Positions 1-64,000 of a DNA stretch of 64,000 bases are shown here, one piece after another. Within the stretch, counting starts at the first letter, position 1. Each line of letters opens with the position of its first letter. The notes below the pieces were generated by a model. It worked only from the letters and a program-made list of their open reading frames with translations. It had not been told where the DNA came from and searched no databases. The stretch comes from Escherichia phage JM10, in sequence record PP400777. The stretch is one strand, 5' to 3'. Both the position numbers and the translations under genes were made by a program.

Positions 1-1810
1 ATTCTTTACGAAGTTCTGAATCATCACCCATCAACATTTCAAAGAGTTCTTTCCAATTTTCAGGAAGTTTAACTACGTCGTACACAGGGTTCTGAATCAT
101 TTCACGATATTCTGACTTTTCAAGGGAGCCCAATCCCTTGATGTATCGAATACTATGCTTAGGCAGTGTATCTTTAACTTCTTCATACTCAGCTACAGTA
201 TAAAACCATTTTTGAGTTTTGCCAATTTGTGCAATAATTACAGGCGTTTTAACAAAGCGAATACGTCCTTGTTCGAACAATTCAGGCCAATTACTAAAGA
301 AAGCAAGCAAAGCCGGATAAATACTTCCAAGACCGTCATGATCGGCATCGGTCATAATTGCAATATTACGATAGTTCGTATTCTCTGCCTTTTCACCAAG
401 AATAAGACCTGTGATAGCACAGATATCAAAGAGCTCTTTGTTCTTCATCATATCAGCATATGACATACCCCAGCTATTCATCACCTTACCACGTAACGGG
501 AATCCGCCGTGTAGTTCACGGTCACGAACATCAATGAGATAACCAATTGCAGAATCACCTTCTGTTAAGAACAATGTCGTATCTGCATCTTTACCACATT
601 GGTTAGCTTTAATATGCTTATGAACCTTAGCTTTAGTTGCCTTTTTAGCTGCTTTAGTTTCTGCAGCCTTTTCTGCCGCCAATTTACGAGCTAATGCTGC
701 TTCAATTATAGGCATTAAAACTGCTTCAGAATTCAAAATATTTTTTGCCAATTTTTTTGTATCTAATTTAATATGCGTCCGAATTTCGCCATAAGGACTT
801 GTTAAACGCTCTTTTGTTTGGGAATCAAAACGAAGGTTCTTCATTCCACGAACGAACATTAAGAGAGTGAGACATTCCTTGATGCGCGCTTTAGTCACGT
901 CGATTTTATATTTGCGTTTAATAGCCGGAATTAATTCTTCGCAAATGTCGTCCATCACACATTCAATGTGATGACCACCGTTTTTGGTATGGATGTTATT
1001 CACATAAGTTAAATGACGGAAGCCATCTGGTGACCGTCCAATGGCAATAGAGCATCCGTCTTGTTCTTGAATGATGGTCTCTTCATCAAATTGTTTAGCA
1101 AACTTCTTAAAGTTACCTTGAATCTTTTTGCCATTAAATTTAAATTCAATACCAGGATAAACAACCGCCAATGTTTGGAGACGGTCTATAGTAATATCTT
1201 GGTATATTTTTTCAAATTGATTCATTTCAAAATGTGAGAAATCAGGAATAAACTCGACCTTAGTACCGTTGTTTTTAGACGGCTTAGATTTCCAAGAAAT
1301 ATTATCAGCGTTATTAGAACAATTAACGGTCAATTCATTTTTACCATCTGAAGTAGTGCCAACAAAAGAGACAGAAAAAATATTTGTTAATGAAGAACCG
1401 ACACCGTTTTGTCCACCCGTAACACGTTCTTTGTCGTCACCAAAGTTGCCACCGGCTTTTGTACGTGTCCACGCCGCAACTGGTCCTGGAATTTCTTCTC
1501 CTTCAGGAGTAATAACTGTTTCTTGAGGAATACCTCGACCATTATCTTCAACAGTCACTTTATTAGAATTTAAATCAATACTAACGGAAATTTTATTAGC
1601 ATATTTGAAATTGGTTCGAATAGCTTCGTCTACTGAGTTGTCAATAATTTCATCAATTAATTTGAGAACACCTGCAACATATTTAACCTTTTTAAATTCA
1701 CCGAATAGGAAACGTTCTTGTTCTTCATTGGCAACACTTCCAATATACATGCCAGGACGCTTCAAACAATGCTCTTTATCAGATAGCATTTCAATTTTAT
1801 TATCAATCAT
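1..1810 (-). CDS. 39: DNA topoisomerase II large subunit (GyrB-like), partial; continuous through the region that is a separate gene 60 in T4
   Basis: Hand translation from ATG at 1810: MIDNKIEMLSDKEHCLKRPGMYIG...DNSVDEAI...EDNGRGIP (GHKL ATPase), later EGDSA and IMTDADHDGLGS (Toprim), open to position 1. Absent from ORF track because it has no stop inside the window. Confidence 0.85.
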   Translation of the reverse strand, partial: MIDNKIEMLSDKEHCLKRPGMYIGSVANEEQERFLFGEFKKVKYVAGVLKLIDEIIDNSVDEAIRTNFKYANKISVSIDLNSNKVTVEDNGRGIPQETVITPEGEEIPGPVAAWTRTKAGGNFGDDKERVTGGQNGVGSSLTNIFSVSFVGTTSDGKNELTVNCSNNADNISWKSKPSKNNGTKVEFIPDFSHFEMNQFEKIYQDITIDRLQTLAVVYPGIEFKFNGKKIQGNFKKFAKQFDEETIIQEQDGCSIAIGRSPDGFRHLTYVNNIHTKNGGHHIECVMDDICEELIPAIKRKYKIDVTKARIKECLTLLMFVRGMKNLRFDSQTKERLTSPYGEIRTHIKLDTKKLAKNILNSEAVLMPIIEAALARKLAAEKAAETKAAKKATKAKVHKHIKANQCGKDADTTLFLTEGDSAIGYLIDVRDRELHGGFPLRGKVMNSWGMSYADMMKNKELFDICAITGLILGEKAENTNYRNIAIMTDADHDGLGSIYPALLAFFSNWPELFEQGRIRFVKTPVIIAQIGKTQKWFYTVAEYEEVKDTLPKHSIRYIKGLGSLEKSEYREMIQNPVYDVVKLPENWKELFEMLMGDDSELRKE

Positions 1811-2486
1811 TAGATTTTCTCTCAAATTGCATGACTATATTTTTGTATGAACCTTCCGGAAATCCACGTTTAATGCTTTCTTTAGCAAATTTCCCAACCT
1901 TTGGTTTATCCAATTCTAACCATAATTTATATAAAGCAGATTCATATTCCCATACAGGACTTTTACGATTTTTAAGCCCACACTTTATAAGTGCTTCCTT
2001 TGTATGTTTCTTATTATAAAATGGATTGTTTTTGCCACTCATTGCTTTAGAATGTTCCGGGCGCTTAATTCCATACATCGGATTAAGATCGCCTTTCTTG
2101 ATAACGGATTGTAGTTCAATAGTTTCTTCAGAGTGATTGTGTCCATAAAATGGATTTAACTCTTTTGAAACATCCATACCAAAGCACCCATCGACTGTGG
2201 CATAAGACATGTTGAAAAATTTTTCAGATTTAACCACATTATGCAATTTCTGGTAATACAACTCACAAAACGTCGCTTCTTCCCGTGTATCAAATTCGCC
2301 AATAATACATGAATCAAATAAATGAGGATTATCTTTTATCTCTTTATCATAAATTTGTTTATATTTTTTCGACTTTACCGTACCATGATAGTGATTGTTT
2401 GTATGTTTATCAAGATAAGTAGACCCTATATAAAACGGTGGCAACTTATCGCCTGTGTATATTGTTAAGTATGTTATGTATTTCAT
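1803..2486 (-). CDS. GIY-YIG homing endonuclease with NUMOD3 repeats (Seg-like), free-standing
   Basis: N-terminus YITYLTIYTGDKLPPFYIGST (GIY...YIG); three NUMOD3-like repeats NPFYGHNHSEETIE / NPMYGIKRPEHSKAMSG / NNPFYNKKHTKEA; stop overlaps gene 39 start. Confidence 0.7.
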   Translation of the reverse strand: MKYITYLTIYTGDKLPPFYIGSTYLDKHTNNHYHGTVKSKKYKQIYDKEIKDNPHLFDSCIIGEFDTREEATFCELYYQKLHNVVKSEKFFNMSYATVDGCFGMDVSKELNPFYGHNHSEETIELQSVIKKGDLNPMYGIKRPEHSKAMSGKNNPFYNKKHTKEALIKCGLKNRKSPVWEYESALYKLWLELDKPKVGKFAKESIKRGFPEGSYKNIVMQFERKSND

Positions 2487-2492
2487 AAAGGT

Positions 2493-2519
2493 ATTCTATC
2501 ATCCGAAATCTAAAGCAAA
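2493..2519 (-). promoter_or_regulatory. MotA-dependent middle promoter (MotA box TTTGCTTTA, 12 nt, -10 TAGAAT)
   Basis: Minus strand reads TTTGCTTTAGATTTCGGATGATAGAAT, 7 nt upstream of the ATG at 2486. Confidence 0.55.
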
Positions 2520-2535
2520 AAGGGCCGAAGCCCTT
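2514..2535 (-). terminator. Rho-independent terminator (6-bp GC stem, UUCG loop, U-tract)
   Basis: Minus strand AAGGGC-UUCG-GCCCUU followed by UUUUUG; directly after stop of 2534..2959. Confidence 0.6.
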
Positions 2536-2959
2536 ATTTAAATTTAATTTTCTGAAGTGCATCAATTGCAGCCAAACGTCCTTGTTCACTTTTAACTGTA
2601 ATGACCACATCGCCTGATACGATCACCGAACCATCAACAAATTCTATAGAGCCTTTTTTGAAATCGACAGCTGTATCTGGTTCCTGAACTTCTTCAAAGA
2701 ATTTAAATTCTGCACCATAAAGCAGAATATCACCTTGCATACTATGAATAGTTCGGCCATAATCGCCTACGGCTTCTACAGCAATAACCGAAACACCGTA
2801 ACCAATCATCTCTTCCACAATAAAATCTTTGGACAATAAAGTAGTATGCAGATTAGTATTAAGACGTTTACCAGTCGTATTAAGAATTCTCAAGAAATTA
2901 TCTTCCTGTCCTTTGATAATACGATATTTCTTACCAACTTCAAAACCTTTAAAAGCCAT
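2534..2959 (-). CDS. hypothetical early protein, 141 aa (position and size resemble T4 goF; not verified)
   Basis: ORF track; ATG preceded by SD; followed by terminator. Confidence 0.6.
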   Translation of the reverse strand: MAFKGFEVGKKYRIIKGQEDNFLRILNTTGKRLNTNLHTTLLSKDFIVEEMIGYGVSVIAVEAVGDYGRTIHSMQGDILLYGAEFKFFEEVQEPDTAVDFKKGSIEFVDGSVIVSGDVVITVKSEQGRLAAIDALQKIKFK

Positions 2960-2962
2960 AAT

Positions 2963-3141
2963 TAACCCTTCTTAAGTAAGTCGTAAAAACCACCATTCAC
3001 ATGTTTAGGAGCAGAAACCCGACGAGTAGACAGATGATGACATTCAGGGCAAACATCGTTTTCTCGTTCAGAAATTCTTTTAATTTTTTCATATTCATGA
3101 CCACAATCTTCAGATTGACATTTATAGTCGTATAACGGCAT
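2963..3141 (-). CDS. small zinc-ribbon protein, 58 aa (FmdB-like CxxC...CxxC)
   Basis: Hand translation [59 protein letters not shown]; start overlaps upstream stop (TAATG); below ORF-track size cutoff. Confidence 0.55.
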
Positions 3142-3572
3142 TATTGTTCCTTAAAATGTGCTTTCAACATTTGATACAAAGACCATGCCTGGTCGTTATT
3201 TTCGATAGTAATTGTCATCACCGGAAATTCAGACAATTCGTCAAGTTCACCAGAATCTTGCTCTTCGGACGCTTGATACGGATTTCCCACTTCGTCAAAG
3301 AACTCTGCTTCATTCGTGGAGAGCCAGATAAAGTTTTCATCAAGAATATCACCGCCTGTTGCGTATCCAACCGTGCCAGTAGATGTCACAATTTTAGTAG
3401 GACGACCAAGATGGTCAACATCTAATACTTTAAATGGTTCCATGCCAAGACGTCGTGCATAAATCCCATTATCAGTGTGGCCTTTAATAAACTCTTCTTG
3501 GGCACGTTTATCTTTAAATTGGTACCATGAGTTAACGCGGAATTTATTAGCCATTAGTAAGTTTCCTTCCAA
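3141..3572 (-). CDS. hypothetical protein, 143 aa
   Basis: ORF track; tightly packed minus-strand operon. Confidence 0.55.
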
Positions 3573-3778
3573 TAAGTTGTACCGTTTTCAGTGATTTCAC
3601 GGAAGATACCATAGATAGGCATTTCATCACCGAGTTTTTCGTAAACGTAAACCACTTCAGTGTAGCATAAAAATTCAGTCCAGTTTTTCTGTACAACAAC
3701 TAAATCAGGATTAAACAGAACATCTTCAAACTCATCGATGTTTGAATCAGTAGTTACGTTTTTAATGATTTGACGTTT
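3554..3778 (-). CDS. hypothetical protein (start adjusted to MKRQIIKN; track ORF 3554..3826 extends into the SD/promoter)
   Basis: N-terminal ...SKQEENIM is a translated SD (GAGGAG). Confidence 0.45.
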
Positions 3779-3838
3779 CATAATATTCTCCTCTTGTTTT
3801 GATATGTCTATAGTATCATAGACCATAGTTGTTGTACA

Positions 3839-4363
3839 TCATTTTAGCAAAATAAAATCAACTTGTTCCGCCAATGAACGTCTGAACATTAATTGACAAC
3901 TTCCGAGGATGAAATCAGGTGCTTCATAGACCGCGATGTAGTATCCTTTAGCTTTCAAGAGTTCAACATCCACCTGGTCATCAAACCATGCATAAACCGC
4001 GTCAACACTTTCAAATCCAAAATAGAACCCTTTAGCCCAATCTTCACTCAATTCAAATGTGTGCTCAATTCTATAGTATCTTAAGATATTTTGTTCAAGG
4101 AGTTTGTCTTCATTTACTGTAGGACGATTAGGGACATTATAGTTGTCGCCGTGATGGTAGAAGTTACCTGAGAGTATTCCATGCTTATCAAGGAACTCCC
4201 ATGTTTCTTCAGAGTTGTCGGTGCCCGACCAACCGTATGGCGAACGAGGTTCTTTATTCCAAGAGGTTTCCCAAATTCTGACGGCTTTACCATCTTCGAT
4301 AGCAATTCCTGGTAATGATTCACGTTGAGTACAAAAACTACGTTCTACGCGGTAAACTAACAT
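3839..4363 (-). CDS. hypothetical protein, 174 aa
   Basis: ORF track; own early promoter and SD. Confidence 0.6.
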   Translation of the reverse strand: MLVYRVERSFCTQRESLPGIAIEDGKAVRIWETSWNKEPRSPYGWSGTDNSEETWEFLDKHGILSGNFYHHGDNYNVPNRPTVNEDKLLEQNILRYYRIEHTFELSEDWAKGFYFGFESVDAVYAWFDDQVDVELLKAKGYYIAVYEAPDFILGSCQLMFRRSLAEQVDFILLK

Positions 4364-4389
4364 ATTATTCTCCTCTGGTTGATATAGTT

Positions 4390-4418
4390 ATATTACCAAA
4401 ACCAGAGGAGAAGTAAAC
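4390..4418 (-). promoter_or_regulatory. sigma70-type early promoter (-35 GTTTAC, 17 nt, -10 TAATAT) with spacer/SD inverted repeat
   Basis: Minus strand GTTTACTTCTCCTCTGGTTTTGGTAATAT; spacer CTCCTCTGGTT complementary to AACCAGAGGAG at the SD. Confidence 0.6.
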
Positions 4419-4422
4419 AACT

Positions 4423-4842
4423 TTATGCGAAAGCAGCTGGGCTATATTTTTTAATTTGGAATTCAGGAACTACCATGAACTGTCCAGCGAAAACGATGTT
4501 ATAAAGCTTAACACCATCTTCTACCCAACGGTCGCTAATAAATCCAGCGATTTGCTTAGTTTTCCACGGTGTTCCATCAGTTGCCGCAGCAATAGTGAAT
4601 TCATGGTCTTTTTCAACAGAAACTGATCTGCATAGTCCCCATTTGAACGCTTTTTCTTCTGGTTCAATGAACTGGCTTGAGACGTAGCCAATATTACCAT
4701 TAGCATCACGAACTTTAACTTGGTTATGACCAAAAACCGGATCACTCACAGAAAGAACTTCAACCAACTTACCGGCAACTTTAGAGCGAGAAGCAACAGA
4801 TACATATACGTAATCACCTGTAGAGAGATTTACAATATTCAT
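4423..4842 (-). CDS. hypothetical early protein, paralog 1 of a tandem triplet (motB-region family?)
   Basis: C-terminal block ISDRWVEDGVKLYNIVFAGQFMVVPE shared with the next two genes. Confidence 0.6.
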   Translation of the reverse strand: MNIVNLSTGDYVYVSVASRSKVAGKLVEVLSVSDPVFGHNQVKVRDANGNIGYVSSQFIEPEEKAFKWGLCRSVSVEKDHEFTIAAATDGTPWKTKQIAGFISDRWVEDGVKLYNIVFAGQFMVVPEFQIKKYSPAAFA

Positions 4843-4851
4843 AATAATTCC

Positions 4852-5307
4852 TTAAGCTTTACGAGGAGACACATAGCGAGTGATTTCAGATTCTTTAACA
4901 ACTCGGAAGTCACCTAAGAATACGATATTGTATAACTTTTCACCATCTTCAACCCATTGGTCACTAATGAAGCCACACATAGTATCAGTTTTGCTTGGAT
5001 AGCCGTATTCATCGATGAAGTCAAATTCTTTATCAGTCTGGAATTCAACACCTTTACACAAGGCCCATTTGAACTGTACATTAGGCTCAGTAGAAGCAAA
5101 AGCACCACTCACACGAGTTTCCAGGAATTTAGGACTTACGTAAGCGTACTGAGTATCCTGATGTCCAAAACTAGGAATGATTCGAACTTTAACTTCTTTA
5201 ATACGTCCCATGCCATTAGTACGAAGTCCTACTACTTCAACCAGCTTTCCTGCAGCTTTAGAACGAGACGCTGTCGATACACGTTTAATTTCACCAATAT
5301 TAATCAT
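4852..5307 (-). CDS. hypothetical early protein, paralog 2 (start adjusted to MINIGEIKRV)
   Basis: FISDQWVEDGEKLYNIVFLGDFRVV; track ORF N-terminus translates the promoter. Confidence 0.6.
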   Translation of the reverse strand: MINIGEIKRVSTASRSKAAGKLVEVVGLRTNGMGRIKEVKVRIIPSFGHQDTQYAYVSPKFLETRVSGAFASTEPNVQFKWALCKGVEFQTDKEFDFIDEYGYPSKTDTMCGFISDQWVEDGEKLYNIVFLGDFRVVKESEITRYVSPRKA

Positions 5308-5337
5308 ATTTTTTCTCTCTTTGTTTAAGTTGAATTC

Positions 5338-5367
5338 ATTATACTCCATCCATCCTTGGATGTAAAA
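5338..5367 (-). promoter_or_regulatory. early promoter (-35 TTTTAC, -10 TATAAT)
   Basis: Minus strand TTTTACATCCAAGGATGGATGGAGTATAAT. Confidence 0.55.
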
Positions 5368-5369
5368 CA

Positions 5370-5864
5370 TTAATTAAGAATATTAACTACTGCACTACGT
5401 GGAACAACACTAAAATCACCAGCATGAACAACGTTAATAAGTTCAACACCATCTTCAATCCACTGATCAGTTACCCATCCACTCACTGGACCTGCGAACG
5501 GACGTCGAATTGAAACAGCTTTACACAACAAATCAGTAGGCTCAATAGGCTTAATCAGAGTACCGTACATACAAGCGATATCCATATCAATACAGATGTC
5601 TTTAACGGGTTCTACTTCTTCAATAAACAGTTCAAAGTCGGTGCTTGGAAGGGCGGTAGTAGAAATTGTACCGTATGAATTTTTAATTTCTAAGAATAAC
5701 CAAGGGCCTTCCGTTTGTTTGATGAAGTTAACAATAGTGAAACTATTACCTTGAGTGGCACCTAAAATTTCACAAAACTTTTCATAAGCTCGCACTGAAG
5801 CACCGTACCAGTTGATTTGTTTTTCGTCTTTCAGGATGTAAGTAGCCGTAGTATTGATATTCAT
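5370..5864 (-). CDS. hypothetical early protein, paralog 3 (start adjusted to MNINTTATY)
   Basis: WVTDQWIEDGVELINVVHAGDFSVVP. Confidence 0.6.
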   Translation of the reverse strand: MNINTTATYILKDEKQINWYGASVRAYEKFCEILGATQGNSFTIVNFIKQTEGPWLFLEIKNSYGTISTTALPSTDFELFIEEVEPVKDICIDMDIACMYGTLIKPIEPTDLLCKAVSIRRPFAGPVSGWVTDQWIEDGVELINVVHAGDFSVVPRSAVVNILN

Positions 5865-5894
5865 AATGTTTTCCTGTTTGGTTAAGATAGAAAG

Positions 5895-5924
5895 ATTATA
5901 CTCCAACCATCCTTGGATGTAAAC
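5895..5924 (-). promoter_or_regulatory. early promoter (-35 GTTTAC, 18 nt, -10 TATAAT)
   Basis: Minus strand GTTTACATCCAAGGATGGTTGGAGTATAAT; same spacer as promoters at 5338 and 47417. Confidence 0.6.
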
Positions 5925-5929
5925 TGGTT

Positions 5930-6607
5930 TTATCGCTGTTTTACACTTAACGGGTCAGGATTCTCAGGGACATCTTCAAGGCCAAGCGCATAACGCTGAG
6001 CATATTTTAACATCAAAATATCTTTAGCACAATCATGAATACTATCATGGGCAACGAATCCTTTTAGCGTACCCATCGGTAATGGACACATACTTAATCC
6101 TCGTGTCAACGAGTAAGCTTCGATTGCCGTACGAATATCGCGTTGAGCCCAGAATTTAACCGGTTCTAATTTATCAGTATCAATCTCTGGTTCAAGAACA
6201 CCTTCATCACGATAGAGGTCACGAATCAAATCGACCAATATTGGGAAGTCAAAGCTCATACCACGGCACCACATCTGTGATTTCCATTGGTCAACTTTAT
6301 TAGCTCGGCAATAGTCTAAAAAGATTTTAATGCCTTCAAGCGTAGTGACATCATCTTCAGACGGAGCCAGGTTTTTACGCGCTTCAGCCGATTGTTCTTT
6401 CCACCATTTCATAGTGGATTTAGCGAAAACTCGCTTCCCTTTCTGAGAAGCTAAATTAAATTTAATTCGCTTACCTCGTTGAACAAGTTCTTCAAATGAT
6501 TCAACAACTTCAGGGTCGGAATTATATGCAATAACCGCAAGGTCAATAACAGCCGCTTTTGATGTATTGCCGAATGTTTCAAAATCTATAATAACATCAG
6601 TGCTCAT
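5930..6607 (-). CDS. dexA: exonuclease A (DEDD-type 3'-5' exonuclease)
   Basis: 225 aa; N-terminal VIIDFETFG; T4 synteny next to dda. Confidence 0.8.
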   Translation of the reverse strand: MSTDVIIDFETFGNTSKAAVIDLAVIAYNSDPEVVESFEELVQRGKRIKFNLASQKGKRVFAKSTMKWWKEQSAEARKNLAPSEDDVTTLEGIKIFLDYCRANKVDQWKSQMWCRGMSFDFPILVDLIRDLYRDEGVLEPEIDTDKLEPVKFWAQRDIRTAIEAYSLTRGLSMCPLPMGTLKGFVAHDSIHDCAKDILMLKYAQRYALGLEDVPENPDPLSVKQR

Positions 6608-6616
6608 AATTTTCTC

Positions 6617-7930
6617 TCAAATAAAATGGACGTCAAACCGACCACGAGTTGTGCCGACATACAATAACTGTTTAGCTAATTCTGAATCGGCATAATGGAT
6701 ACACGGCGTATAAACAAAGGCCGTGTCAACAGACATACCCTGGGCCTTATGGAAGGTTGATACTGGTAGTGCCTTCACCTTAGTGAACATACGTTTAGCA
6801 TCCCAGAATTCGCTCCATGGAGCTTTACCACCTTTATTCCAGAATTTGTATGTTTCTGCGGTCTTAGCCAAAAACAAATTGAATTTATAAAGCTCTTCTT
6901 CAGAAGAAATAACCTTTATATCTTCGCGGATGTATTCTTCATCATCCCCGTATGTTTCTACTGTAAGATTCCAGTATCGTATCATATATTCGCCTGAAAC
7001 ACCGCGTGCTTTAACGAATGTAGACGTTTCTACAGCGTCTCGAATACGAACGAATTGCCCGTTATTGAAAAGCATTTCGGTCATATTTTTACCATCTAGC
7101 TTATATGTCTTAGTAAATGGCTCTTGTAGAACAATGACCTCGTCTTTAATAAATGGTTTTTCTGTTTCAAGAAGTTTTCGGCGAATAATTGAATTTAACT
7201 TGTCCACCGACTTATTTGTGAATGCCATCATTCGATTTTCGAAAAGGTCTTCAGGAGTTTTAACGATGTTAAAATAGTTCATCATATACGATTTAAGGTC
7301 TGTATATCCGTGAACACCGTGTCCATCAACTACTTTATCGTAAATCCATTTGCCATTACGAATATCAGTCGCAACATCAATAATTGGTGCATTGCTACGT
7401 TTAACTTCTGTAAGGTCGCATTGCACAAAGTCTTTGTGAGTGAAGAAAGGACTTAGATACGCAGTTGATTCGCCTGGGTCTACCGGACGAATCTGGCATC
7501 GGTCGCCGATTCCAATTACTGTACACCATTTAGGGATACTAGCTAACATTATTTTAAACAGAGAACGGTCGCACATTGACGCTTCATCAAATAACAGTAC
7601 ACGACACAAGGCTAAGTCGGGAACCTTTTTCTGTTCAAACAATACGTTTTCTTCGTATGTAGTTGGGTTGATTTTAAGAATGCTATGAATAGTCGATGCT
7701 TCTTGACCCGCAAGTTTGCTTAGAACCTTTTTAGCAGCATGTGTAGGGGCTGCTAAAATAATACCTGATTCTCCGGCAGAAATAAGAGCTTCAACGATGA
7801 ATCTAGTAAGGGTTGTTTTACCTGTACCAGCGGGCCCATTAATAGTTACGTGATGTTTCTTTTCTTTAATAGCGTTCATAACAACGTTGAAGGCGTTTTT
7901 CTGGCCTTCAGTCAAATCATCAAATGTCAT
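6617..7930 (-). CDS. dda: Dda DNA helicase (SF1)
   Basis: 437 aa; Walker A GPAGTGKTT; Walker B LLFDEASM. Confidence 0.9.
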   Translation of the reverse strand: MTFDDLTEGQKNAFNVVMNAIKEKKHHVTINGPAGTGKTTLTRFIVEALISAGESGIILAAPTHAAKKVLSKLAGQEASTIHSILKINPTTYEENVLFEQKKVPDLALCRVLLFDEASMCDRSLFKIMLASIPKWCTVIGIGDRCQIRPVDPGESTAYLSPFFTHKDFVQCDLTEVKRSNAPIIDVATDIRNGKWIYDKVVDGHGVHGYTDLKSYMMNYFNIVKTPEDLFENRMMAFTNKSVDKLNSIIRRKLLETEKPFIKDEVIVLQEPFTKTYKLDGKNMTEMLFNNGQFVRIRDAVETSTFVKARGVSGEYMIRYWNLTVETYGDDEEYIREDIKVISSEEELYKFNLFLAKTAETYKFWNKGGKAPWSEFWDAKRMFTKVKALPVSTFHKAQGMSVDTAFVYTPCIHYADSELAKQLLYVGTTRGRFDVHFI

Positions 7931-8238
7931 CGTAAAGTCCCTGCAATTGGAATACTAACAATACGGCCTGTGTCCAGAATTCGTTGATACAATCTTTGCG
8001 TCTCCGCATCTAGTTTAATGTGTTTCATTTCAAGCTTATTAAACCAGAACTTACGCGGAGTTTCGACCATTCTTAGAACTCCCATTTTTAAATCTGTTTT
8101 ATACTGCGTTTTCAAAGTATCGAAAACTTTATCTGCAATATCCTTTCTAAAAAATACTGCAGGACGATGCTCATCAAGTGGAACCGGGACAGTAAATCCT
8201 TCCATATCTCGATAAACTATTGCATATACATAAACCAT
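7927..8238 (-). CDS. hypothetical protein, 103 aa (dda.1 position)
   Basis: ORF track; start overlaps dda. Confidence 0.5.
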   Translation of the reverse strand: MVYVYAIVYRDMEGFTVPVPLDEHRPAVFFRKDIADKVFDTLKTQYKTDLKMGVLRMVETPRKFWFNKLEMKHIKLDAETQRLYQRILDTGRIVSIPIAGTLR

Positions 8239-8240
8239 AA

Positions 8241-8987
8241 TTAACCTTTAATCAGTTGGAATAATGATGCGCTAAGTGGTAAGCCACGTTTCAATTTTAA
8301 TTTACCAATGAAACCAATCTTTTCAAAACGTTGCAGACCTTGGATAACTTTATCATATGTATCGAAAAGCGATTCAGCGTCAGTTAATTTAGTTTTAGTT
8401 TTCCAGTCAGAGCCTTTAAGAAGAACGTTGAGTTTAGTAAGTTCATGGCCTTCTGCTTGATGTGAGCCATTAATGCGTGCTTTCAAAGCAACAATTCTAA
8501 GTTTAGATTCGTTAGATAAAGGTTGATTTTTCATCATGTTCGCCATATGCTTAACACGATTTTCACGTTTTGCTCGGATTTTTAAAATAGTACCATAAAC
8601 ATTTTTAATTTGGGCCCATTTCTTCTCGTCGAGATTAAGTTTCTCTACTTTACGGGCAGAAGGATTAGCGATACGTCTTGCAATGGCATCACGTTTCACA
8701 ATAAGTTCTTCTAATGTTAAATCAGAACGAGCCGTGTTATATTTTTTCTTAACTGGGATAACATTACCTTTAATGTAGCCTATATCGTTATTAAAACGTT
8801 CTAAGGATAATTTCTCACCTTCAACAGAGTTATTGAAAGATTCGCCTGAGTAAGCGCAGACCTTTTGATCAAGAATGTTTTTAAGGTAATTAAAGTCTAA
8901 GTTAAAATCCTTAGAGCGTCTCTTCGCAGAAGCTCTGGTGTGGTCAAGACGACGATTGATTTTGTTAATTTTATTATTTGATAACAT
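8241..8987 (-). CDS. srd: hypothetical basic protein, 248 aa (T4 srd position)
   Basis: Size and synteny only. Confidence 0.45.
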   Translation of the reverse strand: MLSNNKINKINRRLDHTRASAKRRSKDFNLDFNYLKNILDQKVCAYSGESFNNSVEGEKLSLERFNNDIGYIKGNVIPVKKKYNTARSDLTLEELIVKRDAIARRIANPSARKVEKLNLDEKKWAQIKNVYGTILKIRAKRENRVKHMANMMKNQPLSNESKLRIVALKARINGSHQAEGHELTKLNVLLKGSDWKTKTKLTDAESLFDTYDKVIQGLQRFEKIGFIGKLKLKRGLPLSASLFQLIKG

Positions 8988-9139
8988 AATATTTTCCTCT
9001 GTCTTACGGACGTTAGGTCATTTAGCTGATAAGCTTATAGTATCATGCCCTCAGGTAGTGTACACTCTTTTTTCATAAAATGCTTTAATTTTTTATGTGT
9101 TATAATGGTTCTGAGTTCCATCCGGTTATTCCAATTCAG

Positions 9140-9748
9140 TCAGTAACTGACAATAGACAGATTCCAGATTGTATAACGTCCATCTTGAATAATAGAATCT
9201 ACACGCAGTGTAGTCCCTATAGGGAGCATAAATTCACATTCGTCGGATATAAGTCTAGCATTAGACCGTCTTGTAGCTTCAGGGAAAGCTCCATTGAACT
9301 CACAAGATGGCGCAGCCAGAATCATGTTAAGCATATGTTCACGGAAGTTGAAAGCAAATGGTGCATCTTTGATGCAGAACATATTAAATGTTCCGTAAAA
9401 ATTATACGAAGCAAAGTTACGTGCTACACCGAACACTGGACTGAAGCTCATTACTCTGTCAAATTTAATAATACTACCAATGCCTTTATCATCAAGTGTG
9501 GCCATAGTTTTCTTAGAGATTCCACGATACATTGTCTCAGGAACAGAAGACGTCCAATTTCTACGAACGATTGAACTTAACTCCTGTTGAATACAGTCTG
9601 GCTTGTTTTCCATACACTGCCACAGTACACTTTGTTCAATGTCGCTGAATTGACTATCAATTTCGTACTGCAATACATCTTGATATTCGGGGTTTTGAGC
9701 ACGACGAACCATTTCTTCAATTTCACACTCGTTATACGGCATAAACAT
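9140..9748 (-). CDS. modA: ADP-ribosyltransferase, ModA/ModB family
   Basis: 202 aa; ...TSSVPETMYRGISKK... paralogous to next gene; synteny. Confidence 0.65.
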   Translation of the reverse strand: MFMPYNECEIEEMVRRAQNPEYQDVLQYEIDSQFSDIEQSVLWQCMENKPDCIQQELSSIVRRNWTSSVPETMYRGISKKTMATLDDKGIGSIIKFDRVMSFSPVFGVARNFASYNFYGTFNMFCIKDAPFAFNFREHMLNMILAAPSCEFNGAFPEATRRSNARLISDECEFMLPIGTTLRVDSIIQDGRYTIWNLSIVSY

Positions 9749-9805
9749 TTAGGTTTCTCCTGTGGTTGATAAAGGTATAGTATCATCATCGGAAGAGTTT
9801 GTACA

Positions 9806-10387
9806 CTAAAAATTCAACATTTTCAAATGAATGATTTTGTATAATCGAGATAAAGGGTCATATTCTAAGTCTTCAATTTCCACAATCTCAAATCTAGAGA
9901 TACCTGAGACCATGTACTCTTGTTCAGATTCAATCATATCTAGGACGTCAACACGCGTTTCTTCCATAACATGCTTAGGGTTCTTTCCGGCGAGTACAAT
10001 GTTAATCATGTTTTGGTAGTAATCAAAAATGAATGGAGCATTCCTGAGACTAAGAATAGTGTACGTCTGATATTCCCATCTCCCAGAGAATTGACGAGCT
10101 GTACTGAAATCAGTTGTGAACGATGTTACTCGTCCAGGAGACCAATGGCATCCAACAGAAAGAAGGGAAAGACGTTCTACTTCTTCTGGAGTTACACCAC
10201 GGTAGAGTTCTACTGGTACTGTAGAAGTCATATGCTTACGAACAAGATGGTCTAATCCATAGTGGAAATCCGGGTCTTCCTTAGAATCGGTGCAAGCCCA
10301 GAGAATGTTTTGTTCTTGGCGGGTGAATTTGCTATCAATCAGATTTGTTAGGTATTCACGTTCTTGAAGTTCAGATTGACATGTCAT
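9806..10387 (-). CDS. modB: ADP-ribosyltransferase, ModA/ModB family
   Basis: 193 aa; ...TSTVPVELYRGVTPE... Confidence 0.65.
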   Translation of the reverse strand: MTCQSELQEREYLTNLIDSKFTRQEQNILWACTDSKEDPDFHYGLDHLVRKHMTSTVPVELYRGVTPEEVERLSLLSVGCHWSPGRVTSFTTDFSTARQFSGRWEYQTYTILSLRNAPFIFDYYQNMINIVLAGKNPKHVMEETRVDVLDMIESEQEYMVSGISRFEIVEIEDLEYDPLSRLYKIIHLKMLNF

Positions 10388-10414
10388 GATAGACCTCCAT
10401 TTAAAGATAAGCCT

Positions 10415-10443
10415 ATCATAACACGAGAGGAGGGAATGTAAAC
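10415..10443 (-). promoter_or_regulatory. early promoter (-35 GTTTAC, 17 nt, -10 TATGAT)
   Basis: Minus strand GTTTACATTCCCTCCTCTCGTGTTATGAT upstream of modB. Confidence 0.6.
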
Positions 10444-10603
10444 TACTTTTTAAGCTTTCCTACTAAAGGTCCATCAGGGCCAGGTTGTTCTAACATGAAT
10501 AAGGACGCTTTAAAAAGCAATGTCAACCCTTTCACCATTCGATACCATGTCTCAAAGTCTTTTTCCTTGATTTCTAGTAAGAATTTCTCTTTCAATTTCT
10601 CTT

Positions 10604-10792
10604 TCATTTCCATGGACTCCATGGTGGAGGGTCGTCATAATAAGATGCAAGGTCTTTCAGGGCTTCAACAGGTAAACTAAAGCCGTGACGTTGTATAATA
10701 CTATCTAGTTCATCAACAAGTTCACTACGATGCACTTTAGGAGCCTCAACTTCAGGCTCGCCAAACATACTCATAAGGTCCATATTATTCAC
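10604..10792 (-). CDS. hypothetical protein, 62 aa
   Basis: ORF track. Confidence 0.4.
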   Translation of the reverse strand: MNNMDLMSMFGEPEVEAPKVHRSELVDELDSIIQRHGFSLPVEALKDLASYYDDPPPWSPWK

Positions 10793-11249
10793 CTAAATAA
10801 AAACTAGGCTGCTCGGAGAATGTTTCTAGCGCTACACCTTTTGTCTTAAAAAATTTCCAAATAGCTCGTTGCAAATGGATTAAATCTGCTAATGATGTAA
10901 TAAAGTATTTTTTGGCAAAATACTTATGGTCTCGCTTTTCAAACAAGTCTAAACGCTTTTCAGGATTCACATAAACGGCATTTTCCGTAGATTCATAACC
11001 TAAGTCCTTTATGCCTTCTTCAAGACTAAACGGAGAATTTTTAGAACGAGTAATAGCTCCAACTCGCTCTACACGAATTTTGTAACCTTTAGGAATCTGC
11101 AATTTGCAGAATTCTTCTACGATATATTGCGGATTATTTAGACTTTTGTTAATGAGAATAGCTATTTCTAGTGGAGTCTTATCTTCTACTGGTATATGTT
11201 TAAATGACTTGGCTTCAAGCAAATACATTTTAAATAACATAGCATCCAT
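10785..11249 (-). CDS. hypothetical protein, 154 aa (mrh region)
   Basis: ORF track; synteny. Confidence 0.5.
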   Translation of the reverse strand: MDAMLFKMYLLEAKSFKHIPVEDKTPLEIAILINKSLNNPQYIVEEFCKLQIPKGYKIRVERVGAITRSKNSPFSLEEGIKDLGYESTENAVYVNPEKRLDLFEKRDHKYFAKKYFITSLADLIHLQRAIWKFFKTKGVALETFSEQPSFYLGE

Positions 11250-11424
11250 TATAATTTCCTCGATGGTTCACCCATATAAAGTTTTACAATACGTTCGCCT
11301 TCATCTTCGACGAGCTTCTCTTCATGTTTCTGGAGTTCTTTGACCATTTTCTCTTCAAAAACATCTAACCAATCTTCTGGTTCGACTCCATCATTCCAAC
11401 TTTTAAACCATTTTACTATTCTGT

Positions 11425-11625
11425 TCATTCACAGCTCCCTGAGCTTGAACCACAATCAGAATAACTTGACCCAGAATCACCAGGCCAAGACGATACGTAT
11501 GAATGATTATAACTTGAAGAGCTTGAAGCATTAACCTGTTTTGTTTTTGGACGAATAACTTCTTCCATCATGCCGTCACCAATGTATTCCCAACTTTTTT
11601 CGTGTGTATCAGGAATAGGCATCAT
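11425..11625 (-). CDS. hypothetical protein with Ser-rich C-terminal tail (start uncertain)
   Basis: ...SSSSSYNHSYVSSWPGDSGSSYSDCGSSSGSCE; track ORF 11425..11748 overlaps the upstream ORF. Confidence 0.35.
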   Translation of the reverse strand: MMPIPDTHEKSWEYIGDGMMEEVIRPKTKQVNASSSSSYNHSYVSSWPGDSGSSYSDCGSSSGSCE

Positions 11626-11638
11626 ACCTTCGCCTGGT

Positions 11639-11866
11639 TTAACAGCAAACAACTTCTTCAGCATCGTAAGCATTAATTGTTCCTCGAACAAAACGAACAC
11701 CACCGTCATCCCAACGGATTTCGGCATTAAATTTGACGTCTTCACCATCCATCATGAATGAGTGTACGACTACATCATCATAATATCCAAGACCGTATTT
11801 CAACGAAACTTCTTGAGCAATCAAAGCACCTAATGTGTTATTAGGTTTAATCCAACGATTTAACAT
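11639..11866 (-). CDS. hypothetical protein (start adjusted to MLNRWIKP)
   Basis: Track ORF 11639..11935; N-terminus translates the SD region. Confidence 0.4.
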   Translation of the reverse strand: MLNRWIKPNNTLGALIAQEVSLKYGLGYYDDVVVHSFMMDGEDVKFNAEIRWDDGGVRFVRGTINAYDAEEVVCC

Positions 11867-11933
11867 ATTGTTCTCCTCTTGAGTAAGTAAAAATATCTTA
11901 ACACAGTTTTTAGTTGTTGTAAACTGTAGAAAC

Positions 11934-11962
11934 AAAAAAAAAAAGGAATCCTTCGGGATTCC
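11934..11962 (-). terminator. Rho-independent terminator downstream of soc
   Basis: Minus strand GGAAUCC-CGAA-GGAUUCC followed by 11 U. Confidence 0.8.
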
Positions 11963-11971
11963 TTAAATTAT

Positions 11972-12208
11972 TTAACCACTTACTGGTGTAGGGGTAAACA
12001 TTGCAGCGTTCTTAGTTTTCCAGTCAGCTGCATCAGAAACTACAGTAGAATATGCAGCCTTTTCAGAAGGAAAGGTCTGATAATGAGAATCTGCAATCCG
12101 ATGTTCGTTTGAATAAATTTCAAACGGTACAGAAACTTCCATACCTTTAACTTCTTTGCCTTCACCAGCCGGATGTGTAAAGGTTTTGATATTAACGTAA
12201 CCACCCAT
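11972..12208 (-). CDS. soc: small outer capsid protein Soc
   Basis: 78 aa; GYVNIKTF...HYQTFPSEKAAYSTV matches T4 Soc from memory. Confidence 0.85.
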   Translation of the reverse strand: MGGYVNIKTFTHPAGEGKEVKGMEVSVPFEIYSNEHRIADSHYQTFPSEKAAYSTVVSDAADWKTKNAAMFTPTPVSG

Positions 12209-12239
12209 AATTAACTCCTTTGTTGTTTAATTACAGGTG

Positions 12240-12247
12240 TATTTATA
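12240..12247 (-). promoter_or_regulatory. late promoter TATAAATA upstream of soc
   Basis: Plus tatttata; 32 nt upstream of soc ATG; SD AAGGAG. Confidence 0.7.
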
Positions 12248-12253
12248 ACTTAA

Positions 12254-12775
12254 TCAGTAACCATTATCCTGGCGTTCAAAGTTGTGTTGGTTTTTCAAGT
12301 AGTAAAGTTTAAAGATTTCTTCAGCGGAAAGACCCAGACCTTGGAACATATTCAGAACAAAGTGGAGGATATCAATCATTTCGAATTTAATTTCAAGCTG
12401 GTCTTCAGGAGACAGTTCATCGATACGACGATTTCGATATTCAGCATGTTGTGCTTTCCATGGCTTCCATACACTGCTGGCGGCTTTTTCACCATTGCTC
12501 ATACCACCAAGTGAAGTCAGCAGTTCACGGAATTCATCATCAATATAATCTTTCTGATTACGCAGCCAATCAACAACATCGCCAGCAGTGGCCAATTCAT
12601 CAGGATGTTTGTTATGTTCAGGCTTGTCATTTGCCAGACGAACCTGTAAAGATTTCTGCATATCAAGCATTACCTGCAGTGGGTCTTTATCTTCGTGAAT
12701 CAGAGCATTAAAATAAGCTTCTTCTGCTTTATCAACACCAGAAATAAGTTGGGAACATTCGTTAAAGTGTGCCAT
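12254..12775 (-). CDS. 56: dCTPase/dUTPase gp56 (MazG-like), start at MAHFNECS
   Basis: Synteny soc-56-61; size ~173 aa. Confidence 0.7.
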   Translation of the reverse strand: MAHFNECSQLISGVDKAEEAYFNALIHEDKDPLQVMLDMQKSLQVRLANDKPEHNKHPDELATAGDVVDWLRNQKDYIDDEFRELLTSLGGMSNGEKAASSVWKPWKAQHAEYRNRRIDELSPEDQLEIKFEMIDILHFVLNMFQGLGLSAEEIFKLYYLKNQHNFERQDNGY

Positions 12776-12864
12776 TATTTTTCCTTTCAATTCAGTATAA
12801 GAGAGTTAATTCTAACATTAATTTTATAAAGCGTAATAAATAATAAGGTAACTAAGGAGATATT

Positions 12865-13062
12865 ATGTTTAAACTTCCATCGTTAATCAACGCTATTAAA
12901 GGCAATAAAAAGAAAACTGCTATCGCTGCAATAGTTGTAGGTGGCATTATTTCATGGAACTTCGGGATTGCACCATTGTTAGTTGCCCATGGTGTTATGG
13001 TTCCTTCTGTTCCATTGGATACTGTAGTTGACCTAGCTTTTGCTGTTATAGGGCTGGTCTAA
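12865..13062 (+). CDS. small hydrophobic membrane protein, 65 aa, plus strand
   Basis: SD ctaaggag 7 nt before ATG; fills the only gap between 56 and 61; TM-like AIAAIVVGGIISWNFGIAPLLVAHGVMV. Confidence 0.55.
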   Translation: MFKLPSLINAIKGNKKKTAIAAIVVGGIISWNFGIAPLLVAHGVMVPSVPLDTVVDLAFAVIGLV

Positions 13063-14081
13063 ATTTTAGAATACTGAGATAATCTCATTTTAGCATGCAA
13101 CCCACTTGAAATATTCTGTTTCATATATTCTAAAATTTCTTGTGGTGTTGCATTTTCTTTCATTACCATATCATTCACATCCTTTGATCTCCATGGAGCT
13201 CGATCCCAGAACATGACACGTTCGCCCGCATCAACTAATCGCTTCATGCGAGCTATAGTATCTGGATGCCTAGGTTCATTATCCATTACCCATACCCGAC
13301 GTTCTTTAAATGGTACCACATCTAAATCTATTGAGCCGCCTGTAATAGCGATTGCATTGGGTATGAATAAACTATCAATAGGGCCTTCCATTACCCAGAC
13401 GTCCCCTTCCTTAACACGTTCAACACCATAAATTTTTGTTGCAGACTCAAACGCTTTAATAGTGATATATTTCTGAGGAGCATCTTTACGAAGTGCACGT
13501 CCTTGGAATGACTCGGCCTTCCCATCTTTATTAAAAATAGGAATCACTAAACGTGGTTCAGGAATCTCTTTCTTATATGTGCCAGGTTGAATCTTGTTGA
13601 CCAATTTAGGCCATTCTAATGTGAACCATAATCTGTTCCATGATTCTTTAGGAATACACCGAGACTTAACATATTTCACAATAGGATGCTCTTCAGGCAA
13701 CTTGTCTAGACGAGAACAAGACGGCAAAGAATTTATAGTCTTTTTCTCCGGTTCTGGTTTATGTTCAGGAACCTTTTCAATTTTTGGTTCCATTCTAGCT
13801 TTTTCTTTACGAACTTCCATTAGATATTCGCGATAAAGCTCTTCATCATACTCCTTTAAGTATCCGGAAATTGTATTGTGGTATTGACAGTTATAGCAAT
13901 GTACATTACCAGGAGTACCGCCATAATACCATCCGCGAGCTTTCATTGCATCTGTCTGGGAGTCGCCACAAACTGGACATCGAAATGTTAATTTAAATGT
14001 GCTTGAATTATTGATTTGTCTAAAACGAGGTAGGTGAGAAAACGCACGATAAGCAAATTCATTATCTATCCATTCAGCCAT
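13059..14081 (-). CDS. 61: DNA primase gp61
   Basis: 340 aa; zinc ribbon CPVCGD...CYNC; TOPRIM-like C-terminus. Confidence 0.9.
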   Translation of the reverse strand: MAEWIDNEFAYRAFSHLPRFRQINNSSTFKLTFRCPVCGDSQTDAMKARGWYYGGTPGNVHCYNCQYHNTISGYLKEYDEELYREYLMEVRKEKARMEPKIEKVPEHKPEPEKKTINSLPSCSRLDKLPEEHPIVKYVKSRCIPKESWNRLWFTLEWPKLVNKIQPGTYKKEIPEPRLVIPIFNKDGKAESFQGRALRKDAPQKYITIKAFESATKIYGVERVKEGDVWVMEGPIDSLFIPNAIAITGGSIDLDVVPFKERRVWVMDNEPRHPDTIARMKRLVDAGERVMFWDRAPWRSKDVNDMVMKENATPQEILEYMKQNISSGLHAKMRLSQYSKI

Positions 14082-14120
14082 AGTATTCTCCAGAGGCCTT
14101 AAATTAATAAGGCCATCTTA

Positions 14121-14615
14121 TCACAACTTATTAATATTTACTTTAATTCGCTTTCTTTTCTTGGAATGAATTTGTTCGGGGCCTTTATTTACGACTGCAC
14201 CTGTAGTTGTTCCTGATGCAATAGCTTGAGGGCTGCCACCTGAATCGCCAGCAACCATATCCTCAAATAAAGGGAGCTCTTTAAATATTTCTTTCTGTTG
14301 TTCTTCCGTAATGTTATAGCGTGAAGCTACAGCACTCCAGGCAGACATCATTGAGGCCATTCCATTAAGACCTGGAACAGTGCTCATCATTCGCTTCATT
14401 GAACGAACTGAAGCATGAAAAGGTGTATACGCCGCTTTCTCTTCGGGAGTGGAAGGGCGTTTAAGAACACTTCCACGTTCATCGATGATTTTGGCTTCAT
14501 ATGCTTTCCATTCGGTAAAAGGTTTTTGCATTAGTCGAATAAACTTATATGCGTAAACAGAATCTATTGCAGTGTTAATAATACCCATAGGTACCTCCTG
14601 AGTATATTTAATCAA
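14121..14615 (-). CDS. hypothetical protein, 164 aa (61.1 position)
   Basis: ORF track. Confidence 0.55.
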   Translation of the reverse strand: MIKYTQEVPMGIINTAIDSVYAYKFIRLMQKPFTEWKAYEAKIIDERGSVLKRPSTPEEKAAYTPFHASVRSMKRMMSTVPGLNGMASMMSAWSAVASRYNITEEQQKEIFKELPLFEDMVAGDSGGSPQAIASGTTTGAVVNKGPEQIHSKKRKRIKVNINKL

Positions 14616-14805
14616 TTACAAAGATTGCTTTGTCGCCATTTATATCTGTGACTTCATATGTAGTGCCTTCATACTGTGGAATATTCCAAATTACACCATC
14701 ATTAGCTTTTACGCTAATATGGTATTGGTGTTTTGAAACAACTTCATAATCTTCAAAACTTGTAAAAACACTAATTTTAGAACCAGTGCAAATTGCAGTA
14801 GTCAT
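14608..14805 (-). CDS. hypothetical protein, 65 aa
   Basis: ORF track. Confidence 0.45.
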   Translation of the reverse strand: MTTAICTGSKISVFTSFEDYEVVSKHQYHISVKANDGVIWNIPQYEGTTYEVTDINGDKAIFVID

Positions 14806-14806
14806 T

Positions 14807-15466
14807 TTAACCTCGATTCATAAATGCATTAAATATTTGGTCATCAACAGAAATTTCTAATTCGACTTCAATTGCTTCAGCCTTTTCTTCAAGTGGTAAT
14901 TCGTATCCACACACTACAATTTTTTCATCGATATCAAAATATACAGAAGCAATACGATTAATGTTATTTTCAGTTAAGTCTAAATCAACATCAACATCTT
15001 TTTGACCTACACTTAAAGGATAACTAATACGGGTTATTTTATTATCTTTAACAAAGAGACCACCAACATACTCTGTACTACGTTTGAAGTTTACACGTTT
15101 CCGAAATGAAAGATATGAGGCATCTTTACCATGAGCCCTGCTCATAGGACATAATGAATAGCTAGAATAAGAGATGTCAAATCCTACACCTTCAATATGA
15201 GCCAACGCGCCATGATTAAACCAATTATAATCATATGCCAAATCCATTATATTGTAATATGTGAAAGGCACAGGATTAACATCATATGTTGTACCTTTAA
15301 AATCTGCCCAGGCAACGATTTCGTTATCTTTAACAATTACAAAAATTACACCAATATGGTATCCGTTATTATTTTCATTCGGCGTTATATTATAACATTG
15401 CGCATTAGGAAATTTACCATATTTAAATGGCGCATTTTTGTGCATATAATAAATCATATTATTCAC
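14807..15466 (-). CDS. hypothetical protein, 219 aa (61.2 position)
   Basis: ORF track. Confidence 0.55.
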   Translation of the reverse strand: MNNMIYYMHKNAPFKYGKFPNAQCYNITPNENNNGYHIGVIFVIVKDNEIVAWADFKGTTYDVNPVPFTYYNIMDLAYDYNWFNHGALAHIEGVGFDISYSSYSLCPMSRAHGKDASYLSFRKRVNFKRSTEYVGGLFVKDNKITRISYPLSVGQKDVDVDLDLTENNINRIASVYFDIDEKIVVCGYELPLEEKAEAIEVELEISVDDQIFNAFMNRG

Positions 15467-15752
15467 CTGTGATTTCGGTTACGATATCTTTGTTATCGAA
15501 ATTAGGGTCACAATACAAAACATAGTTGTACTGCATGATACCGCCAGACTTAAGTTGTTCAACAACTTTATTAACCATATTAGGACGGTCTCGTTTAGTG
15601 ATGTTCATGATATCAGAGAAGATTTGTTGTTCAACATCTTCTTGATTTGCAGTCATTGACCACTCACAGAGGTCTTTATCATAACCTGCCGTAACTGGAG
15701 CCGGTGCACATGATACTGCAAGTAAGATTGCTGCCAATGATAACTTTTTCAT
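15459..15752 (-). CDS. sp: periplasmic protein with signal peptide, 97 aa (spackle-like by size and position)
   Basis: MKKLSLAAILLAVSCAPAPVTA signal peptide. Confidence 0.55.
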   Translation of the reverse strand: MKKLSLAAILLAVSCAPAPVTAGYDKDLCEWSMTANQEDVEQQIFSDIMNITKRDRPNMVNKVVEQLKSGGIMQYNYVLYCDPNFDNKDIVTEITGE

Positions 15753-15815
15753 TTTAACTCCTTAGTTGATTTGATAGGACTACTATACTATAGTCCATCT
15801 ATAATGTAAACAAGT

Positions 15816-16064
15816 TTATTCTTTTTCGCGAATAATAATTACTTGTTGAGGCTGCTGAGCAGATTTCTTTTCGGCAACGATAGACCAAATTAAAGTTCCA
15901 ATCCAACCAATCATCGTCCAGTTAAAGAGTAAAGATACAAAGAAGATTGCTGTTGTGCTTTTTGTGCCACGAATAAGTGCGATTACCCAAGGCAACATGT
16001 AAATGATGATTGAACCAATACCTGCGATTAAAACTGCTACTGAACTAGCTACGAATAATTCCAT
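15816..16064 (-). CDS. small membrane protein, superinfection-immunity (Imm)-like
   Basis: 82 aa, two TM; WVIALIRGTKSTTAIFFVSLLFNWTMIGWIGTLIWS. Confidence 0.5.
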   Translation of the reverse strand: MELFVASSVAVLIAGIGSIIIYMLPWVIALIRGTKSTTAIFFVSLLFNWTMIGWIGTLIWSIVAEKKSAQQPQQVIIIREKE

Positions 16065-16125
16065 GTTAATTTCCTCTTGATTTGTTATGTTTATAGTATC
16101 TTATTTTAACTTTGGTGTAAACCAA

Positions 16126-16494
16126 TTAATTAAATTTGTTTAAACGTTCAATACACTGGACGTAGTTATTCGCGATTTGTTTCTGGGTAGGCTCTTTACC
16201 AGTTGTTTCAACATAGCGAATGAATGCGATTTCAGTAGCCTGTAAGCAATGTTCTTTAACGCGTTGTTCTTTTGACAATGCTACAGTATCAGAGTCACGA
16301 TAACGTTGAGCATGGGCATCAGCTTGAATCATTCGATTACCTACAGTAACCGGGTCTTCCACTTCAACTTTAGGTTGTTCATATTGTTTAACATTCGGAT
16401 TGTAAATCAGTTGGCCAACGTTATTAGGAATAAAGCCATGGGCACCACATCCGGTTAATCCGAACACCATTGCTAAAGCGATTAATTTTTTCAT
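16126..16494 (-). CDS. lipoprotein, 122 aa
   Basis: MKKLIALAMVFGLTGC lipobox. Confidence 0.6.
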   Translation of the reverse strand: MKKLIALAMVFGLTGCGAHGFIPNNVGQLIYNPNVKQYEQPKVEVEDPVTVGNRMIQADAHAQRYRDSDTVALSKEQRVKEHCLQATEIAFIRYVETTGKEPTQKQIANNYVQCIERLNKFN

Positions 16495-16554
16495 TTCAAT
16501 TTCCTCTGTAGTTGATAGAAAGATAGTAACACAGTATGTGGTGCTTGTAAACAG

Positions 16555-16806
16555 CTATTTTAAACTTTTGCGAAATTTGCGTTTTTCTTGACGAATCTGT
16601 CGTTTAGTAGGACGTACAGCAAATTTAACGAAGTCTACTTTGCCGTGTGGAAACTTTTCAGATGCTTCACAGTCCATCATTAGTTCCCATCCTTCCAGAA
16701 TAAGAGCTTTCCATTGTGTAGTTGATGCAAATTCATATGTTGATGGTTTAAACACAGTTGAATACATATTATCCTCTGAAATCAGCTTCAAAAACTTTCT
16801 CGTCAT
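16555..16806 (-). CDS. small basic protein with C-terminal VRPTKRQ-R motif
   Basis: ...FAVRPTKRQIRQEKRKFRKSLK; paralog at 44823..45020. Confidence 0.5.
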   Translation of the reverse strand: MTRKFLKLISEDNMYSTVFKPSTYEFASTTQWKALILEGWELMMDCEASEKFPHGKVDFVKFAVRPTKRQIRQEKRKFRKSLK

Positions 16807-16960
16807 TAATAAATGCTTTAACTAATGTTTTGTTCACTTCAGCAAGTTGTACCGTAACCCACTCGATTTCTTCGCGATCACCTGATAACATCATATCTTT
16901 AGTGAACATCTCACCGCTTTTAAACCAACCGATAAAAGTAACTTTAGTTAATTTGCTCAT
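16769..16960 (-). CDS. dmd: small protein, 63 aa, Dmd-like (antitoxin gene 61.5 of T4) by size and N-terminal sequence
   Basis: MSKLTKVTFIGWFKSGEMFTKDMM...; from memory only. Confidence 0.45.
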   Translation of the reverse strand: MSKLTKVTFIGWFKSGEMFTKDMMLSGDREEIEWVTVQLAEVNKTLVKAFINDEKVFEADFRG

Positions 16961-17274
16961 ATTTCCTCACAGAATGCCCATTCAGCATGATAAACTGTAG
17001 CACCTTTAGTATCATTCATTTGAACTACATCTACCGGAGAAATTACTCGATAGAGACGTGGTTCACCTCCATAAGAGCGTGCTGCTCGTCCTGCATAAAT
17101 CTTTGCTAAACCGATATCTTCAGTAAAGAATACACGATCCAAGTTTTTCTTACGTCCAGTTTCAGACAGAACTCCTGTTTCTTCAGGAGGACAAAGCATG
17201 TTTTCGATGTTAGCTGAACTACTTGAGCCGTGATAAAAAATCTTAAATTCTGCTTTACAATCGATGGTTTTCAT
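16957..17274 (-). CDS. hypothetical protein, 105 aa
   Basis: ORF track; early promoter and SD upstream. Confidence 0.55.
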   Translation of the reverse strand: MKTIDCKAEFKIFYHGSSSSANIENMLCPPEETGVLSETGRKKNLDRVFFTEDIGLAKIYAGRAARSYGGEPRLYRVISPVDVVQMNDTKGATVYHAEWAFCEEI

Positions 17275-17300
17275 TTTGTTCTCCAGTAGTTGATAGGTCT

Positions 17301-17329
17301 ATAATAACACAACTACTGGAGAAGTAAAC
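17301..17329 (-). promoter_or_regulatory. early promoter (-35 GTTTAC, 17 nt, TGnTATTAT) with spacer/SD inverted repeat
   Basis: Minus strand GTTTACTTCTCCAGTAGTTGTGTTATTAT; CTCCAGTAGTTG (17281-17292) complementary to CAACTACTGGAG (17311-17322). Confidence 0.65.
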
Positions 17330-17704
17330 TTAAAAACGTAATTTAGATATATCTGCGTTGATTTCGTTTTGGTTTGCGTCGTATGCAATTAAACGAACCG
17401 CTTTAGATGGGTCATTCAATGCATAGAAATGATGGAACATTGCTCGAACGATATCACCATTTACGAGTTCTACCTGGATAGGAGAACCTTTTTCGAGTTG
17501 GAAATGTTCATAAGCTTTGATGGTTCGTAGATAATCAAGTTTTTGATTTCCGGCTCCAACAATTTGTACGATACGTTTGCCAATGTTTTCCATACGAGAT
17601 ACAATAGTTTTAGGAGCAAGAATAACGTAGGTTGCCAGCGGAGAAACTACTTCAACAGTTGTGTTTTCGGTGATTGCAGTAAAAATTGCTTGAGACATAT
17701 TCAT
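17330..17704 (-). CDS. hypothetical protein, 124 aa
   Basis: ORF track. Confidence 0.55.
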   Translation of the reverse strand: MNMSQAIFTAITENTTVEVVSPLATYVILAPKTIVSRMENIGKRIVQIVGAGNQKLDYLRTIKAYEHFQLEKGSPIQVELVNGDIVRAMFHHFYALNDPSKAVRLIAYDANQNEINADISKLRF

Positions 17705-17733
17705 AATGTTTTCCTCTTGGTTGGTGTAAGTAC

Positions 17734-17763
17734 ATCATATCATGCCTAGAGGAAGATGTAAAC
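17734..17763 (-). promoter_or_regulatory. early promoter (-35 GTTTAC, 18 nt, -10 TATGAT)
   Basis: Minus strand GTTTACATCTTCCTCTAGGCATGATATGAT. Confidence 0.5.
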
Positions 17764-17767
17764 CCCG

Positions 17768-17792
17768 AAAGGAGACCGAAGTCTCCTTTTTA
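17768..17792. terminator. GC-rich hairpin after gene 41; U-tract is on the plus-strand side (orientation ambiguous)
   Basis: Plus aaaggagac-cgaa-gtctccttt then tttatt; on minus strand the loop is UUCG but 3' flank is UUUCGGGG. Confidence 0.4.
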
Positions 17793-19235
17793 TTAAAATT
17801 TTAGCTCATTGGCTAAGCTATCTAGGTCAGCCCGTGTTGCTTTGGCTTTACCTACGCGTTCCGTACGATTCACCTCTGCCTGACGCATCTGAGCACCTGC
17901 GTTTTCATTTACTGTGTTAGGTGTGTTCATGCCTTCTTGCTCAATCTCAATCCATTTCTGGTTGCCTTTACGTACACCCATCAGGAATTTATTCCACTTA
18001 TTCTTATCACCGTATCGTGATTTGATTTGTTTGATAAGTTGTTGTTCAGCTTGTGCAAGTTCTTCGGTTTCAATTACAGCCAACATGAAATCTGCCGTTG
18101 CTGGTAAACCTGCTGATTCTGCGATATCACTCATGTTCATGTCTGAAGCATCCCATGCTGCACGTCCTACTTGAGCTGCGGTCCATAGAACTGTTTCAGA
18201 TTCTACTGCTAATGCACGAAGTTCTTCTGCGATAGCTTTAACTAAGGTGTAGCTATTTTCAGTGTAAACTCTGATACGACAAGACCCACAAATACCTAAG
18301 TAATCAACCATGATTACAGATGGCACAAAGTTCTTCTTAAGTTTTAACTCATTAAGCAATGCACGAAATGTATTAGCGTTAGCTCCACCAGTAGGATACT
18401 GTTTAACTACTAAACGTCCTAATGTGGATTTTGAACGCCATTTTTCCATCTTGGCTTTATATTCAGCATAAGATACGTTACCATCATCGATATCATCGAG
18501 TGATACGTCAAGCATGTTTGCATCTATACGCTTAGCACAAACTTCTTCAGCCATTTCCATGGAAATATAAAGAACATTATGACCTGTTTGAAGATAATCT
18601 GCAGCAAGTGAACAAAGGCCTAAAGATTTACCAACGTTAACACCGGCCATTAAAACATTTAGTGTACCTGTTTCAGCACCACCTTTAGTGATTTTATTCA
18701 AAATGTTTAATTTGAACGGGACCTTACGTGCTTTATTTAGATAAGAAAGCCAGCGTGCTTCATAGTCTTCCATCCAGTCATGTCCAACATAACTATCGAA
18801 CGAAATTGAAAGTGCTTGACGCATAATATCAGGAATAGCTCCTACGTCAGGCATTTTCTTGTTACGTTGTTCTGGAGGTAGTTCAGCATTAGACTGAATC
18901 TCAATGATTTTGGACGTAGCATTATACATCGCTTTTTGCTGGACATATTTCTCAGTTTCTTTAACCAACCATTCGTGGTCTTCAGGAGTATCAGCCAATT
19001 TTTCAATTAGGTCTGAAGTTCCTTTATATTCGGCTTCAGTTAAAGAACTGTTATCTAAAGCCACCTTTAACGCATTGATAGATGGCATTGCATTATATTC
19101 GTTAACGTGGCTCTTTATAATTTTAAAGACATTTTTTGCCGGTCCACGCTCAAAGTAATCAGAATCCATATAAGGCCAGACCTTAGAAAAATAAGCCTGA
19201 TCATATACGAGATGAGACAAAATAATTTCTACCAC
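17793..19235 (-). CDS. 41: replicative DNA helicase gp41 (DnaB family)
   Basis: 480 aa; Walker A AGVNVGKS; synteny. Confidence 0.9.
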   Translation of the reverse strand: MVEIILSHLVYDQAYFSKVWPYMDSDYFERGPAKNVFKIIKSHVNEYNAMPSINALKVALDNSSLTEAEYKGTSDLIEKLADTPEDHEWLVKETEKYVQQKAMYNATSKIIEIQSNAELPPEQRNKKMPDVGAIPDIMRQALSISFDSYVGHDWMEDYEARWLSYLNKARKVPFKLNILNKITKGGAETGTLNVLMAGVNVGKSLGLCSLAADYLQTGHNVLYISMEMAEEVCAKRIDANMLDVSLDDIDDGNVSYAEYKAKMEKWRSKSTLGRLVVKQYPTGGANANTFRALLNELKLKKNFVPSVIMVDYLGICGSCRIRVYTENSYTLVKAIAEELRALAVESETVLWTAAQVGRAAWDASDMNMSDIAESAGLPATADFMLAVIETEELAQAEQQLIKQIKSRYGDKNKWNKFLMGVRKGNQKWIEIEQEGMNTPNTVNENAGAQMRQAEVNRTERVGKAKATRADLDSLANELKF

Positions 19236-19244
19236 GATAACTCC

Positions 19245-19607
19245 TTAAAAGAATTTAAATTTTTTCTTGGTTCGTTCATTAAAAGCTTGTTGTACTTGCA
19301 TTGTAACACATTTTTCAACATGTGGTGCAAGTTCTGCTTTTCTGTCCTGGTCAAGAACTGCAAAGTCCATTACGATTTTACCATCAACCCAGTCTAGTTT
19401 TGTAATATAGACTATATGATGAGAACCGTCTTCAAGTGTAATCAGAATCTCTTGAATGACATTTTCCATTGCTGAACGGATAATTTTAAGAGATTCATTA
19501 AACACTCGTTCTTTGCGAATGTCTTCCCCTTCCGAAGAAGGGGATTCATCAACGATTTCTAGATTTAAATCATCGAGATTATTCATCGAAATCTTCCATT
19601 TCGTCAA
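19245..19607 (-). CDS. 40: hypothetical protein, 120 aa (gene 40 position)
   Basis: Synteny between 41 and uvsX. Confidence 0.5.
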   Translation of the reverse strand: MTKWKISMNNLDDLNLEIVDESPSSEGEDIRKERVFNESLKIIRSAMENVIQEILITLEDGSHHIVYITKLDWVDGKIVMDFAVLDQDRKAELAPHVEKCVTMQVQQAFNERTKKKFKFF

Positions 19608-20751
19608 GGTCGTTTTCTATATCTGCTGCAGACGGAGCATCAGAAGTTTTAACCGGAACTTTAGTTGTTGCTTTGCAATTAATAAGGTCGTTAACAGCGT
19701 CATCAACTTCTTTAATAGAAGAGATAGCACCTAGTTTATATTTAGTTTCAATTGCATCTCGGAAAGGCTTATGTTTAAACAACGGCCCCCAGAATTCTAC
19801 ACAATCAGTAGCTTTAGCACGCCATGATTTTTCTTCACGAATCATTTCACCTGTTTCTTCGTCAAGGAATTCACGAGCATACCACCCGGCTTTAGGCTTA
19901 ACTACAAAACCAATTTCAGTTGCCATTTCTAACAAGCCACTGAATGGGTCAATACCGCCATCAAAATTAACCGTGATCGGGAAAGTAGATTTTTCTTTAA
20001 CAGTACGAGATTTTTCAGCTTTCAACGTGAAGTCATAACCGGTCAATTCTGTACCTTCTTTAACCTGACGTTTAGAGATAAAAAATACCGTGTTGGCAGA
20101 ATAAAGAATACCTGTACCACCGCCCATAATCTCTTTAGGATACAATCCGCCGATTTCCATTGCGGTATGGTTAATTGCAACACACGGAATATCTTTAATA
20201 GTCAGATACGGGGTCACAATACGGAAAAGAGATTTAAGTGCCTTAGCACGAGACATATCACCTACAACTTTCTCGTTCAACGCATCTTCGGTTTCTTTCT
20301 TAGATGCAGTATTACCGATTGAATCGATAAAGATAATAACTTTATCACCACGTTCAATCGCGTCAAGCTGATTAGTCATATCGACTTTAAGTTGTTCGAC
20401 AGATTGAATCGGAGTATGAACTACACGGTCTAAATCAACACCCATTGAACGAAAATAAGATTCTGAAGCACCGAATTCTGAGTCATAAAACAAACAGATT
20501 GCATCTTTATATTTCTTCATATACGCTGCAACCATAGTTAGTCCAAACAATGTTTTAAAATGTTTAGAAGGTGCAGCAAAAATAGTCAAGCCTGATTGCA
20601 ATCCTGCATTCAGAGCACCGCCTAGTGCAATATTCAACATCGGAATACGAGTAGGGACTTCATCACGATTATTAAACAGCTTAGACTTAGTCAAGTCTGC
20701 AGTCATTTTAGAAGTAGAAGCTTTAATCAGACGAGATTTTAAATCAGACAT
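19579..20751 (-). CDS. uvsX: UvsX recombinase (RecA family)
   Basis: 390 aa; RecA-like core; synteny. Confidence 0.9.
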   Translation of the reverse strand: MSDLKSRLIKASTSKMTADLTKSKLFNNRDEVPTRIPMLNIALGGALNAGLQSGLTIFAAPSKHFKTLFGLTMVAAYMKKYKDAICLFYDSEFGASESYFRSMGVDLDRVVHTPIQSVEQLKVDMTNQLDAIERGDKVIIFIDSIGNTASKKETEDALNEKVVGDMSRAKALKSLFRIVTPYLTIKDIPCVAINHTAMEIGGLYPKEIMGGGTGILYSANTVFFISKRQVKEGTELTGYDFTLKAEKSRTVKEKSTFPITVNFDGGIDPFSGLLEMATEIGFVVKPKAGWYAREFLDEETGEMIREEKSWRAKATDCVEFWGPLFKHKPFRDAIETKYKLGAISSIKEVDDAVNDLINCKATTKVPVKTSDAPSAADIENDLDEMEDFDE

Positions 20752-20850
20752 TGTATTTTTTCCATAGGCATCATTATATTTTACTCATGTTTAAAAGATA
20801 AGACGATTATATACTAAGGGTTATACAGCATTTAAAACTTTAAATGGCTC

Positions 20851-21399
20851 TTAACGAGCCCATTTGATGATTTCTGTAATCAAATCATTACGTTCGCTTG
20901 CATTAAATCCTATAACTTTGTTAGCACCATCATGATTAAGTAATTGATACGTTTGGATTTTGTTATGAATTGCAAACTCTTCAAAATGTGAAATGACTGT
21001 ATTAAAACCGAATGAAGACAAAGTAATAAGATCGTCTTCAAAACTTTCAGTCATTTCGTTACGTGTTAAAATAATTGTGAACACATCATGGTTTTGGCAA
21101 AGACGAACATAATCCTGTTCATAAACGTCAAGAACCGAGTCCGCATCTTGTCGAATACGTCCATAAACCCAGTTACTAATATATCCACGGTCTAATAGAT
21201 AAATCTTAGTAGGGTCTAAATAATTCAACATCGTTTCGAAACAGCCAACTTCATTTCGAGACTTAACATCGAAACGTCCATCAACTGTTCGTTTAGGGAA
21301 ATCAATCTTTACATATCTTTCACTAATTTCCATTATGTCATTAATGAAAGTTGTTTTACCAGCATTATCCGGGCCATCTACTAAAATAATTTTAGCCAT
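20851..21399 (-). CDS. thymidylate-kinase-like P-loop nucleotide kinase
   Basis: 182 aa; P-loop ILVDGPDNAGKTT; DRY-like motif LDRGYISNWVYG. Confidence 0.55.
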   Translation of the reverse strand: MAKIILVDGPDNAGKTTFINDIMEISERYVKIDFPKRTVDGRFDVKSRNEVGCFETMLNYLDPTKIYLLDRGYISNWVYGRIRQDADSVLDVYEQDYVRLCQNHDVFTIILTRNEMTESFEDDLITLSSFGFNTVISHFEEFAIHNKIQTYQLLNHDGANKVIGFNASERNDLITEIIKWAR

Positions 21400-21400
21400 T

Positions 21401-22300
21401 TTATTCCTCGATTACGACATCTTCGTATTTAGGTATATTATACGGTGAAGAAATTAAAGCGTTAAAGTAGATGAACTCACCAAGACCTGGATGGAATACT
21501 TCTTCAGGATTTTCGAAATATTGAATCTTCGGACGTCCTTTAAGAATTTGATAGTACTCAGTTTTAGTTGGTTTAAAAATTCGAATCAACGCTTCTTCAG
21601 GATACTTATTTCTGTCGAAGCTATTATTTGGATCGGTTATATAAAGCGGTTGGCCTAATTGAATTGCACATTCAACCACTTGTTCAAAACGATAGCACGG
21701 GTCACTAATTCGAAATGGATGAAAAATACCATCTAGATGAATAGGAGCCAAATCACCTACAAGACGCTGCATGATGGAAGGACGTATAACTTTCTGCGTT
21801 ACGATAATCTTATTACCATCTGCACCTGCGTTAACCAGCACTTCTTTTTGACGTTCATTCAACACAGTAGTTTGAAGTGAACGATTAACCGACAACATAT
21901 CAGTTTTTAAGAATTCGTCAATATAAAAACGTGGTTTATTAGGGTCTGCAGTGATATTGAAATTGAATTCCACATCAAAAGCGCCGTCATATCCGGTGAT
22001 ATCTGTGATTAGAAAATCACAATCATAATAAGCAATTAATGAATCAACCACAAATTCATTTTCAGACCAGAAATATTTACGAGTGTTATACGCGTTATCT
22101 TTATACCATAATGGAACAAACTTAAATTCTGGGAAAAGACGTTCGCATTCTTTAATATCGGATGCATTACGTGGATATGTAATCACATCGCCTGGATTAG
22201 CACGGTGCAAATGAAGTTGGAAGTTGCCATCCTTAAGGATAGCATACTGTCCAGTTTCATAAGACCGCATACTCAAAATAGGTACGCGGAAAATAGCCAT
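21401..22300 (-). CDS. hypothetical protein, 299 aa, at the T4 beta-gt position; candidate sugar transferase (inference)
   Basis: No motif recognised by eye; translationally coupled between gene 42 and the Tmk-like gene. Confidence 0.5.
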   Translation of the reverse strand: MAIFRVPILSMRSYETGQYAILKDGNFQLHLHRANPGDVITYPRNASDIKECERLFPEFKFVPLWYKDNAYNTRKYFWSENEFVVDSLIAYYDCDFLITDITGYDGAFDVEFNFNITADPNKPRFYIDEFLKTDMLSVNRSLQTTVLNERQKEVLVNAGADGNKIIVTQKVIRPSIMQRLVGDLAPIHLDGIFHPFRISDPCYRFEQVVECAIQLGQPLYITDPNNSFDRNKYPEEALIRIFKPTKTEYYQILKGRPKIQYFENPEEVFHPGLGEFIYFNALISSPYNIPKYEDVVIEE

Positions 22301-23016
22301 TAGTCAAGGAATCCTTTAACATAATCAAAATCACGTTCAAACACATGGGCACTTACCATGGTATGAGTATAATCACCAACTTCTACACCACATTCGTTAG
22401 CGATATAATGAAGTAATTTTCCTTGGAGATAAAAATCCAACTGCATAACAACAGCACAGTTCTGAGAACGCATATGACAGTGGGTATAAAGCTTACCATC
22501 ACGAATATAATAAGTCACTGAGTCAGTACATGGATATTCAAGCGTTTCGTCTGAATCAAGCAAAGCCTGATCAGAACTTTCTAGAATTTGGAACACAACT
22601 CTTCGAGAGTTAGGCTTCTCTTTAAGTTCTTTTAGAAGAGTTGGTAATTGGGCCGCAATGCGAGGACCATAGAAAGTGTTGAAGTTCGCCGGCAAAACAT
22701 CTGATTTTGGTTTAGAAATAAATTTAGCGACATTAGGATATGCCTTAAACGCTTCTTCTGCGTTGGTACCACCAGAAATCATAAACTTCCAGAAGTCTTC
22801 GGCATATTCATAAGAGATGCGGTTAATACGTGGGTCGGTCATTTTGAATGATGATGGAGTGTCAACAACTACTGTCATAGACCCAATTTCATTACAACGT
22901 CCAATACGAGAATCAGTTACGAATTCCGGGTTTTCTAAAATTTCACGATTGACTGCTTTAAATGCGGTTTGAAAATCTGCGGCTTTGATATATTTCATTG
23001 TGTTATGTTTTCCCAT
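22300..23016 (-). CDS. 42: dCMP hydroxymethylase (thymidylate-synthase fold)
   Basis: 238 aa; PCTDSVTYYIRDGKLYTHCHMRSQNCAVVMQLDF...CGVEVGDYTHTMVSAHVF parallels TS PCH..FQFYV.DGKL.CQLYQRS.D; synteny. Confidence 0.75.
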   Translation of the reverse strand: MGKHNTMKYIKAADFQTAFKAVNREILENPEFVTDSRIGRCNEIGSMTVVVDTPSSFKMTDPRINRISYEYAEDFWKFMISGGTNAEEAFKAYPNVAKFISKPKSDVLPANFNTFYGPRIAAQLPTLLKELKEKPNSRRVVFQILESSDQALLDSDETLEYPCTDSVTYYIRDGKLYTHCHMRSQNCAVVMQLDFYLQGKLLHYIANECGVEVGDYTHTMVSAHVFERDFDYVKGFLD

Positions 23017-23058
23017 GTTTACCTCAATACAATTTATTATATACTCAATTCGTAAAGC

Positions 23059-23298
23059 TTATTTGAATTTCTTGACAATGTTGATATAACGTAAAGCTTC
23101 AGCATCGATACTTCCAAGAACACTATGAAGAAATGCATCAGCGTAGTATTCCAATTGAACAGGTTCTTTAATCACTTTAGCCGCTTTAGTTTCAAACAGG
23201 CCCATCAGGGCCTGTTTAAGAATTTGTTCATTAGTGTTCAGTTTCATAGTCAAAATCTCTTCATTAAGTTGGTGGTTAAAAGTTTTTCTAGAAATCAT
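23059..23298 (-). CDS. hypothetical protein, 79 aa
   Basis: ORF track. Confidence 0.45.
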   Translation of the reverse strand: MISRKTFNHQLNEEILTMKLNTNEQILKQALMGLFETKAAKVIKEPVQLEYYADAFLHSVLGSIDAEALRYINIVKKFK

Positions 23299-24455
23299 TC
23301 CGGGTACCTCAAAGCGTCATCAGAGTTAGTTATATCAATAATAGATATAGAGTTTTCTGCTAACCCGTTTTTAGATAATTGACGTTTATAATATCTTTCA
23401 CAATATGTACACGTCGTCCCGCAGATTTCATTAGCACAATCGAAATCTGGATGTCTGAACCACCTTTTTTCTAAAAAGCCATCTAACAAAGAGGTTTCAA
23501 TATTTACTGTATGTGAAAACTCAGTTTCGTTTTCAAGAGTGAAAATAGTCTCTAAAGGCTTCCACAGTTCTAACAAATTACCTTCAAACTTTTCAGAAGC
23601 GTATGCTTCAAGAACTTTCAAAATGTAGTCTGTACTACCTGTACGTCCTGAAACTTTGAATTGAGTGATACCAATATCATTATAAAGTTTCAAATCTTGA
23701 GGACGAACAAAACGAGTTCTCAACCAGTTAAATGGGTCTGTATCACGAGCTTTAATACAGTGCTGCATAGGATATCCGTTTAAGGATTTAGCATCATCAG
23801 CTGTAACATCAGTACTATGGAAAATATAGCAAGAGTCACGATAGCTACAATGTGTTGTATACCCTTTACCAGCATTAGAACAGAACTCATTTACAAGAAC
23901 TTCAAATATTATATTGTTCTTATTGCAAAACTCTGCTGCACGCTTCAGGAAAGAAACTGAACGGTTCTTATGAATTCCACAGCAGACCTTTTTGATATTA
24001 TATTGGTCATGCAAGTATTTGATTTGAGTTACAGCATCGACATGTAGAATTGTTGAAACTTCAATCTCAATGTCTTTATTGACTTCACGAACAATTTCCA
24101 TAACAACAGGGTTAGCGATAGTAATACGCCATACGCCTATTGACCAAAGATACTGAACATAATCCTGAATAGCTTTCTTCTTCCACTCAACTAGTTCTCT
24201 TTTTGAACCAGGATTTATCGTGTTGAGTGTATAGTTAAAGCAAATACCTAATTCGTTACAACGTTTAACGTAATCTTCTAACATCTTTTTGTCAACGTCA
24301 GGAAGCCTAAAATCAGGTCTGGCTGCTACAAAAGCCATTTCTCTTGTAGAGCCGTATACTTCGTTTATCAAGCTATTAGGATAAGTTTTATTGAGCTCTA
24401 CGATTTTATCAAGAAGAGCTAAATCAAAATTCGTTCCGATTTTAAAAGTATTCAT
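23295..24455 (-). CDS. hypothetical Cys-rich protein, 386 aa; candidate modification enzyme (inference)
   Basis: C-terminal cluster DFDCANEICGTTCTYCERYY (contains CxxxCxxC); inside the sugar operon. Confidence 0.5.
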   Translation of the reverse strand: MNTFKIGTNFDLALLDKIVELNKTYPNSLINEVYGSTREMAFVAARPDFRLPDVDKKMLEDYVKRCNELGICFNYTLNTINPGSKRELVEWKKKAIQDYVQYLWSIGVWRITIANPVVMEIVREVNKDIEIEVSTILHVDAVTQIKYLHDQYNIKKVCCGIHKNRSVSFLKRAAEFCNKNNIIFEVLVNEFCSNAGKGYTTHCSYRDSCYIFHSTDVTADDAKSLNGYPMQHCIKARDTDPFNWLRTRFVRPQDLKLYNDIGITQFKVSGRTGSTDYILKVLEAYASEKFEGNLLELWKPLETIFTLENETEFSHTVNIETSLLDGFLEKRWFRHPDFDCANEICGTTCTYCERYYKRQLSKNGLAENSISIIDITNSDDALRYPE

Positions 24456-24511
24456 TTTTTTGCATCTCGCGTTAATTGATGCGATGGTTTTTGCAGGTCT
24501 TACTTAAATTA

Positions 24512-24898
24512 TTATAGATTAGGTTTATATGATTTAAATGTTTCGAATTCGCCTTTATTCATAAGAGCTTTGAATTCGTCAGGACGCATAGCTTTGTCGT
24601 CGATAATCCAATCATATACTGGTTTATGTGTTAGCAAATTATGGTACTTCAAGCCAATGTTTGCCAAGTTCTGAATCAGACTTGGGAGAATGTCAATTGC
24701 TATACGTCCAGGACCTACTGACTTCATACCGCGAGCAGTGTAAAGCGTTATTGTATGCCCTGCATCATACAGAGCATTAATGGCAGACACCATTTCGACG
24801 TCTGGTTTGAAGTTCACGTAATCACGATTGTTATTCCACTCTGTTATACAATCATCGACATCAAAACAAAGATTAAGCATGTTTTCTACACGGTGCAT
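24512..24898 (-). CDS. HAD-superfamily phosphatase (sugar-phosphate phosphatase-like)
   Basis: Motif I LCFDVDDCIT near N-terminus; start probably at an internal Met overlapping the upstream stop. Confidence 0.6.
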   Translation of the reverse strand: MHRVENMLNLCFDVDDCITEWNNNRDYVNFKPDVEMVSAINALYDAGHTITLYTARGMKSVGPGRIAIDILPSLIQNLANIGLKYHNLLTHKPVYDWIIDDKAMRPDEFKALMNKGEFETFKSYKPNL

Positions 24899-26583
24899 TA
24901 GATTCGTTCCCATTGATGAGTGATATCGCCACCGATTGGACGATAGGAAACACCAGTTTCTTTATCAGTTAGTACCCATTTACCAGGATTTTTTGTAATC
25001 AGAGTAGCCGTTACAGGTTCTGCTACGTCATAACTAATAGAGCCGTCCTGAAGTACACGGCCCATGTTACGTAATTGCTTAGTCAGAAGTTCCATACCTT
25101 TATAATATGCGGCTACCGCTTTAAGTGGATTATTCTTGAAATAACCACCTAATGCAATCCAGATAATTGCCACTGCCAAATGATGATACTCGTTAAACGA
25201 ACTCATCTTTCCATATTTGTAAACTAATGGATTGATGTTAATAGTCACATTACAAGTTGTTTCATCAATAGTAAACTGTCCCCAGGTCGGATTAGCATTG
25301 AATTCATCATAACCTGAAACAGCATAAAGCACTTTAGCTTCATCATACAATTTTGGCCCGTAAATCTTGGTTTCGCCAAAATATCCACGAGGGTCGATAA
25401 ACTTGACTTCGCCGTTATCAGTAATCATAGTATTACTGAAGTTCGGGTCACCGTGAATAACAGAGTACTGCCCCTGAGAACGGTTATGATAACGAATAAG
25501 GTGTTCTAAAGCTTGTTTCAGCATTGGCTTCAGACGTCCAATCTTAGTGTAGTTCACATGTGTGATTTTACCAAATGAATCAATCAATGGTTGAATGCTT
25601 TCACAACGATCAATAACTTTCGTATAGAATTCTTTAGTGAAATCACGACGAACAGTTTCAGGACTTACAAAATAAGTGTCTGTGCTGAATTTCAGTGCAT
25701 CTAAAATTGCATCAACAATTTGTGGACGAGCAAGACTTGATTTGGATTTAATATATTCAAATGCCGGCTTACCTTTAATGCGTTCCATTTCAAAGTTATT
25801 TTCATTAACAGAAACTAACTGAGGAACTGAATCTGATTTCACTTTAAGATACCATGAAATCTCATCTTTCTGAAGAGCTCGACCTTGTTCAGTTAATGCG
25901 AATTTAGTTACAGTTTCTTCACCAATTTCAACTGCATTAAAACTACGATTAAGTTCACGAACTTCATGAGCTTTTTCAAGTTTAGGCATATCACCTAAAT
26001 CAATTATATTCATAAGCTCTGATTTATTGAATGCGCCGCTGTAAAGGAATTCTACAAAATCACGTCCTTTGCAGTATTCATGAATTTCCTCATCGGTAGA
26101 ACCCATATAGAATTCCCAGTCTTTGAACTGATAAATTCCTACAACATTACCACCTGTTGAACCTACGTTAGTGATATTTTCACCGTCGAAATTATAGCGA
26201 CATTCGTCACCCTTAACATAGATTGCGTTGACATTCCAAGACCATGAACCAAAATCAGGAATAATATCGCACCAGTTAACAATTACGTTATGGCCATCTA
26301 AATCTTTGTGTAATTTAGCAAGAGCATAAGCAGATCCGTATGCTTCATCAACTGTACGAATAGTCACATTGAACCCTTCTTGCTCACAATAAGCTCGAAC
26401 AGTTTCAGCAAATTTTGAATGAACTACTACAATAATTTCATCTGCGCCAAGGTCAGAATAAATTGTATACAAATTGCTCAGAATAGTGTCTTGTTTATAG
26501 TTAACAAGCACCTTAGGAATATGATGCGTTATTGGATACAAACGAGTTGCCAGTCCAGCACCAAGAATAACAGCTTTTTTCAT
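24898..26583 (-). CDS. bifunctional sugar-1-phosphate nucleotidyltransferase (N-terminal) / protein-kinase-like sugar kinase (C-terminal)
   Basis: 561 aa; N-terminus MKKAVILGAGLATRLYPIT (RmlA-like G-x-G-T-R-L); C-terminal HGDPNFSN (HGDxxxxN) and FIDPRG (APH/choline-kinase family). Confidence 0.7.
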   Translation of the reverse strand: MKKAVILGAGLATRLYPITHHIPKVLVNYKQDTILSNLYTIYSDLGADEIIVVVHSKFAETVRAYCEQEGFNVTIRTVDEAYGSAYALAKLHKDLDGHNVIVNWCDIIPDFGSWSWNVNAIYVKGDECRYNFDGENITNVGSTGGNVVGIYQFKDWEFYMGSTDEEIHEYCKGRDFVEFLYSGAFNKSELMNIIDLGDMPKLEKAHEVRELNRSFNAVEIGEETVTKFALTEQGRALQKDEISWYLKVKSDSVPQLVSVNENNFEMERIKGKPAFEYIKSKSSLARPQIVDAILDALKFSTDTYFVSPETVRRDFTKEFYTKVIDRCESIQPLIDSFGKITHVNYTKIGRLKPMLKQALEHLIRYHNRSQGQYSVIHGDPNFSNTMITDNGEVKFIDPRGYFGETKIYGPKLYDEAKVLYAVSGYDEFNANPTWGQFTIDETTCNVTININPLVYKYGKMSSFNEYHHLAVAIIWIALGGYFKNNPLKAVAAYYKGMELLTKQLRNMGRVLQDGSISYDVAEPVTATLITKNPGKWVLTDKETGVSYRPIGGDITHQWERI

Positions 26584-26624
26584 GTTGTGGTCCTCATTGG
26601 TAAGTAGGAGTATTGTACACTATT

Positions 26625-26768
26625 CTAGTTAAAGCATTCATACTTCGCTTGTAGTCCAATCATAATCCATCCGATTATAAGAGTCGGAACCATTACTGGA
26701 GCCGTTAAGCTCCAGTAGATAGTCATGACAAGCATCAATAGTAAAAGTCCTATTGTTATTGCTTTCAT
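26625..26768 (-). CDS. small membrane protein, 47 aa
   Basis: Hand translation MKAITIGLLLLMLVMTIYWSLTAPVMVPTLIIGWIMIGLQAKYECFN; ATGA start/stop overlap with the SIS gene; SD GAGG. Confidence 0.45.
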   Translation of the reverse strand: MKAITIGLLLLMLVMTIYWSLTAPVMVPTLIIGWIMIGLQAKYECFN

Positions 26769-27400
26769 TGCTCGCCTCGTAACATGGCACCTAGTGCACC
26801 GCCTGGATGGAACTTAAGGAAGTCATTAGAGGTAAATCCACGTTCAGACGAAAGGTTGATAGCAAACGTATCGATAAGCGCTAACAACAATGTAGTGGAC
26901 ATAGTCGGAGCCAGAGAATTCTCATCAACCTCTACTGCGATGCCTGTACAGAACGTATAATCAAAAAGAGCTTCGTATTCTTGTGGAATGTCAGGGTTAC
27001 AATGTAACAGAATCTGTTTAACCTGAGGACGAATCATACGAAGATGTTTAGCAACACCTATCATTTCTTCAGTCTTACCAGAACGACTGATGTGAACTAA
27101 TACATCATTAGGTGCAATAAATCCTGCGTCACCATGAGAATAATGCCCGGTGTTCAAATACATGCTAGGAATACCGAGTGAAGCAAAAGTCTCGGAAGCT
27201 TTAGTTGCGATATTAGCATTCTTACCAACACCTGTAATAATTACTCGGCTTTCATAATTACTAAGTCCCGGGCGTCGAAGAGTTTCTAGAATAGCATTAT
27301 AACGAGCAGGGTTTTGACTAATTACTTTGGCCATAGCGGCCAAAGAAGAAGCTTGTTTTATGATTGCGTCAATAGCGATAGTAATAGGAGTAGTTTTCAT
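26765..27400 (-). CDS. SIS-domain sugar-phosphate isomerase (arabinose-5-phosphate isomerase KdsD/GutQ-like, no CBS domains)
   Basis: 211 aa; VIITGVGKNANIA, SRSGKTEE, HPGGALG. Confidence 0.7.
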   Translation of the reverse strand: MKTTPITIAIDAIIKQASSLAAMAKVISQNPARYNAILETLRRPGLSNYESRVIITGVGKNANIATKASETFASLGIPSMYLNTGHYSHGDAGFIAPNDVLVHISRSGKTEEMIGVAKHLRMIRPQVKQILLHCNPDIPQEYEALFDYTFCTGIAVEVDENSLAPTMSTTLLLALIDTFAINLSSERGFTSNDFLKFHPGGALGAMLRGEQ

Positions 27401-27440
27401 ATTTCTCTCATTTAATTAGTTTACCGTCCATGACATTATA

Positions 27441-30152
27441 TCAAAAATCGAACATATCGAACAGAGATGCTTTCTTCTCGTAATCGAGTTTCGCTGCTGA
27501 TGTGAATCCTTCAAGTGGTTTAATAAATGTCTTCTCAAGGAGAACAGTGTAGTCCATCCAATGAAGTACGTCGTCTTTAATTAAATCTGTGATTTCAGTG
27601 CCAGAAGGCCATGCGATACATTTATCACCGAATGGGTTTCCTTCACGTAAAGGCAGAACATATACTTTTTCACCTTCTACAACTTGCGGTGCATCGATAT
27701 TACCTTTGATAGCCCGGTTATACGTCAGAATTCCACGAATATGGAACGGGCATTTGGGACCAGGGAATCCACCGACATCATATTTAGCAATGTTATTCGC
27801 AGAAGATACCGACGCGATGCTAATATAATTCAATTGACGGAATTCTTTTTCAAACTCTTTAAAATATTCTTGTAATGATTCTTCACCTTCTTGAAGCATA
27901 CGACGAATACATTCTTTAAGAGCTTTCTGTACTGCTTTAGGGGTCGAAGATTTCTGAGTCTCTAGACCCATGATTTTGAGTTTAGGCTCAGCGTAACGAG
28001 TGCCTTCCATATCCCACACGTTTAATGCATAACGTTTCTTACCAGTCCAGAATCCACCAATACCTTTAGAACCGAGCGGAGGACCAGCGATAGCTTCTCG
28101 GTCCATGAACATTAAGTGTTGTTTATTGTTCATGTATTCACACATTTCACGGAAACCTCTATCAATAGCAGGTTCCATACGTTCACGAGCGAACTTATCT
28201 AAGAAGTCTACCCAATGGTTGGTATCACGGAATTTAGATTCACCAACCTTATCGATAATTTTATCAGCAGATACGTAAATAGAGTCTGTATCACCATAAA
28301 GAACGAAAGCTTCACCTTCTGTACCACAAACTTCATTCAGATATTCATTAACTTTACGTTCAATCCACTGTAAAGCCATTTGCCCGAATGTTGTGATTGC
28401 AGTAGCATTACGCAAATCATAATAACGGAACCAAACGTTTCCAAGTGCACCATAAAGCGAGTTGATGAGCAATTTACGGTTAATCTGTGCAGTCATACCT
28501 GCAACTTCAGTACGTTGAGCTCTAAACAACATTTCATTAAGAGATTTAGCAGACAACTTTTTAATCTTTTCTTTAATCTCAACGCTGAAGTCGAAACGAT
28601 AATCAACATCTAACGGTTCGTCAACAGAAAGATTAGGATTATGCAATGCCTCTTTAATTATTTCACCATTACGTTGAGCTGCAAGCATGTAACCTTTATG
28701 TTCTTTACGTTGATTAAAGACCTTAGTGATTTCAGTTGGAACTACACCATCACGGTCTTTATAATACATCATGCCGTTAGGAGAACAACTGTACACATCT
28801 GAAGGACGTTCAGCGATTGCGTTAATATAATCATGCAGTGGAGCTACTTTAAACGTTCCTGCTATTGTTTCCGGGCTAATATTCACTTGGCGAATAATAC
28901 TTGGATACAGAGATGTAAGGTCGAAACTCATTACATATTTGTATCGATTTGGAATAGGTTCCTTAACAAAAGCGCCAGGATAAGGTTGAACTGGGTGAGA
29001 ACGACCTTGTGGAATCACCTTGTTCTGTTCTTTAAGGCTATTAAAAATAATAGCATCCCATGTTTTAATTGGGCTAAACACAGATTGAATCTGTATCTTA
29101 GCATAATAACCCATGTCCAAACTCAAGTTGATGAACTGACGCTTAGCATCAATTTGCAATACACGATACACGTCGATAATGTTATAAGAAATATATCGTT
29201 GGTGATTGCTTTCACGAAGCTTAGAAATAGGGCCGTCATATTTCAGTTTACCAACGTTCAATTCAAATTCTGAAATGTAATCCAGAGAATACGACGGTTG
29301 ATTGGTAAAAGAGAATTTTTTGTAAAGGTCAATGTAATCAAGAACAGAGATACCGAACAATGTAATGATTTCACGAGAACCATACATGTTTTCGATAACT
29401 TTAACACGAGTTTTACGATGTGGTGATAAACGTTTCGCAGTAGATTCGCCAAAAATATTCTTGATTCGGTTATACACATATGGAATATCAAATGACTCAA
29501 CGTTCCATCCAGTCAAAATGACAGGAGTTTTCTGTTGCCAGAAGTTGAGATATTCCATCAACAATTCTTTTTCGTTATCGAACGGCATATAAATGATTTT
29601 ATCAATAATTTCGGATGGAACTTCATCACCGCCTTGTTCTTGAAGCTTAGCCGCAATTTCGATAGACCATTCTTCTACATTACCATACGGAGAATTCAAT
29701 AGATCAAATACGTAGAACCTGTCGTCAATTGAGTCATAATGGGTGATAGCATCAATCGGATGTTTTGCTTGTGACGGCTCAGGGAACCCATCCGGAGATG
29801 TTACTTCGATGTCGAAGTTAGCCACACGAATTTTTGTATGGTCGTATTTGATTTCATAGTTATAAGTGTCAGACAAATACGCCAATTTGAAATCGTCCAT
29901 GCCAAGTGCTTCAAGTCCGATATCTTCCATGCGTTTAATCCATTGGGAGGCATCACGCATATTAGCGAACAACTTACGAGTACACGGCTTACCGTAGATA
30001 TCGAAATATTTCGTAGCCTGACTTTCTGGACAATGAGCAAACAGTGATGGTTTATATTCTACTTCACGAGTACGTTCACGGCCATTAGAATCGATGTAAC
30101 GTTCAAAAATTGAATCACCAATCTGTTCAACCGTTAAGTAAAATTCTTTCAT
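27441..30152 (-). CDS. 43: DNA polymerase gp43 (family B)
   Basis: 903 aa; exonuclease and polymerase motifs (YGDTDS); synteny. Confidence 0.95.
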   Translation of the reverse strand: MKEFYLTVEQIGDSIFERYIDSNGRERTREVEYKPSLFAHCPESQATKYFDIYGKPCTRKLFANMRDASQWIKRMEDIGLEALGMDDFKLAYLSDTYNYEIKYDHTKIRVANFDIEVTSPDGFPEPSQAKHPIDAITHYDSIDDRFYVFDLLNSPYGNVEEWSIEIAAKLQEQGGDEVPSEIIDKIIYMPFDNEKELLMEYLNFWQQKTPVILTGWNVESFDIPYVYNRIKNIFGESTAKRLSPHRKTRVKVIENMYGSREIITLFGISVLDYIDLYKKFSFTNQPSYSLDYISEFELNVGKLKYDGPISKLRESNHQRYISYNIIDVYRVLQIDAKRQFINLSLDMGYYAKIQIQSVFSPIKTWDAIIFNSLKEQNKVIPQGRSHPVQPYPGAFVKEPIPNRYKYVMSFDLTSLYPSIIRQVNISPETIAGTFKVAPLHDYINAIAERPSDVYSCSPNGMMYYKDRDGVVPTEITKVFNQRKEHKGYMLAAQRNGEIIKEALHNPNLSVDEPLDVDYRFDFSVEIKEKIKKLSAKSLNEMLFRAQRTEVAGMTAQINRKLLINSLYGALGNVWFRYYDLRNATAITTFGQMALQWIERKVNEYLNEVCGTEGEAFVLYGDTDSIYVSADKIIDKVGESKFRDTNHWVDFLDKFARERMEPAIDRGFREMCEYMNNKQHLMFMDREAIAGPPLGSKGIGGFWTGKKRYALNVWDMEGTRYAEPKLKIMGLETQKSSTPKAVQKALKECIRRMLQEGEESLQEYFKEFEKEFRQLNYISIASVSSANNIAKYDVGGFPGPKCPFHIRGILTYNRAIKGNIDAPQVVEGEKVYVLPLREGNPFGDKCIAWPSGTEITDLIKDDVLHWMDYTVLLEKTFIKPLEGFTSAAKLDYEKKASLFDMFDF

Positions 30153-30199
30153 TTAATTTCCTTTAGACGAGTTATTGTCTTTTGTTTGTTGATGAACTT

Positions 30200-30230
30200 A
30201 TTATACTCCAAATGGGACCGAAGTCCCATT
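30200..30230 (-). promoter_or_regulatory. stem-loop (UUCG loop) plus TATAAT-like element in the regA-43 intergenic region; candidate gene 43 regulatory structure
   Basis: Minus strand AAUGGGAC-UUCG-GUCCCAUU then UGGAGUAUAAU; about 50 nt upstream of gene 43 ATG. Confidence 0.35.
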
Positions 30231-30233
30231 GCT

Positions 30234-30602
30234 TTAATTACCAATTGTATATTTTGCTTTCAAAGTCCAGTCATCTTTCTGTTTAAAAGAGATAACACGG
30301 AAGTTATTAGTAAGGCCAAACAGATCTTCACGAGCAGAGTCTTCAATAACAATCAATCCCCAGTCTTCAAGCAACTGGGCAATCGAATCACGTCGCTTAT
30401 AGTCTTCACCGTCAATATCAACCTGACGTCCATCCATACGCAACATTTCTTTAAAGTGGACGATGTAGTATTTACCTTGCTTTTGGAGGATATGACAGGA
30501 CTGATAAAGAACTTTATCCTTGTTATTAGCGATGCCCATACGGGTCAAAGTCTCTTTGACTTTCAGAAAATCTTCGGGGTTCTTCAATTTAATTTCAATC
30601 AT
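30234..30602 (-). CDS. regA: translational repressor RegA
   Basis: MIEIKLKNPEDFLKVKETLTRMGIANNKDKVLYQSCHILQK matches T4 RegA from memory. Confidence 0.9.
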   Translation of the reverse strand: MIEIKLKNPEDFLKVKETLTRMGIANNKDKVLYQSCHILQKQGKYYIVHFKEMLRMDGRQVDIDGEDYKRRDSIAQLLEDWGLIVIEDSAREDLFGLTNNFRVISFKQKDDWTLKAKYTIGN

Positions 30603-30604
30603 TT

Positions 30605-31168
30605 TTACCATTCCAATGCTAATTTTTTAAATTGTTTTTGTTCTTTCACATTTTTTGTAACTTCTTTGAGAAACTCATCAGTGACCATGGCCTTCAGTTC
30701 TTTAAGGACTATTGACAACTTGTTATTTTTTTCAAGGAGCCGCTTATACTCAGTAGCATCATTCATGTTGATTGTGTAATGTTTCATCAACAGTTTGATA
30801 ACTAGTAACTCTGAAGTGTCTTCGACTAGTTTAGCCCATTTAGAGAATCGACGACCACGAGGAATTGCCGCCATCATATAGTTGAAGTGTGCTTCATCAC
30901 TTAATTCGGAACCGACTAAGTTCATCATGTAAACAGCTGGCATACATTCTGGGAACTGGGATAATGAGTTCTCAACCATAAATTTTGAGTAGTCGACCTG
31001 AGCAATTGACATAGATTTCTTTTCATTAATAGCATTAATGATTTTAAAGAATTCATTCTCAGGTTTTTCTTTAAACATGTCAGCACATTTTTGAATCGCA
31101 TCAGCGTCATTAGACTTCCATGCAATTTGGTGCTCGTTAAGCTGGACGTCATCATCGAATAAGTTCAT
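30605..31168 (-). CDS. 62: clamp loader small subunit gp62
   Basis: 187 aa; synteny 44-62-regA. Confidence 0.8.
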
Positions 31169-31169
31169 A

Positions 31170-32132
31170 TTATTTCCAAGTCAGTTCGCAGGTCAGTTGA
31201 AGAAGCATATACATAACATGTAATTCAATATTACTTGCTAGTCCATGAAACTTATTGTTTTCGCCTGCAATTTCATAAAGCGAAATAATACTTTTACCAG
31301 GTGCAACTTGGTCATAACATTCTGAAACTAATTTATCGATGAACCATGAATAATCTGCGGCATATTTTGGAGCTAATGCACGAAGCTGTTTGATATCTTT
31401 GTTCTTCATTGCTTCGATAACATCAGAGACTGTGCCACGGTCATTAGTTACGATAGACAAAATACCCGCATCAAGAACACCTTTAGACGAGTACTGGTCT
31501 AATTGACCAATTGTACGACGAAAGTCCGGGAAGTTCTTTTTAACCAGAGCTGCAACAACTTTCATATCAGCGATTTCGATATTTTCGTTCTTACAGATTT
31601 CAACCATGCGATGAATCATTTTCTTCATCATTGAGATTTTATCTTCTTCGGTTGGACGTCCGAATTCGATAACTCGACAACGACTGCGTAACGGTTCGAT
31701 AATTCCATCGATGTTGTTGGCAGTAATAATAATAGAACAGTTACTAGAGAATTCTTCCATGAATGTACGAAGGTGCCGTTGTGATTCAGCAAGGCCACTA
31801 CGGTCAAATTCATCGATAACGATAACTTTCGGCTTGCCTTCCATTGAGACTGAACGAGCGAATGCAGTTAACGGACCACGCACAAAATCAATCTTACAAT
31901 CAGAACCGTTGACGAACATCATTTCGGCATTGATATCATTACATAATGCTTTTGCTACGGTTGTTTTACCTGTACCAGGAGAAGGAGAGTGCAAAATAAT
32001 ATGAGGAAGTTTTCCTTTAGATACTAAAGACTTGAATGTTTCATGGTCATACGCAGGCAGAATACATTCGTCAATGGAAGAAGGACGATATTTCTGTTCT
32101 AGAATGTGTTCTTTGGAATTGATAGTAATCAT
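31170..32132 (-). CDS. 44: clamp loader ATPase gp44 (AAA+)
   Basis: 320 aa; Walker [11 protein letters not shown]; Walker B VIVIDEFD. Confidence 0.9.
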
Positions 32133-32207
32133 GTAATTTTCCTCATTATCATTAAACTGGAGGATTTCTCCTCCATAATCGTATCACAATAAACGTAAAG
32201 CTTTGAC

Positions 32208-32894
32208 TTAGAAGTCGTGAGTAGAATCGGCTTCCATCGCAATAACATAACTTACTTGAGAGCTTTCAAACTTAGCTGCAACTTTATCACCAGATCCCCA
32301 CAACATTACTTTATAGTTACCTGGCTGGATTTTCATATTAGCCATATTGATTACGAAGTTAAAGTTATTAGAACCGTCATAATCAGTAAGAGTCAAAGAA
32401 TACTTAGGACGAGTTAGTCCGGAATCTTCAACTTTATTATAGCCATTGATAACAATTTTACCATCTTTATTTGTAATAGCAATTGTATCAATCTGAAGAC
32501 CACGTGAAACTCGAAGTAATTGTTGAAGGTCTTCGGCTTTAATTTCAGTAATCACAGAAGCCACTGGGAATTGAATTGGCTTATTAGGAAAAACAATGGT
32601 GCTCTTGTCAGCGGCAGGCCAATAAACTGTGGAACGTGTATCTGCAATTTTAATATTGCCATCAGTGTGCATTGAAATTTCAGCATCATCAGACACTAGA
32701 CTCAAAATGCTTAAGAAGCTATTCAAATCATAAAGTGCTACGTCAAAATCAATTTCATCAGAGATATTTGCTTCCGCATAAGTGGTGCCATTAACTGCAC
32801 GAGTCATAATAAATTTACCTTGACTCAGCAGAATGCCGGAGTTAATAGAGGCAAAGTTTTTCAGAATAGCGATAGTATCTTTAGACAGTTTCAT
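32208..32894 (-). CDS. 45: sliding clamp gp45 (start at MKLSKDT)
   Basis: Near-identical to T4 gp45 from memory (FIMTRAVNGTTYAEANISD...EADSTHDF). Confidence 0.9.
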   Translation of the reverse strand: MKLSKDTIAILKNFASINSGILLSQGKFIMTRAVNGTTYAEANISDEIDFDVALYDLNSFLSILSLVSDDAEISMHTDGNIKIADTRSTVYWPAADKSTIVFPNKPIQFPVASVITEIKAEDLQQLLRVSRGLQIDTIAITNKDGKIVINGYNKVEDSGLTRPKYSLTLTDYDGSNNFNFVINMANMKIQPGNYKVMLWGSGDKVAAKFESSQVSYVIAMEADSTHDF

Positions 32895-32936
32895 TTTATT
32901 TCCTTTCAAGACAATTCAAAGTTTATAACAAATTTA

Positions 32937-33353
32937 TTATGCAGCAACCATCTGCTTTTTAATAGCTTCAGGCAGTGATTCAATATATTCTGGAATTTTA
33001 GAAGCAACAATTTCGCCAGCTGCAATTAGTTGTTCGTCGGCATCAACACAGTAGAAATCTTCAAGGCGTTCAGAACCGTCTTTATCAAGAACGATTTTAG
33101 CACCTGCTTCGATAGAATCTTTATAGTGCTTACGCATCAAATGAATCCACATATCAGACACATCGTTATCAATAAAACCATAAATCATAAAACGAGTTTC
33201 TTGTGGCAAAGATTGGAGTTTTTTAGCACTTGCGTCATCACAATGCAGGACCCATGCTTTACGAACACGATTATGGTTATGCGGGTTAGCGTCAGTACGG
33301 ATAGAAGTAACTTTCAGATCAGCAGCAGTGAAACCTTTAGCAGTAGTAAACAT
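32937..33353 (-). CDS. rpbA: hypothetical protein, 138 aa (T4 rpbA position)
   Basis: Synteny between 45 and 46. Confidence 0.5.
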   Translation of the reverse strand: MFTTAKGFTAADLKVTSIRTDANPHNHNRVRKAWVLHCDDASAKKLQSLPQETRFMIYGFIDNDVSDMWIHLMRKHYKDSIEAGAKIVLDKDGSERLEDFYCVDADEQLIAAGEIVASKIPEYIESLPEAIKKQMVAA

Positions 33354-33365
33354 ATTATTTCTCTC

Positions 33366-33566
33366 TTATTCGTAGAAGTCGGTAACTGTCCATGCGGAAT
33401 TGCGATTAGACATTATTTTATTATACTCATCTTTAAAAGCAGATTTGAGCATTTGTTCAGTAACAATATGTTCTTCACCTGAAAACGTATTGGTCAAAAC
33501 ATATTTTTTAATTTCAGGGACAACTAGAAGATGTTGGCCAGTTGAATACTCCATGTTGTTCTCCAT
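33366..33566 (-). CDS. hypothetical protein, 66 aa (45.2 position)
   Basis: ORF track. Confidence 0.45.
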   Translation of the reverse strand: MENNMEYSTGQHLLVVPEIKKYVLTNTFSGEEHIVTEQMLKSAFKDEYNKIMSNRNSAWTVTDFYE

Positions 33567-33608
33567 TTAATTTGATGTGGTCATTATAACCACATCATGT
33601 TAAAGCGT

Positions 33609-35297
33609 TTATGAAACAGTCATTACCGTAAATCGTCCAACTTTGCTCATTTGAAGATGTTGTCCATAAGCTTGTGGGTCATGGTCTCTGTGACTAATTA
33701 TAAACACGTTTGCATCGGTTAGAGAGTTAAGAATTGTTGAAATAGCTTTAATACCTTCAGAATCAGTCGCGGAATCCATGACTTCGTCCATAATTAATGT
33801 ATTGATTCTAACACCAGAGACCTTTTCAGCGATATCTCGCCATGTAAACAACAATGCGATATCGATACGTGCCTTTTCACCTTGACTAAATGAAGCATAA
33901 CTGAATTCTTCACGTCCACGTGATTTTATAGATTCATTGAATTCTTCGTCAATAGAAAACACATAATCAGCTTCCATGATTTTAAGATAATGGTTAATCT
34001 GCTTGTTGAACAGAGGCACATATTTTTTAATGATAGCACCTTTAATACCAGAATCTTTTAACATATCTGTGATAATACCACGATGGTATTTTTCAAGAAC
34101 GATATCCGATTTTGTTTTAATGATTTTATCAAGTTCTTTTTGAAGCAAAGCTATCTCATCGGCATGGTCGATAAATTCCGCCGAGGCTTGTTCTATTGCA
34201 GCTTTAACTTTCTTAGCTTTATCAATAGTGGCAATCATTGCTTGTTTCTTGGTACGAATATCAGATGCAAGGTCCTGTTTAGTCTTAACATTAGCTCTAT
34301 ATTCGTCCACTAGGACACTCAGATTATCTCTGTGACATGTAAGTTGCTCGAATGAGTGATTACATTCGTGAAGCTTATCGGTAATCTTAGAGACAATAGG
34401 ATCACCCTGGTGCAACTGCGATGCACAAGTAGGACATGTACCACCATCATGATACATCTTAATAACTTTGTTATACGAGTCAATTTTAGATTTAATCAAG
34501 AATGCTTCTTGTCCGATCTTGTTGAATGCCTCAGTAGGGTCTTCATCAAGAACGATATTAAGTAGACGCTCGTTAGCTTCTTCGATTTCTGCTTTTAATG
34601 AACGAGCTTCTTTGGCTAGGTCGTCATACATATTCTGTAGACGCGCTACATTATCACCAGATAATTTCTTTTGACGTTCGATATTCTCGTTATAAATCTT
34701 AATTTGTTGGATAATACCATCTTTCTTGGCATCGAGAACTTGTCCCTGGGAATTAAGTTCTCGAACTTGAGACTTATTGATTTTATCCATTTCAGCGAGT
34801 GTGCCGACTTCTAAAAGGTCTTCGACAAGTTTTCTACGAGCAGGGGTGCTAAGAGCCATGAAAGGGGTATACCCTGCCGTCCCAAGCACAACGATTTGTT
34901 TAAAAGACGCGTATGACATTCCGATGCTACGTTCAAATTCTTCTTGGAAGTCACGACTGCTGGCAGATTCATCGAGACGAACACCGTCAACGGAGATTTC
35001 GAAAATATTGGGCTTTTGGCCACGTCTAATGAAGTATTTTTTATCATCGAATTCCATCCAAAGCTCAACTAAGAGCTCTTTCTTGTTCGTGCTATTAATG
35101 ATTTGTCCTTTCTTAACATCACGAAATGGTTTACCGAAAAGTCCGAAAGTAATGGCTTCTAACATCGTAGATTTACCACCGCCATTTTTACCAGTGATTA
35201 ATGTCTTTTGGACTTTATCTAATTGGATATCAATAGGATTCCCACCTACCGACATGATGTTTTGATAACGAACACGATTTAATTTAAATGATTTCAT
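33609..35297 (-). CDS. 46: recombination endonuclease subunit gp46 (Rad50/SbcC-like ATPase)
   Basis: 562 aa; Walker A GKNGGGKST; coiled-coil middle; C-terminal ABC signature region. Confidence 0.9.
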   Translation of the reverse strand: MKSFKLNRVRYQNIMSVGGNPIDIQLDKVQKTLITGKNGGGKSTMLEAITFGLFGKPFRDVKKGQIINSTNKKELLVELWMEFDDKKYFIRRGQKPNIFEISVDGVRLDESASSRDFQEEFERSIGMSYASFKQIVVLGTAGYTPFMALSTPARRKLVEDLLEVGTLAEMDKINKSQVRELNSQGQVLDAKKDGIIQQIKIYNENIERQKKLSGDNVARLQNMYDDLAKEARSLKAEIEEANERLLNIVLDEDPTEAFNKIGQEAFLIKSKIDSYNKVIKMYHDGGTCPTCASQLHQGDPIVSKITDKLHECNHSFEQLTCHRDNLSVLVDEYRANVKTKQDLASDIRTKKQAMIATIDKAKKVKAAIEQASAEFIDHADEIALLQKELDKIIKTKSDIVLEKYHRGIITDMLKDSGIKGAIIKKYVPLFNKQINHYLKIMEADYVFSIDEEFNESIKSRGREEFSYASFSQGEKARIDIALLFTWRDIAEKVSGVRINTLIMDEVMDSATDSEGIKAISTILNSLTDANVFIISHRDHDPQAYGQHLQMSKVGRFTVMTVS

Positions 35298-35548
35298 ATG
35301 TATTCTCTTCGAATGAAGTCCTCTACATATTTTAACATGTCATCCCTATCAGCAAAATATTCATCTAGTTCTGCATACATAACAACACCTGGTGCGTACT
35401 CACAGGTAACATATATTGTTCCAAAGAAACGAGGAGTTGATTCCTCGTAATTCTCAGTCCATTCAACGATACCAATATAACCGTCACCAATACTAAATTC
35501 ATGACGATGGATTTCATAATCAGTCTTCGTCATTATACGCATCCTCAA
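35294..35548 (-). CDS. hypothetical protein, 84 aa (46.1 position)
   Basis: ORF track. Confidence 0.45.
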   Translation of the reverse strand: MRMRIMTKTDYEIHRHEFSIGDGYIGIVEWTENYEESTPRFFGTIYVTCEYAPGVVMYAELDEYFADRDDMLKYVEDFIRREYI

Positions 35549-35774
35549 TACACGCTTCAGCCATTTTAAGAATAGAGCCGGGAGTATCGTTGTCCATTAT
35601 ATTAAAGCTAAATTCAATAGCCCAGTCGGTGCAGACATGAACTGCTTTAACTTCATTGCCTTCAACACGTAATGGTTCAATCCAATACTTGATAGTGTTC
35701 TCGAATCCATCATCTTTAACGTCTATTTCAACTTCAAGCCCAAGACCAGCATTATTAAATTCATCTAAAGTCAT
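35520..35774 (-). CDS. hypothetical protein, 84 aa (46.2 position)
   Basis: ORF track. Confidence 0.45.
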   Translation of the reverse strand: MTLDEFNNAGLGLEVEIDVKDDGFENTIKYWIEPLRVEGNEVKAVHVCTDWAIEFSFNIMDNDTPGSILKMAEACIEDAYNDED

Positions 35775-36790
35775 TGTGTCGCCTCAATATAAAGTTCGTT
35801 GGAATATTTGACCAGCGCTTCTCTGTCTTCGTCTGAGATATCTGGAATCGCGTCAATATATTCTTTAATGATATCTTGAAGTGATTTAATCTCGATTTCC
35901 TGGTCGTCATCAGATTCAACACTGTTATCAACTTTAGAAACCATACGAAGAGAGTGAACTACTTTTTCAAGTTCAGATTCAAACTTAGTCAACTCTGAAT
36001 CAATTTCTGATACTATAACACGTACGGCTAGATTAGTATAATCAGAATAATTGATTTTGCCTTTAAATGGATAAGTGATTCGTCGATGCCATGTTGTTTC
36101 ATTAGGAATAAATTCCATACGTTCAACATCAGTGTCAAATACCCAGAATCCGCGAGGGTCGTTCTCATCACCTGCAGTAAGGGTCCATGGTGTCCCAATA
36201 TATTTGACGTTAGCCGCTTCAGAGATTGTGTGGAAGTGGCCGGACCAGACTTGTTTATAGGTCTTTAAGAAATCAGGTTCAAGCCCGTGAGACTTCATCC
36301 CTTTATAGAAATAAAAGCCATTCAGTTCCCAATGACCAACACAATACGCGGCAGAAGAAGTCTTGATGTGCTCTAAGATTTCACCTGTATTTTCTTCGCA
36401 CATCCATGGAACGATATCAATCAGACATCCGTCAAAATCTACAGTAGTCGGATGCTCGTAAATAGTAAAGTTTTCAAATTGAGTTAACAATTCAGAAACA
36501 GTGTTAGGTGTTATTGTATTCTTAAACGCCATGTCATGGTTTCCTATCGTGACATGAACGTGAATGCCTGCTTTAGAAATCATATCAACGATTTCACGAT
36601 TGAATTCCATTGTACGATGTGTTATTGCTTTACGGACGTCAAACCAATCACCGTACTGAATCCAAGTTTTAATCCCGTGTTTCTTAGAGTATTCAATTGC
36701 TTGACGAATACCGTCACGTTGAATATCTTGAACCCATGGGTCGTCTTGTTTGACTCCGATATGGAAGTCGCCTAAGTGCAAAATTTTCAT
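35771..36790 (-). CDS. 47: recombination nuclease subunit gp47 (Mre11/SbcD-like phosphoesterase)
   Basis: 339 aa; MKILHLGDFHIG; GNHD. Confidence 0.9.
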   Translation of the reverse strand: MKILHLGDFHIGVKQDDPWVQDIQRDGIRQAIEYSKKHGIKTWIQYGDWFDVRKAITHRTMEFNREIVDMISKAGIHVHVTIGNHDMAFKNTITPNTVSELLTQFENFTIYEHPTTVDFDGCLIDIVPWMCEENTGEILEHIKTSSAAYCVGHWELNGFYFYKGMKSHGLEPDFLKTYKQVWSGHFHTISEAANVKYIGTPWTLTAGDENDPRGFWVFDTDVERMEFIPNETTWHRRITYPFKGKINYSDYTNLAVRVIVSEIDSELTKFESELEKVVHSLRMVSKVDNSVESDDDQEIEIKSLQDIIKEYIDAIPDISDEDREALVKYSNELYIEATQ

Positions 36791-36813
36791 ATTATTTCCT
36801 CATTAGTTAATTC

Positions 36814-36839
36814 ATTCTATCATCCGTTTATAAAGCAAA
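36814..36839 (-). promoter_or_regulatory. MotA-dependent middle promoter upstream of gene 47 (TTTGCTTTA, 11 nt, TAGAAT)
   Basis: Minus strand TTTGCTTTATAAACGGATGATAGAAT. Confidence 0.6.
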
Positions 36840-36860
36840 AAAGGAACTCCGAAGAGTTCC
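36837..36860 (-). terminator. Rho-independent terminator (UUCG loop, U6)
   Basis: Minus strand GGAACUC-UUCG-GAGUUCC-UUUUUU. Confidence 0.65.
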
Positions 36861-37033
36861 TATCCACATAGTACACCGTACAAAGGCTCATTTGAACTTT
36901 TAAATCGAATGGGCTTGTATGTAATAGTTCCTTCGGCTTTAGCTTTATCGTAAGACTCTTTAAAACGTCTCATTCTTTCTGCTTTGCCTTTACGGATTTT
37001 ATCGAAATTTTCAGAGGTCAGGTCGTTCGTCAT
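36860..37033 (-). CDS. small basic protein, 57 aa
   Basis: Hand translation MTNDLTSENFDKIRKGKAERMRRFKESYDKAKAEGTITYKPIRFKSSNEPLYGVLCG; ends at the terminator; below track cutoff. Confidence 0.4.
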   Translation of the reverse strand: MTNDLTSENFDKIRKGKAERMRRFKESYDKAKAEGTITYKPIRFKSSNEPLYGVLCG

Positions 37034-37072
37034 GCATAATCATCTCTCAGAAAATACCTAAACCGATTTCTC

Positions 37073-37294
37073 TCATCGTTTCCACCATTTCTTAACTTGA
37101 AATGAATCAACCCACACGAGTTGTTTTGGGTCAGCCTTTACAATAGGCGGACAAATTTCTGTAATAGAACCGTCGTGATATTCCTTTTCAGAGATTTTAA
37201 CACAAAGAGGACCTCCCAATTTAAGGGTGAACCCTGCGTTCAGCTTCAGACGTTTAAACTTTGTTTGAACTAGCGCCATTAATGATGTCCTCAA
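37073..37294 (-). CDS. hypothetical protein, 73 aa
   Basis: ORF track; overlaps next ORF, start uncertain. Confidence 0.35.
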   Translation of the reverse strand: MRTSLMALVQTKFKRLKLNAGFTLKLGGPLCVKISEKEYHDGSITEICPPIVKADPKQLVWVDSFQVKKWWKR

Positions 37295-37577
37295 TAGCCT
37301 GACGTGTAGTAACCCACTGGATTTTAATTAACTTGTCATTATATGGTTGTCGTAGAATATCCCGAGATTTCTTAATAGCATATTCGTAAGCTTCGAAGTT
37401 GTTTTTAATTGCTGCTTCTTGAGCATGAGCATAAAGACGGTTTAGTTCAAAACGATTCTTTTTAAGAATCTTTTCGGATTTTTTACGTGCTTCAGCTTCA
37501 TTTTTCTTTTGGATTTCTTGTAGCATTTTAGCTACTGCATCTTCTGCTTCTTTATTTTCAATAATCTCGGTAGTCAT
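37254..37577 (-). CDS. hypothetical helical, Lys/Glu-rich protein, 107 aa
   Basis: ORF track. Confidence 0.45.
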   Translation of the reverse strand: MTTEIIENKEAEDAVAKMLQEIQKKNEAEARKKSEKILKKNRFELNRLYAHAQEAAIKNNFEAYEYAIKKSRDILRQPYNDKLIKIQWVTTRQAIEDIINGASSNKV

Positions 37578-37578
37578 A

Positions 37579-37794
37579 TTATCTCATTAAATTAAAATAA
37601 AAACGTCCATCCTCTTCAATACAGAACTCATACTCAACCGGAGTCCCATTTATCGAAAATGACACGTCATGTGGGTTCAAAGGGTCGATGTCAAAATTAA
37701 TTTTAAATTCACGACCCAACAATTTTACCAAATAAGGGATTGCTTCGTCAAAAGGTTCTTCTAAGTAGTTAGAGATGTCAATTGTCATCCTCAT
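37579..37794 (-). CDS. hypothetical protein (start adjusted downstream of gene 55 stop)
   Basis: Track ORF 37579..37872 overlaps gene 55 by about 95 nt. Confidence 0.4.
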
Positions 37795-38353
37795 ATAAAA
37801 AATCCAAACTAGGCGAATCGCTAACAACTTCCTTCTTTTCAGCCCCAGGAGCTTTATAAGCGGATTCTTCATAACGCGTCATTTTATCGTAGATGTCTTG
37901 AATAAACGTTTCATCTACCAACGCTACCATATCATCGTCATGACTGTCGTAGACATTATGAACGAAGTAACTATATTTCTTTGCAACTTCCTTACGTTCT
38001 TTTTTGATACGTTGGACAAAAGCATTAAAACAAGCTCGAGTTATGTATGCATGTGGGTTATTGTACTTAGTTTCGTCGAAATTATGAAGTCCCTTAATAG
38101 AGGCTTCAATACCATCTGCAATCATCTCCTGCTTCCAAGACTGGGTATATCCTGAAAAGTTGAAACGTTTGGACAGGCCTTCGGCGATAAGCATAATTGC
38201 TAAACCGATGGTATCATTCTGACGAATAATTTTGTTTGGGTCTTTATTATTTAAGAGCTCCTTTTTCCACTCGATTATAGCGGCGAGAAGCTCTTTATTA
38301 TTCACATAGTTATTTTTATGTTTTTGTTCAGTCATAAGTACCTCTTGGCTCAA
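37778..38353 (-). CDS. 55: late-transcription sigma factor gp55
   Basis: 191 aa; synteny; sequence pattern recalled from T4 gp55. Confidence 0.85.
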
Positions 38354-38490
38354 TTCATAGGTCTATTATATCATAATATTTAGAGACCTATCTTAAAGCA
38401 CGAGATACTATCAAAGATACGTAACTTTCATAAAGTTGTCGACTTAAAATTCACTAAACTTTTCTTCGGTTATAGCGATTCAAGATAGTT

Positions 38491-38718
38491 TCATTCTATT
38501 TCCTTTGCTGCAAATAAGGCAGCATCCAACGAATCAAATTGGTCAACAAAATCAATATTTAACGCATCGTCAACCGTAGCATATAACCACCATTGTTTGA
38601 ATTCATATTCAAGAATAAATCCAGGACCTTCAATCTGAGGAAGACCTAGGCTATTTGTACCAACTTCGTAACCAGCTAGACGCAGGTCATTAATCAAAGT
38701 TTCTGTTAATACGCTCAT
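38491..38718 (-). CDS. hypothetical protein, 75 aa (55.x region)
   Basis: ORF track. Confidence 0.45.
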   Translation of the reverse strand: MSVLTETLINDLRLAGYEVGTNSLGLPQIEGPGFILEYEFKQWWLYATVDDALNIDFVDQFDSLDAALFAAKEIE

Positions 38719-39086
38719 TTTGCCGCCTTAACAATTTTCAGGTCAACGAATTTTTTCTTACGCTGATTTTTCATACGACGGATAGTCTTTTCAGAGATTT
38801 CATGTTTCTGATAAGCTTTAGATTCAACACCAAATGCAGCAACGTCAAATTCAGAAAGAATATATTGTACTAGAATTTCGCGAATAGAATTACGTCCAAT
38901 TTTCTGGTCGTGTTTTTGCATGATTTCATAAAGACGGAATTCCCACGCGTCAAGAACTTGAGGAGTAACAATATTGCCGGATTCCAGAAGAGCAACAACT
39001 TTATCGAAAGCGAAAGAATTAACTACGTTTTTGATTTTAGTAGACATATTATTTTCCTCGGTTATTTTATTATCCAATGAGAGCAT
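38715..39086 (-). CDS. hypothetical protein, 123 aa
   Basis: ORF track. Confidence 0.5.
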   Translation of the reverse strand: MLSLDNKITEENNMSTKIKNVVNSFAFDKVVALLESGNIVTPQVLDAWEFRLYEIMQKHDQKIGRNSIREILVQYILSEFDVAAFGVESKAYQKHEISEKTIRRMKNQRKKKFVDLKIVKAAK

Positions 39087-39116
39087 TATACTCTGCTCTC
39101 AAGAGTTTGTAAATCG

Positions 39117-39329
39117 TTATCCGAACTTTTTAGCGCCTTTCCAGCCTTCGTACATAACTGCACAAGTCAGTAGTACAGCGTGCTGGCATTCTTTGTATTT
39201 GTAAATCCAGAACCAGCGTAAGAAGTCTTCATCCTCAACACCGTTGAGTTTCATATTGGCAAAGAATTCGGCACGTTCTTCACGAAGCTTTTGCGATAAC
39301 ATAGATTCAGGATTCATTTTGTGTTCCAC
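39117..39329 (-). CDS. hypothetical protein, 70 aa
   Basis: ORF track. Confidence 0.4.
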   Translation of the reverse strand: MEHKMNPESMLSQKLREERAEFFANMKLNGVEDEDFLRWFWIYKYKECQHAVLLTCAVMYEGWKGAKKFG

Positions 39330-39541
39330 GCCCCATTTTCATCGATGAACTTAATCCAGTCATTTACAGACCATTTAGTTGTATCACCCTTTGAATTAAC
39401 ATTTAAAGTATATAATCCATGCTTAAAAAGCATTCGTTTTATATTCATAATTTCCTCAACTGTAACGATAACATTCGTTAGCTTTACGTTTGGCTTCAGT
39501 ATGAGAAGTATTATAATCATAATCTTCTTTACTGTAAACAT
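39314..39541 (-). CDS. hypothetical protein, 75 aa
   Basis: ORF track. Confidence 0.4.
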   Translation of the reverse strand: MFTVKKIMIIILLILKPNVKLTNVIVTVEEIMNIKRMLFKHGLYTLNVNSKGDTTKWSVNDWIKFIDENGAWNTK

Positions 39542-39776
39542 CTTTTTTCAACTTACGAACTTCTTTGCGGAGTTGTCGATTCATTTCGTTCTTGACTTCA
39601 GAATCAACGCCTTTCATACGTTTCCATTTATCTGAGCGGAAAATGTTTTCAACCATGTCTTTGTGGCTAACACCGTCAGGAGCTTTACGTTTACCAAAAT
39701 AGTCATAATCACGAACTTTCAAATCTTTACGACGATACGTTTTACCCATAAGTACCTCAGAGGTTGATTGATACAA
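39456..39776 (-). CDS. hypothetical basic protein, 106 aa
   Basis: ORF track; overlaps neighbours, start uncertain. Confidence 0.4.
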   Translation of the reverse strand: MYQSTSEVLMGKTYRRKDLKVRDYDYFGKRKAPDGVSHKDMVENIFRSDKWKRMKGVDSEVKNEMNRQLRKEVRKLKKDVYSKEDYDYNTSHTEAKRKANECYRYS

Positions 39777-40005
39777 CGCGTTTGATAAAATTCACTTCAC
39801 TTACTGAAAGGTCTTTAAGACCGATTGATTCTAAACGCTGAATAAAAGTCAACATTGGGATATAGTCCCAATGTGTTTTAGACGTTTGATAAGTACGGAC
39901 GCCATTAGCAATTTCAACGTTCAAATCGGAAATGGTAACGAATACCGGTCGCTCATCATTAACTTTAAGGGTTAGAACAACTTTCTTTGAATCTAAACTA
40001 ATCAT
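39757..40005 (-). CDS. hypothetical protein, 82 aa
   Basis: ORF track. Confidence 0.45.
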   Translation of the reverse strand: MISLDSKKVVLTLKVNDERPVFVTISDLNVEIANGVRTYQTSKTHWDYIPMLTFIQRLESIGLKDLSVSEVNFIKRVVSINL

Positions 40006-40304
40006 GGCTTAATTTCCTTCGCAATTGAACAGAAGATACCACGGTCACAAAGCATTTCACCAATTTCTGGATATTTGATTGAACGGTACCAAACATCCAG
40101 GCTTGAAACTCTGGTTATCTGTACTGCATTACCGTTGACAGAATAGTACTGGTCAACCTTAATTTCTTTATCTTCAATTGTCATTTTATTTTCCTCTATA
40201 GTAGATGGTTTAATCTTAACACATCTATTGAGGATGTAAACTGTTTTATGAAAATATTTTTGTTTTGAGAGGGGCACAAGGAGATAGTGAAGTGAAGATT
40301 CCAA
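40002..40304 (-). CDS. hypothetical protein, 100 aa
   Basis: ORF track. Confidence 0.45.
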   Translation of the reverse strand: MESSLHYLLVPLSKQKYFHKTVYILNRCVKIKPSTIEENKMTIEDKEIKVDQYYSVNGNAVQITRVSSLDVWYRSIKYPEIGEMLCDRGIFCSIAKEIKP

Positions 40305-40349
40305 TGGATTATATTAGAAATGAGATAAAGAAGACCAGGCGGCACCTGG

Positions 40350-40658
40350 TCAATCTTCTATGATATCAGAGTCATATCCTAATGAAATCAAGGACTTTTT
40401 AAACTCTGCAATATTCTTTTGTTTCTTATCATTTAAAAATATGACAGGATAACGAATATTAAGTGAAGTGAATCCTGCACGTTTAGCAAGAGATACGATT
40501 AAAGGACGGTCATATTCAATCTTACCATTATTAGTGAGGACTTTATAAAATGTATAAGGAGCATTGAGTTCCTTTAAAAGTTTTGTAACAGTATAACATC
40601 CTGGACAACGTCCAACTTCTTCAGGGATGCCATAAATTTCAATCTTGTTGTGTTCCAC
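40350..40658 (-). CDS. nrdH: glutaredoxin-like protein NrdH
   Basis: 102 aa; CPGC redox motif near N-terminus; synteny with nrdG/nrdD. Confidence 0.7.
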   Translation of the reverse strand: MEHNKIEIYGIPEEVGRCPGCYTVTKLLKELNAPYTFYKVLTNNGKIEYDRPLIVSLAKRAGFTSLNIRYPVIFLNDKKQKNIAEFKKSLISLGYDSDIIED

Positions 40659-40660
40659 AA

Positions 40661-40873
40661 TTATTCCTTGCCAAGAACAGAATTCAGTTTATTAGTAATT
40701 TTGTCCAAACGTTCATTGAATTCGCTGGAGGATAAACCCTTTTCCGGAGAAATTAAACTAATCATGAAAAATACAACAGTAAAAGGAATAAGAAAAATAG
40801 CTCCAACTGCCATAAACAAAAAGAACGTTACAGTTGTAAGAAAATCAGCTAAACCTTTACGAAATTTATACAT
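40661..40873 (-). CDS. small membrane protein, 70 aa
   Basis: TM segments FLFMAVGAIFLIPFTVVFFMISLI. Confidence 0.45.
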   Translation of the reverse strand: MYKFRKGLADFLTTVTFFLFMAVGAIFLIPFTVVFFMISLISPEKGLSSSEFNERLDKITNKLNSVLGKE

Positions 40874-40983
40874 ATTTACCCTTAATTAACTAAGCATTGA
40901 TAAGCACTAAACTATATTGCGAATAAAATTCTGGACCAAAACGAAAAATCATATCATTTATAGTATCCATAATGTAATTCAAT

Positions 40984-41454
40984 TTAATCATGTTTCCACA
41001 CCCCATCAGTATTTGACCAAAGTCGCTGATTATCTGATCCTCGCCACAGCTTTTTAGTCGGAAGATTTTTCTCATACTTCCCATCAATAATAACATCAAC
41101 ATATTTAAGCATTTCTAGTTGTTTAATATCTTCAAACTTATATCCTGTCCACAACCAAATGCTTTTATTTGGATAAAGATTTTTAATAGTTTGAACCACA
41201 GAGTGAATCACATCTCTGTTATCAGGATAGAGAGGGTCACCTCCGGTTATAGTCAATCCTTCTATATAATCATTATTCAAACATTCAATTAATTGTTCTA
41301 GTGTTTCACCAGTGAATGGAATACCATTTCTAGCATTCCATGTTGATTTATTATAACACCCTTCGCATTTATGCAAACAACCTGTGACGAAAAGAACGAC
41401 CCTGCAACCAGGGCCATTCACAAAATCGCAAGGATAAAATCTATCATAATTCAT
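40984..41454 (-). CDS. nrdG: anaerobic ribonucleotide reductase activating protein NrdG (radical SAM)
   Basis: 156 aa; CDFVNGPGCRVVLFVTGCLHKCEGCYN. Confidence 0.9.
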   Translation of the reverse strand: MNYDRFYPCDFVNGPGCRVVLFVTGCLHKCEGCYNKSTWNARNGIPFTGETLEQLIECLNNDYIEGLTITGGDPLYPDNRDVIHSVVQTIKNLYPNKSIWLWTGYKFEDIKQLEMLKYVDVIIDGKYEKNLPTKKLWRGSDNQRLWSNTDGVWKHD

Positions 41455-42756
41455 TGGTGTTTAACCCTATGCATGATTTCTTTATTTTTACCAAGATTAA
41501 ATCCGCGTTCGTTCGGATTTCCCAAATAACCGCATGTTCTTCTTATGGTGTTCATCTTTTTAGGATCACTTTCTCCACAAACTGAACAAACAAATCCGTT
41601 TTCAGTAGGAGTCATTTCATGGGTACTTCCACATGTAAAACATTTATCTACTGGCATATTAACACCAAAATAATCTAAATGTTGTGCAGCATAATCCCAG
41701 ACAGCCTCAAGTCCCTTTAAATTGTTTTTCATATCTGGAAGTTCAACATAAGAAATGTGACCACCTGTCGCAATGAAATGATATGGCGCTTCACGAGAAA
41801 TCTTTTCAAACGGAGTAATATTTTCTTCTACTGAAACATGGAAACTGTTAGTGTACCAGCCTTTATCGGTGACATCCTTTACACTTCCATATTTTTCTGT
41901 ATCAAGTTTACAGAAGCGATAACAAAGGTTTTCAGCAGGAGTAGAATATAAACTAAAAGCAAATCCAGTTCTTTCAGACCACTGTTTAAGATGAGCATTC
42001 ATTTTAGTTAAAATTTCTTGTCCAATATCACGACCGACAAGAATATTCAATTCGTGAATACCGATGTATCCCAAAGACACTGAACTTCTACCGTTTTTAA
42101 ATAACTCAATTATGTCGTCATCAGGTTTAAGACGAACCCCGAATGCACCTTCTTGGTAAAGAATAGGAGCTACAGTTGCTTTAACACCCTTTAAAGAACT
42201 AATTCTACACATCAAGGCTTCAAAACACAGATCCATTCGTTCATTAAATAGCTCAACAAATTTCTGTTCATTGAACTGTGTTCCAATATAAGAATCTAAC
42301 GCAATACGAGGAAGATTCAATGTTACAACACCAAGATTATTACGTCCGTCAAGAATTTCATTTCCAGTTGAATCTTTCCATACACTCAAGAAACTACGAC
42401 AGCCCATTGGAGAAACTGGAACTGAAGAACCAGTAATAGCTTTATTATTCTTAGCTGAAATAATATCAGGATACATCCTTTTGCTTGCGCACTCTAAAGC
42501 AAGTTGCTTAATGTCGTAATTCGGATCGTCTTTATAAAGATTAACGCCTTCTTCAACGAACATAACAAGCTTAGGGAAAATAGGAGTTATCCCATCACGT
42601 CCAAGACCTTTAATACGATTTTTCAGAATTGCTTTCTGAATCATTCGTTCGGTCCAGTCAGTTCCCGTACCAAATGTAATTGTTACAAAAGGAGTCTGTC
42701 CGTTTGAACTGAAAAGTGTATTTACTTCATCATTATATTCAGCATGAGTCGCAAAT
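41451..42756 (-). CDS. nrdD: anaerobic ribonucleotide reductase NrdD, exon 2 (5' boundary approximate)
   Basis: C-terminal zinc ribbon CFTCGSTHE...CSVCG and glycyl-radical region; ends KNKEIMHRVKHQ; upstream exon separated by about 1 kb. Confidence 0.8.
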
Positions 42757-43527
42757 TCATGCCCGTTTATATGAAACAACAAAATTTGGATAGTCCATAG
42801 ATATGCAACGTTCTTTTATAGTGCTAGGATGAAAATTTAGCGCTTTAGCTGCTTCTATATAAGACGTATACTTAATACCGTCAACAACCACATATTCAGG
42901 AACTTTATGAATAGTAGTCTTAATACTCAAAACAAGAGGATGAGTTTCGACTTCACTTTCAGTGCAATTTAAATATTCCGCTGCTTTTTTAAAACTTCTA
43001 AAAGTTTTATTTTTAAGCTTTATCGATACTTGTTTTTTACTTTTTCGACTATTGATATTATTTTGCACATGTTCCTTAGATCTTCCGTTTTTAGCATAAT
43101 ATTCAGCTACAGAAGATTTTATATTGTTTTTATGAGATTCGGATAACACTTTACCCTTATGAGCATCTCTTAATTTTTGAATATGTTCTTCAGTATCCGG
43201 ATGCTTATAAAACTTTTTACCGCCTATGGATTTATTTAAACATTTTTTGCTATAAAAATATTTACGTATGACCTCTTCTTCATGTTTTAATGCATCTTTA
43301 TAACTATCAAATGTTTTTAAAATTATCCATTTAGTAGGTGTATCAGTTTTTAAGCGTTCATTTATATACTTAGATGACGTTGTGTAAGTTTTCCAGTTTG
43401 TGGGCTTGTTTTTAATTGTTCTAAATTTTTTATAACCGATATAAATGTCGCCATTAGAAAACTTAACTAAGTATGTAAATGCGTCTTTATCTTTTATTTT
43501 AGTACAACGTCTTTTTATCCATTTCAT
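42757..43527 (-). CDS. intron-encoded GIY-YIG homing endonuclease (I-TevII-like)
   Basis: 256 aa; DAFTYLVKFSNGDIYIGYKK (GIY-YIG); NUMOD3-like AHKGKVLSESHKNNI; inside the nrdD intron. Confidence 0.75.
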   Translation of the reverse strand: MKWIKRRCTKIKDKDAFTYLVKFSNGDIYIGYKKFRTIKNKPTNWKTYTTSSKYINERLKTDTPTKWIILKTFDSYKDALKHEEEVIRKYFYSKKCLNKSIGGKKFYKHPDTEEHIQKLRDAHKGKVLSESHKNNIKSSVAEYYAKNGRSKEHVQNNINSRKSKKQVSIKLKNKTFRSFKKAAEYLNCTESEVETHPLVLSIKTTIHKVPEYVVVDGIKYTSYIEAAKALNFHPSTIKERCISMDYPNFVVSYKRA

Positions 43528-43790
43528 TGTTTCACCTCGTATTCATAAGATAATCTTATTTATACAAGATGACTGCTGCATGTCGCCATGCAGATTAGAC
43601 TATATCTTCATCTTTCGATGCCGGCCGTTTCGAATAGCATTAGCTTCTATTCTACACCGCTACATTCATCACGGTTAGTCGTTAGGCATTTAGTTCAAAA
43701 GAACATTTAGCACGGGATTGTCTACTAGAGAGGTTCCCCGTTTAGACCGGTTTTACATGAGCCTGAATTAAATTAACTCATACGCCTGGA
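42757..43790 (-). mobile_element. group I self-splicing intron interrupting nrdD (boundaries approximate)
   Basis: NrdD reading frame broken between 42782 and 43768; intron RNA contains CUAAACGGGGAACCUCUCUAGUAGACAAUCCCGUGCUAAAU, recalled as T4 nrdD (sunY) intron core. Confidence 0.75.
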
Positions 43791-44313
43791 ATGCATCGTA
43801 TACATCTTTTTCTGTTTTAGATTGAGCATAATTCAACGCATCAGCGATTTGCCATTTTTCTGCATCCTCAATATGTTTTGCATAGGTGCGTTTAACATAA
43901 GGAGAAAGAACTTTATCTACATTCGCAAATGTAGTTCCGCCATACTGGTGTGAAGCAACTTGTGCGGTAATTTGTGCCATAATTGCAGTAGCAACACCAA
44001 TAGATTTAGGCGTTTCAATTTGAGCATTGCCTAATTTAAATCCATTCTCAAGCATCCCCTTTAAATCGACTAAACAGCAATTGGTAAACGGAAGAGCAGG
44101 AGAATAATCAATATCATGCATGTGAATGATTCCACTTTCATGCGCATTCATAATAAAAGACGGGACCATATTTTTGGCAATGTGCTTAGACACAATACCA
44201 GCCATAAGGTCCCGTTGAGTTGGAAAAACACGAGAATCTTTATTAGCATTCTCGTTTAAAAGATCTTTATTAGTTTTATGAATCAGTCCTTCAATTTCTT
44301 TTTCAATTTTCAT
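43768..44313 (-). CDS. nrdD: anaerobic ribonucleotide reductase NrdD, exon 1 (3' boundary approximate)
   Basis: 181-aa ORF ending inside the intron; exon 1 plus exon 2 total about 605 aa. Confidence 0.8.
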   Translation of the reverse strand: MKIEKEIEGLIHKTNKDLLNENANKDSRVFPTQRDLMAGIVSKHIAKNMVPSFIMNAHESGIIHMHDIDYSPALPFTNCCLVDLKGMLENGFKLGNAQIETPKSIGVATAIMAQITAQVASHQYGGTTFANVDKVLSPYVKRTYAKHIEDAEKWQIADALNYAQSKTEKDVYDAFQAYELI

Positions 44314-44783
44314 TTTAAACTCTTTCTAAGCTGCTTTTTGAATGAAGCTATTAATTGTGTTTTAGTATCAGATTCATTATATTCAAATCCTCTTTGAAGC
44401 ATCTCAGCCATCATTTCCTCTTTACCTAGTCTTGAGAACTCTTTAGTTTTGTCTGGAACAAAATTAGGATGGATATTATTATCAGAATAATCTTGTTTCA
44501 AATAAGCAAGAAGAGCTTCAAGCCATTCGAGGTAGTCAACATCACGTCCTTTAAGACCGGAACGGTTGAACTTATGCTTCATTTGACCTTCTGCTGCGTT
44601 GCACAGATTACAGAGTAATCCACGAACTCTACCGGCTTTTGGCCCGTTTAATTCGTGGTCGTGGTCAAGATGGTTACCTTGAACATCAGGGTCTAATTCA
44701 CGGTGGCAAATAGGACACTTACCGTTCTGTGCATCATAAAATTTTTGTTTTTCTTCTTTATATTTTGCGCCTGATAATAACAT
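44310..44783 (-). CDS. 49: recombination endonuclease VII (Holliday junction resolvase) gp49
   Basis: 157 aa; KCPICHRELDPDVQGNHLDHDHELNGPKAGRVRGLLCNLCNAAEG; near-identical to T4 gp49 from memory. Confidence 0.95.
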   Translation of the reverse strand: MLLSGAKYKEEKQKFYDAQNGKCPICHRELDPDVQGNHLDHDHELNGPKAGRVRGLLCNLCNAAEGQMKHKFNRSGLKGRDVDYLEWLEALLAYLKQDYSDNNIHPNFVPDKTKEFSRLGKEEMMAEMLQRGFEYNESDTKTQLIASFKKQLRKSLK

Positions 44784-44822
44784 GATAAACCCTTACCTTA
44801 AATAGATAAGGGTATTTATAAT

Positions 44823-45020
44823 TTAGTAAACGTTATAAAAGTTACGATGAGAACGTTTAGCTTTGCGAAGCTGACGTTTAGTAGGACGAACTGTAAATGG
44901 TTGTCCAGAGAAAAAATTCGGATCGGTTTTAATAAGCAAATACCAATCATGCTTGCCATTTTTTAATAAACGGTACAATAATTTAACTTGCATAATAATC
45001 TCTTCCCATTTCCATGTCAA
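44823..45020 (-). CDS. small basic protein with C-terminal VRPTKRQ-R motif, 65 aa
   Basis: ...FTVRPTKRQLRKAKRSHRNFYNVY; paralog at 16555..16806. Confidence 0.5.
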   Translation of the reverse strand: MTWKWEEIIMQVKLLYRLLKNGKHDWYLLIKTDPNFFSGQPFTVRPTKRQLRKAKRSHRNFYNVY

Positions 45021-45121
45021 TTAATTCATTTATTGAAGGCTCATCATAACATGTTTCTTCGTCGTTGTAAACTGTTTCGACGTCTGGCTCGACAGTCTCC
45101 CATCGAGCCGAATACCACGGT

Positions 45122-45457
45122 TTAACCGCGGAGTTTATTGAGCTCTTCATAATCAATCCAGGATTCTAGTCCGGATGGCAAAGCTGATTCAATGTTCCAC
45201 AGAAGCTCTTCGATGGCTTGTAGGCGATTATATTCTTCAACAGTAATAGTAACCATTGTTTCAGGCTTTTTAACCAACATGTCATTCATCAGAATATACA
45301 GGTCTTCACAAACAGCCGGGTCGTCCCATGTCCATATTTCAGCATCTCGAACCAATGAAGTCGGAATCGAATTTAAAACTTCAAGCTTAGTAGGAGCGTC
45401 AGGGCCAAGAAGAGTTGCTACAAATTTATATGCTTTGGCGAAATCAATATTGTTCAT
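45122..45457 (-). CDS. hypothetical acidic protein, 111 aa
   Basis: ORF track. Confidence 0.5.
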   Translation of the reverse strand: MNNIDFAKAYKFVATLLGPDAPTKLEVLNSIPTSLVRDAEIWTWDDPAVCEDLYILMNDMLVKKPETMVTITVEEYNRLQAIEELLWNIESALPSGLESWIDYEELNKLRG

Positions 45458-45717
45458 TTAAAATATTCTCGCAGTTGGTCAAATCCACCAATATGACTTC
45501 CGTCAGGAGCAAACACTTGAGGCATAGTCAATCCGACTTGTGATTCACGCCCAAGCTTAACCAGAAGCTCAGCAATTTTCTCATCATCGAACACACCTTT
45601 TTCTGGCATAACATTAATGAATTCGAACGGCTGTTTCTTAACAGCCAGCAATCGTTTCGCATTATCACAATAAATGCATTTATGAATAGTAGAGTCATAA
45701 CCGTACACTTTAAACAT
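45454..45717 (-). CDS. nrdC: glutaredoxin/thioredoxin NrdC (start at MFKVYG)
   Basis: YGYDSTIHKCIYCDNAKRLL...GGFDQLREYFK matches T4 NrdC from memory. Confidence 0.9.
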   Translation of the reverse strand: MFKVYGYDSTIHKCIYCDNAKRLLAVKKQPFEFINVMPEKGVFDDEKIAELLVKLGRESQVGLTMPQVFAPDGSHIGGFDQLREYFK

Positions 45718-46123
45718 TATTTTTCCTTTCATCGATTAAATATGCAACACCAAATACAATACATGTAATAAAACCTGTGATACCGATAGAGAACATCAAC
45801 ACTGTACCAAAGAACCAAATCAGGTTATCTTTAGTAGTTTGTTTGATATCCATCTCACGAATTTCTATAGCTATCGTATCACCTTTATTCAGAAGCGTAT
45901 AAAATGATGGAGATACATGCCTGTCAAAAACTCGTCCTTGTTCATCTTTATAAACTGCAATAAATTCTAATTTAGAATATTTTCCTGTAGATTGTCCTGA
46001 GATTAGCTCTACTACCTCCACAGGAATTACTTTAGTTTCCATATAAGTATTCTGGCTGTTCCAAATGAATGGAATAATGGCAAAAACTAAAGCTGCGATA
46101 AAACAACGAAGGCTATATCTCAT
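45710..46123 (-). CDS. membrane protein, 137 aa
   Basis: N- and C-terminal TM helices. Confidence 0.5.
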   Translation of the reverse strand: MRYSLRCFIAALVFAIIPFIWNSQNTYMETKVIPVEVVELISGQSTGKYSKLEFIAVYKDEQGRVFDRHVSPSFYTLLNKGDTIAIEIREMDIKQTTKDNLIWFFGTVLMFSIGITGFITCIVFGVAYLIDERKNNV

Positions 46124-46428
46124 TATAATGTTCTCTCAAATTTGTGGAAGCATTTACGACATTTCAATTTCAAGTTATCAGTGGTCCAGTTAACCAGTTG
46201 GACTTGGATAGTTCCACATTCCGGACATGGGTGTTTTGCTGCCGATTTGGCAGCATTTTCACGTCGTTCAACCATTTTCATTATTTCGTCCCATGCCGGA
46301 GGAACGAACTCTTCTTCACCGTGGATTTTATTTCTCTGAACAAATTCAATCTTTGAACTATCGTCAATAAACTTAACCAAGCGGTGACTAGTGTTCATAT
46401 CAATATCCTCTAAAAGACGTAGGTTCAT
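46123..46428 (-). CDS. zinc-ribbon protein, 101 aa
   Basis: CPECG...CRKC. Confidence 0.5.
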   Translation of the reverse strand: MNLRLLEDIDMNTSHRLVKFIDDSSKIEFVQRNKIHGEEEFVPPAWDEIMKMVERRENAAKSAAKHPCPECGTIQVQLVNWTTDNLKLKCRKCFHKFERTL

Positions 46429-47378
46429 TATAACACCTCAATGGCATTTCGTAAACCATCCGCTTTCGCATTCAGAGCTTTTAACGATTTAGTCTGTTCT
46501 TTAATCTGAGCTTCGACTTCTTTCAGACGAGATTTGAGATATTCGCGTTCTTCTCTTAAGTTATCAACTTTTTCTGCTTTAGGCTCTTTAATAGGCTTAG
46601 GTTTATACGTATTAGGGTTCTTCAGCTTAATTTGAATACGAGAACTGAATAACATTGAACCGTTATCTTCGGATTCGTCGAACGTTTCAACAACATCCAT
46701 AGTCTCTAACAATGTAATAAGTTTATAAGACAACGAACGAACGGTTTTGTTATGCTTATTAATTTCTTCGGCTTTCATGGTACCGAGATTACGTGAGTAG
46801 TAATAAGGAACCTGGATATCAATTGACAATGATGCGTTACCATTACCAGTTGGTTTGAATACTGCAGTAACCCAATCTTTAACATGAACTTTATTTGTAC
46901 GACCATCACCGCCTGTGAATAATTTACGAGAATGTTTAAAAAGCATATTCACTTGGTTATTGAATTCACAAGCAAATTTATCAGCAAATTTAGTTTCAGG
47001 AATGGTAGAGAACCAATCAGCCAAATGAGCCTTTTTAACATCATTAACAATAGTGAATTCAACCAAATCGGTTTTAGATGTCACAGATTTAATAAAGCTC
47101 GGCTTCATAAAGTTTTTGATGTTATCACGAGCTACAGTAGAAGATAATAAACGAGAACGTTTGAACCATTGAAGCAGTGTCCCTAATGAATGAGAATATG
47201 CATTCTGAGTATCTTTACAGATATGATTTTCTTGGCCTGTGTATGTACCAAAATCGCGAAGAATACCACTTACTACATCTCGGTGTGGAACATCAAATCC
47301 TAGTGCACCAGAAGCGCGCTGAGCATGAACGTTAGCGATAAGACCGGCAAAGTATTCAATGTAATGTGAACGTGTCAT
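46428..47378 (-). CDS. hypothetical protein with C-terminal coiled coil, 316 aa
   Basis: ORF track; own early promoter. Confidence 0.6.
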   Translation of the reverse strand: MTRSHYIEYFAGLIANVHAQRASGALGFDVPHRDVVSGILRDFGTYTGQENHICKDTQNAYSHSLGTLLQWFKRSRLLSSTVARDNIKNFMKPSFIKSVTSKTDLVEFTIVNDVKKAHLADWFSTIPETKFADKFACEFNNQVNMLFKHSRKLFTGGDGRTNKVHVKDWVTAVFKPTGNGNASLSIDIQVPYYYSRNLGTMKAEEINKHNKTVRSLSYKLITLLETMDVVETFDESEDNGSMLFSSRIQIKLKNPNTYKPKPIKEPKAEKVDNLREEREYLKSRLKEVEAQIKEQTKSLKALNAKADGLRNAIEVL

Positions 47379-47416
47379 AATATTTTCCTCTCGTTAAGAT
47401 AGAAAGATTATACTCC

Positions 47417-47445
47417 AACCATCCTTGGTTGTACATCATTCCTTA
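47417..47445 (-). promoter_or_regulatory. early promoter (-35 TGTACA, -10 TATAAT), same spacer cassette as promoters at 5338 and 5895
   Basis: Minus strand TGTACAACCAAGGATGGTTGGAGTATAAT. Confidence 0.5.
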
Positions 47446-48431
47446 AGAAGTTTTACTACCTGAATAAGATTAGCTCGTTCTGTTTTATTTTTACCATTTA
47501 AGCCTGCTAATCGTGAGATTTCATAGTCAGTCTGTTGAATAGTTACATTAAGTTCGTTAATCAAAGCTTCAAAGTATTTGATTTGCTCAGCATGTTTTGA
47601 TTCAAATTTCTGAACCGGAATAACGTCTTGGTTCAGTTCATCAATAAGGTCTTTAAGAGCATCTTCTTGGTTGATATCATATTCAACTTCTTTTATTTCT
47701 TCAGCGAGCTCGTCTTTATATCTAACGTCTTTTAGTCCTGGTGCTGGTCCTGAAATCTCTTCTTTAAGAGTACAAACATATCCAATACGGTATCCAATGC
47801 CGTCTCGCTTGATATCAACTTCGTCGATAAATCCACAATGTTTAAGACCGGAGCCGATTAGGTCAAAATATCCTTGACGTCGTCCTTCAAACGTTACACG
47901 AACTACTAAAACGGTTTTACCTGCAACCTTTTGAAGCTCGCATTTATAAAAGTCTGTTGAACCTGAATAACGCGGATGAGTTTTAAAGTTCATCTGACGA
48001 TCTAGACCCATTTGTAAGCGTGCTGATACAGCCAGAAAACGTGTTTGGTTCTCGTTAAGATGAGCAACAATCCATTTCAAAGGCATTTTACCCTGTTCAC
48101 GACCGAACAAATCAGTACGTCCTAAATTACGCAGGATATTGTTAGAGTTAATCATCGACAGAATGTTAAGTTTATTCAGCGCGCTGAAGATTCCATCGGC
48201 CATTGATTTTCCGTAACCTTTACACGCTTTAATAAGTGCTCGCGGTAGATTAGTATAGATTTCAGGCGGCATATGAAAATCAAATTTACTAACCAGTAAT
48301 TGATGAACTTGGATAGCAATTTGTTCATAATTAAGTGCTCTGCGATCGTTATGGTCTTTAAACCACACTTTAATCTGTGAAGCACATAAACCGTTAATTT
48401 CATGTTTTACCGCATCAGATGTAATGCTCAT
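47436..48431 (-). CDS. hypothetical protein with C-terminal coiled coil, 331 aa
   Basis: ORF track. Confidence 0.6.
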   Translation of the reverse strand: MSITSDAVKHEINGLCASQIKVWFKDHNDRRALNYEQIAIQVHQLLVSKFDFHMPPEIYTNLPRALIKACKGYGKSMADGIFSALNKLNILSMINSNNILRNLGRTDLFGREQGKMPLKWIVAHLNENQTRFLAVSARLQMGLDRQMNFKTHPRYSGSTDFYKCELQKVAGKTVLVVRVTFEGRRQGYFDLIGSGLKHCGFIDEVDIKRDGIGYRIGYVCTLKEEISGPAPGLKDVRYKDELAEEIKEVEYDINQEDALKDLIDELNQDVIPVQKFESKHAEQIKYFEALINELNVTIQQTDYEISRLAGLNGKNKTERANLIQVVKLLKE

Positions 48432-48493
48432 AACTATTTCCTCAGATTGAATTGGAACTCAAAACCATTATAACCCGTCCTTGGGTAAAGCGT

Positions 48494-49021
48494 TTATGCG
48501 TGAACCGTCTTTAAACGTTCTTCAAATTTCCGAAGAGTACTAATACGTTCTGCTTTCTGTTTTGTATAGTTTGCAATACGTTCTGAAGTGAGAGCGTATC
48601 GTTCGTTTACTGTTTCTTTCATGAAGTCAGGGATTTCACGAGAAGCTTTAATTTCATCAAACTTATCGAGTACTGCCTGGTCTTCAGCGATTAAATTTTC
48701 GTACATCTCGATATCTTTCTTGATAAACTCGATATCTTCCTGGGTTACTTTGGATAAATGAGATGCTTTATCCTTTTTGTACTGCTCGTTAGTTTCACGA
48801 GACCAGAATAATGTACGTTTTTTGTTAGTGTTTTTGTAGACTTCCACAATTCCAACCGAATCGATGATAACAATCCAATTCCAGCGAGATTTGAAAATCT
48901 GACCTCCGTCCACGGTAATCTCGTTACCATAAGCAACGTCATTAAAGAACTTGCTTTGTGCTTCAGATTTAAATTTACCGTCGTTATAATTTACCAGGTT
49001 GAAAATATCTTTAGCGTTCAT
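48494..49021 (-). CDS. hypothetical protein, 175 aa
   Basis: ORF track; early promoter and SD upstream. Confidence 0.55.
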   Translation of the reverse strand: MNAKDIFNLVNYNDGKFKSEAQSKFFNDVAYGNEITVDGGQIFKSRWNWIVIIDSVGIVEVYKNTNKKRTLFWSRETNEQYKKDKASHLSKVTQEDIEFIKKDIEMYENLIAEDQAVLDKFDEIKASREIPDFMKETVNERYALTSERIANYTKQKAERISTLRKFEERLKTVHA

Positions 49022-49048
49022 GTTTTACCTCCAGTAGTTGATAGGTCT

Positions 49049-49077
49049 ATAATAACATAACCGTAGACCTTGTAAAC
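49049..49077 (-). promoter_or_regulatory. early promoter (-35 GTTTAC, 17 nt, TGTTATTAT)
   Basis: Minus strand GTTTACAAGGTCTACGGTTATGTTATTAT. Confidence 0.6.
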
Positions 49078-49079
49078 AA

Positions 49080-49367
49080 CTAAAAGAAACTTTTTTCGGT
49101 ATTTTTTCCACTGAACCAAACAGACTTCGGGATTTTTTGTAATTTTTCAGATTTAAGTTTCTCTTCCTGTTCTTTCTTATATACACCCTTGTCGTACTGG
49201 AGCATCTCTATGGCATTCTTTTGCAAACGATCTAAGGTAATTAAGGCTTTAGTTTTTCCTTTCAAGGAAGAGTCCTGGCGAACCTCCTCACTATATTGCA
49301 TCGTAGAACTAACCATACGATGAGCATAGAGTTCGACTGCGGCTTTAATTTTTTGCATAAAATCCAT
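49080..49367 (-). CDS. hypothetical protein, 95 aa
   Basis: ORF track. Confidence 0.45.
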   Translation of the reverse strand: MDFMQKIKAAVELYAHRMVSSTMQYSEEVRQDSSLKGKTKALITLDRLQKNAIEMLQYDKGVYKKEQEEKLKSEKLQKIPKSVWFSGKNTEKSFF

Positions 49368-49505
49368 AACATATCCTCTTTGATTTGTACATCATTATTT
49401 TTAAATATTTCTATGCCCTCAGTAGGTTCCTGGTGTCCTTCTTTGAGGTAAGCCATATGATTATTCATCTTTATGGCTTTTGTTACCTCAGAACTTCCTA
49501 TAAGC

Positions 49506-50507
49506 TTATTTCAGTAAAGTTACTTCAGAGATTTCCTCCCAACCATCTTTATCAGTTGAAATAAAATCTGCTACATAAAGAGCCGTACGTAATGATACAT
49601 TGCGAAGACGAGATACGTTAGCCTTCATCCAGGACAATGCTTTATACGTTTCTGCATCCGTCAGACCACGTTTCTGCATCATGTCAGTAGATAATATTAC
49701 ATCTTCAACTCGAACCATAATCTCTTCATTAGAGTGTACTCCAAGGTCCAAATACACTGAACGAGATACTAAAGCTTGAAGGTGTGGAGCAAGTTTAGAA
49801 CCGCGTTCTAACTCTTTATCGATATCAACGTTTGTAATGAAAACGATAGTACCTTCAAACTCAAATTCTTTATCAATACCCTTATCATCGAGATAAGATG
49901 ACGCAGTGCTCCAACAAACTTTGCGTTTATCTCCGGTATCTAATGCTGCTTTAAGAAGGTTCAAGATGTCCATATCTGAGAATACGTCAACGTCGTCGAT
50001 TAAGAGAACGCTGTCTGCATCACGGTTGAGCCAAAGTTGTTCGTAAAGGCCGATACCAGAGATTTTACCATTAATGCTTTTGTATTTGATGAAACCATTA
50101 TCATTAGCATTATTAAGCGCTTTATCCAGAGAATACGTCTTACCAATACCGGCTGCACCTGAAATAATGAGTGAACGAATTTTGCCATCAATAATGCCAT
50201 TCGTCATCATGTTCATTACTTTAAAGCGTTTGTTGATACGAGTTTTCATATCTTCAGTGCTTTCAACAACTGCAACCGGTGACGTCTCAACTCCTTCCAT
50301 TACGATGTCTGATTTGAAGACCCATACTCCACGTTCAGAACCATCAATCATAACGAAAATTTTACCATCACCTAAGTGGGAACATTCAGGATTAAGCTTT
50401 GCCGGGAACCAGGTCTTTGTGGCGACATAAGAACCAGAGATTTCGTTATTACGGTAGATACCTTTTTTGATTTGAACGTTGAACATTTTATTCTCCAATT
50501 TACTCAT
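49506..50507 (-). CDS. P-loop ATPase (AAA-like), 333 aa
   Basis: Walker A ISGAAGIGKTYS; Walker B VLLIDDVDVF. Confidence 0.6.
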   Translation of the reverse strand: MSKLENKMFNVQIKKGIYRNNEISGSYVATKTWFPAKLNPECSHLGDGKIFVMIDGSERGVWVFKSDIVMEGVETSPVAVVESTEDMKTRINKRFKVMNMMTNGIIDGKIRSLIISGAAGIGKTYSLDKALNNANDNGFIKYKSINGKISGIGLYEQLWLNRDADSVLLIDDVDVFSDMDILNLLKAALDTGDKRKVCWSTASSYLDDKGIDKEFEFEGTIVFITNVDIDKELERGSKLAPHLQALVSRSVYLDLGVHSNEEIMVRVEDVILSTDMMQKRGLTDAETYKALSWMKANVSRLRNVSLRTALYVADFISTDKDGWEEISEVTLLK

Positions 50508-50524
50508 TTCGTTTCGATAGGTCT

Positions 50525-50553
50525 ATAATAACATGTTTAAAGCAAAAGTAAAC
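50525..50553 (-). promoter_or_regulatory. early promoter (-35 GTTTAC, 17 nt, TGTTATTAT)
   Basis: Minus strand GTTTACTTTTGCTTTAAACATGTTATTAT. Confidence 0.55.
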
Positions 50554-50555
50554 AA

Positions 50556-50774
50556 TTATTTGCGACGAGATTTTTTGGTAAGAGGTTGAAAGAACACTGC
50601 TTTACCGGCTGGGGTTAAGGTGACTCGTAACGCATTACCGATTCCTAAGGATGCTTTAACTAGACCTTTAGCTTTCAGTTCACCGAATGCTTGACGTTGG
50701 TCTGCATCACGAGTGTTAACCATAAGACCTTTATCACCAGTTTCACGAATCATTTCTAACATTTTGGTTTTCAT
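50556..50774 (-). CDS. small protein, 72 aa (start adjusted to MKTKMLEM)
   Basis: Track ORF 50556..50831 N-terminus translates promoter/SD. Confidence 0.45.
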   Translation of the reverse strand: MKTKMLEMIRETGDKGLMVNTRDADQRQAFGELKAKGLVKASLGIGNALRVTLTPAGKAVFFQPLTKKSRRK

Positions 50775-50882
50775 TTTGTTCTCCTCTTGTTTTGATAGGT
50801 CTATAATAACATATCCTAAAAGCATGTACACTACTTTTTAAAAATATTTTGACCCCCTAAAGGGACCCGAAGGTCCCCACAT

Positions 50883-51164
50883 TTACTTATCGCACTTAGC
50901 AACATAATTAGGCATATCACAGAATACGGAGCGAGTAACTACTCGACCCTTTGACCATGCTTCAGTTGCTTGTCCGGCCGTGCTATTAATATAGCTTGAT
51001 TTAATGTTCTCAATACCCTGAGAATGTGATGCATTTACCGAACCATTAGAAGGCCCAGAAGTCTGGTTACCACCAGCTCCTGTACTACCGTTGGCTGCAC
51101 CCGTGGTAGCACCAACAGAGAATGCCATCATTACTGCGAATAAACCAATTACTAATTTTTTCAT
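50883..51164 (-). CDS. secreted Gly/Ser-rich small protein with signal peptide, 93 aa
   Basis: MKKLVIGLFAVMMAFSVGA signal; late promoter TATAAATA 33 nt upstream. Confidence 0.55.
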   Translation of the reverse strand: MKKLVIGLFAVMMAFSVGATTGAANGSTGAGGNQTSGPSNGSVNASHSQGIENIKSSYINSTAGQATEAWSKGRVVTRSVFCDMPNYVAKCDK

Positions 51165-51195
51165 ATTTACCTCAAGTTAATGGTTATTTATCTAT

Positions 51196-52182
51196 TTATT
51201 TATAGTAAGAATTATGATTTTCGAGATAGACTTGCTCAAGGAAATCATCCCAGAAACTCATATCTACTTTTTGTTGCATACCATTCTTGGCAGCTTGTTC
51301 CGATGCTTGTTCAACTTGGTCAACGATATCTTCTAGGAATTCTTGTACAGTTTTAAACGTATGTTTACCAAGCTTAACATCGAGAATAAATGGAGCATCC
51401 TGAAGTGGGTAAACCAGGTCGCCGGTTTTGTAAATTTCCAATAATTGAAGTCCACCACGACATGCATGACTCAATGCTTTCCAGTCAATACCTTCGTTGG
51501 CTTCAGCCTTACGAGCACGTTCGCCATAGTTCTCTTCCAGTTTAACCAGGATGGCATTGAACTCTTTATTGGTTAACGTATCTTGGAATTTACGGTCTAA
51601 CAGATTATAGAATGTTTGCTTACCTGTTTTCTCGTTTTCGGTTTCAACCCACGAAGCAAATTCACCTACAGGCAGAACATTCTTCATATGTGATAAACGA
51701 ATTACTGCACCATTATCAAAGTATTGTCCCCATTCATTAGAACGTTTAAGGGCTTGACGAAGAACAGCCAGTCGAGAACCCTTGACACCGTATTTAGAAG
51801 CTTGCTTACGGACATACCCTAAATAAGATTTCATGTTAGTGGTATAGAAACGAGACCTGTTATCTTGAATATACTTCCATACATCAGGCAAATCAGATTT
51901 AACTACTAGACTTTGTGGAGTGTGAAGCATATCTAATGCGACGGTTTCACCATCCGCAGCTAGTTTAAAGAAATATTTGAGACTATATAACTCATGGTCC
52001 ACGTCGTCTTTTGTGTTCTTAGAAGATGTGTTATTCGTGTTCTTGCTCATGTGTTCTTTAACGTTACCGGACAAGATATCACGAGCATGAGGGACATAAA
52101 TTTCTTTAAAATCGACGTCAGATTCAGGAGTAGACGTTCCATAAAGGTGGCTACCAAAGTAAGCCTTAACAATCGTTTTCAT
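51196..52182 (-). CDS. nucleotidyltransferase (Pol-beta superfamily) with C-terminal helical domain, 328 aa
   Basis: N-terminal YFGSHLYGTSTPESDVDF (G-S...D-x-D) and third acidic residue in VALDMLH. Confidence 0.55.
   Translation of the reverse strand: MKTIVKAYFGSHLYGTSTPESDVDFKEIYVPHARDILSGNVKEHMSKNTNNTSSKNTKDDVDHELYSLKYFFKLAADGETVALDMLHTPQSLVVKSDLPDVWKYIQDNRSRFYTTNMKSYLGYVRKQASKYGVKGSRLAVLRQALKRSNEWGQYFDNGAVIRLSHMKNVLPVGEFASWVETENEKTGKQTFYNLLDRKFQDTLTNKEFNAILVKLEENYGERARKAEANEGIDWKALSHACRGGLQLLEIYKTGDLVYPLQDAPFILDVKLGKHTFKTVQEFLEDIVDQVEQASEQAAKNGMQQKVDMSFWDDFLEQVYLENHNSYYK
51197..51204 (-). promoter_or_regulatory. late promoter TATAAATA upstream of the secreted-protein gene
   Basis: Plus tatttata at 51197-51204. 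Confidence 0.5.
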
Positions 52183-52580
52183 TATTTAGCCTTATATTCA
52201 AGAGTAGGACAGACTTTTTCTTTACGAGCTTTAAGGTATTCACCTATTAATGATTTCTTACGTTCAATAGGCTCAAGTCCATTTTTAATTCGTTCTTGGT
52301 TTTGCGCAATGAGCTCAATTTCTTTATAATATTTTCTGTCGTTATATTTGTCTAACAACCAAGACGGACCAATTACTAACCCGGTAGCAATAAAATCCAT
52401 GACTGCTACAATTAAAATGCCTAAACCAATTGAAGCCGGAACTAATGTCCATAGACTGCTAAAAACAAAGAATTTAGTTAAAATTTCCTGGCAAATGATT
52501 GTGACTGCTGCTAAAATCACAAATCCAATAATTGAAGCAGCCAATACCGGGATTAACGTTTTCCAAAAATAAGCACACAA
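52182..52580 (-). CDS. membrane protein, about 3 TM; start codon uncertain (track ORF begins at TTG)
   Basis: TM segments LIPVLAASIIGFVILAAVTIIC and LGILIVAVMDFIATGLVIG; stop overlaps the NTase start. Confidence 0.4.
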   Translation of the reverse strand: MCAYFWKTLIPVLAASIIGFVILAAVTIICQEILTKFFVFSSLWTLVPASIGLGILIVAVMDFIATGLVIGPSWLLDKYNDRKYYKEIELIAQNQERIKNGLEPIERKKSLIGEYLKARKEKVCPTLEYKAK

Positions 52581-52664
52581 CGTTTTCGGACGATTCTATG
52601 TACTATTGAACGCGGTATAAAGTTTAAAGTGCCAAGAGTTTTCATTGATAATCATAATAATTCC

Positions 52665-53207
52665 TTATTTCAAAGTTGGGATAATAGAATCGAGATAAGC
52701 TTTAAGAGCAACTGCCTCATCTTTGTCTAATGTAATGATATGTTGACGAAGGTCATCAATTTGGCGAATAACTACGACATCACCATCTTCATAAGAAGGA
52801 TTAACGCCTAGGACTGTTGTATAGTCAGGGCGGTCCTGATTTGTAATAAAAGCATTACGGCATTTAGCCCATTGAAGTTTGGCCTTTTTGGCTGTTTCAG
52901 ATTCCATGAATTCTTTCACCTTAGTGACAAATGTTTTCCAATTATTAATAGAAAAACATTCATCTTCGGTTTCGATATTAACCCCACTATAAAGTCCGTG
53001 ATAAAAACGAACTTGAAGGTCTTCATCAATGTTAATTACAGATGCATGACCCGGTGGATTGAGTTTCAAAATCTTGTCTAGTTCCATAGGAAGAATAGTA
53101 ACAACATCATCTTCTTGCGTCAGAACGTACGCATAACCACGTTTTTCGATACATAAATCACCAAACAACTCAGTCGTTTCAATTACAGTTTTCATATTAT
53201 TCACCAA
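52665..53207 (-). CDS. hypothetical protein, 180 aa
   Basis: ORF track. Confidence 0.55.
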   Translation of the reverse strand: MVNNMKTVIETTELFGDLCIEKRGYAYVLTQEDDVVTILPMELDKILKLNPPGHASVINIDEDLQVRFYHGLYSGVNIETEDECFSINNWKTFVTKVKEFMESETAKKAKLQWAKCRNAFITNQDRPDYTTVLGVNPSYEDGDVVVIRQIDDLRQHIITLDKDEAVALKAYLDSIIPTLK

Positions 53208-53295
53208 TTAAAGTTTCAACAAAATTCACCAAATCATTCTGACGAGCATCAACCTGATTTCTATAAAAATTAAATAAGATTAGCTTGTTCACAGG

Positions 53296-53406
53296 TCATT
53301 TTACCATACTCGCTTCAATAAGATTCATTACACCATTTACCATGTTATACGTAAACATCGGATAATTGTATTGTATCACAACGTATACGATAAGCAAAAG
53401 TTTCAT
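53296..53406 (-). CDS. possible small hydrophobic peptide, 36 aa
   Basis: Hand translation MKLLLIVYVVIQYNYPMFTYNMVNGVMNLIEASMVK; SD GGAG; own early promoter; below track cutoff. Confidence 0.3.
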   Translation of the reverse strand: MKLLLIVYVVIQYNYPMFTYNMVNGVMNLIEASMVK

Positions 53407-53425
53407 TTTGTTCTCCATTTGTTTT

Positions 53426-53464
53426 GGTAGGACTACTATAACATAGTCCTACCAAGTTGTAAAC
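53426..53464 (-). promoter_or_regulatory. early promoter with perfect 10-bp palindrome flanking the -10
   Basis: Plus ggtaggacta-ctataaca-tagtcctacc; -35 GTTTAC at 53459-53464. Confidence 0.5.
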
Positions 53465-53697
53465 TACCGATTGTGTTTTAAATGTTGATAAAGTTCTTCA
53501 ACTTGTTTAGGGTCCAAAACAATTAAGTCATTTTCTTGACGAAGATAAATCCATCCCTTATCCCCAGGACCATTTTTACAAAACATCACCACCATATCAT
53601 CATCTTTAGCGCTTTCAGGTAAAAGTTCAAGTACACCGTCTTCAGATTTTCCAGTATAATCGTAAAGCATAATATCCTCACATAATCTCGTTAACAT
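53464..53697 (-). CDS. hypothetical protein, 77 aa
   Basis: ORF track. Confidence 0.45.
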   Translation of the reverse strand: MLTRLCEDIMLYDYTGKSEDGVLELLPESAKDDDMVVMFCKNGPGDKGWIYLRQENDLIVLDPKQVEELYQHLKHNR

Positions 53698-53926
53698 ACA
53701 TTTGCAATTCGGTGTGGGCGTCAGCCATCTTTTTCATAGCTCTGTTAATGTCGATGTCTCCATCTTCGCAACCATGAGCATTTTCCCAATCAGATACCGC
53801 ATTAGCGTACTCTTCAATCAAAAACATTAACTTAGAAATTTTTTCTTTACGTGACATAACGTTCTCCTCTAGTAAGTAAGGTTTACTATAACACAACCTG
53901 AGGAGAAGTAAACTGATAGATGCCAA
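53678..53926 (-). CDS. hypothetical protein, 82 aa
   Basis: ORF track. Confidence 0.45.
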   Translation of the reverse strand: MASISLLLLRLCYSKPYLLEENVMSRKEKISKLMFLIEEYANAVSDWENAHGCEDGDIDINRAMKKMADAHTELQMYVNEIM

Positions 53927-53958
53927 AAAGCCCCAACCTTTCGGAAGGGGCTAGTAAA

Positions 53959-54261
53959 TTAGATAGATGTAGGCTCTAATTTTATTTTCATGAACTCAGC
54001 AAATTGTCTGGCAGTTTTTATGCCTTGTTCATGACATTCAAATGCATCATCACAGGGGCTATTTTTGTAATGCTTTGCCATATACTTATAGAATTTTTCA
54101 GAATTCTCGACATTTTGAATTTCAAACAAAGTATATACGTTTTTAATCCCTGATTCCATAAAGTTATCAAAATATGGGTCGATATATGCAGTACCAACGA
54201 TAGGAGTTGTTGCTGCAAAAAACCACAGCATCGCCATGACAGCTATCGCTCTTAAGGCCAT
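53959..54261 (-). CDS. rI: lysis inhibition regulator RI (periplasmic antiholin-like)
   Basis: 100 aa; N-terminal signal-anchor; DPYFDNFMESGIKNVYTLFE...NSPCDDAFEC matches T4 RI pattern from memory. Confidence 0.8.
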   Translation of the reverse strand: MALRAIAVMAMLWFFAATTPIVGTAYIDPYFDNFMESGIKNVYTLFEIQNVENSEKFYKYMAKHYKNSPCDDAFECHEQGIKTARQFAEFMKIKLEPTSI

Positions 54262-54273
54262 ATAGGCCTCCTG

Positions 54274-54486
54274 TTAATTTTGGCCAGTATTTATTTTTCG
54301 CCTTTGGACGGCCTTAACATCTGTGAGGTATTTTTCCAGCTTGCGCTTGCGTGTATAATCAGCTTTAGAACCAGTTTGACGGATATCCTCGTTTAAATGA
54401 GAAATAGAATGTCCTAATTCTCTTCGGATTTCATCCAATTGGGTTACAGTAAGATTACGAAGTTGTCTTTCGTTTAATTGCTGCAT
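54274..54486 (-). CDS. hypothetical protein, 70 aa
   Basis: ORF track; between rI and tk. Confidence 0.45.
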
Positions 54487-54513
54487 ATATACCTCTTGGT
54501 TAGATATTAGTAT

Positions 54514-55095
54514 TTATAACAACCCTGTCAAATCATTCCAATGCTTCCGGCATAATGACACGTATCTATCGGTATCACCAATTTCAATTTGACTGCCATC
54601 TGTAATTGGAAGTCCGTCTTCCGTGACTCTAGCTACCATTGTGGCCTTTTTACCGCAATGACAGACACCTTTAAGTTCAACAAGCTTATCGGCAATAGCC
54701 ATTAATGCTTGAGAACCTTCAAATAGATTACCTTTAAAATCTGTTCGTAGTCCATATGCCATTACCGGCACATTGTATACGTCAACAATACGACTAAGTT
54801 GATACACCTTTTCAGTAGTTAAGAACTGAGCTTCGTCAACAAATACACAATGAATATCCTTTTGTGCTGCAGCCCATTTATAGAATTCAAAGATATCCAT
54901 GTCTTTTGTAATTATATTGGCATCCTGACGAATACCAATACGAGAGACTATTTCACCTTTTGAATCACGAGTATCAATAGCCGGTTTAAGAACTAATACA
55001 CCCATGCCACGTTCTTTATAGTTATGTGCGGCAGTAAGTAATGAAGCAGACTTACCGGCGTTCATAGCGGCATATGTAAAAATTAAACTAGCCAT
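54514..55095 (-). CDS. tk: thymidine kinase
   Basis: 193 aa; P-loop MNAGKS; C-terminal zinc motif CHCG...CRKH. Confidence 0.9.
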   Translation of the reverse strand: MASLIFTYAAMNAGKSASLLTAAHNYKERGMGVLVLKPAIDTRDSKGEIVSRIGIRQDANIITKDMDIFEFYKWAAAQKDIHCVFVDEAQFLTTEKVYQLSRIVDVYNVPVMAYGLRTDFKGNLFEGSQALMAIADKLVELKGVCHCGKKATMVARVTEDGLPITDGSQIEIGDTDRYVSLCRKHWNDLTGLL

Positions 55096-55104
55096 AAGAG
55101 TCCC

Positions 55105-55287
55105 TTATAGTGAATTCACGTAGTCAATGAGTTCTTGTTCTTTCCTGTCAAATGATTCCATCAATGCGTGATATTCTTCGTCCGTCAAAGGAGCATATTC
55201 ATCGTACGCATTGGTGGCTGCTTGTTCATCCAATAGGTCATGGATAAGTTCGAACAGTTTAGCTTTCTCTTCTTTAGTTAATTTCAT
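55105..55287 (-). CDS. hypothetical acidic protein, 60 aa
   Basis: ORF track. Confidence 0.45.
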   Translation of the reverse strand: MKLTKEEKAKLFELIHDLLDEQAATNAYDEYAPLTDEEYHALMESFDRKEQELIDYVNSL

Positions 55288-55778
55288 TTAGGTTCCAAAT
55301 CAACAATCACAATTTCTAGTTTAGTGGAATACGTATCTAAAATCTCTTCGATGACATCCCAGTTTCCACCACCAATACCTGCACCAATTCTTGGCATATA
55401 AATTACAGGCTTTGTTATCTTATTCTTTCCGAATTCATTTAATTCTATTATACAATTCATTAAAGCAGAGTACTCAAAATTAGGTCCCGGCTCAAACTGT
55501 GTATAAAGATTAAAGCAATAAGCTTTATGGGTCTTAAAATATTTTTCATAAACCGAATAAGACCCGAGTTTAGACTCATCTCCGAATTCGGTTTGAAGTT
55601 TATCGGCTTCCAGAATTTTTGGATAAGCCTTTGCTAATTGTCCTGCTACACCAGCGCCCATTGTATGAAAACAATTACACCCATGCGCAATATTATTACC
55701 TTTAGAAAACAGGGCGACAATATCGCCCTTGATATAGTTTTTAATCACTTGCTGCAAGTCCTCTAGTATAAGAGTCAA
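55284..55778 (-). CDS. macro-domain protein (ADP-ribose binding/hydrolase-like)
   Basis: 164 aa; NIAHGCNCFHTMGAGVAGQLAKAYP and GAGIGGG. Confidence 0.6.
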   Translation of the reverse strand: MTLILEDLQQVIKNYIKGDIVALFSKGNNIAHGCNCFHTMGAGVAGQLAKAYPKILEADKLQTEFGDESKLGSYSVYEKYFKTHKAYCFNLYTQFEPGPNFEYSALMNCIIELNEFGKNKITKPVIYMPRIGAGIGGGNWDVIEEILDTYSTKLEIVIVDLEPK

Positions 55779-56088
55779 CTAGGCGGTCCACCATAGAATT
55801 GCATGCTGCCTTATCTTTAGGTTCCGCCACCGAGCATTCTAATATTTGCCATTTTTTATAGTATCTTTTAATTAAGGTAGACGCCTTGAACCTACTAGAC
55901 GCCCCATCTTTTTCTCCGTCTTTATACGCATATAACAATTTTTGTGAAAAATCTACTTTACACTCTTGACTTTTACCACAATAATCAGACGCCGTTCTGT
56001 TTGTATACTCCGTTACATCAGTATATGTAGTATTAGCAAGAGCGTTAAATGAAACCAAGCCAACTATTAAAGCCAACATTTTGGTCAT
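55741..56088 (-). CDS. vs: secreted protein, 115 aa (T4 vs position)
   Basis: Signal peptide MTKMLALIVGLVSFNALA; synteny. Confidence 0.5.
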   Translation of the reverse strand: MTKMLALIVGLVSFNALANTTYTDVTEYTNRTASDYCGKSQECKVDFSQKLLYAYKDGEKDGASSRFKASTLIKRYYKKWQILECSVAEPKDKAACNSMVDRLVDSYTRGLAASD

Positions 56089-56627
56089 TCTTTTATTTCC
56101 AGTAGTTTATTTGATTTAAGGTAATTAGCCTTTTCTAGGACTTCAGAAGCATATTTACTTCCAGCACTTGTCTTCCATCCTGCATTATATGAGGATATAG
56201 CTTTTCTTATATCCCCGTTATGTATATTTAACCAATAAGAAAATTCGATATAAGCCCATCTGGCTGAATTAGACCGCTTAGATAGCATTTTCTTAATTTG
56301 GGCATCAGTCATATTATAACCAAGCTGGTTAATTCTTGCCCTCATTGTCGGTAGATAATTTTGGAACATTCCATACGCATGGTGACCTTTCTTATCTTTA
56401 AGATTAATACCGGCAGATGATTCCTGCCATAGTATTGCGGCCATTATGTATCCAAGTCCTTTCTTATGCATATTTTCATGCGTTTTAAATTTTCCGTCCT
56501 TAGAAAACTGTTCCCCAAACTGATAAGCATAATTCAAGTTATCGAGTTGGACATTACTAAAAGTATGCTCGGAGCTATGTGCTGATAATGAAAGAGCAAA
56601 TAGACCAGCGAGTAGTGCTTTTCTCAT
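56085..56627 (-). CDS. secreted lytic-transglycosylase-like protein (vs.1 position)
   Basis: Signal peptide; AAILWQESSAG catalytic-Glu context. Confidence 0.55.
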   Translation of the reverse strand: MRKALLAGLFALSLSAHSSEHTFSNVQLDNLNYAYQFGEQFSKDGKFKTHENMHKKGLGYIMAAILWQESSAGINLKDKKGHHAYGMFQNYLPTMRARINQLGYNMTDAQIKKMLSKRSNSARWAYIEFSYWLNIHNGDIRKAISSYNAGWKTSAGSKYASEVLEKANYLKSNKLLEIKE

Positions 56628-56635
56628 GTTTACCT

Positions 56636-57094
56636 CTAGATTTTAATCACTGCTTTAGAAGCTTTTCCTGGTAGTCGTTTATTGTTAATAATAGCCATTC
56701 TGCATTGAAGAGACTTCATTTTGAATGCTGGATTTTCGCGACAAACTGTAAGTCCTAACCAAAGATTTCCATCAGTTATTTCTAAACGGCCTGGGCGATA
56801 TTCGACACCTTCGACAAAATCTTCATCAACATCTGGACGTGCCGGCATTGATAAAAATTCTGCAACTTCTTTAACATGATTTTTTACTTTATGAAATAAT
56901 TCAAAAACGTAATTCTCATCTATTTCTCTCTGGATGGCACGATCTAAGAGATGTTGAGAATACTTGATATGAAAGCCTGGTAGTCCAAGAGACTTTGCAG
57001 CATCTTTTATACTGGCATTTATTTTGCGGAACTCCGTTTCAAAGATTCGACGGAGTTTATTACGGCGGATAAAAACGTCTGAATTGATAGTCAT
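56636..57094 (-). CDS. regB: endoribonuclease RegB
   Basis: 152 aa; MTINSDVFIRRNKLRR...YSQHLLDRAIQREIDE...LQCRMAIINNKRLPGKASKAVIK matches T4 RegB from memory. Confidence 0.9.
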   Translation of the reverse strand: MTINSDVFIRRNKLRRIFETEFRKINASIKDAAKSLGLPGFHIKYSQHLLDRAIQREIDENYVFELFHKVKNHVKEVAEFLSMPARPDVDEDFVEGVEYRPGRLEITDGNLWLGLTVCRENPAFKMKSLQCRMAIINNKRLPGKASKAVIKI

Positions 57095-57122
57095 TTTGAT
57101 TTCTCCTCTAGTTGACAGGTCT

Positions 57123-57151
57123 ATAGTAACACAACTAGAGGAGAAGTAAAC
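57123..57151 (-). promoter_or_regulatory. early promoter upstream of regB with perfect 12-bp spacer/SD inverted repeat
   Basis: Minus strand GTTTACTTCTCCTCTAGTTGTGTTACTAT; CTCCTCTAGTTG (57103-57114, SD) complementary to CAACTAGAGGAG (57132-57143). Confidence 0.65.
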
Positions 57152-57155
57152 TACT

Positions 57156-57371
57156 TTATTGATAAAATGGAGTTAAAGCCCAAGATTCTTTAGATACTAT
57201 ATTGGCGAAATGCCTCATCTCTTCGATTTGGCGACGACGCTGGTCAGCATAGTCTTCTTCGCCTTCTTCCTTACAATCTTCAAGGTCTTCTTCAAGATAC
57301 TTTAAGTATTCACTACAAATTTTGTTGACCTTTTCTTGAAAGTCCAATAACCCAGTAATAGTAGAAGCCAT
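57156..57371 (-). CDS. hypothetical acidic protein, 71 aa
   Basis: ORF track. Confidence 0.45.
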   Translation of the reverse strand: MASTITGLLDFQEKVNKICSEYLKYLEEDLEDCKEEGEEDYADQRRRQIEEMRHFANIVSKESWALTPFYQ

Positions 57372-57373
57372 TA

Positions 57374-57637
57374 GTATTTTTCCTCAGGTCGAAATACTGC
57401 ACGACATGCCCACATGCTGGCTTCTTTTAGATGTTGCTTAGCATACTTAAGAGCCTGCACTGCATCCATATCTTCTTTGGTTTGTTGCTCTGTTTCATTT
57501 TCTTTCAAGATATATGCTTCTTCAATCAGAGCATCAAACAACAATCCAAGACGGACTTCGGCATCTTTAATAGCGTTCACTTTACCGATTTTATCATCGG
57601 TATGCGGCTTGTAGCCTTTGATGTCTTCAATCGACAT
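57374..57637 (-). CDS. hypothetical protein (start adjusted to MSIEDIKGYK)
   Basis: Track ORF 57371..57805 overlaps next ORF. Confidence 0.4.
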
Positions 57638-57851
57638 AAGGAATTTCCTCATCAGTGGCAAGGTCATATTCGACCAATTGGATAGGCTCATTAATACCAT
57701 ATCCACGTACAGTGATATCAGTTGACGGATATTTTCCAGTAATATCACCCGTTCTAAATGCTTCAATGAATGATTGCTCGCCTGAGCAACTAAACCAGGC
57801 GGCAAAACATTTTAAAACATCTTCAGACCCTTCTATAATCAATTTAGCCAT
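57627..57851 (-). CDS. hypothetical protein, 74 aa
   Basis: ORF track. Confidence 0.45.
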   Translation of the reverse strand: MAKLIIEGSEDVLKCFAAWFSCSGEQSFIEAFRTGDITGKYPSTDITVRGYGINEPIQLVEYDLATDEEIPYVD

Positions 57852-58213
57852 TATAGACTCTCAGTAAAGGTACGAGCGATAACGTCGCGCTGCTGTTCCG
57901 GAGTCAGAGAGTTAAAGCGAACTGCATAACCGGATACACGGATGGTCAGCTGCGGATATTTTTCCGGATGCTTAACTGCATCTTCCAGAGTTTCACGACG
58001 CAGAACGTTAACGTTCAGATGTTGACCACCTTCAATTTTAACTTTAGGTTGATGTTCAATTTCAATTTCACGGGCATGCAAACCGTAGAAAATTTCCGGG
58101 TCTACAATAGCGTCTTCTTTAAAAGTCTTAGAGACAATAATCCGGGCTTGAGTACCGTCTTCAAAATAAATAGTGCCTTTATGCGCACCTTCAAGAATTT
58201 GATATGCTTTCAT
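57851..58213 (-). CDS. autonomous glycyl radical cofactor (GrcA/YfiD-like)
   Basis: 120 aa; C-terminal half [59 protein letters not shown] recalled as essentially identical to E. coli GrcA, including RVSGY. Confidence 0.8.
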
Positions 58214-58219
58214 ATAACC

Positions 58220-58528
58220 TCAATTAGAAAATAAATTTATCCAAGTTTTTTCTTTAATCAAAAATGGGTCGGAATTAAACGCCATTAAACTTTGAGTGAT
58301 TAATCCCTTAAATGGCCCATCAATAAATTCCATTTTGAAATGCGGAATACTAGTCATCAACCGTGCATTAGGAGCAGTACAAAGAACCTGCTGCCCTGCG
58401 AACGGACCTTTAGTCAAACGATATCGTTTAGGTTTAAAATGGTAAATCTCGTAATTTTCTACAAGAGCCCTTTTATTGCATACTGGGCTGTTATAACAAT
58501 ATTCAAAAACTTCAATAGTGGTCATCAT
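58220..58528 (-). CDS. hypothetical protein (start adjusted to MMTTIEVF)
   Basis: Track ORF 58220..58591. Confidence 0.4.
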   Translation of the reverse strand: MMTTIEVFEYCYNSPVCNKRALVENYEIYHFKPKRYRLTKGPFAGQQVLCTAPNARLMTSIPHFKMEFIDGPFKGLITQSLMAFNSDPFLIKEKTWINLFSN

Positions 58529-59064
58529 TGCATTCCAATCACAAAAAATTGAGGACGAGCAATACCGCCGATGCAATATTTGCTTTTGCAACAGTGTTGG
58601 ACTGTTTTAATATGGACATTGTAAATCTTATCCATATCAGGAGCTTTAATAGGCTCGTCAATTATGTACAGAATACGAGAAAGCGTTAATCCACGGAATT
58701 TAGAACCTTCATTGCCAATAAAACTACGAACAGAATCAGTAAATAAACGGAATCGAATATCATCGCTAGAATAACGAGAAAATTCTTTTTTAATGTTGCC
58801 AGCAGAAATTTTAGCATAAGCTGAAGTATTAGAAAGAACAATAACAGTTCCGCCATCATACAACCAATTAGCAGCGAAGTTAGTCACAGCAATTGATTTA
58901 CCTGATTGTCTGCCGCCGTCTAAACGAAGTGTACAGTACTGCTTGAGTACATCTTCAAATGGTGGGACATAACCGTTCTTACAAATTTCTTCTACTCTAG
59001 CATCAGAATGGTGTGTAAAAGCATTCATCAGGGATAGATAAGGTCCAGTTAAAAATGTTCTCAT
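58525..59064 (-). CDS. P-loop NTPase, 179 aa
   Basis: Walker A DGGRQSGKS; Walker B ILYIIDEP. Confidence 0.55.
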   Translation of the reverse strand: MRTFLTGPYLSLMNAFTHHSDARVEEICKNGYVPPFEDVLKQYCTLRLDGGRQSGKSIAVTNFAANWLYDGGTVIVLSNTSAYAKISAGNIKKEFSRYSSDDIRFRLFTDSVRSFIGNEGSKFRGLTLSRILYIIDEPIKAPDMDKIYNVHIKTVQHCCKSKYCIGGIARPQFFVIGMQ

Positions 59065-59177
59065 TTAGTTTCTCTTTTAGGTTGGGCCATTCCGTGGCGC
59101 ATGAATTGTCCATTTCTGTATTTACCCCTCCAAGTAATTATGAATATACTATCACAATTCTAGGAGAAAGTAAACTG

Positions 59178-59480
59178 TTATTTACCTTTAATTACTTTAG
59201 CTGCTTCGATAGCCGCTTGCTGAAGGTCATCCATAGACATACCGAATTTAGAAGCAAAGTTATCAATTTTCTTTTCGACAGCATTCAAAGGCTTTGCCTG
59301 TTTACCTTCATTAGCGCCAGGAAGAGCGAGAATACGCTCTTTGTCAATATAAAGGCTTACAAGTTTCTTACGGTCTTTATCGGACAAATCATGAAATGAA
59401 TGGGCCTTTTTATTTATAGCGGCTTCTAATTTACCTGCACTCACTCGCGCTTCAGTAATAAATTCTTGATAGGTTTTCAT
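59178..59480 (-). CDS. internal protein (IPII-like) with capsid-targeting N-terminus
   Basis: 100 aa; starts MKTYQEFITEA. Confidence 0.7.
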   Translation of the reverse strand: MKTYQEFITEARVSAGKLEAAINKKAHSFHDLSDKDRKKLVSLYIDKERILALPGANEGKQAKPLNAVEKKIDNFASKFGMSMDDLQQAAIEAAKVIKGK

Positions 59481-59508
59481 GTGTTTCCTTGTTTGTTTTG
59501 ATAGAGTA

Positions 59509-59538
59509 ATTATACCATATTAATACTTAAGCGTAAAC
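59509..59538 (-). promoter_or_regulatory. early promoter (-35 GTTTAC, 18 nt, -10 TATAAT)
   Basis: Plus attata 59509-59514 and gtaaac 59533-59538. Confidence 0.5.
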
Positions 59539-59541
59539 CGT

Positions 59542-59804
59542 TTAAGCTTTACCGCCAGAAATAATTCCGAAGTTGTTAAAATCATATCCAATATCGTCAA
59601 CATCTACTTTAGGACTTGCTACAACATAAGCAATTTCACTACGTTTTGCATAGGTGTTTTGATTTCTTTACCATCGCCACCTAAGAAAGAATACCCATTA
59701 CGTTTTAATGAGCCAAAGTCTTCCGCATCACCAATGAAAGCTTTAACTTTAAATTTAGGACCTTTGGCATCTGCTTCAACGATAAATTCTTGATACATTT
59801 TCAT
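59542..59804 (-). pseudogene. internal-protein paralog interrupted by an apparent frameshift
   Basis: 61-aa ORF begins MKMYQEFIVEA and stops at 59619; an adjacent frame is open from 59667 to 59542 (RNQNTYAKRSEIAYVVASPKVDVDDIGYDFNNFGIISGGKA); A/T runs near 59643-59660. Confidence 0.4.
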
Positions 59805-59971
59805 TTTTCCTTAGTAAATTGATTTACCAAAGTATTTGTACCAAGTCGGGCGTTGAGCAATTTTTTATCTAAGCGTGCTTGACTTATCGCAATGGACGCT
59901 TCGGACGGGTCATAATTTCCTCCAAGTAGTTGATGAATGTATAGTATCAAAACCCTTGGAGGAAGTAAACA

Positions 59972-60253
59972 CTATTTTTCTGAAGCGCCTGAAATATATT
60001 TTTCAAGACGTTGTTTCATCAGCGAGCCGTTCTTAGCAATTTCTTCCGGTTTATCGCACATACGCAACAAGGCTTCAAGCTTAACGATATCACTGGTGCG
60101 CTCAAATTTGCGAGTATCTATCTTACTAGCAAGTTCAGAAATACGTGCTAATAGACTTTCAGCTTCAACCAAAGCTGCACCTAGCTTAGTTGCAAATGTG
60201 TCAGTAGCTTCGTTAAGAATAGATTCTGATAAAAATTCACTATATGTTTTCAT
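59972..60253 (-). CDS. internal protein (IPIII-position) with capsid-targeting N-terminus (start at [11 protein letters not shown])
   Basis: MKTYSEFL; synteny adjacent to e. Confidence 0.6.
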
Positions 60254-60738
60254 ATATACGCTTTCCAAGTTCCTGTTTTAAATGTTGAGATTACGCGTTT
60301 CGCGCGATTAGGTGTCTGACGATACCATTTAGATTGGGCTAGATTTACTGCCGCCTCGTCCCAACGTTTCTGTTGAAGCATACGAAGAGAATTAGTAAAA
60401 CCGGCGACGCCTGCTACACCCATTTGGAAGACCATATTGACCAATGCACATCGACGAACCGCATCTAAAGAATCATATACCGGTTTAAGTTTAGCATTAC
60501 CCAAGATTCCGCGAACGGCTTTATCAACGTCTTCATTAAATAGCTTTTCAGCCTCATCAAGGGTAATTGTACCGTTGCATTTACGACCGATAATTCTGTC
60601 AAGTTCAGCTTTAGCTACGGCTAAAGACGGGTTCTTTGTTACTAAATGGCCTATGCCAATCGTCCAAAAGCCTTCAGTGTCTTTATATAAAGTCAGTCTA
60701 AGACCTTCGTCATTACGAAGCATTTCAAATATATTCAT
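60250..60738 (-). CDS. e: lysozyme (endolysin), start at MNIFEML
   Basis: [31 protein letters not shown]...[29 protein letters not shown] matches T4 lysozyme from memory. Confidence 0.95.
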
Positions 60739-60740
60739 AA

Positions 60741-60764
60741 TACCTCCCACGTTTATAGGAGGTA
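60741..60764 (-). promoter_or_regulatory. SD-sequestering hairpin with embedded late-promoter-like TATAAACG upstream of e
   Basis: Minus strand UACCUCC-UAUAAACGU-GGGAGGUA; 3' arm is the SD GGGAGG. Confidence 0.6.
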
Positions 60765-60772
60765 TTTATTAC

Positions 60773-61231
60773 TTATAGGAGGGTAGTGAGCACCTTATAT
60801 AATGATTTGCCCATTACATATTCCCATTGAGAAGGTTTAATTAAAGCGAATGCATCAAATTCAGGAATCTGTCGTCCGTCTGGGAATGTATGATAGGAAT
60901 TACAAACACTGTTTCTGAATTGCTCGTGCTCTACAGGGATGGTATATTGGAACAGATGAATATTCTTATTGTCTGAGTAATGATGTTCACCTAGGTCTTT
61001 CAGGAAGGCAGGGTCATATTGTGTAAACCCAGTTTCTTCTTCGCATTCACGAATAGCGGCTTCAATAGGAGATTCGCCAGGTTCGACACGGCCTTTAGGA
61101 ATATCCCACCGATGGGCTAATGCACCTTTAGGACGAGAACCAGTTACACGCCCCATGAATAATTCTTTATCTTTGGTAAGGAAAATAATACCGGCTGATA
61201 GTTCTTTCACTTTATTTTTCTTACTCATCAT
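60773..61231 (-). CDS. nudE: Nudix hydrolase
   Basis: 152 aa; Nudix box GRVEPGESPIEAAIRECEEETGF. Confidence 0.85.
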   Translation of the reverse strand: MMSKKNKVKELSAGIIFLTKDKELFMGRVTGSRPKGALAHRWDIPKGRVEPGESPIEAAIRECEEETGFTQYDPAFLKDLGEHHYSDNKNIHLFQYTIPVEHEQFRNSVCNSYHTFPDGRQIPEFDAFALIKPSQWEYVMGKSLYKVLTTLL

Positions 61232-61472
61232 CTCGGTCCAATGATTTGGCCATTAATTCGGACATAAATTCTTCAAGGCGCGTTTCTTTAGATGGACTTT
61301 CACTATTAGAGATCGCAAGTTTGTAATCTGCAATAGGACAGAACATATCAAGGTCCATATTAAGGTCGTCTTTGATTTTTTCTTCTGACACATCTTTATC
61401 GTATGTGTACAGATAACTATCACATGATTCTGATTTAATGTAAATTGCTATACTCATCTCAAATTCCTGCAT
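61221..61472 (-). CDS. hypothetical acidic protein, 83 aa
   Basis: ORF track. Confidence 0.45.
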   Translation of the reverse strand: MQEFEMSIAIYIKSESCDSYLYTYDKDVSEEKIKDDLNMDLDMFCPIADYKLAISNSESPSKETRLEEFMSELMAKSLDRDDE

Positions 61473-61945
61473 TCGGTAATAAAACGTTCAACTTCATTAT
61501 TCTTGGCTTTTATCTTGTCTTTATGTTCTTGTAAACTACTTTTAATAAGATTAATAATGATGCCTACAGTACCTCCACCAATAATACCACCAATAATACT
61601 TACAATAGTAGATGATAATAAGATAGCGATAATATCTAGTACAGCAAAGGCACTTACTTTAGTACTAAAAAACCATACCGACGGTACAAATATAATCCAT
61701 CCTGTTATCCATTGGCACTTATTGAAAAACTTTTCAAGCTCAGCTTGGGTTGTTCGTATTACTTCATCGATAGGTTGATATCCATTAATGTATCTGTTCA
61801 CGATAATACCTGCTGGTTTGTCGATTTTAAATGCTTGACAATGGTGTTTCACTAAGTAGGATGGACATCCTGTCCAATCTACTGAATAGTATGAAATACC
61901 TTCGTCGCCATCGCCCATGTTTGACCAGTGAATTTTCTGTATCAT
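61454..61945 (-). CDS. membrane protein with Gly-zipper TM region, 163 aa
   Basis: TM IIFVPSVWFFS... and IIGGIIGGGTVGIIINLI. Confidence 0.5.
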   Translation of the reverse strand: MIQKIHWSNMGDGDEGISYYSVDWTGCPSYLVKHHCQAFKIDKPAGIIVNRYINGYQPIDEVIRTTQAELEKFFNKCQWITGWIIFVPSVWFFSTKVSAFAVLDIIAILLSSTIVSIIGGIIGGGTVGIIINLIKSSLQEHKDKIKAKNNEVERFITECRNLR

Positions 61946-62631
61946 TACCAGCCTTCCATAGGGAATTCCAGATAAACTTGGGCATTGACACGAATTTCAT
62001 TGGTAATCTTTTTAACTCGGTCTGTACTACGAGATACACGTCCGAACCAACGCCATCCGTTACTAATTGCACGAGAACCAGTGTGCCATGTTTGCCAATC
62101 AAACTGAAGAAGAGTACGATCTGGAGCTTCCCATTTCTCTAGTTCACCTTTTTCAATTTTTTCGAGGACTTCTTTGTGCCACTGACGATAGATAAGTTCG
62201 CCATCAGGAATCTGACTGAACTCTGCAGTTCCTGTTGCAAAATGAGTAGGACACACATCAGCGTTAACAAGACCAAGAATATGTTCAGACAAATAGCGAG
62301 GATTGTCATAGTCAGGTTGTCCTGCAGTAATAAAGTGTTGACCAACTGGAATATCAGGGCGAGGAACATCATCATGGTGATATCCAGGAATAGCAGGGTA
62401 CCAGCCAGGCATCAGCATGTGGACTCGTGAATCAAATACTACATCCGAGTCTTTCCAATCGTCAGGAAGATTTTGGATAAAGCTACGAGTAATTGGGCCG
62501 CCATTATCAAAAGCAAAATTTAAATCGCAGTTAAAGAACATAGGCTCGTTTTTAATCTGGTCGTTTTTAATCGCATGAGCAAAACCACCTACTGCACGAG
62601 CTTGACTATTAAACACTTTAGAACTATTCAT
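61945..62631 (-). CDS. hypothetical protein, 228 aa
   Basis: ORF track; coupled start/stop. Confidence 0.55.
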   Translation of the reverse strand: MNSSKVFNSQARAVGGFAHAIKNDQIKNEPMFFNCDLNFAFDNGGPITRSFIQNLPDDWKDSDVVFDSRVHMLMPGWYPAIPGYHHDDVPRPDIPVGQHFITAGQPDYDNPRYLSEHILGLVNADVCPTHFATGTAEFSQIPDGELIYRQWHKEVLEKIEKGELEKWEAPDRTLLQFDWQTWHTGSRAISNGWRWFGRVSRSTDRVKKITNEIRVNAQVYLEFPMEGW

Positions 62632-62632
62632 A

Positions 62633-62938
62633 TTATTTTCCTCGGCATTCTTTAATGAAATTTTCTAGATTGGTAGATTCAATAGCTTTTTTACGAGCTT
62701 CTGCGTGTTCTTCTTCGGACAATTTACATTTATAATTGACCCAGACATTATGGTCAAAACTAGTCGTGGCATATAATAACAAAGCTCCGACGAATAATAA
62801 AAACGGTGATAAGAATACAAAACCAGGAACACCATCCATACTGTAAGCCTTTTGTAATACTGCAACAGAAAGAGCTACGTAAAAAGGTGTTGCAAATATT
62901 GTAAAAAGACCGATTCGATTGGTTTCGCCTAATTTCAT
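62633..62938 (-). CDS. membrane protein, 101 aa
   Basis: Two TM helices; palindrome-containing early promoter upstream. Confidence 0.5.
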   Translation of the reverse strand: MKLGETNRIGLFTIFATPFYVALSVAVLQKAYSMDGVPGFVFLSPFLLFVGALLLYATTSFDHNVWVNYKCKLSEEEHAEARKKAIESTNLENFIKECRGK

Positions 62939-62959
62939 AATATTCTCCTCATGTTTTAA

Positions 62960-62996
62960 TAGGACTACTATAACATAGTCCTATAATTGTGTAAAC
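62960..62996 (-). promoter_or_regulatory. early promoter with TAGGACTA/TAGTCCTA palindrome flanking the -10
   Basis: Plus taggacta-ctataaca-tagtccta; -35 GTTTAC at 62991-62996. Confidence 0.5.
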
Positions 62997-63008
62997 AGTT
63001 TTGCGAAA

Positions 63009-63965
63009 TTATTTGAAAGGTTTTACAATATTGAAATTTTGTTTGAAACGTTTGACGTAATCATCATGTCCTAAGCTTTGGTACATACTTACTACTTTGC
63101 TGTAGTTTTCCCAGGCATACTCACGGAACCAACCGGAGGTTATGCTTGTACAGACTTTTTCCAATGCCATCATGAAACTGGCTTCAGGGTTAATTTTAAA
63201 GTCATTAGGAATCTGAGAACGTTCTAATGCTAGTACACATGATTCTTCATATACACCGGCCAATTTGACCATTTCTGGTAACGATTCGAACTTCTCGCGT
63301 GAGGTCATTACTTCAGAACCATCTTTCATGTAAAATGTATAAGCCGGACGGTCTGTTAGTGCAATGGCTTCGTGAATAGTATCGTGGTCATATGTATAGA
63401 TGTCATCTTTAAAGAACGCACTTTTAGAAGTGTCAAGAACCGGGTGAGCATAGTTCAAGGTTTCTTTCTGGCGTTTCAGCATAATTTCGGTAAGTTCATC
63501 GTTCAGTGTAACACCTTTACCACGAAGATACTGAATATGGTTCATAGTCTTTAAAAAGAATGGATTATTTTTCTTGAAACGATGAGACATCTTAATTGCA
63601 AGACATATCTCAGGAGTTGCCCAGTAAAACCCGTTCAAACGGTCTTTAGTCAAATTTTTCTTGGCGTATTTTAAAAGGTCATAAGAAGACGTGAAATCTT
63701 CAGGAGTGAGTTCACCGACTAATTCACGGACATTAGTGATTGCCGGAACAATATATGCTTCAAAATGAGTTTCGCGTCCATTATGGAAGCATTTGAAAAC
63801 TTGGACATCAGGGTTATCTTGGTGAACATATACACCCATCATTTGATTTTTGAATGCATTCCAAGAACATTGGTCCGCAATAAAGTCCCAATCACTATTT
63901 TTAATAGCGCTAGAATCAATAAGACCGTGATAGTGAAGTGCACGAGAACCAATAACCAACATCAT
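63009..63965 (-). CDS. hypothetical protein, 318 aa, N-terminus weakly nucleotidyltransferase-like
   Basis: MMLVIGSRALHYHGLIDSSAIKNSDWDFI (G-S...S-D-x-D); speculative. Confidence 0.5.
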   Translation of the reverse strand: MMLVIGSRALHYHGLIDSSAIKNSDWDFIADQCSWNAFKNQMMGVYVHQDNPDVQVFKCFHNGRETHFEAYIVPAITNVRELVGELTPEDFTSSYDLLKYAKKNLTKDRLNGFYWATPEICLAIKMSHRFKKNNPFFLKTMNHIQYLRGKGVTLNDELTEIMLKRQKETLNYAHPVLDTSKSAFFKDDIYTYDHDTIHEAIALTDRPAYTFYMKDGSEVMTSREKFESLPEMVKLAGVYEESCVLALERSQIPNDFKINPEASFMMALEKVCTSITSGWFREYAWENYSKVVSMYQSLGHDDYVKRFKQNFNIVKPFK

Positions 63966-64000
63966 AATATTTTCCTCGGATTAATTCATTAACTTAAATT

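Follow-up and report, generated by a model that had tools for sequence, protein, structure and literature searches.

A probable Seg-like GIY-YIG homing cassette directly upstream of an undivided topoisomerase gene 39 in the Mosigvirus JM10

Free-standing homing endonucleases of T4-type phages are framed by the published work on the Seg enzymes, which also covers promoters harnessed by such genes and promoters embedded in them (PMC2988022). The topoisomerase large-subunit gene itself is interrupted in T4, where mobA lies at codon ∼470 and its mobility carries flanking topoisomerase sequence along (bioRxiv 10.1101/2022.08.31.505936). Here, we describe a locus at the 5' end of the same gene in a 64-kb stretch of the phage JM10 genome (referred to as the window), which is that of an RB69/HX01-like Mosigvirus. 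The features of the locus are listed in Table 1. In our reading, which we hold to be probable, JM10 carries an ordinary, unsplit gene 39 preceded by a Seg-like GIY-YIG homing cassette that was acquired from a divergent T4-like donor and spreads by intronless homing.

Table 1. Features of the gene 39 locus of JM10 (window coordinates)
Feature	Coordinates	Strand	Basis or remark
Gene 39, DNA topoisomerase II large subunit, unsplit	1..1810	minus	603 of 606 codons inside the window
Equivalent of the T4 39/mobA/60 split point, with Toprim DADHDG	332..406	minus	Alignment with T4 gp39 and both gp60 exons; uninterrupted
Putative imported block, 1,782 bp: endonuclease gene and first ∼1,105 nt of gene 39, which encode the ATPase and transducer domains	706..2487	minus	Divergence from APCEc01
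Counterpart of candidate target site 1, gene 39 nt 46-76, KR(S/P)GMYIGS	1735..1765	minus	Hypothetical; the JM10 version is diverged and presumably resistant
8-nt overlap ATGATTGA of gene 39 start codon and endonuclease stop codon	1803..1810	minus	Sequence
Free-standing GIY-YIG homing endonuclease gene, Seg-like, 227 aa	1803..2486	minus	ORF, three NUMOD3 repeats, PHROG, fold, homologues, dN/dS
C-terminal helical domain, like the C terminus of T4 SegA	1818..1958	minus	
GAGAG, Shine-Dalgarno-like element for gene 39	1819..1823	minus	Within endonuclease codons F-E-R; the gene 39 ATG follows after 8 nt
MotA-type middle-promoter motif TGCTTTA-13 nt-TAGAAT inside the endonuclease coding sequence	1913..1938	minus	Pattern match
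Three NUMOD3 repeats NPFYGHNHSEET, NPMYGIKRPEHS, NPFYNKKHTKEA	1992..2156	minus	Pfam PF07460; profile match to 1I3J
N-terminal GIY-YIG catalytic domain, aa 1-103	2178..2486	minus	Key residues Y10, Y19-I20-G21, K27, Y33, E75, N92
Resident gene 39 middle promoter TGCTTTA-12 nt-TAGAAT	2493..2517	minus	Same in APCEc01; T4 layout; pattern enrichment
Intrinsic terminator of the preceding gene, AAGGGCTTCGGCCCTT plus T-run	2520..2535	minus	Terminator scan; same in APCEc01; annotated in G2285

A preliminary description of this DNA had reported a gene 39 frame that continues from the ATPase domain through Toprim to the window edge, with no T4-style split into genes 39 and 60. Both statements are borne out. 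The minus-strand frame extends from 1810 to 2 through 603 codons without a stop, its product matches the Pfam families HATPase_c, DNA_gyraseB, Toprim and TOPRIM_C, and in the alignment to T4 that the description had proposed, gp39 and gp60 (both gp60 exons) fall end to end and colinearly on this single frame. The equivalent of the split point, LILGEKAENTNYRN, occupies window positions 365-406 and the Toprim motif DADHDG positions 332-349; the HNH cassette and 50-nt bypass that interrupt the T4 gene near codon 470 are absent, and the frame is unbroken across LILGEKAENTNYRNIAIMTDADHDG. Since the homologue in HX01 and G2285 (98% identical to that of JM10) has 606 codons, the stop codon should lie 11 nt past window position 1. 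An undivided gene 39 of ∼606 codons was present at all 14 orthologous endonuclease-bearing loci and in the endonuclease-less relatives examined. The unsplit gene is thus the default in T4-like phages and the T4 split the exception, and we do not regard it as a notable feature of JM10.

Directly before gene 39 lies the 227-aa open reading frame of the endonuclease (2486..1803), in which Pfam finds the three NUMOD3 repeats already recognized at first reading, at 2121-2156, 2049-2084 and 1992-2027. These DNA-binding repeats lie in a linker between the N-terminal nuclease and the C-terminal helical domain, the latter probably a DNA-binding helix-turn-helix. The protein matches PHROG homing-endonuclease families and has 152 homologues at E ≤ 1e-5, and its confidently predicted structure contains the GIY-YIG alpha/beta fold, with the GIY and YIG motifs (T8-I9-Y10 and Y19-I20-G21) on predicted strands E3-10 and E18-24. 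Y10, Y19, I20 and E75 (the metal-binding Glu, E75 also in I-TevI) are invariant, G21 and N92 (the conserved Asn, N90 in I-TevI) are each found in 50 of 51 sequences, and Y33 is likewise invariant or nearly so across the family. At the position of the catalytic Arg27 of I-TevI (helix 1), matched without structure-based superposition, JM10 has K27; the family carries Lys in 33, Arg in 10 and another residue in 8 of 51 sequences. The Pfam GIY-YIG model did not match at E ≤ 0.01, TIGR01453 (group I intron endonuclease) scored 24 bits, below its cutoff of 56, a single-sequence search of PDB sequences returned no match, and the family profile matched only the NUMOD3 part of I-TevI in the PDB (DNA-binding domain, 1I3J). 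When the family was aligned by hhalign to an I-TevI sequence that was checked only for the placement of E75 and N90, just the region of E75, which was paired with I-TevI E75, aligned, at 57% probability; we therefore base the assignment of the fold on the predicted structure.

Between endonuclease orthologues, dN/dS is 0.1 to 0.28, and by this measure the gene is under purifying selection. The copy in the sibling phage AV118 is frameshifted, so the gene can decay. A local tblastn search and motif scan of the window found no second copy and no other GIY/NUMOD3 open reading frame. Neither tRNA genes nor Rfam families were found in the 64 kb, and given the lack of any Rfam family we take the window to hold no group I intron. 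The same endonuclease is already in GenBank in HX01, G2285 and AV109-118. Its RefSeq name, "HNH endonuclease," is wrong; the designation given to orthologues in TG1, Mexia and KMI12, "GIY-YIG homing endonuclease," is correct. We read the JM10 locus as a clear, if unexceptional, example of intronless homing in T4-type phages.

Can the endonuclease be credited with a middle promoter and terminator of its own, as the preliminary description had it? Both elements are base-for-base the same in the endonuclease-less phage APCEc01, where the promoter precedes the gene 39 leader, and T4 has an equal layout ahead of gene 39. They are therefore resident gene 39 signals, and the earlier attribution is withdrawn. 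The terminator, read 2535..2520, is upstream of the endonuclease, immediately past the stop codon of the previous gene and outside the cassette.

The resident −10 box ends 6 nt ahead of the endonuclease ATG (TAGAAT-6 nt-ATG); an in-frame TAG precedes the ATG by 12 nt and there is no Shine-Dalgarno sequence, an arrangement in which the −10 box is set for transcription to start at the A of AUG. A spacing of 6 to 7 nt recurs in 9/9 type A orthologues, whose promoters differ; the background in the window is 2 of 105 genes. This spacing is lacking in the paralogue upstream of gene 47 and is thus not general in the family. Its recurrence in nine lineages, each time with no Shine-Dalgarno sequence, suggests a leaderless mRNA. 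We propose tentatively, with slightly less than even confidence, that the type A ("MKYITYL") endonuclease is made from a leaderless mRNA that starts at the A of AUG because of where the promoter, resident or cassette-borne, is positioned. Read-through transcripts, lacking a Shine-Dalgarno sequence, would then stay silent, so that only transcripts from the mostly MotA-dependent middle promoter would yield enzyme. The searchable literature, which leaves out most subscription papers, contained no report of leaderless mRNA in T4-type phages. If correct, this reading would represent a new transcript-specific timing and throttling of a homing endonuclease in these phages.

At its other end, the endonuclease stop codon overlaps the gene 39 start, as originally noted, by 8 nt, and the junction is overlapping or abutting in 14/14 orthologous loci. 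The GAGAG element in the last endonuclease codons presumably serves as the gene 39 Shine-Dalgarno sequence; orthologues carry GAGAG, AAGGA or GAGAGGA at its position. Farther upstream, 102 nt ahead of the gene 39 ATG, is the embedded promoter motif. The MotA-type pattern has 16 matches in the window versus 1.7 expected, the embedded motif occupies the identical position in 12/14 orthologues, and the codons that contain it (177-196) form the sole peak of synonymous-codon conservation in the endonuclease gene. On these comparisons, the embedded motif probably drives gene 39. If so, the promoter and Shine-Dalgarno sequence would make the cassette a self-sufficient, "expression-neutral" insertion and, together with the possible leaderless start, would illustrate how cassettes avoid harm to their host.

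Within Mosigvirus, the insertion was found in 8 records (7 phages), and ∼300 records match the locus in two pieces without it. Comparison of JM10 with APCEc01 places the left junction of the divergent block at the base before the endonuclease ATG; gene 39 then has 325 mismatches in nt 1-1105 versus 12 in nt 1106-1810, the first 1,105 nt being about 30% divergent from the copy replaced. Both flanks are 97 to 99% identical to endonuclease-less phages and are equally close to endonuclease-less APCEc01 and endonuclease-bearing HX01 and G2285. This pattern marks the block as a co-conversion tract of foreign origin. No close donor (>80% nucleotide identity) was found in the phage collection; beyond the 7 sibling phages, the best match is in Dhakavirus, at 79% nucleotide identity.

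Endonuclease orthologues occur in 14 lineages (Mosigvirus, Dhakavirus, Tegunavirus, Gualtarvirus, Jiaodavirus-like Klebsiella and Enterobacter phages, and metagenomes), all in the one position before gene 39. A divergent 5' gene 39 block accompanies the endonuclease in TG1 compared to phiR1-RT (Tegunavirus), where it reaches nt ∼1100, and in Mexia compared to BovinicusUrsus (Jiaodavirus), where it reaches nt ∼660. In all three genera, Mosigvirus included, the block begins exactly at the cassette. In Dhakavirus, gene 39 is identical in endonuclease-bearing Bp7 and endonuclease-less FB, with no co-conversion tract. The divergent allele is therefore not always linked to the endonuclease, and the target may be the leader or insertion site. 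A literature search on an endonuclease upstream of gene 39 returned nothing relevant among sources that leave out most subscription papers.

Presence and absence among near-identical genomes and an adjoining apparent co-conversion tract, both found here, are hallmarks of a free-standing homing endonuclease, and the comparisons agree with homing in which flanking markers are co-converted. In the sequence of events that we envisage, recombination would have brought the cassette from a divergent T4-like donor into a Mosigvirus lineage together with the first ∼1.1 kb of the donor gene 39. The cassette would have taken the place of the gene 39 leader, from immediately behind the resident promoter's −10 box, and gene 39 expression would have been kept by the MotA-type promoter in the 3' endonuclease coding sequence and by the Shine-Dalgarno sequence in its last codons, with the stop overlapping the gene 39 ATG. 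In a mixed infection, the enzyme would cut the endonuclease-less allele, probably in the leader or within ∼660 nt of the gene 39 start, and repair from the endonuclease-bearing genome would copy the cassette along with the resistant 5' portion of gene 39 that is linked to it. The outcome would be intronless homing with localized marker exclusion, as for T4 SegF, SegG, SegB and SegE; cleavage and marker exclusion by the JM10 enzyme are what we infer from these patterns. A screen for 24-mers at least 90% conserved in four endonuclease-less genera and with at least 6 to 7 differences in all 13 endonuclease-bearing alleles yielded two weak candidate target motifs, at gene 39 nt 46-76 and 376-410. 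There were just two, and weak ones, because the overall divergence of about 33% is near the signal.

One alternative is an endonuclease that has become an inactive relic or been domesticated, for instance, to regulate the gene 39 promoter by binding DNA, much as I-TevI represses its own expression; the divergent block would then stem from ordinary mosaic recombination unrelated to cleavage. The Lys at the canonical catalytic Arg, a position that varies in the family (Lys or Arg in only 43/51), the silent Pfam GIY-YIG model, the frameshift in AV118 and the single gene 39 allele of Bp7 and FB could all be read in this way, and the embedded promoter gives the DNA a use for the phage regardless of protein activity. 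However, the full-length frame is retained in 14 lineages at the low dN/dS given above, and the residues Y10, Y19, Y33, E75 and N92 are conserved almost without exception. The exact coincidence, in three genera, of the start of the divergent block with the cassette and a patchy presence and absence typical of active homing endonuclease genes also speak against it, and we consider this explanation unlikely. That the 227-aa frame arose by chance or is an annotation artifact is hardly credible: the ATG has no Shine-Dalgarno sequence before it, but the homologues, the confidently predicted nuclease fold and purifying selection rule this out.

The direction of transfer could also be reversed, with an ancestor that had the cassette, loss from most Mosigvirus phages and the APCEc01-type allele as the newcomer. 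A comparison of two states gives no direction by itself, and FB has the look of an endonuclease-less phage with an endonuclease-type gene 39 allele. Against this, the APCEc01-type allele is found in about 300 Mosigvirus records, compared to 7 phages with the cassette. The endonuclease-less Mosigvirus allele groups with those of the endonuclease-less genera represented by T4 and phiR1-RT (72% identity), whereas the block clusters with the alleles found next to the endonuclease in other genera (75 to 80%), and endonuclease-less phages retain the complete promoter-leader-Shine-Dalgarno order, like T4. We therefore regard loss as very improbable and favor acquisition of the cassette by the Mosigvirus lineage.

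One endonuclease in one slot in at least five genera amounts to a natural experiment in intronless homing. In three of these genera, the neighboring module of an essential topoisomerase, either ATPase or ATPase-transducer, appears to have been exchanged along with the endonuclease, which would mean that selfish nucleases drive the swapping of essential-gene modules between genera.

Among known systems, the locus most resembles those of the T4 Seg enzymes (SegA to SegG), with which it shares a free-standing GIY-YIG gene in an intergenic slot by an essential DNA-metabolism gene and in the same orientation, a harnessed resident middle promoter, an embedded promoter for the downstream gene, a patchy distribution and a co-conversion tract in the neighboring gene (PMC2988022). 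The C-terminal domain is like that of SegA, although similarity is only 27 to 28% and limited to the C-terminal half. Unlike the Seg genes, the JM10 gene precedes gene 39, where T4 has no seg gene, and its catalytic domain forms part of a separate subfamily (YLTIY.G.KLPPFYIGS ... GYHGS) missed by the Pfam GIY-YIG model. I-TevI, from the T4 td intron, differs in being intron encoded, in having Arg27 where JM10 has Lys and in its zinc finger, which was not detected in JM10; the two proteins are ∼20% identical. The mobA/gene 60 bypass cassette likewise ties a homing endonuclease to a T4-like topoisomerase large-subunit gene. MobA, however, is an HNH enzyme encoded inside the frame at codons ∼466-473, where it splits the gene and adds a 50-nt translational bypass, whereas the JM10 enzyme is of the GIY-YIG type, is encoded ahead of codon 1 and does not break up the gene. 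The proposal that JM10 shows a different insertion state at the same locus as T4 thus holds for the state and not for the site, and the large-subunit gene would have been exploited by two endonuclease families, HNH MobA at codon ∼470 and the GIY-YIG enzyme at codon 1. A further relative is the paralogous endonuclease upstream of gene 47 in many Tequatrovirus genomes (e.g., G9062 gp062), which is 55 to 65% identical in its N-terminal nuclease domain and is also encoded directly upstream of, and overlapping the start of, an essential DNA-metabolism gene. That protein is encoded at another locus, and its C-terminal half is unrelated and without NUMOD3 repeats; a shared nuclease domain joined to an unrelated C-terminal half suggests that domain shuffling retargets one nuclease module.

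Window positions 1-3600 matched seven RB69/HX01-group Mosigvirus phages over the full length at 97.5-98.3% identity (G2285, AV109, AV114, AV115, AV116, AV118, and HX01); about 300 other records matched in two pieces covering 80% of this query. From the window start, the minus strand carries gene 39 (topoisomerase II large subunit), a GIY-YIG/NUMOD3 endonuclease gene, a goF-like ORF, a 39.2 zinc-ribbon ORF, a second goF-like ORF, and cef. The two goF-like paralogues (2534-2959 and 3141-3554; 141 and 137 aa) are both PHROG 622 with weak goF matches and flank a 59-aa 39.2-type ORF (2962-3141), whereas T4 has one goF copy at the corresponding position. A motif scan of the 64-kb window found no further GIY-YIG/NUMOD3 ORFs, and other homing endonuclease genes of this type may be absent there. 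The same 64 kb held no tRNA genes and no Rfam families at gathering score.

Does gene 39 carry the split seen in T4? A continuous frame had been proposed in the preliminary description, and this was borne out: 603 codons run without a stop from 1810 to the window edge, and the product has the Pfam domains HATPase_c, DNA_gyraseB, Toprim, and TOPRIM_C. T4 gp39 could be aligned as far as ...ITGLVLGEKA, and alignment with the two coding parts of gp60 resumed at NY.N.AIMTDADHDG/LGSIYP and reached the protein end. Because gp39 and both gp60 parts align consecutively, the window protein corresponds to gp39 plus gp60, uninterrupted. The HX01 and G2285 coding sequences have 606 codons and end in ...LRKEWMS*, which places the JM10 stop 11 nt beyond the window. 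The significance given to the unsplit state was overstated, since all other T4-like loci that we fetched are equally unsplit (about 606-608 codons). The split arose when the MobA element inserted at codons ~466-473 (bioRxiv 10.1101/2022.08.31.505936), and thus an unsplit gene 39 is the ordinary condition.

Features of the endonuclease/gene 39 locus in window coordinates
Feature	Position	Strand	Remark
Terminator	2535..2520	-	directly 3' of the upstream gene's stop
MotA-type promoter TGCTTTA-12-TAGAAT	2517..2493	-	next after the terminator
Imported block	706..2487	-	
Endonuclease ORF	2486..1803	-	227 aa
Embedded MotA-type promoter motif TGCTTTA-13-TAGAAT	1938..1913	-	inside the endonuclease CDS, 102 nt 5' of gene 39
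T4 split-equivalent point	365-406	-	alignment with T4 gp39/gp60
DADHDG motif	332-349	-	

The endonuclease ATG is preceded 12 nt upstream by an in-frame TAG, and no further Met occurs before residue 93; this ATG is thus the only start giving a complete N-terminal domain. Pfam recognized three NUMOD3 stretches but no GIY-YIG model in the protein; PHROGs assigned it to homing-endonuclease families, and TIGR01453 scored below threshold. The database search returned 152 homologues. Among 51 aligned, Y10, G12, P16, Y19, I20, Y33, S39, E49, F57, A71, and E75 are invariant, N92 is nearly so, and 43 sequences have K or R at position 27. The AlphaFold model (mean pLDDT 88.7) had the I-TevI catalytic domain as its top Foldseek match, and hhalign placed E75 on E75 of I-TevI. 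The NUMOD3 region gave a match to the I-TevI DNA-binding domain, and the C-terminal helical domain resembles the T4 SegA C terminus. We conclude that the protein belongs to a divergent subfamily of GIY-YIG enzymes; it is most likely active. Ratios of dN/dS among orthologues (0.1-0.28, approximate because dS is saturated) indicate purifying selection. The RefSeq label "HNH endonuclease" on the orthologues in HX01, Bp7, IME281, and TG1 (NC_028820) is wrong, given the fold and motifs; the original submissions of TG1, Mexia, and KMI12 name GIY-YIG. The gene is already in GenBank, often mislabelled, and appears to be uncharacterized.

Individual relatives vary. In AV118, an A6 run at endonuclease nt ~117 is short by 1 nt, so that the protein ends after ~49 aa, and only a 135-aa remnant is annotated in the record (1501-2183); either gene decay or a homopolymer sequencing error would account for this. 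The Dhakavirus IME281 and Bp7 endonucleases share nearly identical C-terminal halves but differ in N-terminal type (MFIVYL with a Shine-Dalgarno leader versus MKYITYL without one), which indicates recombination within the gene.

The terminator and middle promoter had been described as the endonuclease's own. They proved to be base-for-base the same in APCEc01, a Mosigvirus without the endonuclease, and T4 gene 39 is also preceded by a terminator-promoter-leader layout; both are therefore resident gene 39 signals. Identity between the window and APCEc01 runs to ...TAGAATACCTT and breaks down beyond it. In APCEc01, a 17-nt spacer containing a GAGGAG Shine-Dalgarno separates the ACCTT common to both phages from the gene 39 ATG; in JM10, the cassette (the endonuclease gene unit) begins at the base immediately 5' of its own ATG and replaces this leader.

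The import extends into gene 39. Against APCEc01, nt 1-1105 show 325 differences (about 30%) and nt 1106-1810 only 12; the upstream flanks are 92-99% identical, and the endonuclease-bearing HX01 and G2285 are no closer. The right junction of this imported block (cassette plus foreign 5' part of gene 39) falls in a conserved linker after the ATPase-transducer module (aa ~369-378). Siblings aside, the imported gene 39 segment is closest to Bp7 and FB (Dhakavirus; 79%), followed by IME281 (77%) and TG1 (Tegunavirus; 75%); of these phages, only FB lacks the endonuclease. The right-hand junctions (window ~677-706; Mexia/BovinicusUrsus gene 39 nt ~660) coincide with topoisomerase domain boundaries, after the transducer domain in Mosigvirus and Tegunavirus and after the GHKL ATPase domain in Jiaodavirus; the chimeric topoisomerases thus exchange whole modules.

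Having displaced the leader, the cassette would spare gene 39 through two putative elements, one Shine-Dalgarno-like and one an embedded promoter. In the orthologues, the last endonuclease codons (F-E-R) supply GAGAG, GAGAGGA, or AAGGA 6-9 nt 5' of the gene 39 ATG. The embedded promoter motif is found in 12 of 14 orthologues, in each case at the same position; the remaining two differ only by TCT to TCC. Majority-codon fraction is at least 0.85 only at codons 177-196 (gene mean, 0.70), where GCT, TTA, and GAA codons are invariant despite saturated dS elsewhere. Across the whole window there are 16 matches to the promoter pattern TGCTTYA-N11-13-TANNNT, 11 on the minus (coding) strand, versus 1.7 expected from shuffles.

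Endonuclease expression may itself be unusual. None of nine type A orthologues (MKYITYL start) has a Shine-Dalgarno, and in all nine a -10-like hexamer ends 6-7 nt 5' of the ATG, within promoters that vary (six MotA-type, three sigma-70-like). The five type B orthologues (MFIVYL start) are all preceded by an ordinary leader, in which AGGAGG or GGAG occurs. Among 105 putative window genes, a -10-like hexamer is placed as in type A in just 2, the endonuclease and one with a doubtful start. A -10 box usually lies 7 nt from +1, and transcription would therefore start at the A of the endonuclease AUG. Type A genes could possibly be expressed from leaderless mRNA; the searchable literature yielded no report of such expression.

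Full-length orthologues (56-78% identity) were found in 13 further lineages by tblastn and contig look-ups; all 13 directly precede gene 39, their stop codons overlapping or abutting the gene 39 ATG. Gene 39 diverges to about nt 1100 between TG1 (with) and phiR1-RT (without), and between Mexia (with) and BovinicusUrsus (without) as far as the ATPase/transducer boundary at about nt 660; in Dhakavirus, endonuclease-bearing Bp7 has the same gene 39 allele as FB, which lacks the endonuclease. Eleven Klebsiella-phage records are of the Mexia kind, with the endonuclease, and roughly 130 records are of the BovinicusUrsus kind, without it. In the Klebsiella (Jiaodavirus) lineage, endonuclease-less genomes carry a 122-aa hypothetical ORF, gp271 (BovinicusUrsus 1223-1591), between terminator and gene 39; it is missing from endonuclease-bearing Jiaodavirus genomes (e.g., Mexia 2440-2500), so the left junction there differs from that in Mosigvirus. 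The minimal converted region common to the comparisons comprises the leader and gene 39 nt 1-660. Contrasting 13 endonuclease-bearing with 4 endonuclease-less alleles tentatively points to nt 46-76 (KRSGMYIGS) and nt 376-410 (GGMNGVGS) as candidate target sites.

The earlier reading of an endonuclease insertion at the topoisomerase locus was right in spirit: a homing-type element is there, with two testable expression features. Assigning the promoter and terminator to the endonuclease was wrong, and too much weight was given to the unsplit gene. A paralogue common in Tequatrovirus genomes (G9062, 1995-2618; 207 aa) lies between alpha-gt and gene 47, with a 23-nt overlap into the start of gene 47; its N-terminal nuclease domain is 55-65% identical to JM10's but its C-terminal half is unrelated, which looks like domain shuffling with one nuclease module retargeted. 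Embedded promoters of like kind have been described for segG, segA, segE, mobB, and mobC (PMC2988022). Intronless homing with co-conversion, as described for SegF, SegG, SegB, and SegE (PMC2988022; PMC2330249), would produce the presence/absence pattern and the divergent blocks, which are indirect evidence for it.

Follow-up and report, generated by a model that had tools for sequence, protein, structure and literature searches.

The window analysed here is a stretch of 64,000 nucleotides of Escherichia phage JM10 (PP400777), and it contains two intergenic modules in which a UUCG hairpin runs into a middle-promoter-like sequence. Copy 1 stands in front of a homing endonuclease gene that precedes gene 39, and copy 2 stands in front of gene 47. 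Megablast of positions 1500-4500 and blastn of positions 36300-37400 against a phage collection assigned the window to Mosigvirus, in the RB69/HX01-like branch of the T4-type Straboviridae, with 97-99% identity to many isolates. Both modules are encoded on the minus strand, which carries the early and middle genes. In transcription order, the neighbourhood of copy 1 consists of motB-like genes, cef, a goF-like gene, an FmdB-like gene, a 141-aa ORF, the 227-aa endonuclease ORF and gene 39, while that of copy 2 consists of gp55, three small ORFs homologous to T4 a-gt.4, a-gt.3 and a-gt.2, and then gene 47. The genes motA and asiA are not part of the 64-kb window; in the close relative HX01, a MotA-like activator and an AsiA anti-sigma factor are annotated. 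A known structured RNA was rejected for the window, which gave no Rfam match at gathering thresholds. The features are as follows.

1-1810, minus strand: gene 39, DNA topoisomerase II large subunit, truncated by the window start
about 670-1810, minus strand: foreign part of gene 39, from identity to PhAPEC2
1803-2486, minus strand: free-standing homing endonuclease gene; the 227-aa product has three NUMOD3 stretches and a GIY-YIG-like N-terminus
1913-1938, minus strand: internal middle-promoter-like motif TGCTTTA-N13-TAGAAT at the 3′ end of the endonuclease gene
2486-2487, minus strand: predicted middle-transcript start of copy 1, 6-7 nt past the -10 element, from mapped T4 starts
2535-2493, minus strand: copy 1, whole module
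2493-2498, minus strand: copy 1 -10 element TAGAAT, with the preceding TGA as an extended -10 (TGn)
2493-2505, minus strand: copy 1 shared 13-mer CGGATGATAGAAT
2499-2510, minus strand: copy 1 spacer, 12 nt, gatttcggatga
2511-2519, minus strand: copy 1 MotA box TTTGCTTTA, from the published consensus; orthologous to the T4 P39 box AGCTTTA
2520-2535, minus strand: copy 1 hairpin AAGGGC-ttcg-GCCCTT, terminator-like by sequence, scan and fold
2534-2959, minus strand: 141-aa ORF upstream of copy 1
35771-36790, minus strand: gene 47, SbcD-like recombination nuclease subunit, predicted to be driven by copy 2
36797-36801, minus strand: copy 2 Shine-Dalgarno sequence GAGGA
about 36807-36808, minus strand: copy 2 predicted start
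36861-36814, minus strand: copy 2, whole module
36814-36819, minus strand: copy 2 -10 element TAGAAT
36814-36826, minus strand: copy 2 shared 13-mer
36820-36830, minus strand: copy 2 spacer, 11 nt, taaacggatga
36831-36839, minus strand: copy 2 MotA box TTTGCTTTA, with the TGCTTTA core at 36837-36831
36842-36861, minus strand: copy 2 hairpin AGGAACTC-ttcg-GAGTTCCT (as RNA, AGGAACUC-UUCG-GAGUUCCU), terminator-like
36860-37033, minus strand: DUF5486 ORF, homologue of T4 a-gt.2

An earlier note on this DNA had reported one composite element at 2493-2535 and at 36814-36860, and a UUCG hairpin, a T-run and a promoter are indeed present at both sites when the minus strand is read. The first bases of the copy 1 hairpin overlap the TAA stop codon of the 141-aa ORF, and the T-rich 5′ part of the MotA box is at the same time the U-tract of the hairpin. 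The -10 element is followed by ACCTTT and then by the endonuclease ATG at 2486, which places the predicted start on, or 1 base ahead of, the endonuclease AUG. In copy 2, the hairpin overlaps the TAG stop codon of the DUF5486 ORF, further T ahead of TTTGCTTTA gives a run of six T altogether, and a 23-nt leader containing GAGGA precedes the gene 47 ATG at 36790. Because the hairpin starts within the stop codon of the upstream ORF, the module occupies the entire intergenic gap in both copies. The spacing of 11-12 nt given in the earlier note holds from the box TTTGCTTTA to TAGAAT (12 nt in copy 1 and 11 nt in copy 2), but from the box to GGATGATAGAAT the distance is really 5-6 nt.

Terminator-like hairpins and predicted T4-type middle promoters

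Both copies show the hallmark of an intrinsic terminator, a GC-rich stem-loop directly before a U-tract. The copy 1 hairpin was scored as terminator-like by a consensus scan, and the hairpin matching it in the PhAPEC2 annotation is listed as a putative terminator. Its centroid fold has -9.3 kcal/mol, with only a slight stability margin over shuffled sequence (z -1.5). Copy 2 passed a hairpin scan that required a perfect stem of 5 bp or longer and, after it, 4 or more T in 6; in the 39-nt test segment folded for this copy (36832-36870), an outer helix surrounds the hairpin, and the fold has -13.9 kcal/mol (z -4.0). The U-tracts are short and broken by G and C (UUUUUGCUUU), and termination may therefore be weak. 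By extrapolation from T4, transcripts would be expected to terminate at both hairpins: a comparable hairpin in T4 mobE gives 30-50% termination (PMC2790892). A review of T4 transcription points out that the decay of delayed-early RNA, not termination, may be the controlling step (PMC2988021).

Middle promoters of T4 have the consensus (a/t)(a/t)(a/t)TGCTTtA, 12 ± 1 bp, TAtaaT, need no -35 element and carry TGn in about half of the cases (PMC2988021). In both copies, TTTGCTTTA fits this consensus, in agreement with its earlier identification as the MotA box of T4 middle promoters. The -10 element TAGAAT matches at 5 of 6 positions, lies 12 bp (copy 1) or 11 bp (copy 2) from the box and is preceded by TGA. 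When the whole T4 genome (NC_000866) was scanned for the same composite, with overlap between hairpin and box allowed, the early-gene strand showed just three sites where a UUCG hairpin is fused to a MotA box.

5381-5398 of T4: before gene 39; AAAGGCC-ttcg-GGCCTTT, AGCTTTA, 12 nt, TATAAT
38715-38734 of T4: after a-gt.2 and before mobB; ATAGGAGC-ttcg-GCTCCTAT, at, TGCTTTA, 12 nt, TAAAAT
36607-36626 of T4: after a-gt and before 47.1/47; TAAAGGGC-ttcg-GCCCTTTA, GCTTTA, 12 nt, TATAAT; the first base of the box is taken up by the hairpin

All three coincide with experimentally mapped middle promoters, namely P39 (start at 5349), PmobB (38682) and P47 (36576) (Hinton 2010, Table 1, PMC2988021), and the mapped starts lie 6-7 nt past the -10 elements. 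By position, copy 1 corresponds to T4 P39. In copy 2, the left flank, where the C-terminus of a-gt.2 (YGVLCG-stop) is followed by the hairpin, matches that of T4 PmobB, and TGCTTTATAAA is common to the two. Since Mosigvirus lacks mobB, a-gt and 47.1, copy 2 also stands in for T4 P47. The view of the modules as terminator-like hairpins running into T4-type middle promoters is thus supported by the sequence together with orthology to mapped T4 promoters, and from this positional orthology we would extrapolate MotA dependence and the start sites to both copies.

The arrangement is widespread. Among IMG/VR loci fetched via gp47 and gp39 alignments (31 and 48 loci, respectively, with 19 genomes paired), most sampled T4-like lineages, including CBH8-, Marfa-, EcS1- and JS98-like phages, have hairpin, T-run, MotA-like box and -10 element ahead of both gene 39 and gene 47 (or 47.1). 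Stem sequences vary freely while the arrangement persists across genera. Therefore, the architecture is old and positional.

Copy number and likeness of the two modules

The strings identical in the two copies are TTTTTGCTTTA (11 nt) and CGGATGATAGAAT (13 nt), whereas the hairpin stems and all flanks are different and unrelated. The alignment of copies and flanks that had been proposed earlier thus brings out the 11-nt and 13-nt identities and no relationship in the stems or flanks. In the window, GGATGATAGAAT occurs exactly twice, and no enrichment is seen when up to 2 mismatches are allowed (9 found versus 9 expected). In the complete genome of HX01 (169,158 bp), TTTGCTTTA-N5-6-GGATGATAGAAT is found at these two loci and nowhere else. 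Likewise, a scan for a perfect-stem hairpin, within 12 nt a MotA-like box, and then a -10 element recovered a UUCG hairpin fused to TGCTTTA at only these two loci on the HX01 early-gene strand, so that a genome-wide search in this relative yielded no further copies. Scanning IMG/VR for TTTGCTTTA-N3-9-GGATGATAGAAT returned 6 stretches, and all five whose context was examined are these same two loci. A dispersed repeat family was accordingly rejected on the HX01 and IMG/VR counts, and the modules are a pair. The description of the module as duplicated did not hold up either: with unrelated stems and flanks and two modules per genome, these are not copies of one cassette.

The likeness that the two promoters do have is above chance, not extreme. 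Across 39 predicted middle promoters of HX01 (741 pairs), the gene-39/gene-47 pair ties for the top local alignment score (22, versus a mean of 9.8 and sd of 2.7), and its common string of 13 nt beside the -10 element is the longest of all pairs, the next being 12 and 10 nt. The concern that the similarity might be merely the generic promoter consensus between unrelated flanks was borne out for flanks and stems, but the 13-mer exceeds the consensus. In our reading, the likeness is mostly shared architecture and promoter consensus, with the 13-nt stretch on top; consensus and orthology alone do not fully explain the identity beside the -10 element. Each copy is about as similar to its positional counterparts in other genera as to the other copy, or more so.

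Gene-47 promoters of Mosigvirus, Marfa-like and JS98-like phages all keep the sequence CGG(G)ATGATA(A/G)AAT; the eight other lineages compared lack it in their gene-39 promoters, where the spacers differ. The 13-nt stretch is ancestral for the gene-47 promoter and, among gene-39 promoters, confined to Mosigvirus. Therefore, the gene-39 copy may carry a short converted patch or may have converged. In a matrix of gene-39 versus gene-47 promoters from 9 genomes, similarity is 17.1 within genomes and 14.4 ± 5.7 between genomes, and general concerted evolution of the two promoters across genera was rejected on these values. The promoter part of Mosigvirus P39 scores 18 against the JS98-like P47, 17 against its own P47 and 6-11 against the remaining P47 sequences. 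Among 58 mapped middle promoters of T4, P39 and P47 are the third most similar of 1,653 pairs; they have CCTTTAGCTTTAT in common, including a non-consensus A in the box, and also share the non-consensus TTTAGCTTTAT. Unlinked T4 promoters also have long matches (15-16 nt for PtRNAE/P31 and 12 nt for P55.8(2)/P52).

Two side observations belong here. Only Mosigvirus and T4 stand out for gene-39/gene-47 promoter likeness in the 9-genome comparison, and the shared CGGATGATAGAAT in the former and the shared non-consensus TTTAGCTTTAT in the latter hint at patch exchange. Separately, the spacer motif GGA(T/G) had been considered as a RegB (GGAG) site or a Shine-Dalgarno sequence; both readings were dropped as unsupported because the motif is GGAT in Mosigvirus, lies before the predicted start and is too distant from any AUG.

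The endonuclease gene and its insertion boundaries

The endonuclease gene separates the gene-39 promoter from gene 39. The endonuclease stop codon overlaps the gene 39 start (ATGATTGA). The product matches PHROG homing-endonuclease families. Its N-terminus gives hits below threshold to Pfam GIY-YIG (E 0.08 and 0.026) and to SegE, and one homologue reaches GIY-YIG at E 7.6e-4; we therefore leave the catalytic class at GIY-YIG-like. This also casts doubt on the label "HNH endonuclease" that RefSeq gives to the HX01 homologue. The N-terminal part is weakly similar to T4 SegE and SegG, and the C-terminal part to MobD, SegA, SegC and SegF.

Because the endonuclease ATG is only 6 nt past the -10 element, a middle transcript starting at 2486-2487 would be leaderless. 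Read-through transcripts offer no Shine-Dalgarno sequence for the endonuclease either, and together these two features point to low expression. T4 mobB is arranged alike, with the mapped PmobB start 3 nt ahead of the mobB AUG. The internal TGCTTTA-N13-TAGAAT motif is situated about 100 nt ahead of the gene 39 ATG, and its box and -10 element are kept in two homologous endonuclease genes of ~70% nucleotide identity. It is a candidate replacement promoter for gene 39, and it has a parallel in the T4 nrdB middle promoter, which lies inside mobE (PMC2790892).

The earlier note had inferred a portable insulator-promoter cassette that possibly travelled together with the endonuclease gene. Only 9 of the 450 phage records that match cover this gene, and among the matches listed that lack it, the alignment spans the module and ends at 2485-2488, the endonuclease ATG. 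PhAPEC2, which has no endonuclease gene, carries an identical module directly upstream of gene 39 and reads ...AAATAAGGGCTTCGGCCCTTTTTGCTTTAGATTTCGGATGATAGAATACCTTcataacgaggagacaacATG(gene 39); its identity to the window holds through GAATACCTT. Across the endonuclease gene and the initial ~1,140 nt of gene 39, identity to PhAPEC2 is 62-80%, and beyond that point it is 98-100%. Correspondingly, the N-terminal 300 residues of gp39 are 71% identical to PhAPEC2 and 72% to T4. The jump in identity therefore places the foreign segment at approximately 670-2487; it is made up of the endonuclease gene and a co-converted piece of gene 39, a combination typical of homing. Since the foreign segment runs from the endonuclease ATG (2486) into gene 39, the module lies just outside its left edge. 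A promoter carried by the endonuclease would occur only together with the gene and within the transferred tract; the module occurs without the gene and lies outside the tract, and the supposed joint movement thus finds no place in this lineage.

Other phages use the same position. In the window, the GIY-YIG/NUMOD3 gene follows TAGAATACCTTT-ATG; in lineage L084, an unrelated Endonuclease_7/HNH-type gene follows TATAATACCTCC-ATG at the same nucleotide past the -10 element of the gene-39 promoter, and a relative of L084 without the insertion reads TATAATACCTCCATacacaagaggaaagatgATG. Homologues of the window endonuclease also precede gene 39 in two further lineages, where the upstream signals differ. 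One (L053) has a MotA-type promoter and no hairpin; the other (L050) has a hairpin, an early-type GTTTAC..TATAAT promoter and a Shine-Dalgarno sequence. As a side observation, the unrelated GIY-YIG/NUMOD3, Endo VII/HNH and T4 mobB genes would all have their AUG at the start of the middle transcript.

Origin of the modules and comparison with known systems

After weighing these data, we propose that the two modules are very probably resident junctions at which early gives way to middle transcription, ahead of genes 39 and 47, and that the endonuclease gene landed behind one of them. The landing behind a resident promoter follows because relatives without the gene keep the module and because the foreign tract is one-sided. 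The anatomy of the modules, their positional orthology, the insertion boundaries and the copy number are all shown by the data. At each junction, a GC-rich C(UUCG)G hairpin beginning within the stop codon of the upstream early ORF would, with its T-run, partly terminate, or at least punctuate, transcripts from upstream early promoters. The same T-run would lead into the MotA box, centred near -30, and MotA and AsiA would remodel the sigma-70 RNA polymerase for a restart 6-7 nt past TAGAAT. The endonuclease gene was inserted between the -10 element of the gene-39 promoter and the former gene 39 leader, and about 1.1 kb of foreign gene 39 sequence arrived with it. With the insertion behind the -10 element, the middle transcript would now begin at the endonuclease AUG; gene 39 would then be served by read-through, by its own ribosome-binding site and possibly by a promoter inside the endonuclease gene. 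Functionally, the window elements agree with the model for T4, where middle genes are reached both by early transcripts that read through and by MotA-dependent ones (PMC2988021). It is from T4 that we infer termination, MotA dependence, the start sites and leaderless translation.

The shared 13-mer is a P47-type patch in the Mosigvirus gene-39 promoter, which could have been acquired by short conversion or reached by convergence. The former would mean that a short patch of ~13-20 bp passed by gene conversion or small duplication from the gene-47 to the gene-39 promoter in a Mosigvirus ancestor, which would make the copies partly paralogous. This seems to us possible but rather doubtful. It would account for CGGATGATAGAAT as the longest string shared beside the -10 element in 741 pairs, for the presence of CGG(G)ATGATA(A/G)AAT in the gene-47 promoters of three genera and its absence from the gene-39 promoters of eight other lineages, for scores of the Mosigvirus P39 promoter part of 17-18 against Mosigvirus and JS98-like P47 versus 6-11 against others, and for the rank of T4 P39/P47 (third of 1,653 pairs, with TTTAGCTTTAT in common). 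However, matches of 12-16 nt also join other unlinked middle promoters (up to 15-16 nt in T4 and 12 nt in HX01), the within-genome excess is not general (17.1 versus 14.4 ± 5.7), TGn and a near-consensus -10 element are selected anyway, and the patch is too short for a phylogenetic test. Composite promoter-stem-loop elements of T4-like phages, known as PeSLs, with PmSL as the middle-promoter variant, have been proposed to drive modular shuffling (Arbiol et al. 2010, PMC2839356; Comeau et al. 2014, PMC4122927), and the modules might likewise be recombination joints that provide short homology for foreign cassettes such as endonuclease genes and a-gt. In favour of such joints, two unrelated nuclease genes (in the window and in L084) sit at the same nucleotide past the gene-39 promoter -10 element, and the mobB and a-gt block of T4 is flanked by two modules where Mosigvirus has one. 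We nevertheless consider them unlikely: a genome has about 50 PeSLs, which are well conserved relative to one another and concentrated in hyperplastic regions beside ORFans (PMC2839356, PMC4122927), whereas the window modules are two per genome with different stems and stand beside core genes, and homing, through a double-strand break in gene 39 and its repair, is enough to account for the insertion and the 1.1-kb tract with no part played by a module.

Two further alternatives concern the function of the hairpins and the mobility of the whole element. The UUCG hairpins might act as 3′-end stabilisers or processing barriers of the upstream early mRNAs, with their adjacency to promoters reflecting tight packing. 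The short, interrupted U-tracts, the modest stability of copy 1 and the possible control of T4 delayed-early transcripts by RNA decay instead of termination (PMC2988021) fit such a role, but hairpin and T-run are kept together across genera despite changes of the stem, PeSL stem-loops terminated efficiently in reporter assays (PMC2839356, PMC4122927), and the similar T4 hairpin in mobE terminates at 30-50% (PMC2790892); we regard this role as improbable. A duplicated, portable insulator-promoter cassette, carried to the gene 39 locus with the endonuclease gene, is scarcely credible. It is true that the endonuclease ORF begins 6 nt past the copy 1 -10 element, that homologous endonuclease genes elsewhere are likewise directly behind a promoter and that T4 mobB is directly behind the counterpart of copy 2. 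However, an identical module stands in relatives without the endonuclease, T4 has a module at the same place, the foreign tract starts at the endonuclease ATG and extends away from the module, the L050 and L053 homologues carry other upstream signals, and the two copies have unrelated stems and flanks. For this lineage, the relatives without the endonuclease gene refute the cassette.

We also entertain, as a rather improbable extension, that the gene-39 and gene-47 junctions, 34 kb apart, both exchange short patches in concerted evolution and serve as landing pads for endonuclease genes. If the landing pads are real, endonuclease mRNAs would be leaderless and weakly translated, and the host gene would still be served.

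If the modules are resident early/middle junctions, as we prefer, the practical gain is in annotation, since the modules show where a Mosigvirus has its predicted middle promoters for genes 39 and 47 and the terminators ahead of them, and the T4 transcription map would carry over to this genus. Moreover, the case cautions against assigning a regulatory element to a mobile gene only because it stands directly ahead of it. For specialists, the points of interest are that unrelated endonuclease genes use the same nucleotide behind the gene-39 promoter and that the endonuclease gene appears to hold an internal gene 39 promoter, much as mobE contains one for nrdB. Both points agree with the known ways in which selfish genes are accommodated within phage transcription units.

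In kind, the elements are already known, as T4 middle promoters and as stem-loop-promoter composites of the PeSL/PmSL type. They share with T4 P39, PmobB (Palpha-gt.1) and P47 the positions (after the ORF that comes before gene 39, after a-gt.2, and before 47/47.1), a C(UUCG)G hairpin touching the MotA box, the 12-bp spacer, the -10 element and a start 6-7 nt farther on. They differ in that T4 P39 and P47 have AGCTTTA and TATAAT, whereas both window copies have TGCTTTA and TAGAAT; T4 has the two modules PmobB and P47, whereas Mosigvirus, without a-gt, mobB and 47.1, uses a single module; and an endonuclease gene follows the gene-39 promoter in the window phage. Tuerk et al. reportedly described C(UUCG)G tetraloop hairpins in intercistronic regions of T4 in 1988. 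The window hairpins have the same unusually stable tetraloop and closing C-G pair and are likewise intergenic in a T4-type phage; that description dealt with the RNA motif only, and the fusion to a promoter lies beyond its scope.

Like PeSLs and PmSLs, both copies are composites that fill the whole intergenic gap: an intergenic stem-loop terminator or attenuator lies just upstream of, or within, a promoter, and the element extends from the stop codon of the upstream gene to the Shine-Dalgarno sequence and ATG of the next. A TGCTT Mot box with a -10 element is common to them and PmSLs. Elements of the PeSL type are found beside indels that separate close relatives; here, the left edge of the endonuclease insertion abuts copy 1 and the T4 mobB/a-gt block abuts the counterpart of copy 2, which may be comparable. 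Unlike PeSLs, they are present in two copies in 169 kb, with unrelated stems and beside the core genes 39 and 47, and the module need have had no part in the adjacent endonuclease indel because homing explains that insertion.

The closest parallel for the endonuclease gene is T4 mobE in front of nrdB (Wilson and Edgell 2009, PMC2790892). The catalytic family is another one, the window endonuclease being GIY-YIG-like with NUMOD3, and mobE has no promoter immediately upstream, whereas the window and T4 mobB ORFs start at the start site of a resident middle promoter, which in the window is a predicted one. As for mobE, the window endonuclease gene would rely on resident promoters, a middle promoter in its 3′ end would serve the downstream host gene, hairpins would restrict its expression, and flanking host-gene sequence was co-converted with it.

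Genes inserted behind the gene-39 promoter

Insertions recur at the junction of the gene-39 promoter with gene 39, and genes inserted before gene 39 are found in three loci of other T4-like lineages:

L084:756-1494 (IMG/VR UViG_2706795394): an Endonuclease_7/HNH-type gene, unrelated to that of JM10, at the same nucleotide position after the -10
L053:793-1508: a homologue of the JM10 endonuclease gene, with different upstream signals and without a hairpin
L050:760-1508: a homologue of the JM10 endonuclease gene, also with different upstream signals, here a hairpin together with a GTTTAC...TATAAT promoter of early type and an SD

In JM10, the gene 39 start codon overlaps the endonuclease stop codon within ATGATTGA (8 nt, window 1803-1810, minus strand), which suggests either translational coupling or an inserted gene packed tightly against gene 39. 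The 5′ part of gene 39 is itself a mosaic:

Window ~670-1810, minus strand: mosaic tract, defined by identity to PhAPEC2

Over its initial ~1,140 nt, gene 39 shares 62-80% identity with PhAPEC2, a Mosigvirus lacking the endonuclease gene, and then steps sharply to 98-100%. The gene product begins with MI(D/E)NKIE where an endonuclease gene adjoins and with MIKNEIK in alleles without one. We presume that this tract was co-converted together with the endonuclease gene.

The endonuclease homologue in HX01 (D299_gp190, L001:1804-2487) is labeled "HNH endonuclease" in RefSeq, and PHROG 10820 is labeled likewise. This label is probably wrong, because the protein (window 1803-2486; HX01 D299_gp190) gave no HNH match, whereas its N-terminus is GIY-YIG/SegE-like and it contains NUMOD3 repeats.

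A promoter-like motif within the endonuclease ORF

Window 1913-1938, minus strand: TGCTTTA-N13-TAGAAT, a middle-promoter-like motif within the endonuclease ORF

The gene 39 ATG lies ~100 nt downstream of this motif, whose box and -10 are kept in the homologous endonuclease genes of L050 and L053 at only ~70% nucleotide identity. The motif may be a promoter inside the ORF from which gene 39 expression is restored, and we liken it to T4 mobE/nrdB, where an internal promoter serves the downstream host gene. Alternatively, codon constraints (Ala-Leu, Leu-Glu-Leu) could account for the conservation of the box and the -10.

Hairpin-promoter composites in JM10 and T4

Two further composites were located in the window:

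Window 30200-30229, minus strand: third promoter-linked UUCG hairpin, upstream of gene 43
Window 11895-11964, minus strand: PeSL-like composite of early type, hairpin plus promoter sequence

The gene 43 element corresponds to T4 P43, whose start is mapped at 29933, and consists in order of ATGGGAC-ttcg-GTCCCAT, TTGGAG and TATAAT; its hairpin is placed within the promoter, between the -35 region and the -10, and not upstream of a MotA box. In the early-type composite the hairpin, AAGGAATCC-cgaa-GGATTCCTT, is strong and carries nine T; TTTACA-17-TAAGAT comes after it, with TG preceding the -10.

Among the mapped middle promoters of T4 (NC_000866), the unlinked PtRNAE (start 72593), P31 (131540) and P32 (148057) are near-duplicates, with PtRNAE and P31 having 15-16 nt in common (TATTTGTTATTATTAA; local alignment score 33). 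Therefore, distant look-alike middle promoters are not peculiar to genes 39 and 47. In T4, the PmobB and P47 hairpin-plus-middle-promoter modules flank mobB and a-gt (L004:3586-5731; T4 36585-38730), whereas Mosigvirus has one module only between the a-gt.2 homologue and gene 47. Insertion of a cassette at a hairpin-plus-middle-promoter module would be consistent with this layout.

Follow-up and report, generated by a model that had tools for sequence, protein, structure and literature searches.

The three adjacent minus-strand genes described here are members of the MotB/MotB-like/MotB.1 early-gene family of T4-type phages, and they stand in the order known from RB69. They were found in a 64,000 nt stretch of DNA from Escherichia phage JM10 (record PP400777), which was analysed at its full length and is referred to below as the window. 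Taking the account as a whole, we consider it very likely that these genes form the MotB-family array of a Mosigvirus, that the array is served by two early promoters and arose stepwise, and that the promoters were gained or homogenised separately from the genes. The source of the DNA is a Mosigvirus-type (RB69-like) relative of T4, and the 2.9 kb around the locus has 96–98 % DNA identity to Mosigvirus genomes, e.g. NHEP10, PhAPEC2 and moskry; one protein matches a protein of phage JM10 at 100 % identity. Along the minus strand the order is dexA, w164 (motB.1-like), w151 (motB), w139 (motB-like), w174 (motB.2-like) and cef (Table 1). An earlier note on this DNA had reported three neighbouring genes of 139, 151 and 164 aa; all were found on the minus strand at these lengths, and the three C-terminal strings that it quoted occur verbatim in w139, w151 and w164. 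For w151 and w164 the starts used are internal ATGs with ribosome-binding sites before them, lying within longer, mechanically called ORFs. The product of w174 is a homolog of MotB.2 (34 % identical to the T4 protein) and has no relation to MotB. The w174 leader contains a strong hairpin structure (-22 kcal/mol, z -4.05), with the promoter -10 element in its loop and with the Shine-Dalgarno sequence as part of its 3' arm; this arrangement is kept in T4, PP01 and JS98 with different arm sequences.

Table 1. Genes and promoters of the MotB-family locus and of the third promoter copy (positions in the window)
Feature	Position	Strand	Description
dda	6617-7930	minus	
dexA	5930-6607	minus	
P(motB.1-like)	5895-5923	minus	TTTACA-N17-TATAAT; spacer TCCAAGGATGGTTGGAG; 11/12 consensus match, exact spacer match
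w164	5370-5864	minus	164 aa; MotB.1 ortholog; internal ATG of 178-aa ORF
P(motB)	5338-5366	minus	TTTACA-N17-TATAAT; spacer TCCAAGGATGGATGGAG; 11/12 consensus match, exact spacer match
w151	4852-5307	minus	151 aa; MotB ortholog; internal ATG of 172-aa ORF
w139	4423-4842	minus	139 aa; second MotB paralog
w174	3839-4363	minus	MotB.2 homolog
cef	3554-3826	minus	
Third promoter copy	47407-47435	minus	TGTACA-N17-TATAAT; spacer ACCAAGGATGGTTGGAG; before unrelated 316-aa gene
316-aa gene after third promoter copy	46428-47378		phrog_1435; no assigned function

The protein encoded by w151 is 48 % identical to T4 MotB (E 7e-41) and 90 % identical to RB69 MotB (P0166), and it matches the Pfam motB family (PF17613) over residues 1–146 with 132 bits. 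It shares with T4 MotB a layout of two domains, a KOW/SH3-like N-terminal domain followed by the MotB C-terminal domain (CTD), and the signature of the N-terminal KOW-like domain of MotB proper (…VS..SRSKAAGKLVEV…VKVR…YV..KF(L/I)E) was found. As in T4, the gene lies between cef and dexA, a position supported by synteny with T4, JS98, PP01 and RB69, and has an early promoter, although the spacer of the T4 motB promoter differs from that in the JM10 window; the predicted sigma-70 early-type promoters are consistent with the early expression of MotB proper. The product of w139 aligns with that of w151 along its whole length (43 % over 145 aa, E 5e-28) and is a more distant, full-length paralog of T4 MotB (37 % identical), scoring 75.8 bits against PF17613. 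Its AF2 model is a two-domain, all-beta structure (pLDDT 87.7, pTM 0.75), and as the shorter copy it has neither the loop RIIPSFGHQDTQ nor the inter-domain linker. The ATG of w139, with AAGGA before it, lies 9 nt past the w151 stop, and RB69, PP01 and Sf24 have this gene at the equivalent position; whereas T4 has a single motB, these three phages and the JM10 window have this second, shorter copy after motB. Since both domains of w139 and w151 align collinearly, the two genes are best explained by plain gene duplication.

Several observations place w164 in the MotB.1 group. Its product is 37 % identical to T4 MotB.1 over 134 aa (E 1e-23), matches phrog_2333 (E 2.6e-82) and scores 36 bits against PF17613 over residues 84–159, and it shares with the T4 protein both the N-terminal domain and the MotB.1-type CTD (PTDLLCKAV..GWVTDQWIEDGVELxNVVHAG) that together define the group. 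Its orthologs of 164 aa are 95 % identical. A beta-rich N-terminal domain of the MotB.1 type is followed by a disordered linker with the DMDIACMYGTLIKP motif and by the small C-terminal beta-barrel of the MotB family; the AF2 model (pLDDT 78.8) likewise comprises two domains and a disordered linker, and a Foldseek search of BFVD matched T4 P39415 at E 2.6e-9. In contrast with T4 MotB.1, which is annotated at 119 aa in the reference, w164 has a complete CTD and the extra DMDIACMYGTLIKP linker segment; furthermore, the w164 gene directly follows dexA and has its own promoter, whereas T4 motB.1 follows motB.2 and has none of its own. In the T4 reference, one extra G ends the motB.1 ORF inside the CTD core, with the remainder of the domain intact in the next frame, and in the RB69 reference two extra T residues produce ORFs of 132 and 29 aa. 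These truncated forms are confined to the reference records of T4 and RB69 (2 contigs and 1 contig), whilst the intact 143-aa T4-type MotB.1 was present in 256 contigs, with accessions that include a UniRef entry labelled BPT4, and the intact 164-aa form predominates in a cluster of 181 members.

All three proteins score above the curated gathering threshold of PF17613 (25 bits), and MotB-like PHROG matches were found for the locus proteins. The C-terminal module that they have in common is a small SH3/Tudor/KOW-like beta-barrel of ~55–65 residues with the core (I/V)(S/T)D(Q/R)W(V/I)EDGxxLxN(I/V)V; the columns of D(Q/R)W(V/I)EDG..L.N.V..G.(F/Y).V(V/I) are invariant in the three proteins and across 40 and 26 homologs. 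It is only in this part, ~55–65 aa at the C-terminus, that w164 resembles the other two (BLAST E 4e-7 against w139 and 2e-6 against w151 at a database size of 1e6, with 36–57 residues aligned). Comparison of the CTDs of the MotB and MotB.1 groups by hhalign gave a probability of 98.2 % and an E-value of 3e-14 over 80 columns, and the strand pattern of the CTD region is alike in the AF2 models of w164 and w139. A profile search of PDB sequences returned no solved structure of a relative; its sole match, bL9 at E 0.61, was taken as noise. Judged by Pfam, BLAST and hhalign together, the similarity lies far past chance, which bears out the proposed common ancestry of the three genes. Within the module two types are distinguishable, the MotB type of w151 and w139 having a beta-hairpin insertion and KLYNIVF, and the MotB.1 type of w164 having ELLNVVH. 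A common C-terminal block behind divergent N-termini, as originally described, is therefore accurate for the block and for w164, the N-terminal domain of which is unrelated to that of w151 and w139, but not for the latter two, which have an N-terminal domain in common (SRSK(A/V)AGKLVEV...VKVR...YV..F(I/L)E).

Upstream of w164 the -35 hexamer of the promoter begins 7 nt past the dexA stop, and upstream of w151 it begins 3 nt past the w164 stop. The two promoters are identical at 28 of 29 positions, in agreement with the common spacer noted earlier, and their similarity ends just outside the -35 to -10 segment. The accompanying claim that each copy has its own promoter is wrong because w139 lacks a promoter site: two sites only were found, before w164 and w151, and a consensus scan of the minus strand from 4843 to 5337 returned no promoter site for w139. 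A MotA-type middle promoter was also considered for this gene and rejected, as the TGCTT ~250 nt upstream has the wrong spacing to the -10 element. No intrinsic terminator was found on the minus strand. On account of the spacing and the absence of a consensus promoter, w139 is probably co-transcribed with w151, and the likely transcription units run from the first promoter to w164 and from the second to w151–w139, with read-through onward; alternatively, w139 may be served by a promoter inside w151 that is weak or depends on MotA. Exactly three copies of the spacer, CCAAGGATGG(A/T)TGGAGTATAAT, are present in the 64-kb window (0.00 expected in shuffles), counting as the repeat the 22-nt spacer plus the -10 element. 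Its recurrence before an unrelated gene was confirmed, although the position is 47407–47428, 10 nt off the 47417–47445 given previously, and this third copy is near-identical to the w164 promoter from the -35 to the ATG. Neither the phrog_1435 gene behind it nor the upstream neighbour of that gene at 47.4 kb matched a MotB phrog. The two genes flanking this promoter were also considered as paralogs of one another, which was ruled out (BLASTP E 1.7, different PHROGs).

The near-identity of the two locus promoters contrasts with the 47 % DNA identity of w164 and w151, the genes behind them. Between w139 and w151 DNA identity is 55 %, the paralogs overall have 42–55 %, and sliding-window identity peaks at 73–76 % in the conserved cores. 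The longest identical run among the paralogs is 12–13 nt; recent gene conversion between them was ruled out, as runs are no longer than this and no conversion tract is present. Moreover, the promoters of motB orthologs differ in the spacer, which is AACTCTTGGGACCAGAG in T4 and PP01 and TTATCGAGAGCCATGT in JS98, and the PP01 pair of motB and 139-aa gene is close to the JM10 pair (74.5 % protein identity) despite the different spacer. The promoter type itself is found at 2–3 places per Mosigvirus genome and at one in Dhakavirus genomes. As promoter identity far exceeds coding identity and orthologous motB genes have different spacers, the similarity of the promoters is no relic of gene duplication, and the promoter has a history of spread or exchange of its own, separate from that of the genes.

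A similar arrangement has been described as promoter-early stem-loops (PeSLs), which Krisch and colleagues proposed to be recombination substrates in the hyperplastic regions of T4-type phages (Arbiol et al., 2010, PMC2839356; Comeau et al., 2014, PMC4122927). Like a PeSL, the JM10 cassette is a near-identical, repeated early promoter before unrelated genes in a gene-variable region: a sigma-70-like promoter (TTTACW-N17-TAYWAT) is followed by a Shine-Dalgarno sequence and ATG, three copies in the window flank variable genes, and the gene content and order of the cef–dexA interval vary between genera. In contrast, PeSLs have a stem-loop upstream of the promoter, whereas the JM10 cassette has none and is present in 2–3 copies per genome only. 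Folding of the 73 nt that lead up to the -35 hexamer gave no significant stem-loop directly before the promoters (z 0.01, -0.61 and +1.57 compared with shuffles), nor was a significant one found across the three repeated promoters. The sole symmetry in the repeat is a 6-bp palindrome in the spacer, CA(A/T)CCA-AGGA-TGG(T/A)TG, the two variable positions of which co-vary between copies. It is plausible from these comparisons that the repeated cassette, from early promoter to Shine-Dalgarno sequence, is a candidate substrate for homologous recombination and promoter exchange; the near-identical promoters would then have been acquired or homogenised apart from the genes, by recombination among such cassettes.

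For the relatives, copy numbers were taken from individual annotated loci and not from a census of tblastn places per record, which undercounts because the weak match of the w164 type falls under the cut-off. Read from dexA to cef, Klebsiella phage phi1_146055 has a hypothetical gene and MotB (126 aa), i.e. one family member, whilst T4 and JS98 (Dhakavirus) have motB.2, motB.1 and motB. The same three genes are followed by a 139-aa paralog and a hypothetical gene in PP01 (Tequatrovirus), and Sf24 (Tequatrovirus) has motB.2, a 164-aa gene of the motB.1 type, motB, the 139-aa paralog and a hypothetical gene. In the Mosigvirus genomes RB69, moskry, APCEc01, PNJ-6, AV111 and p000y, the order is motB.1 type, motB, 139-aa paralog and motB.2. 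RB69 has been reported to contain two motB copies and one motB.1 (PMC7827196), and its record (NC_004928) lists motB.2, a MotB-like gene of 139 aa, motB of 151 aa, a 29-aa ORF and motB.1 of 132 aa, an order that is the same as in JM10; however, the RB69 reference motB.1 is split by two 1-nt insertions, whereas JM10 has an intact ORF of 164 aa.

A neighbour-joining tree of the CTDs, built on ~60 columns with no bootstrap, sets the MotB type (w151 and w139) apart from the MotB.1 type (w164), and places w139 as sister to the Mosigvirus-type MotB. Because the N-terminal domain of w164 is unrelated, at least one step in the history of the locus was a domain fusion or swap and not a gene duplication. 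In the scheme that we propose, the CTD would long ago have diverged into a MotB and a MotB.1 lineage, accompanied by swaps of N-terminal domains, and a later tandem duplication of motB would have given rise to w139.

How far such exchange shaped the locus is a matter on which we are evenly divided: the C-terminal barrel may be a mobile module, and w164 may have come to lie beside motB by module capture, through recombination in the conserved CTD-coding DNA. CTDs of the w164 kind are found behind at least four N-terminal architectures (143–145, 164–169, 177–183 and 245–250 aa), and proteins of ~145, ~180 and ~248 aa combine such a CTD, 74–86 % identical to the w164 one, with an unrelated N-terminal domain. 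In a Klebsiella-phage MotB, furthermore, a KOW-like N-terminal domain is joined to a MotB.1-type CTD, and the chimeric proteins P0148 and P0149 combine the MotB N-terminal domain with a w139-type CTD, although both are known from short assemblies of the metagenome type and the fusions could have arisen during assembly. The dS values of the three genes are 2.5–6 times those of neighbouring dexA in the same phages, which points to a mosaic region. Nevertheless, the collinearity of w139 and w151 over both domains means that shuffling would complement duplication and not replace it.

Less well supported is the model put forward in the earlier note, in which two rounds of tandem duplication of a promoter-plus-gene cassette left each copy with its own promoter, whilst its N-terminus diversified under selection for new targets. 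The genes are indeed adjacent and homologous, two of them stand behind promoters that differ at a single position of 29, and the common ancestry that the model requires holds. On the other hand, the most recent duplicate, w139, is the one without a promoter, the mismatch in identity between promoters and genes is incompatible with joint duplication unless the promoter was renewed later, and the same promoter, identical as far as the Shine-Dalgarno region, precedes the unrelated gene at 47.4 kb. Neither do the spacers of motB in T4, PP01 and JS98 fit a promoter inherited with its gene, nor do the two CTD lineages fit repeated copying of one cassette; the N-terminus of w164 is the MotB.1 domain, which phages of other genera likewise have in front of this CTD, and not a diverged MotB N-terminus. 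As for diversification, dN/dS among orthologs from eight phages, calculated gene-wide, was 0.13 for w164, 0.28 for w151 and 0.15 for w139 (0.017 for dexA), and the ORFs of all three genes are intact in these phages. Such purifying selection indicates that all three are maintained and functional; no positive selection was detected in the gene-wide dN/dS values, although purifying selection measured gene-wide is no argument for or against selection for new specificity. As such, the cassette model is largely refuted and we regard it as improbable. That the C-terminal block reflects convergence or chance in short, compositionally similar phage proteins can practically be dismissed, for in spite of the short BLAST alignments of w164 with the other two, the profile alignment, the Pfam scores above the curated cut-off, the retained D-W-EDG-L-N-V-G-F-VV pattern and the matching strand patterns all speak against it.

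With regard to function, the early protein MotB of T4 is a tight and nonspecific DNA binder; H-NS and StpA copurify with it, and in vitro it overrides or alters the H-NS footprint. It improves phage fitness, is toxic on overexpression, and when overexpressed leads to the upregulation of 75 host genes, about one-third of which belong to the H-NS regulon (Patterson-West et al., 2018, PMC6070864; Patterson-West et al., 2021, PMC7827196). Its relatives have been sorted into four categories with a common C-terminal and different N-terminal domains, MotB proper being Category 1 and the MotB.1 group Category 2, and MotB and MotB.1, which share the CTD, have been suggested to be duplicates, one of the other (PMC7827196). 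For MotB.1, an LSm-like, five-stranded N-terminal fold has been proposed; under laboratory conditions a T4 motB.1 deletion had wild-type burst size and latent period, and the protein was without effect when assayed with an RNA reporter (PMC12152347). By analogy, the two strong sigma-70 early promoters of JM10 would fire directly after infection, one driving w164 and the other w151 with the abutting w139. The w151 protein would coat DNA nonspecifically and remodel or override H-NS on host DNA, resulting in a better burst size, w139 would be a shortened variant of this activity, and w164 would join a different effector or partner domain, that of MotB.1, to the same C-terminal module. We further entertain, as a speculative and rather unlikely extension, that the barrel is a swappable DNA- or nucleoid-docking module carried by at least five N-terminal domains, and that three versions are co-expressed for different nucleoid or RNA targets, possibly as hetero-oligomers. 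The MotB.1 that has been characterised (119 aa, 13.8 kDa) is truncated by a frameshift, and therefore the natural 143–164-aa protein with its complete CTD could be a candidate for the DNA or H-NS activity not found for the truncated form.

The family, the common CTD, the inferred duplication and the arrangement of two motB genes plus motB.1 in RB69 were already known (PMC7827196), and the GenBank annotation of close relatives already labels these genes as MotB-like. The present findings are thus of modest value in three respects: they separate the promoter repeat from the duplication of the genes, they describe a modular family in which one conserved C-terminal barrel stands behind several N-terminal domains, and they show that the motB.1 annotation is shortened in the T4 and RB69 references compared with nearly all relatives, a point that bears on studies of MotB.1.

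The C-terminal barrel common to w164 (the MotB.1 ortholog), w151 (the MotB ortholog) and w139 (a second MotB paralog) was found in several other protein contexts. Two chimeric proteins (P0148 and P0149) carry a w139-type C-terminal domain behind a MotB N-terminal domain, and numerous ~180- and ~248-aa proteins (P0026–P0054 and similar) possess a C-terminal domain 74–86 % identical to that of w164, joined to unrelated N-terminal regions. Some of the proteins with a w164-like C-terminal domain contain repeats of the N-terminal domain and of the DxDxAxMYGTLIKP motif. As judged from these arrangements, the MotB-family barrel appears to act like a shuffled module.

Within the spacer of the repeated early promoter lies a 6-bp palindrome, CA(A/T)CCA-AGGA-TGG(T/A)TG, the two variable positions of which covary among copies (AACC..GGTT versus ATCC..GGAT). 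The w164 promoter of the window is a hybrid (ATCC..GGTT) in which the symmetry is lost, as would be expected if copies had recombined or one base had been substituted. A further early promoter, near 39 kb, has a spacer resembling that of the T4 and PP01 motB promoters (AACTCTTGGGACCAGAG) and unlike that of the window's own motB promoter; an inverted repeat lies on both sides of its −10 element, as is also the case for several other early promoters in the compared loci.

Upstream of w174, the motB.2 homolog, we identified a leader hairpin with arms CUCCUCUGGUU and AACCAGAGGAG, the 3′ arm of which contains the Shine–Dalgarno sequence, whilst the loop holds the −10 element of a weak promoter (TTTACT-N16-TAATAT). 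This resembles a known T4 device in which the ribosome-binding site is masked in read-through transcripts and open in promoter-proximal ones. T4, PP01 and JS98 show a matching layout ahead of motB.2, the arms there differing in sequence. The motB.2 homolog adjoins cef in Mosigvirus genomes and dexA in T4, JS98, PP01 and Sf24; either motB.2 or the motB.1–motB block has thus changed place, the promoter–hairpin leader moving together with motB.2.

Features of the motB region and related promoters
Feature	Location	Strand	Details
w151 promoter with spacer palindrome	window 5338-5366		
w164 promoter with spacer palindrome	window 5895-5923		hybrid
Promoter of unrelated 316-aa gene with spacer palindrome	window 47407-47435		
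Palindrome, compared locus L001	3076, 3634		
Early promoter	window 39085-39113	minus	TTTACA AACTCTTGAGAGCAGAG TATAAT GCTCTCA; spacer comparison
w174 (motB.2)	window 3839-4363	minus	
w174 leader hairpin	window 4364-4422	minus	12+5 bp, −22 kcal/mol, z −4.05
T4 reference motB.1	NC_000866 (L002) 1700-1870	minus	compared with window 5370-5570
RB69 reference motB.1	NC_004928 (L011) 2877-3373	minus	compared with window 5370-5570

In the T4 reference, one extra G (ATTGGAAGATGG) ends motB.1 early (119 aa), within the WIEDG core, and EDGVELLNVVHAGEYSVVPRSAVVAILN followed by a stop is still encoded in the next frame; in the RB69 reference, two extra T residues break the gene into ORFs of 132 and 29 aa. 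These truncated proteins occur in just two contigs and one contig, respectively. The intact 143-aa T4-type MotB.1 (P0010) is carried by 256 contigs, its accession list including one UniRef entry labelled BPT4, and the intact 164-aa form predominates in a 181-member cluster. The truncations probably go back to errors in early sequencing or to mutations peculiar to particular stocks. The MotB.1 used in published studies is the 13.8-kDa form.

Finally, across window 4423-6607 and the orthologous loci L001, L003 and L006–L010, synonymous divergence was 0.16–0.40 in the three MotB-family genes compared with only 0.065 in adjoining dexA. This higher divergence points to allele exchange or mosaicism limited to the small early genes.
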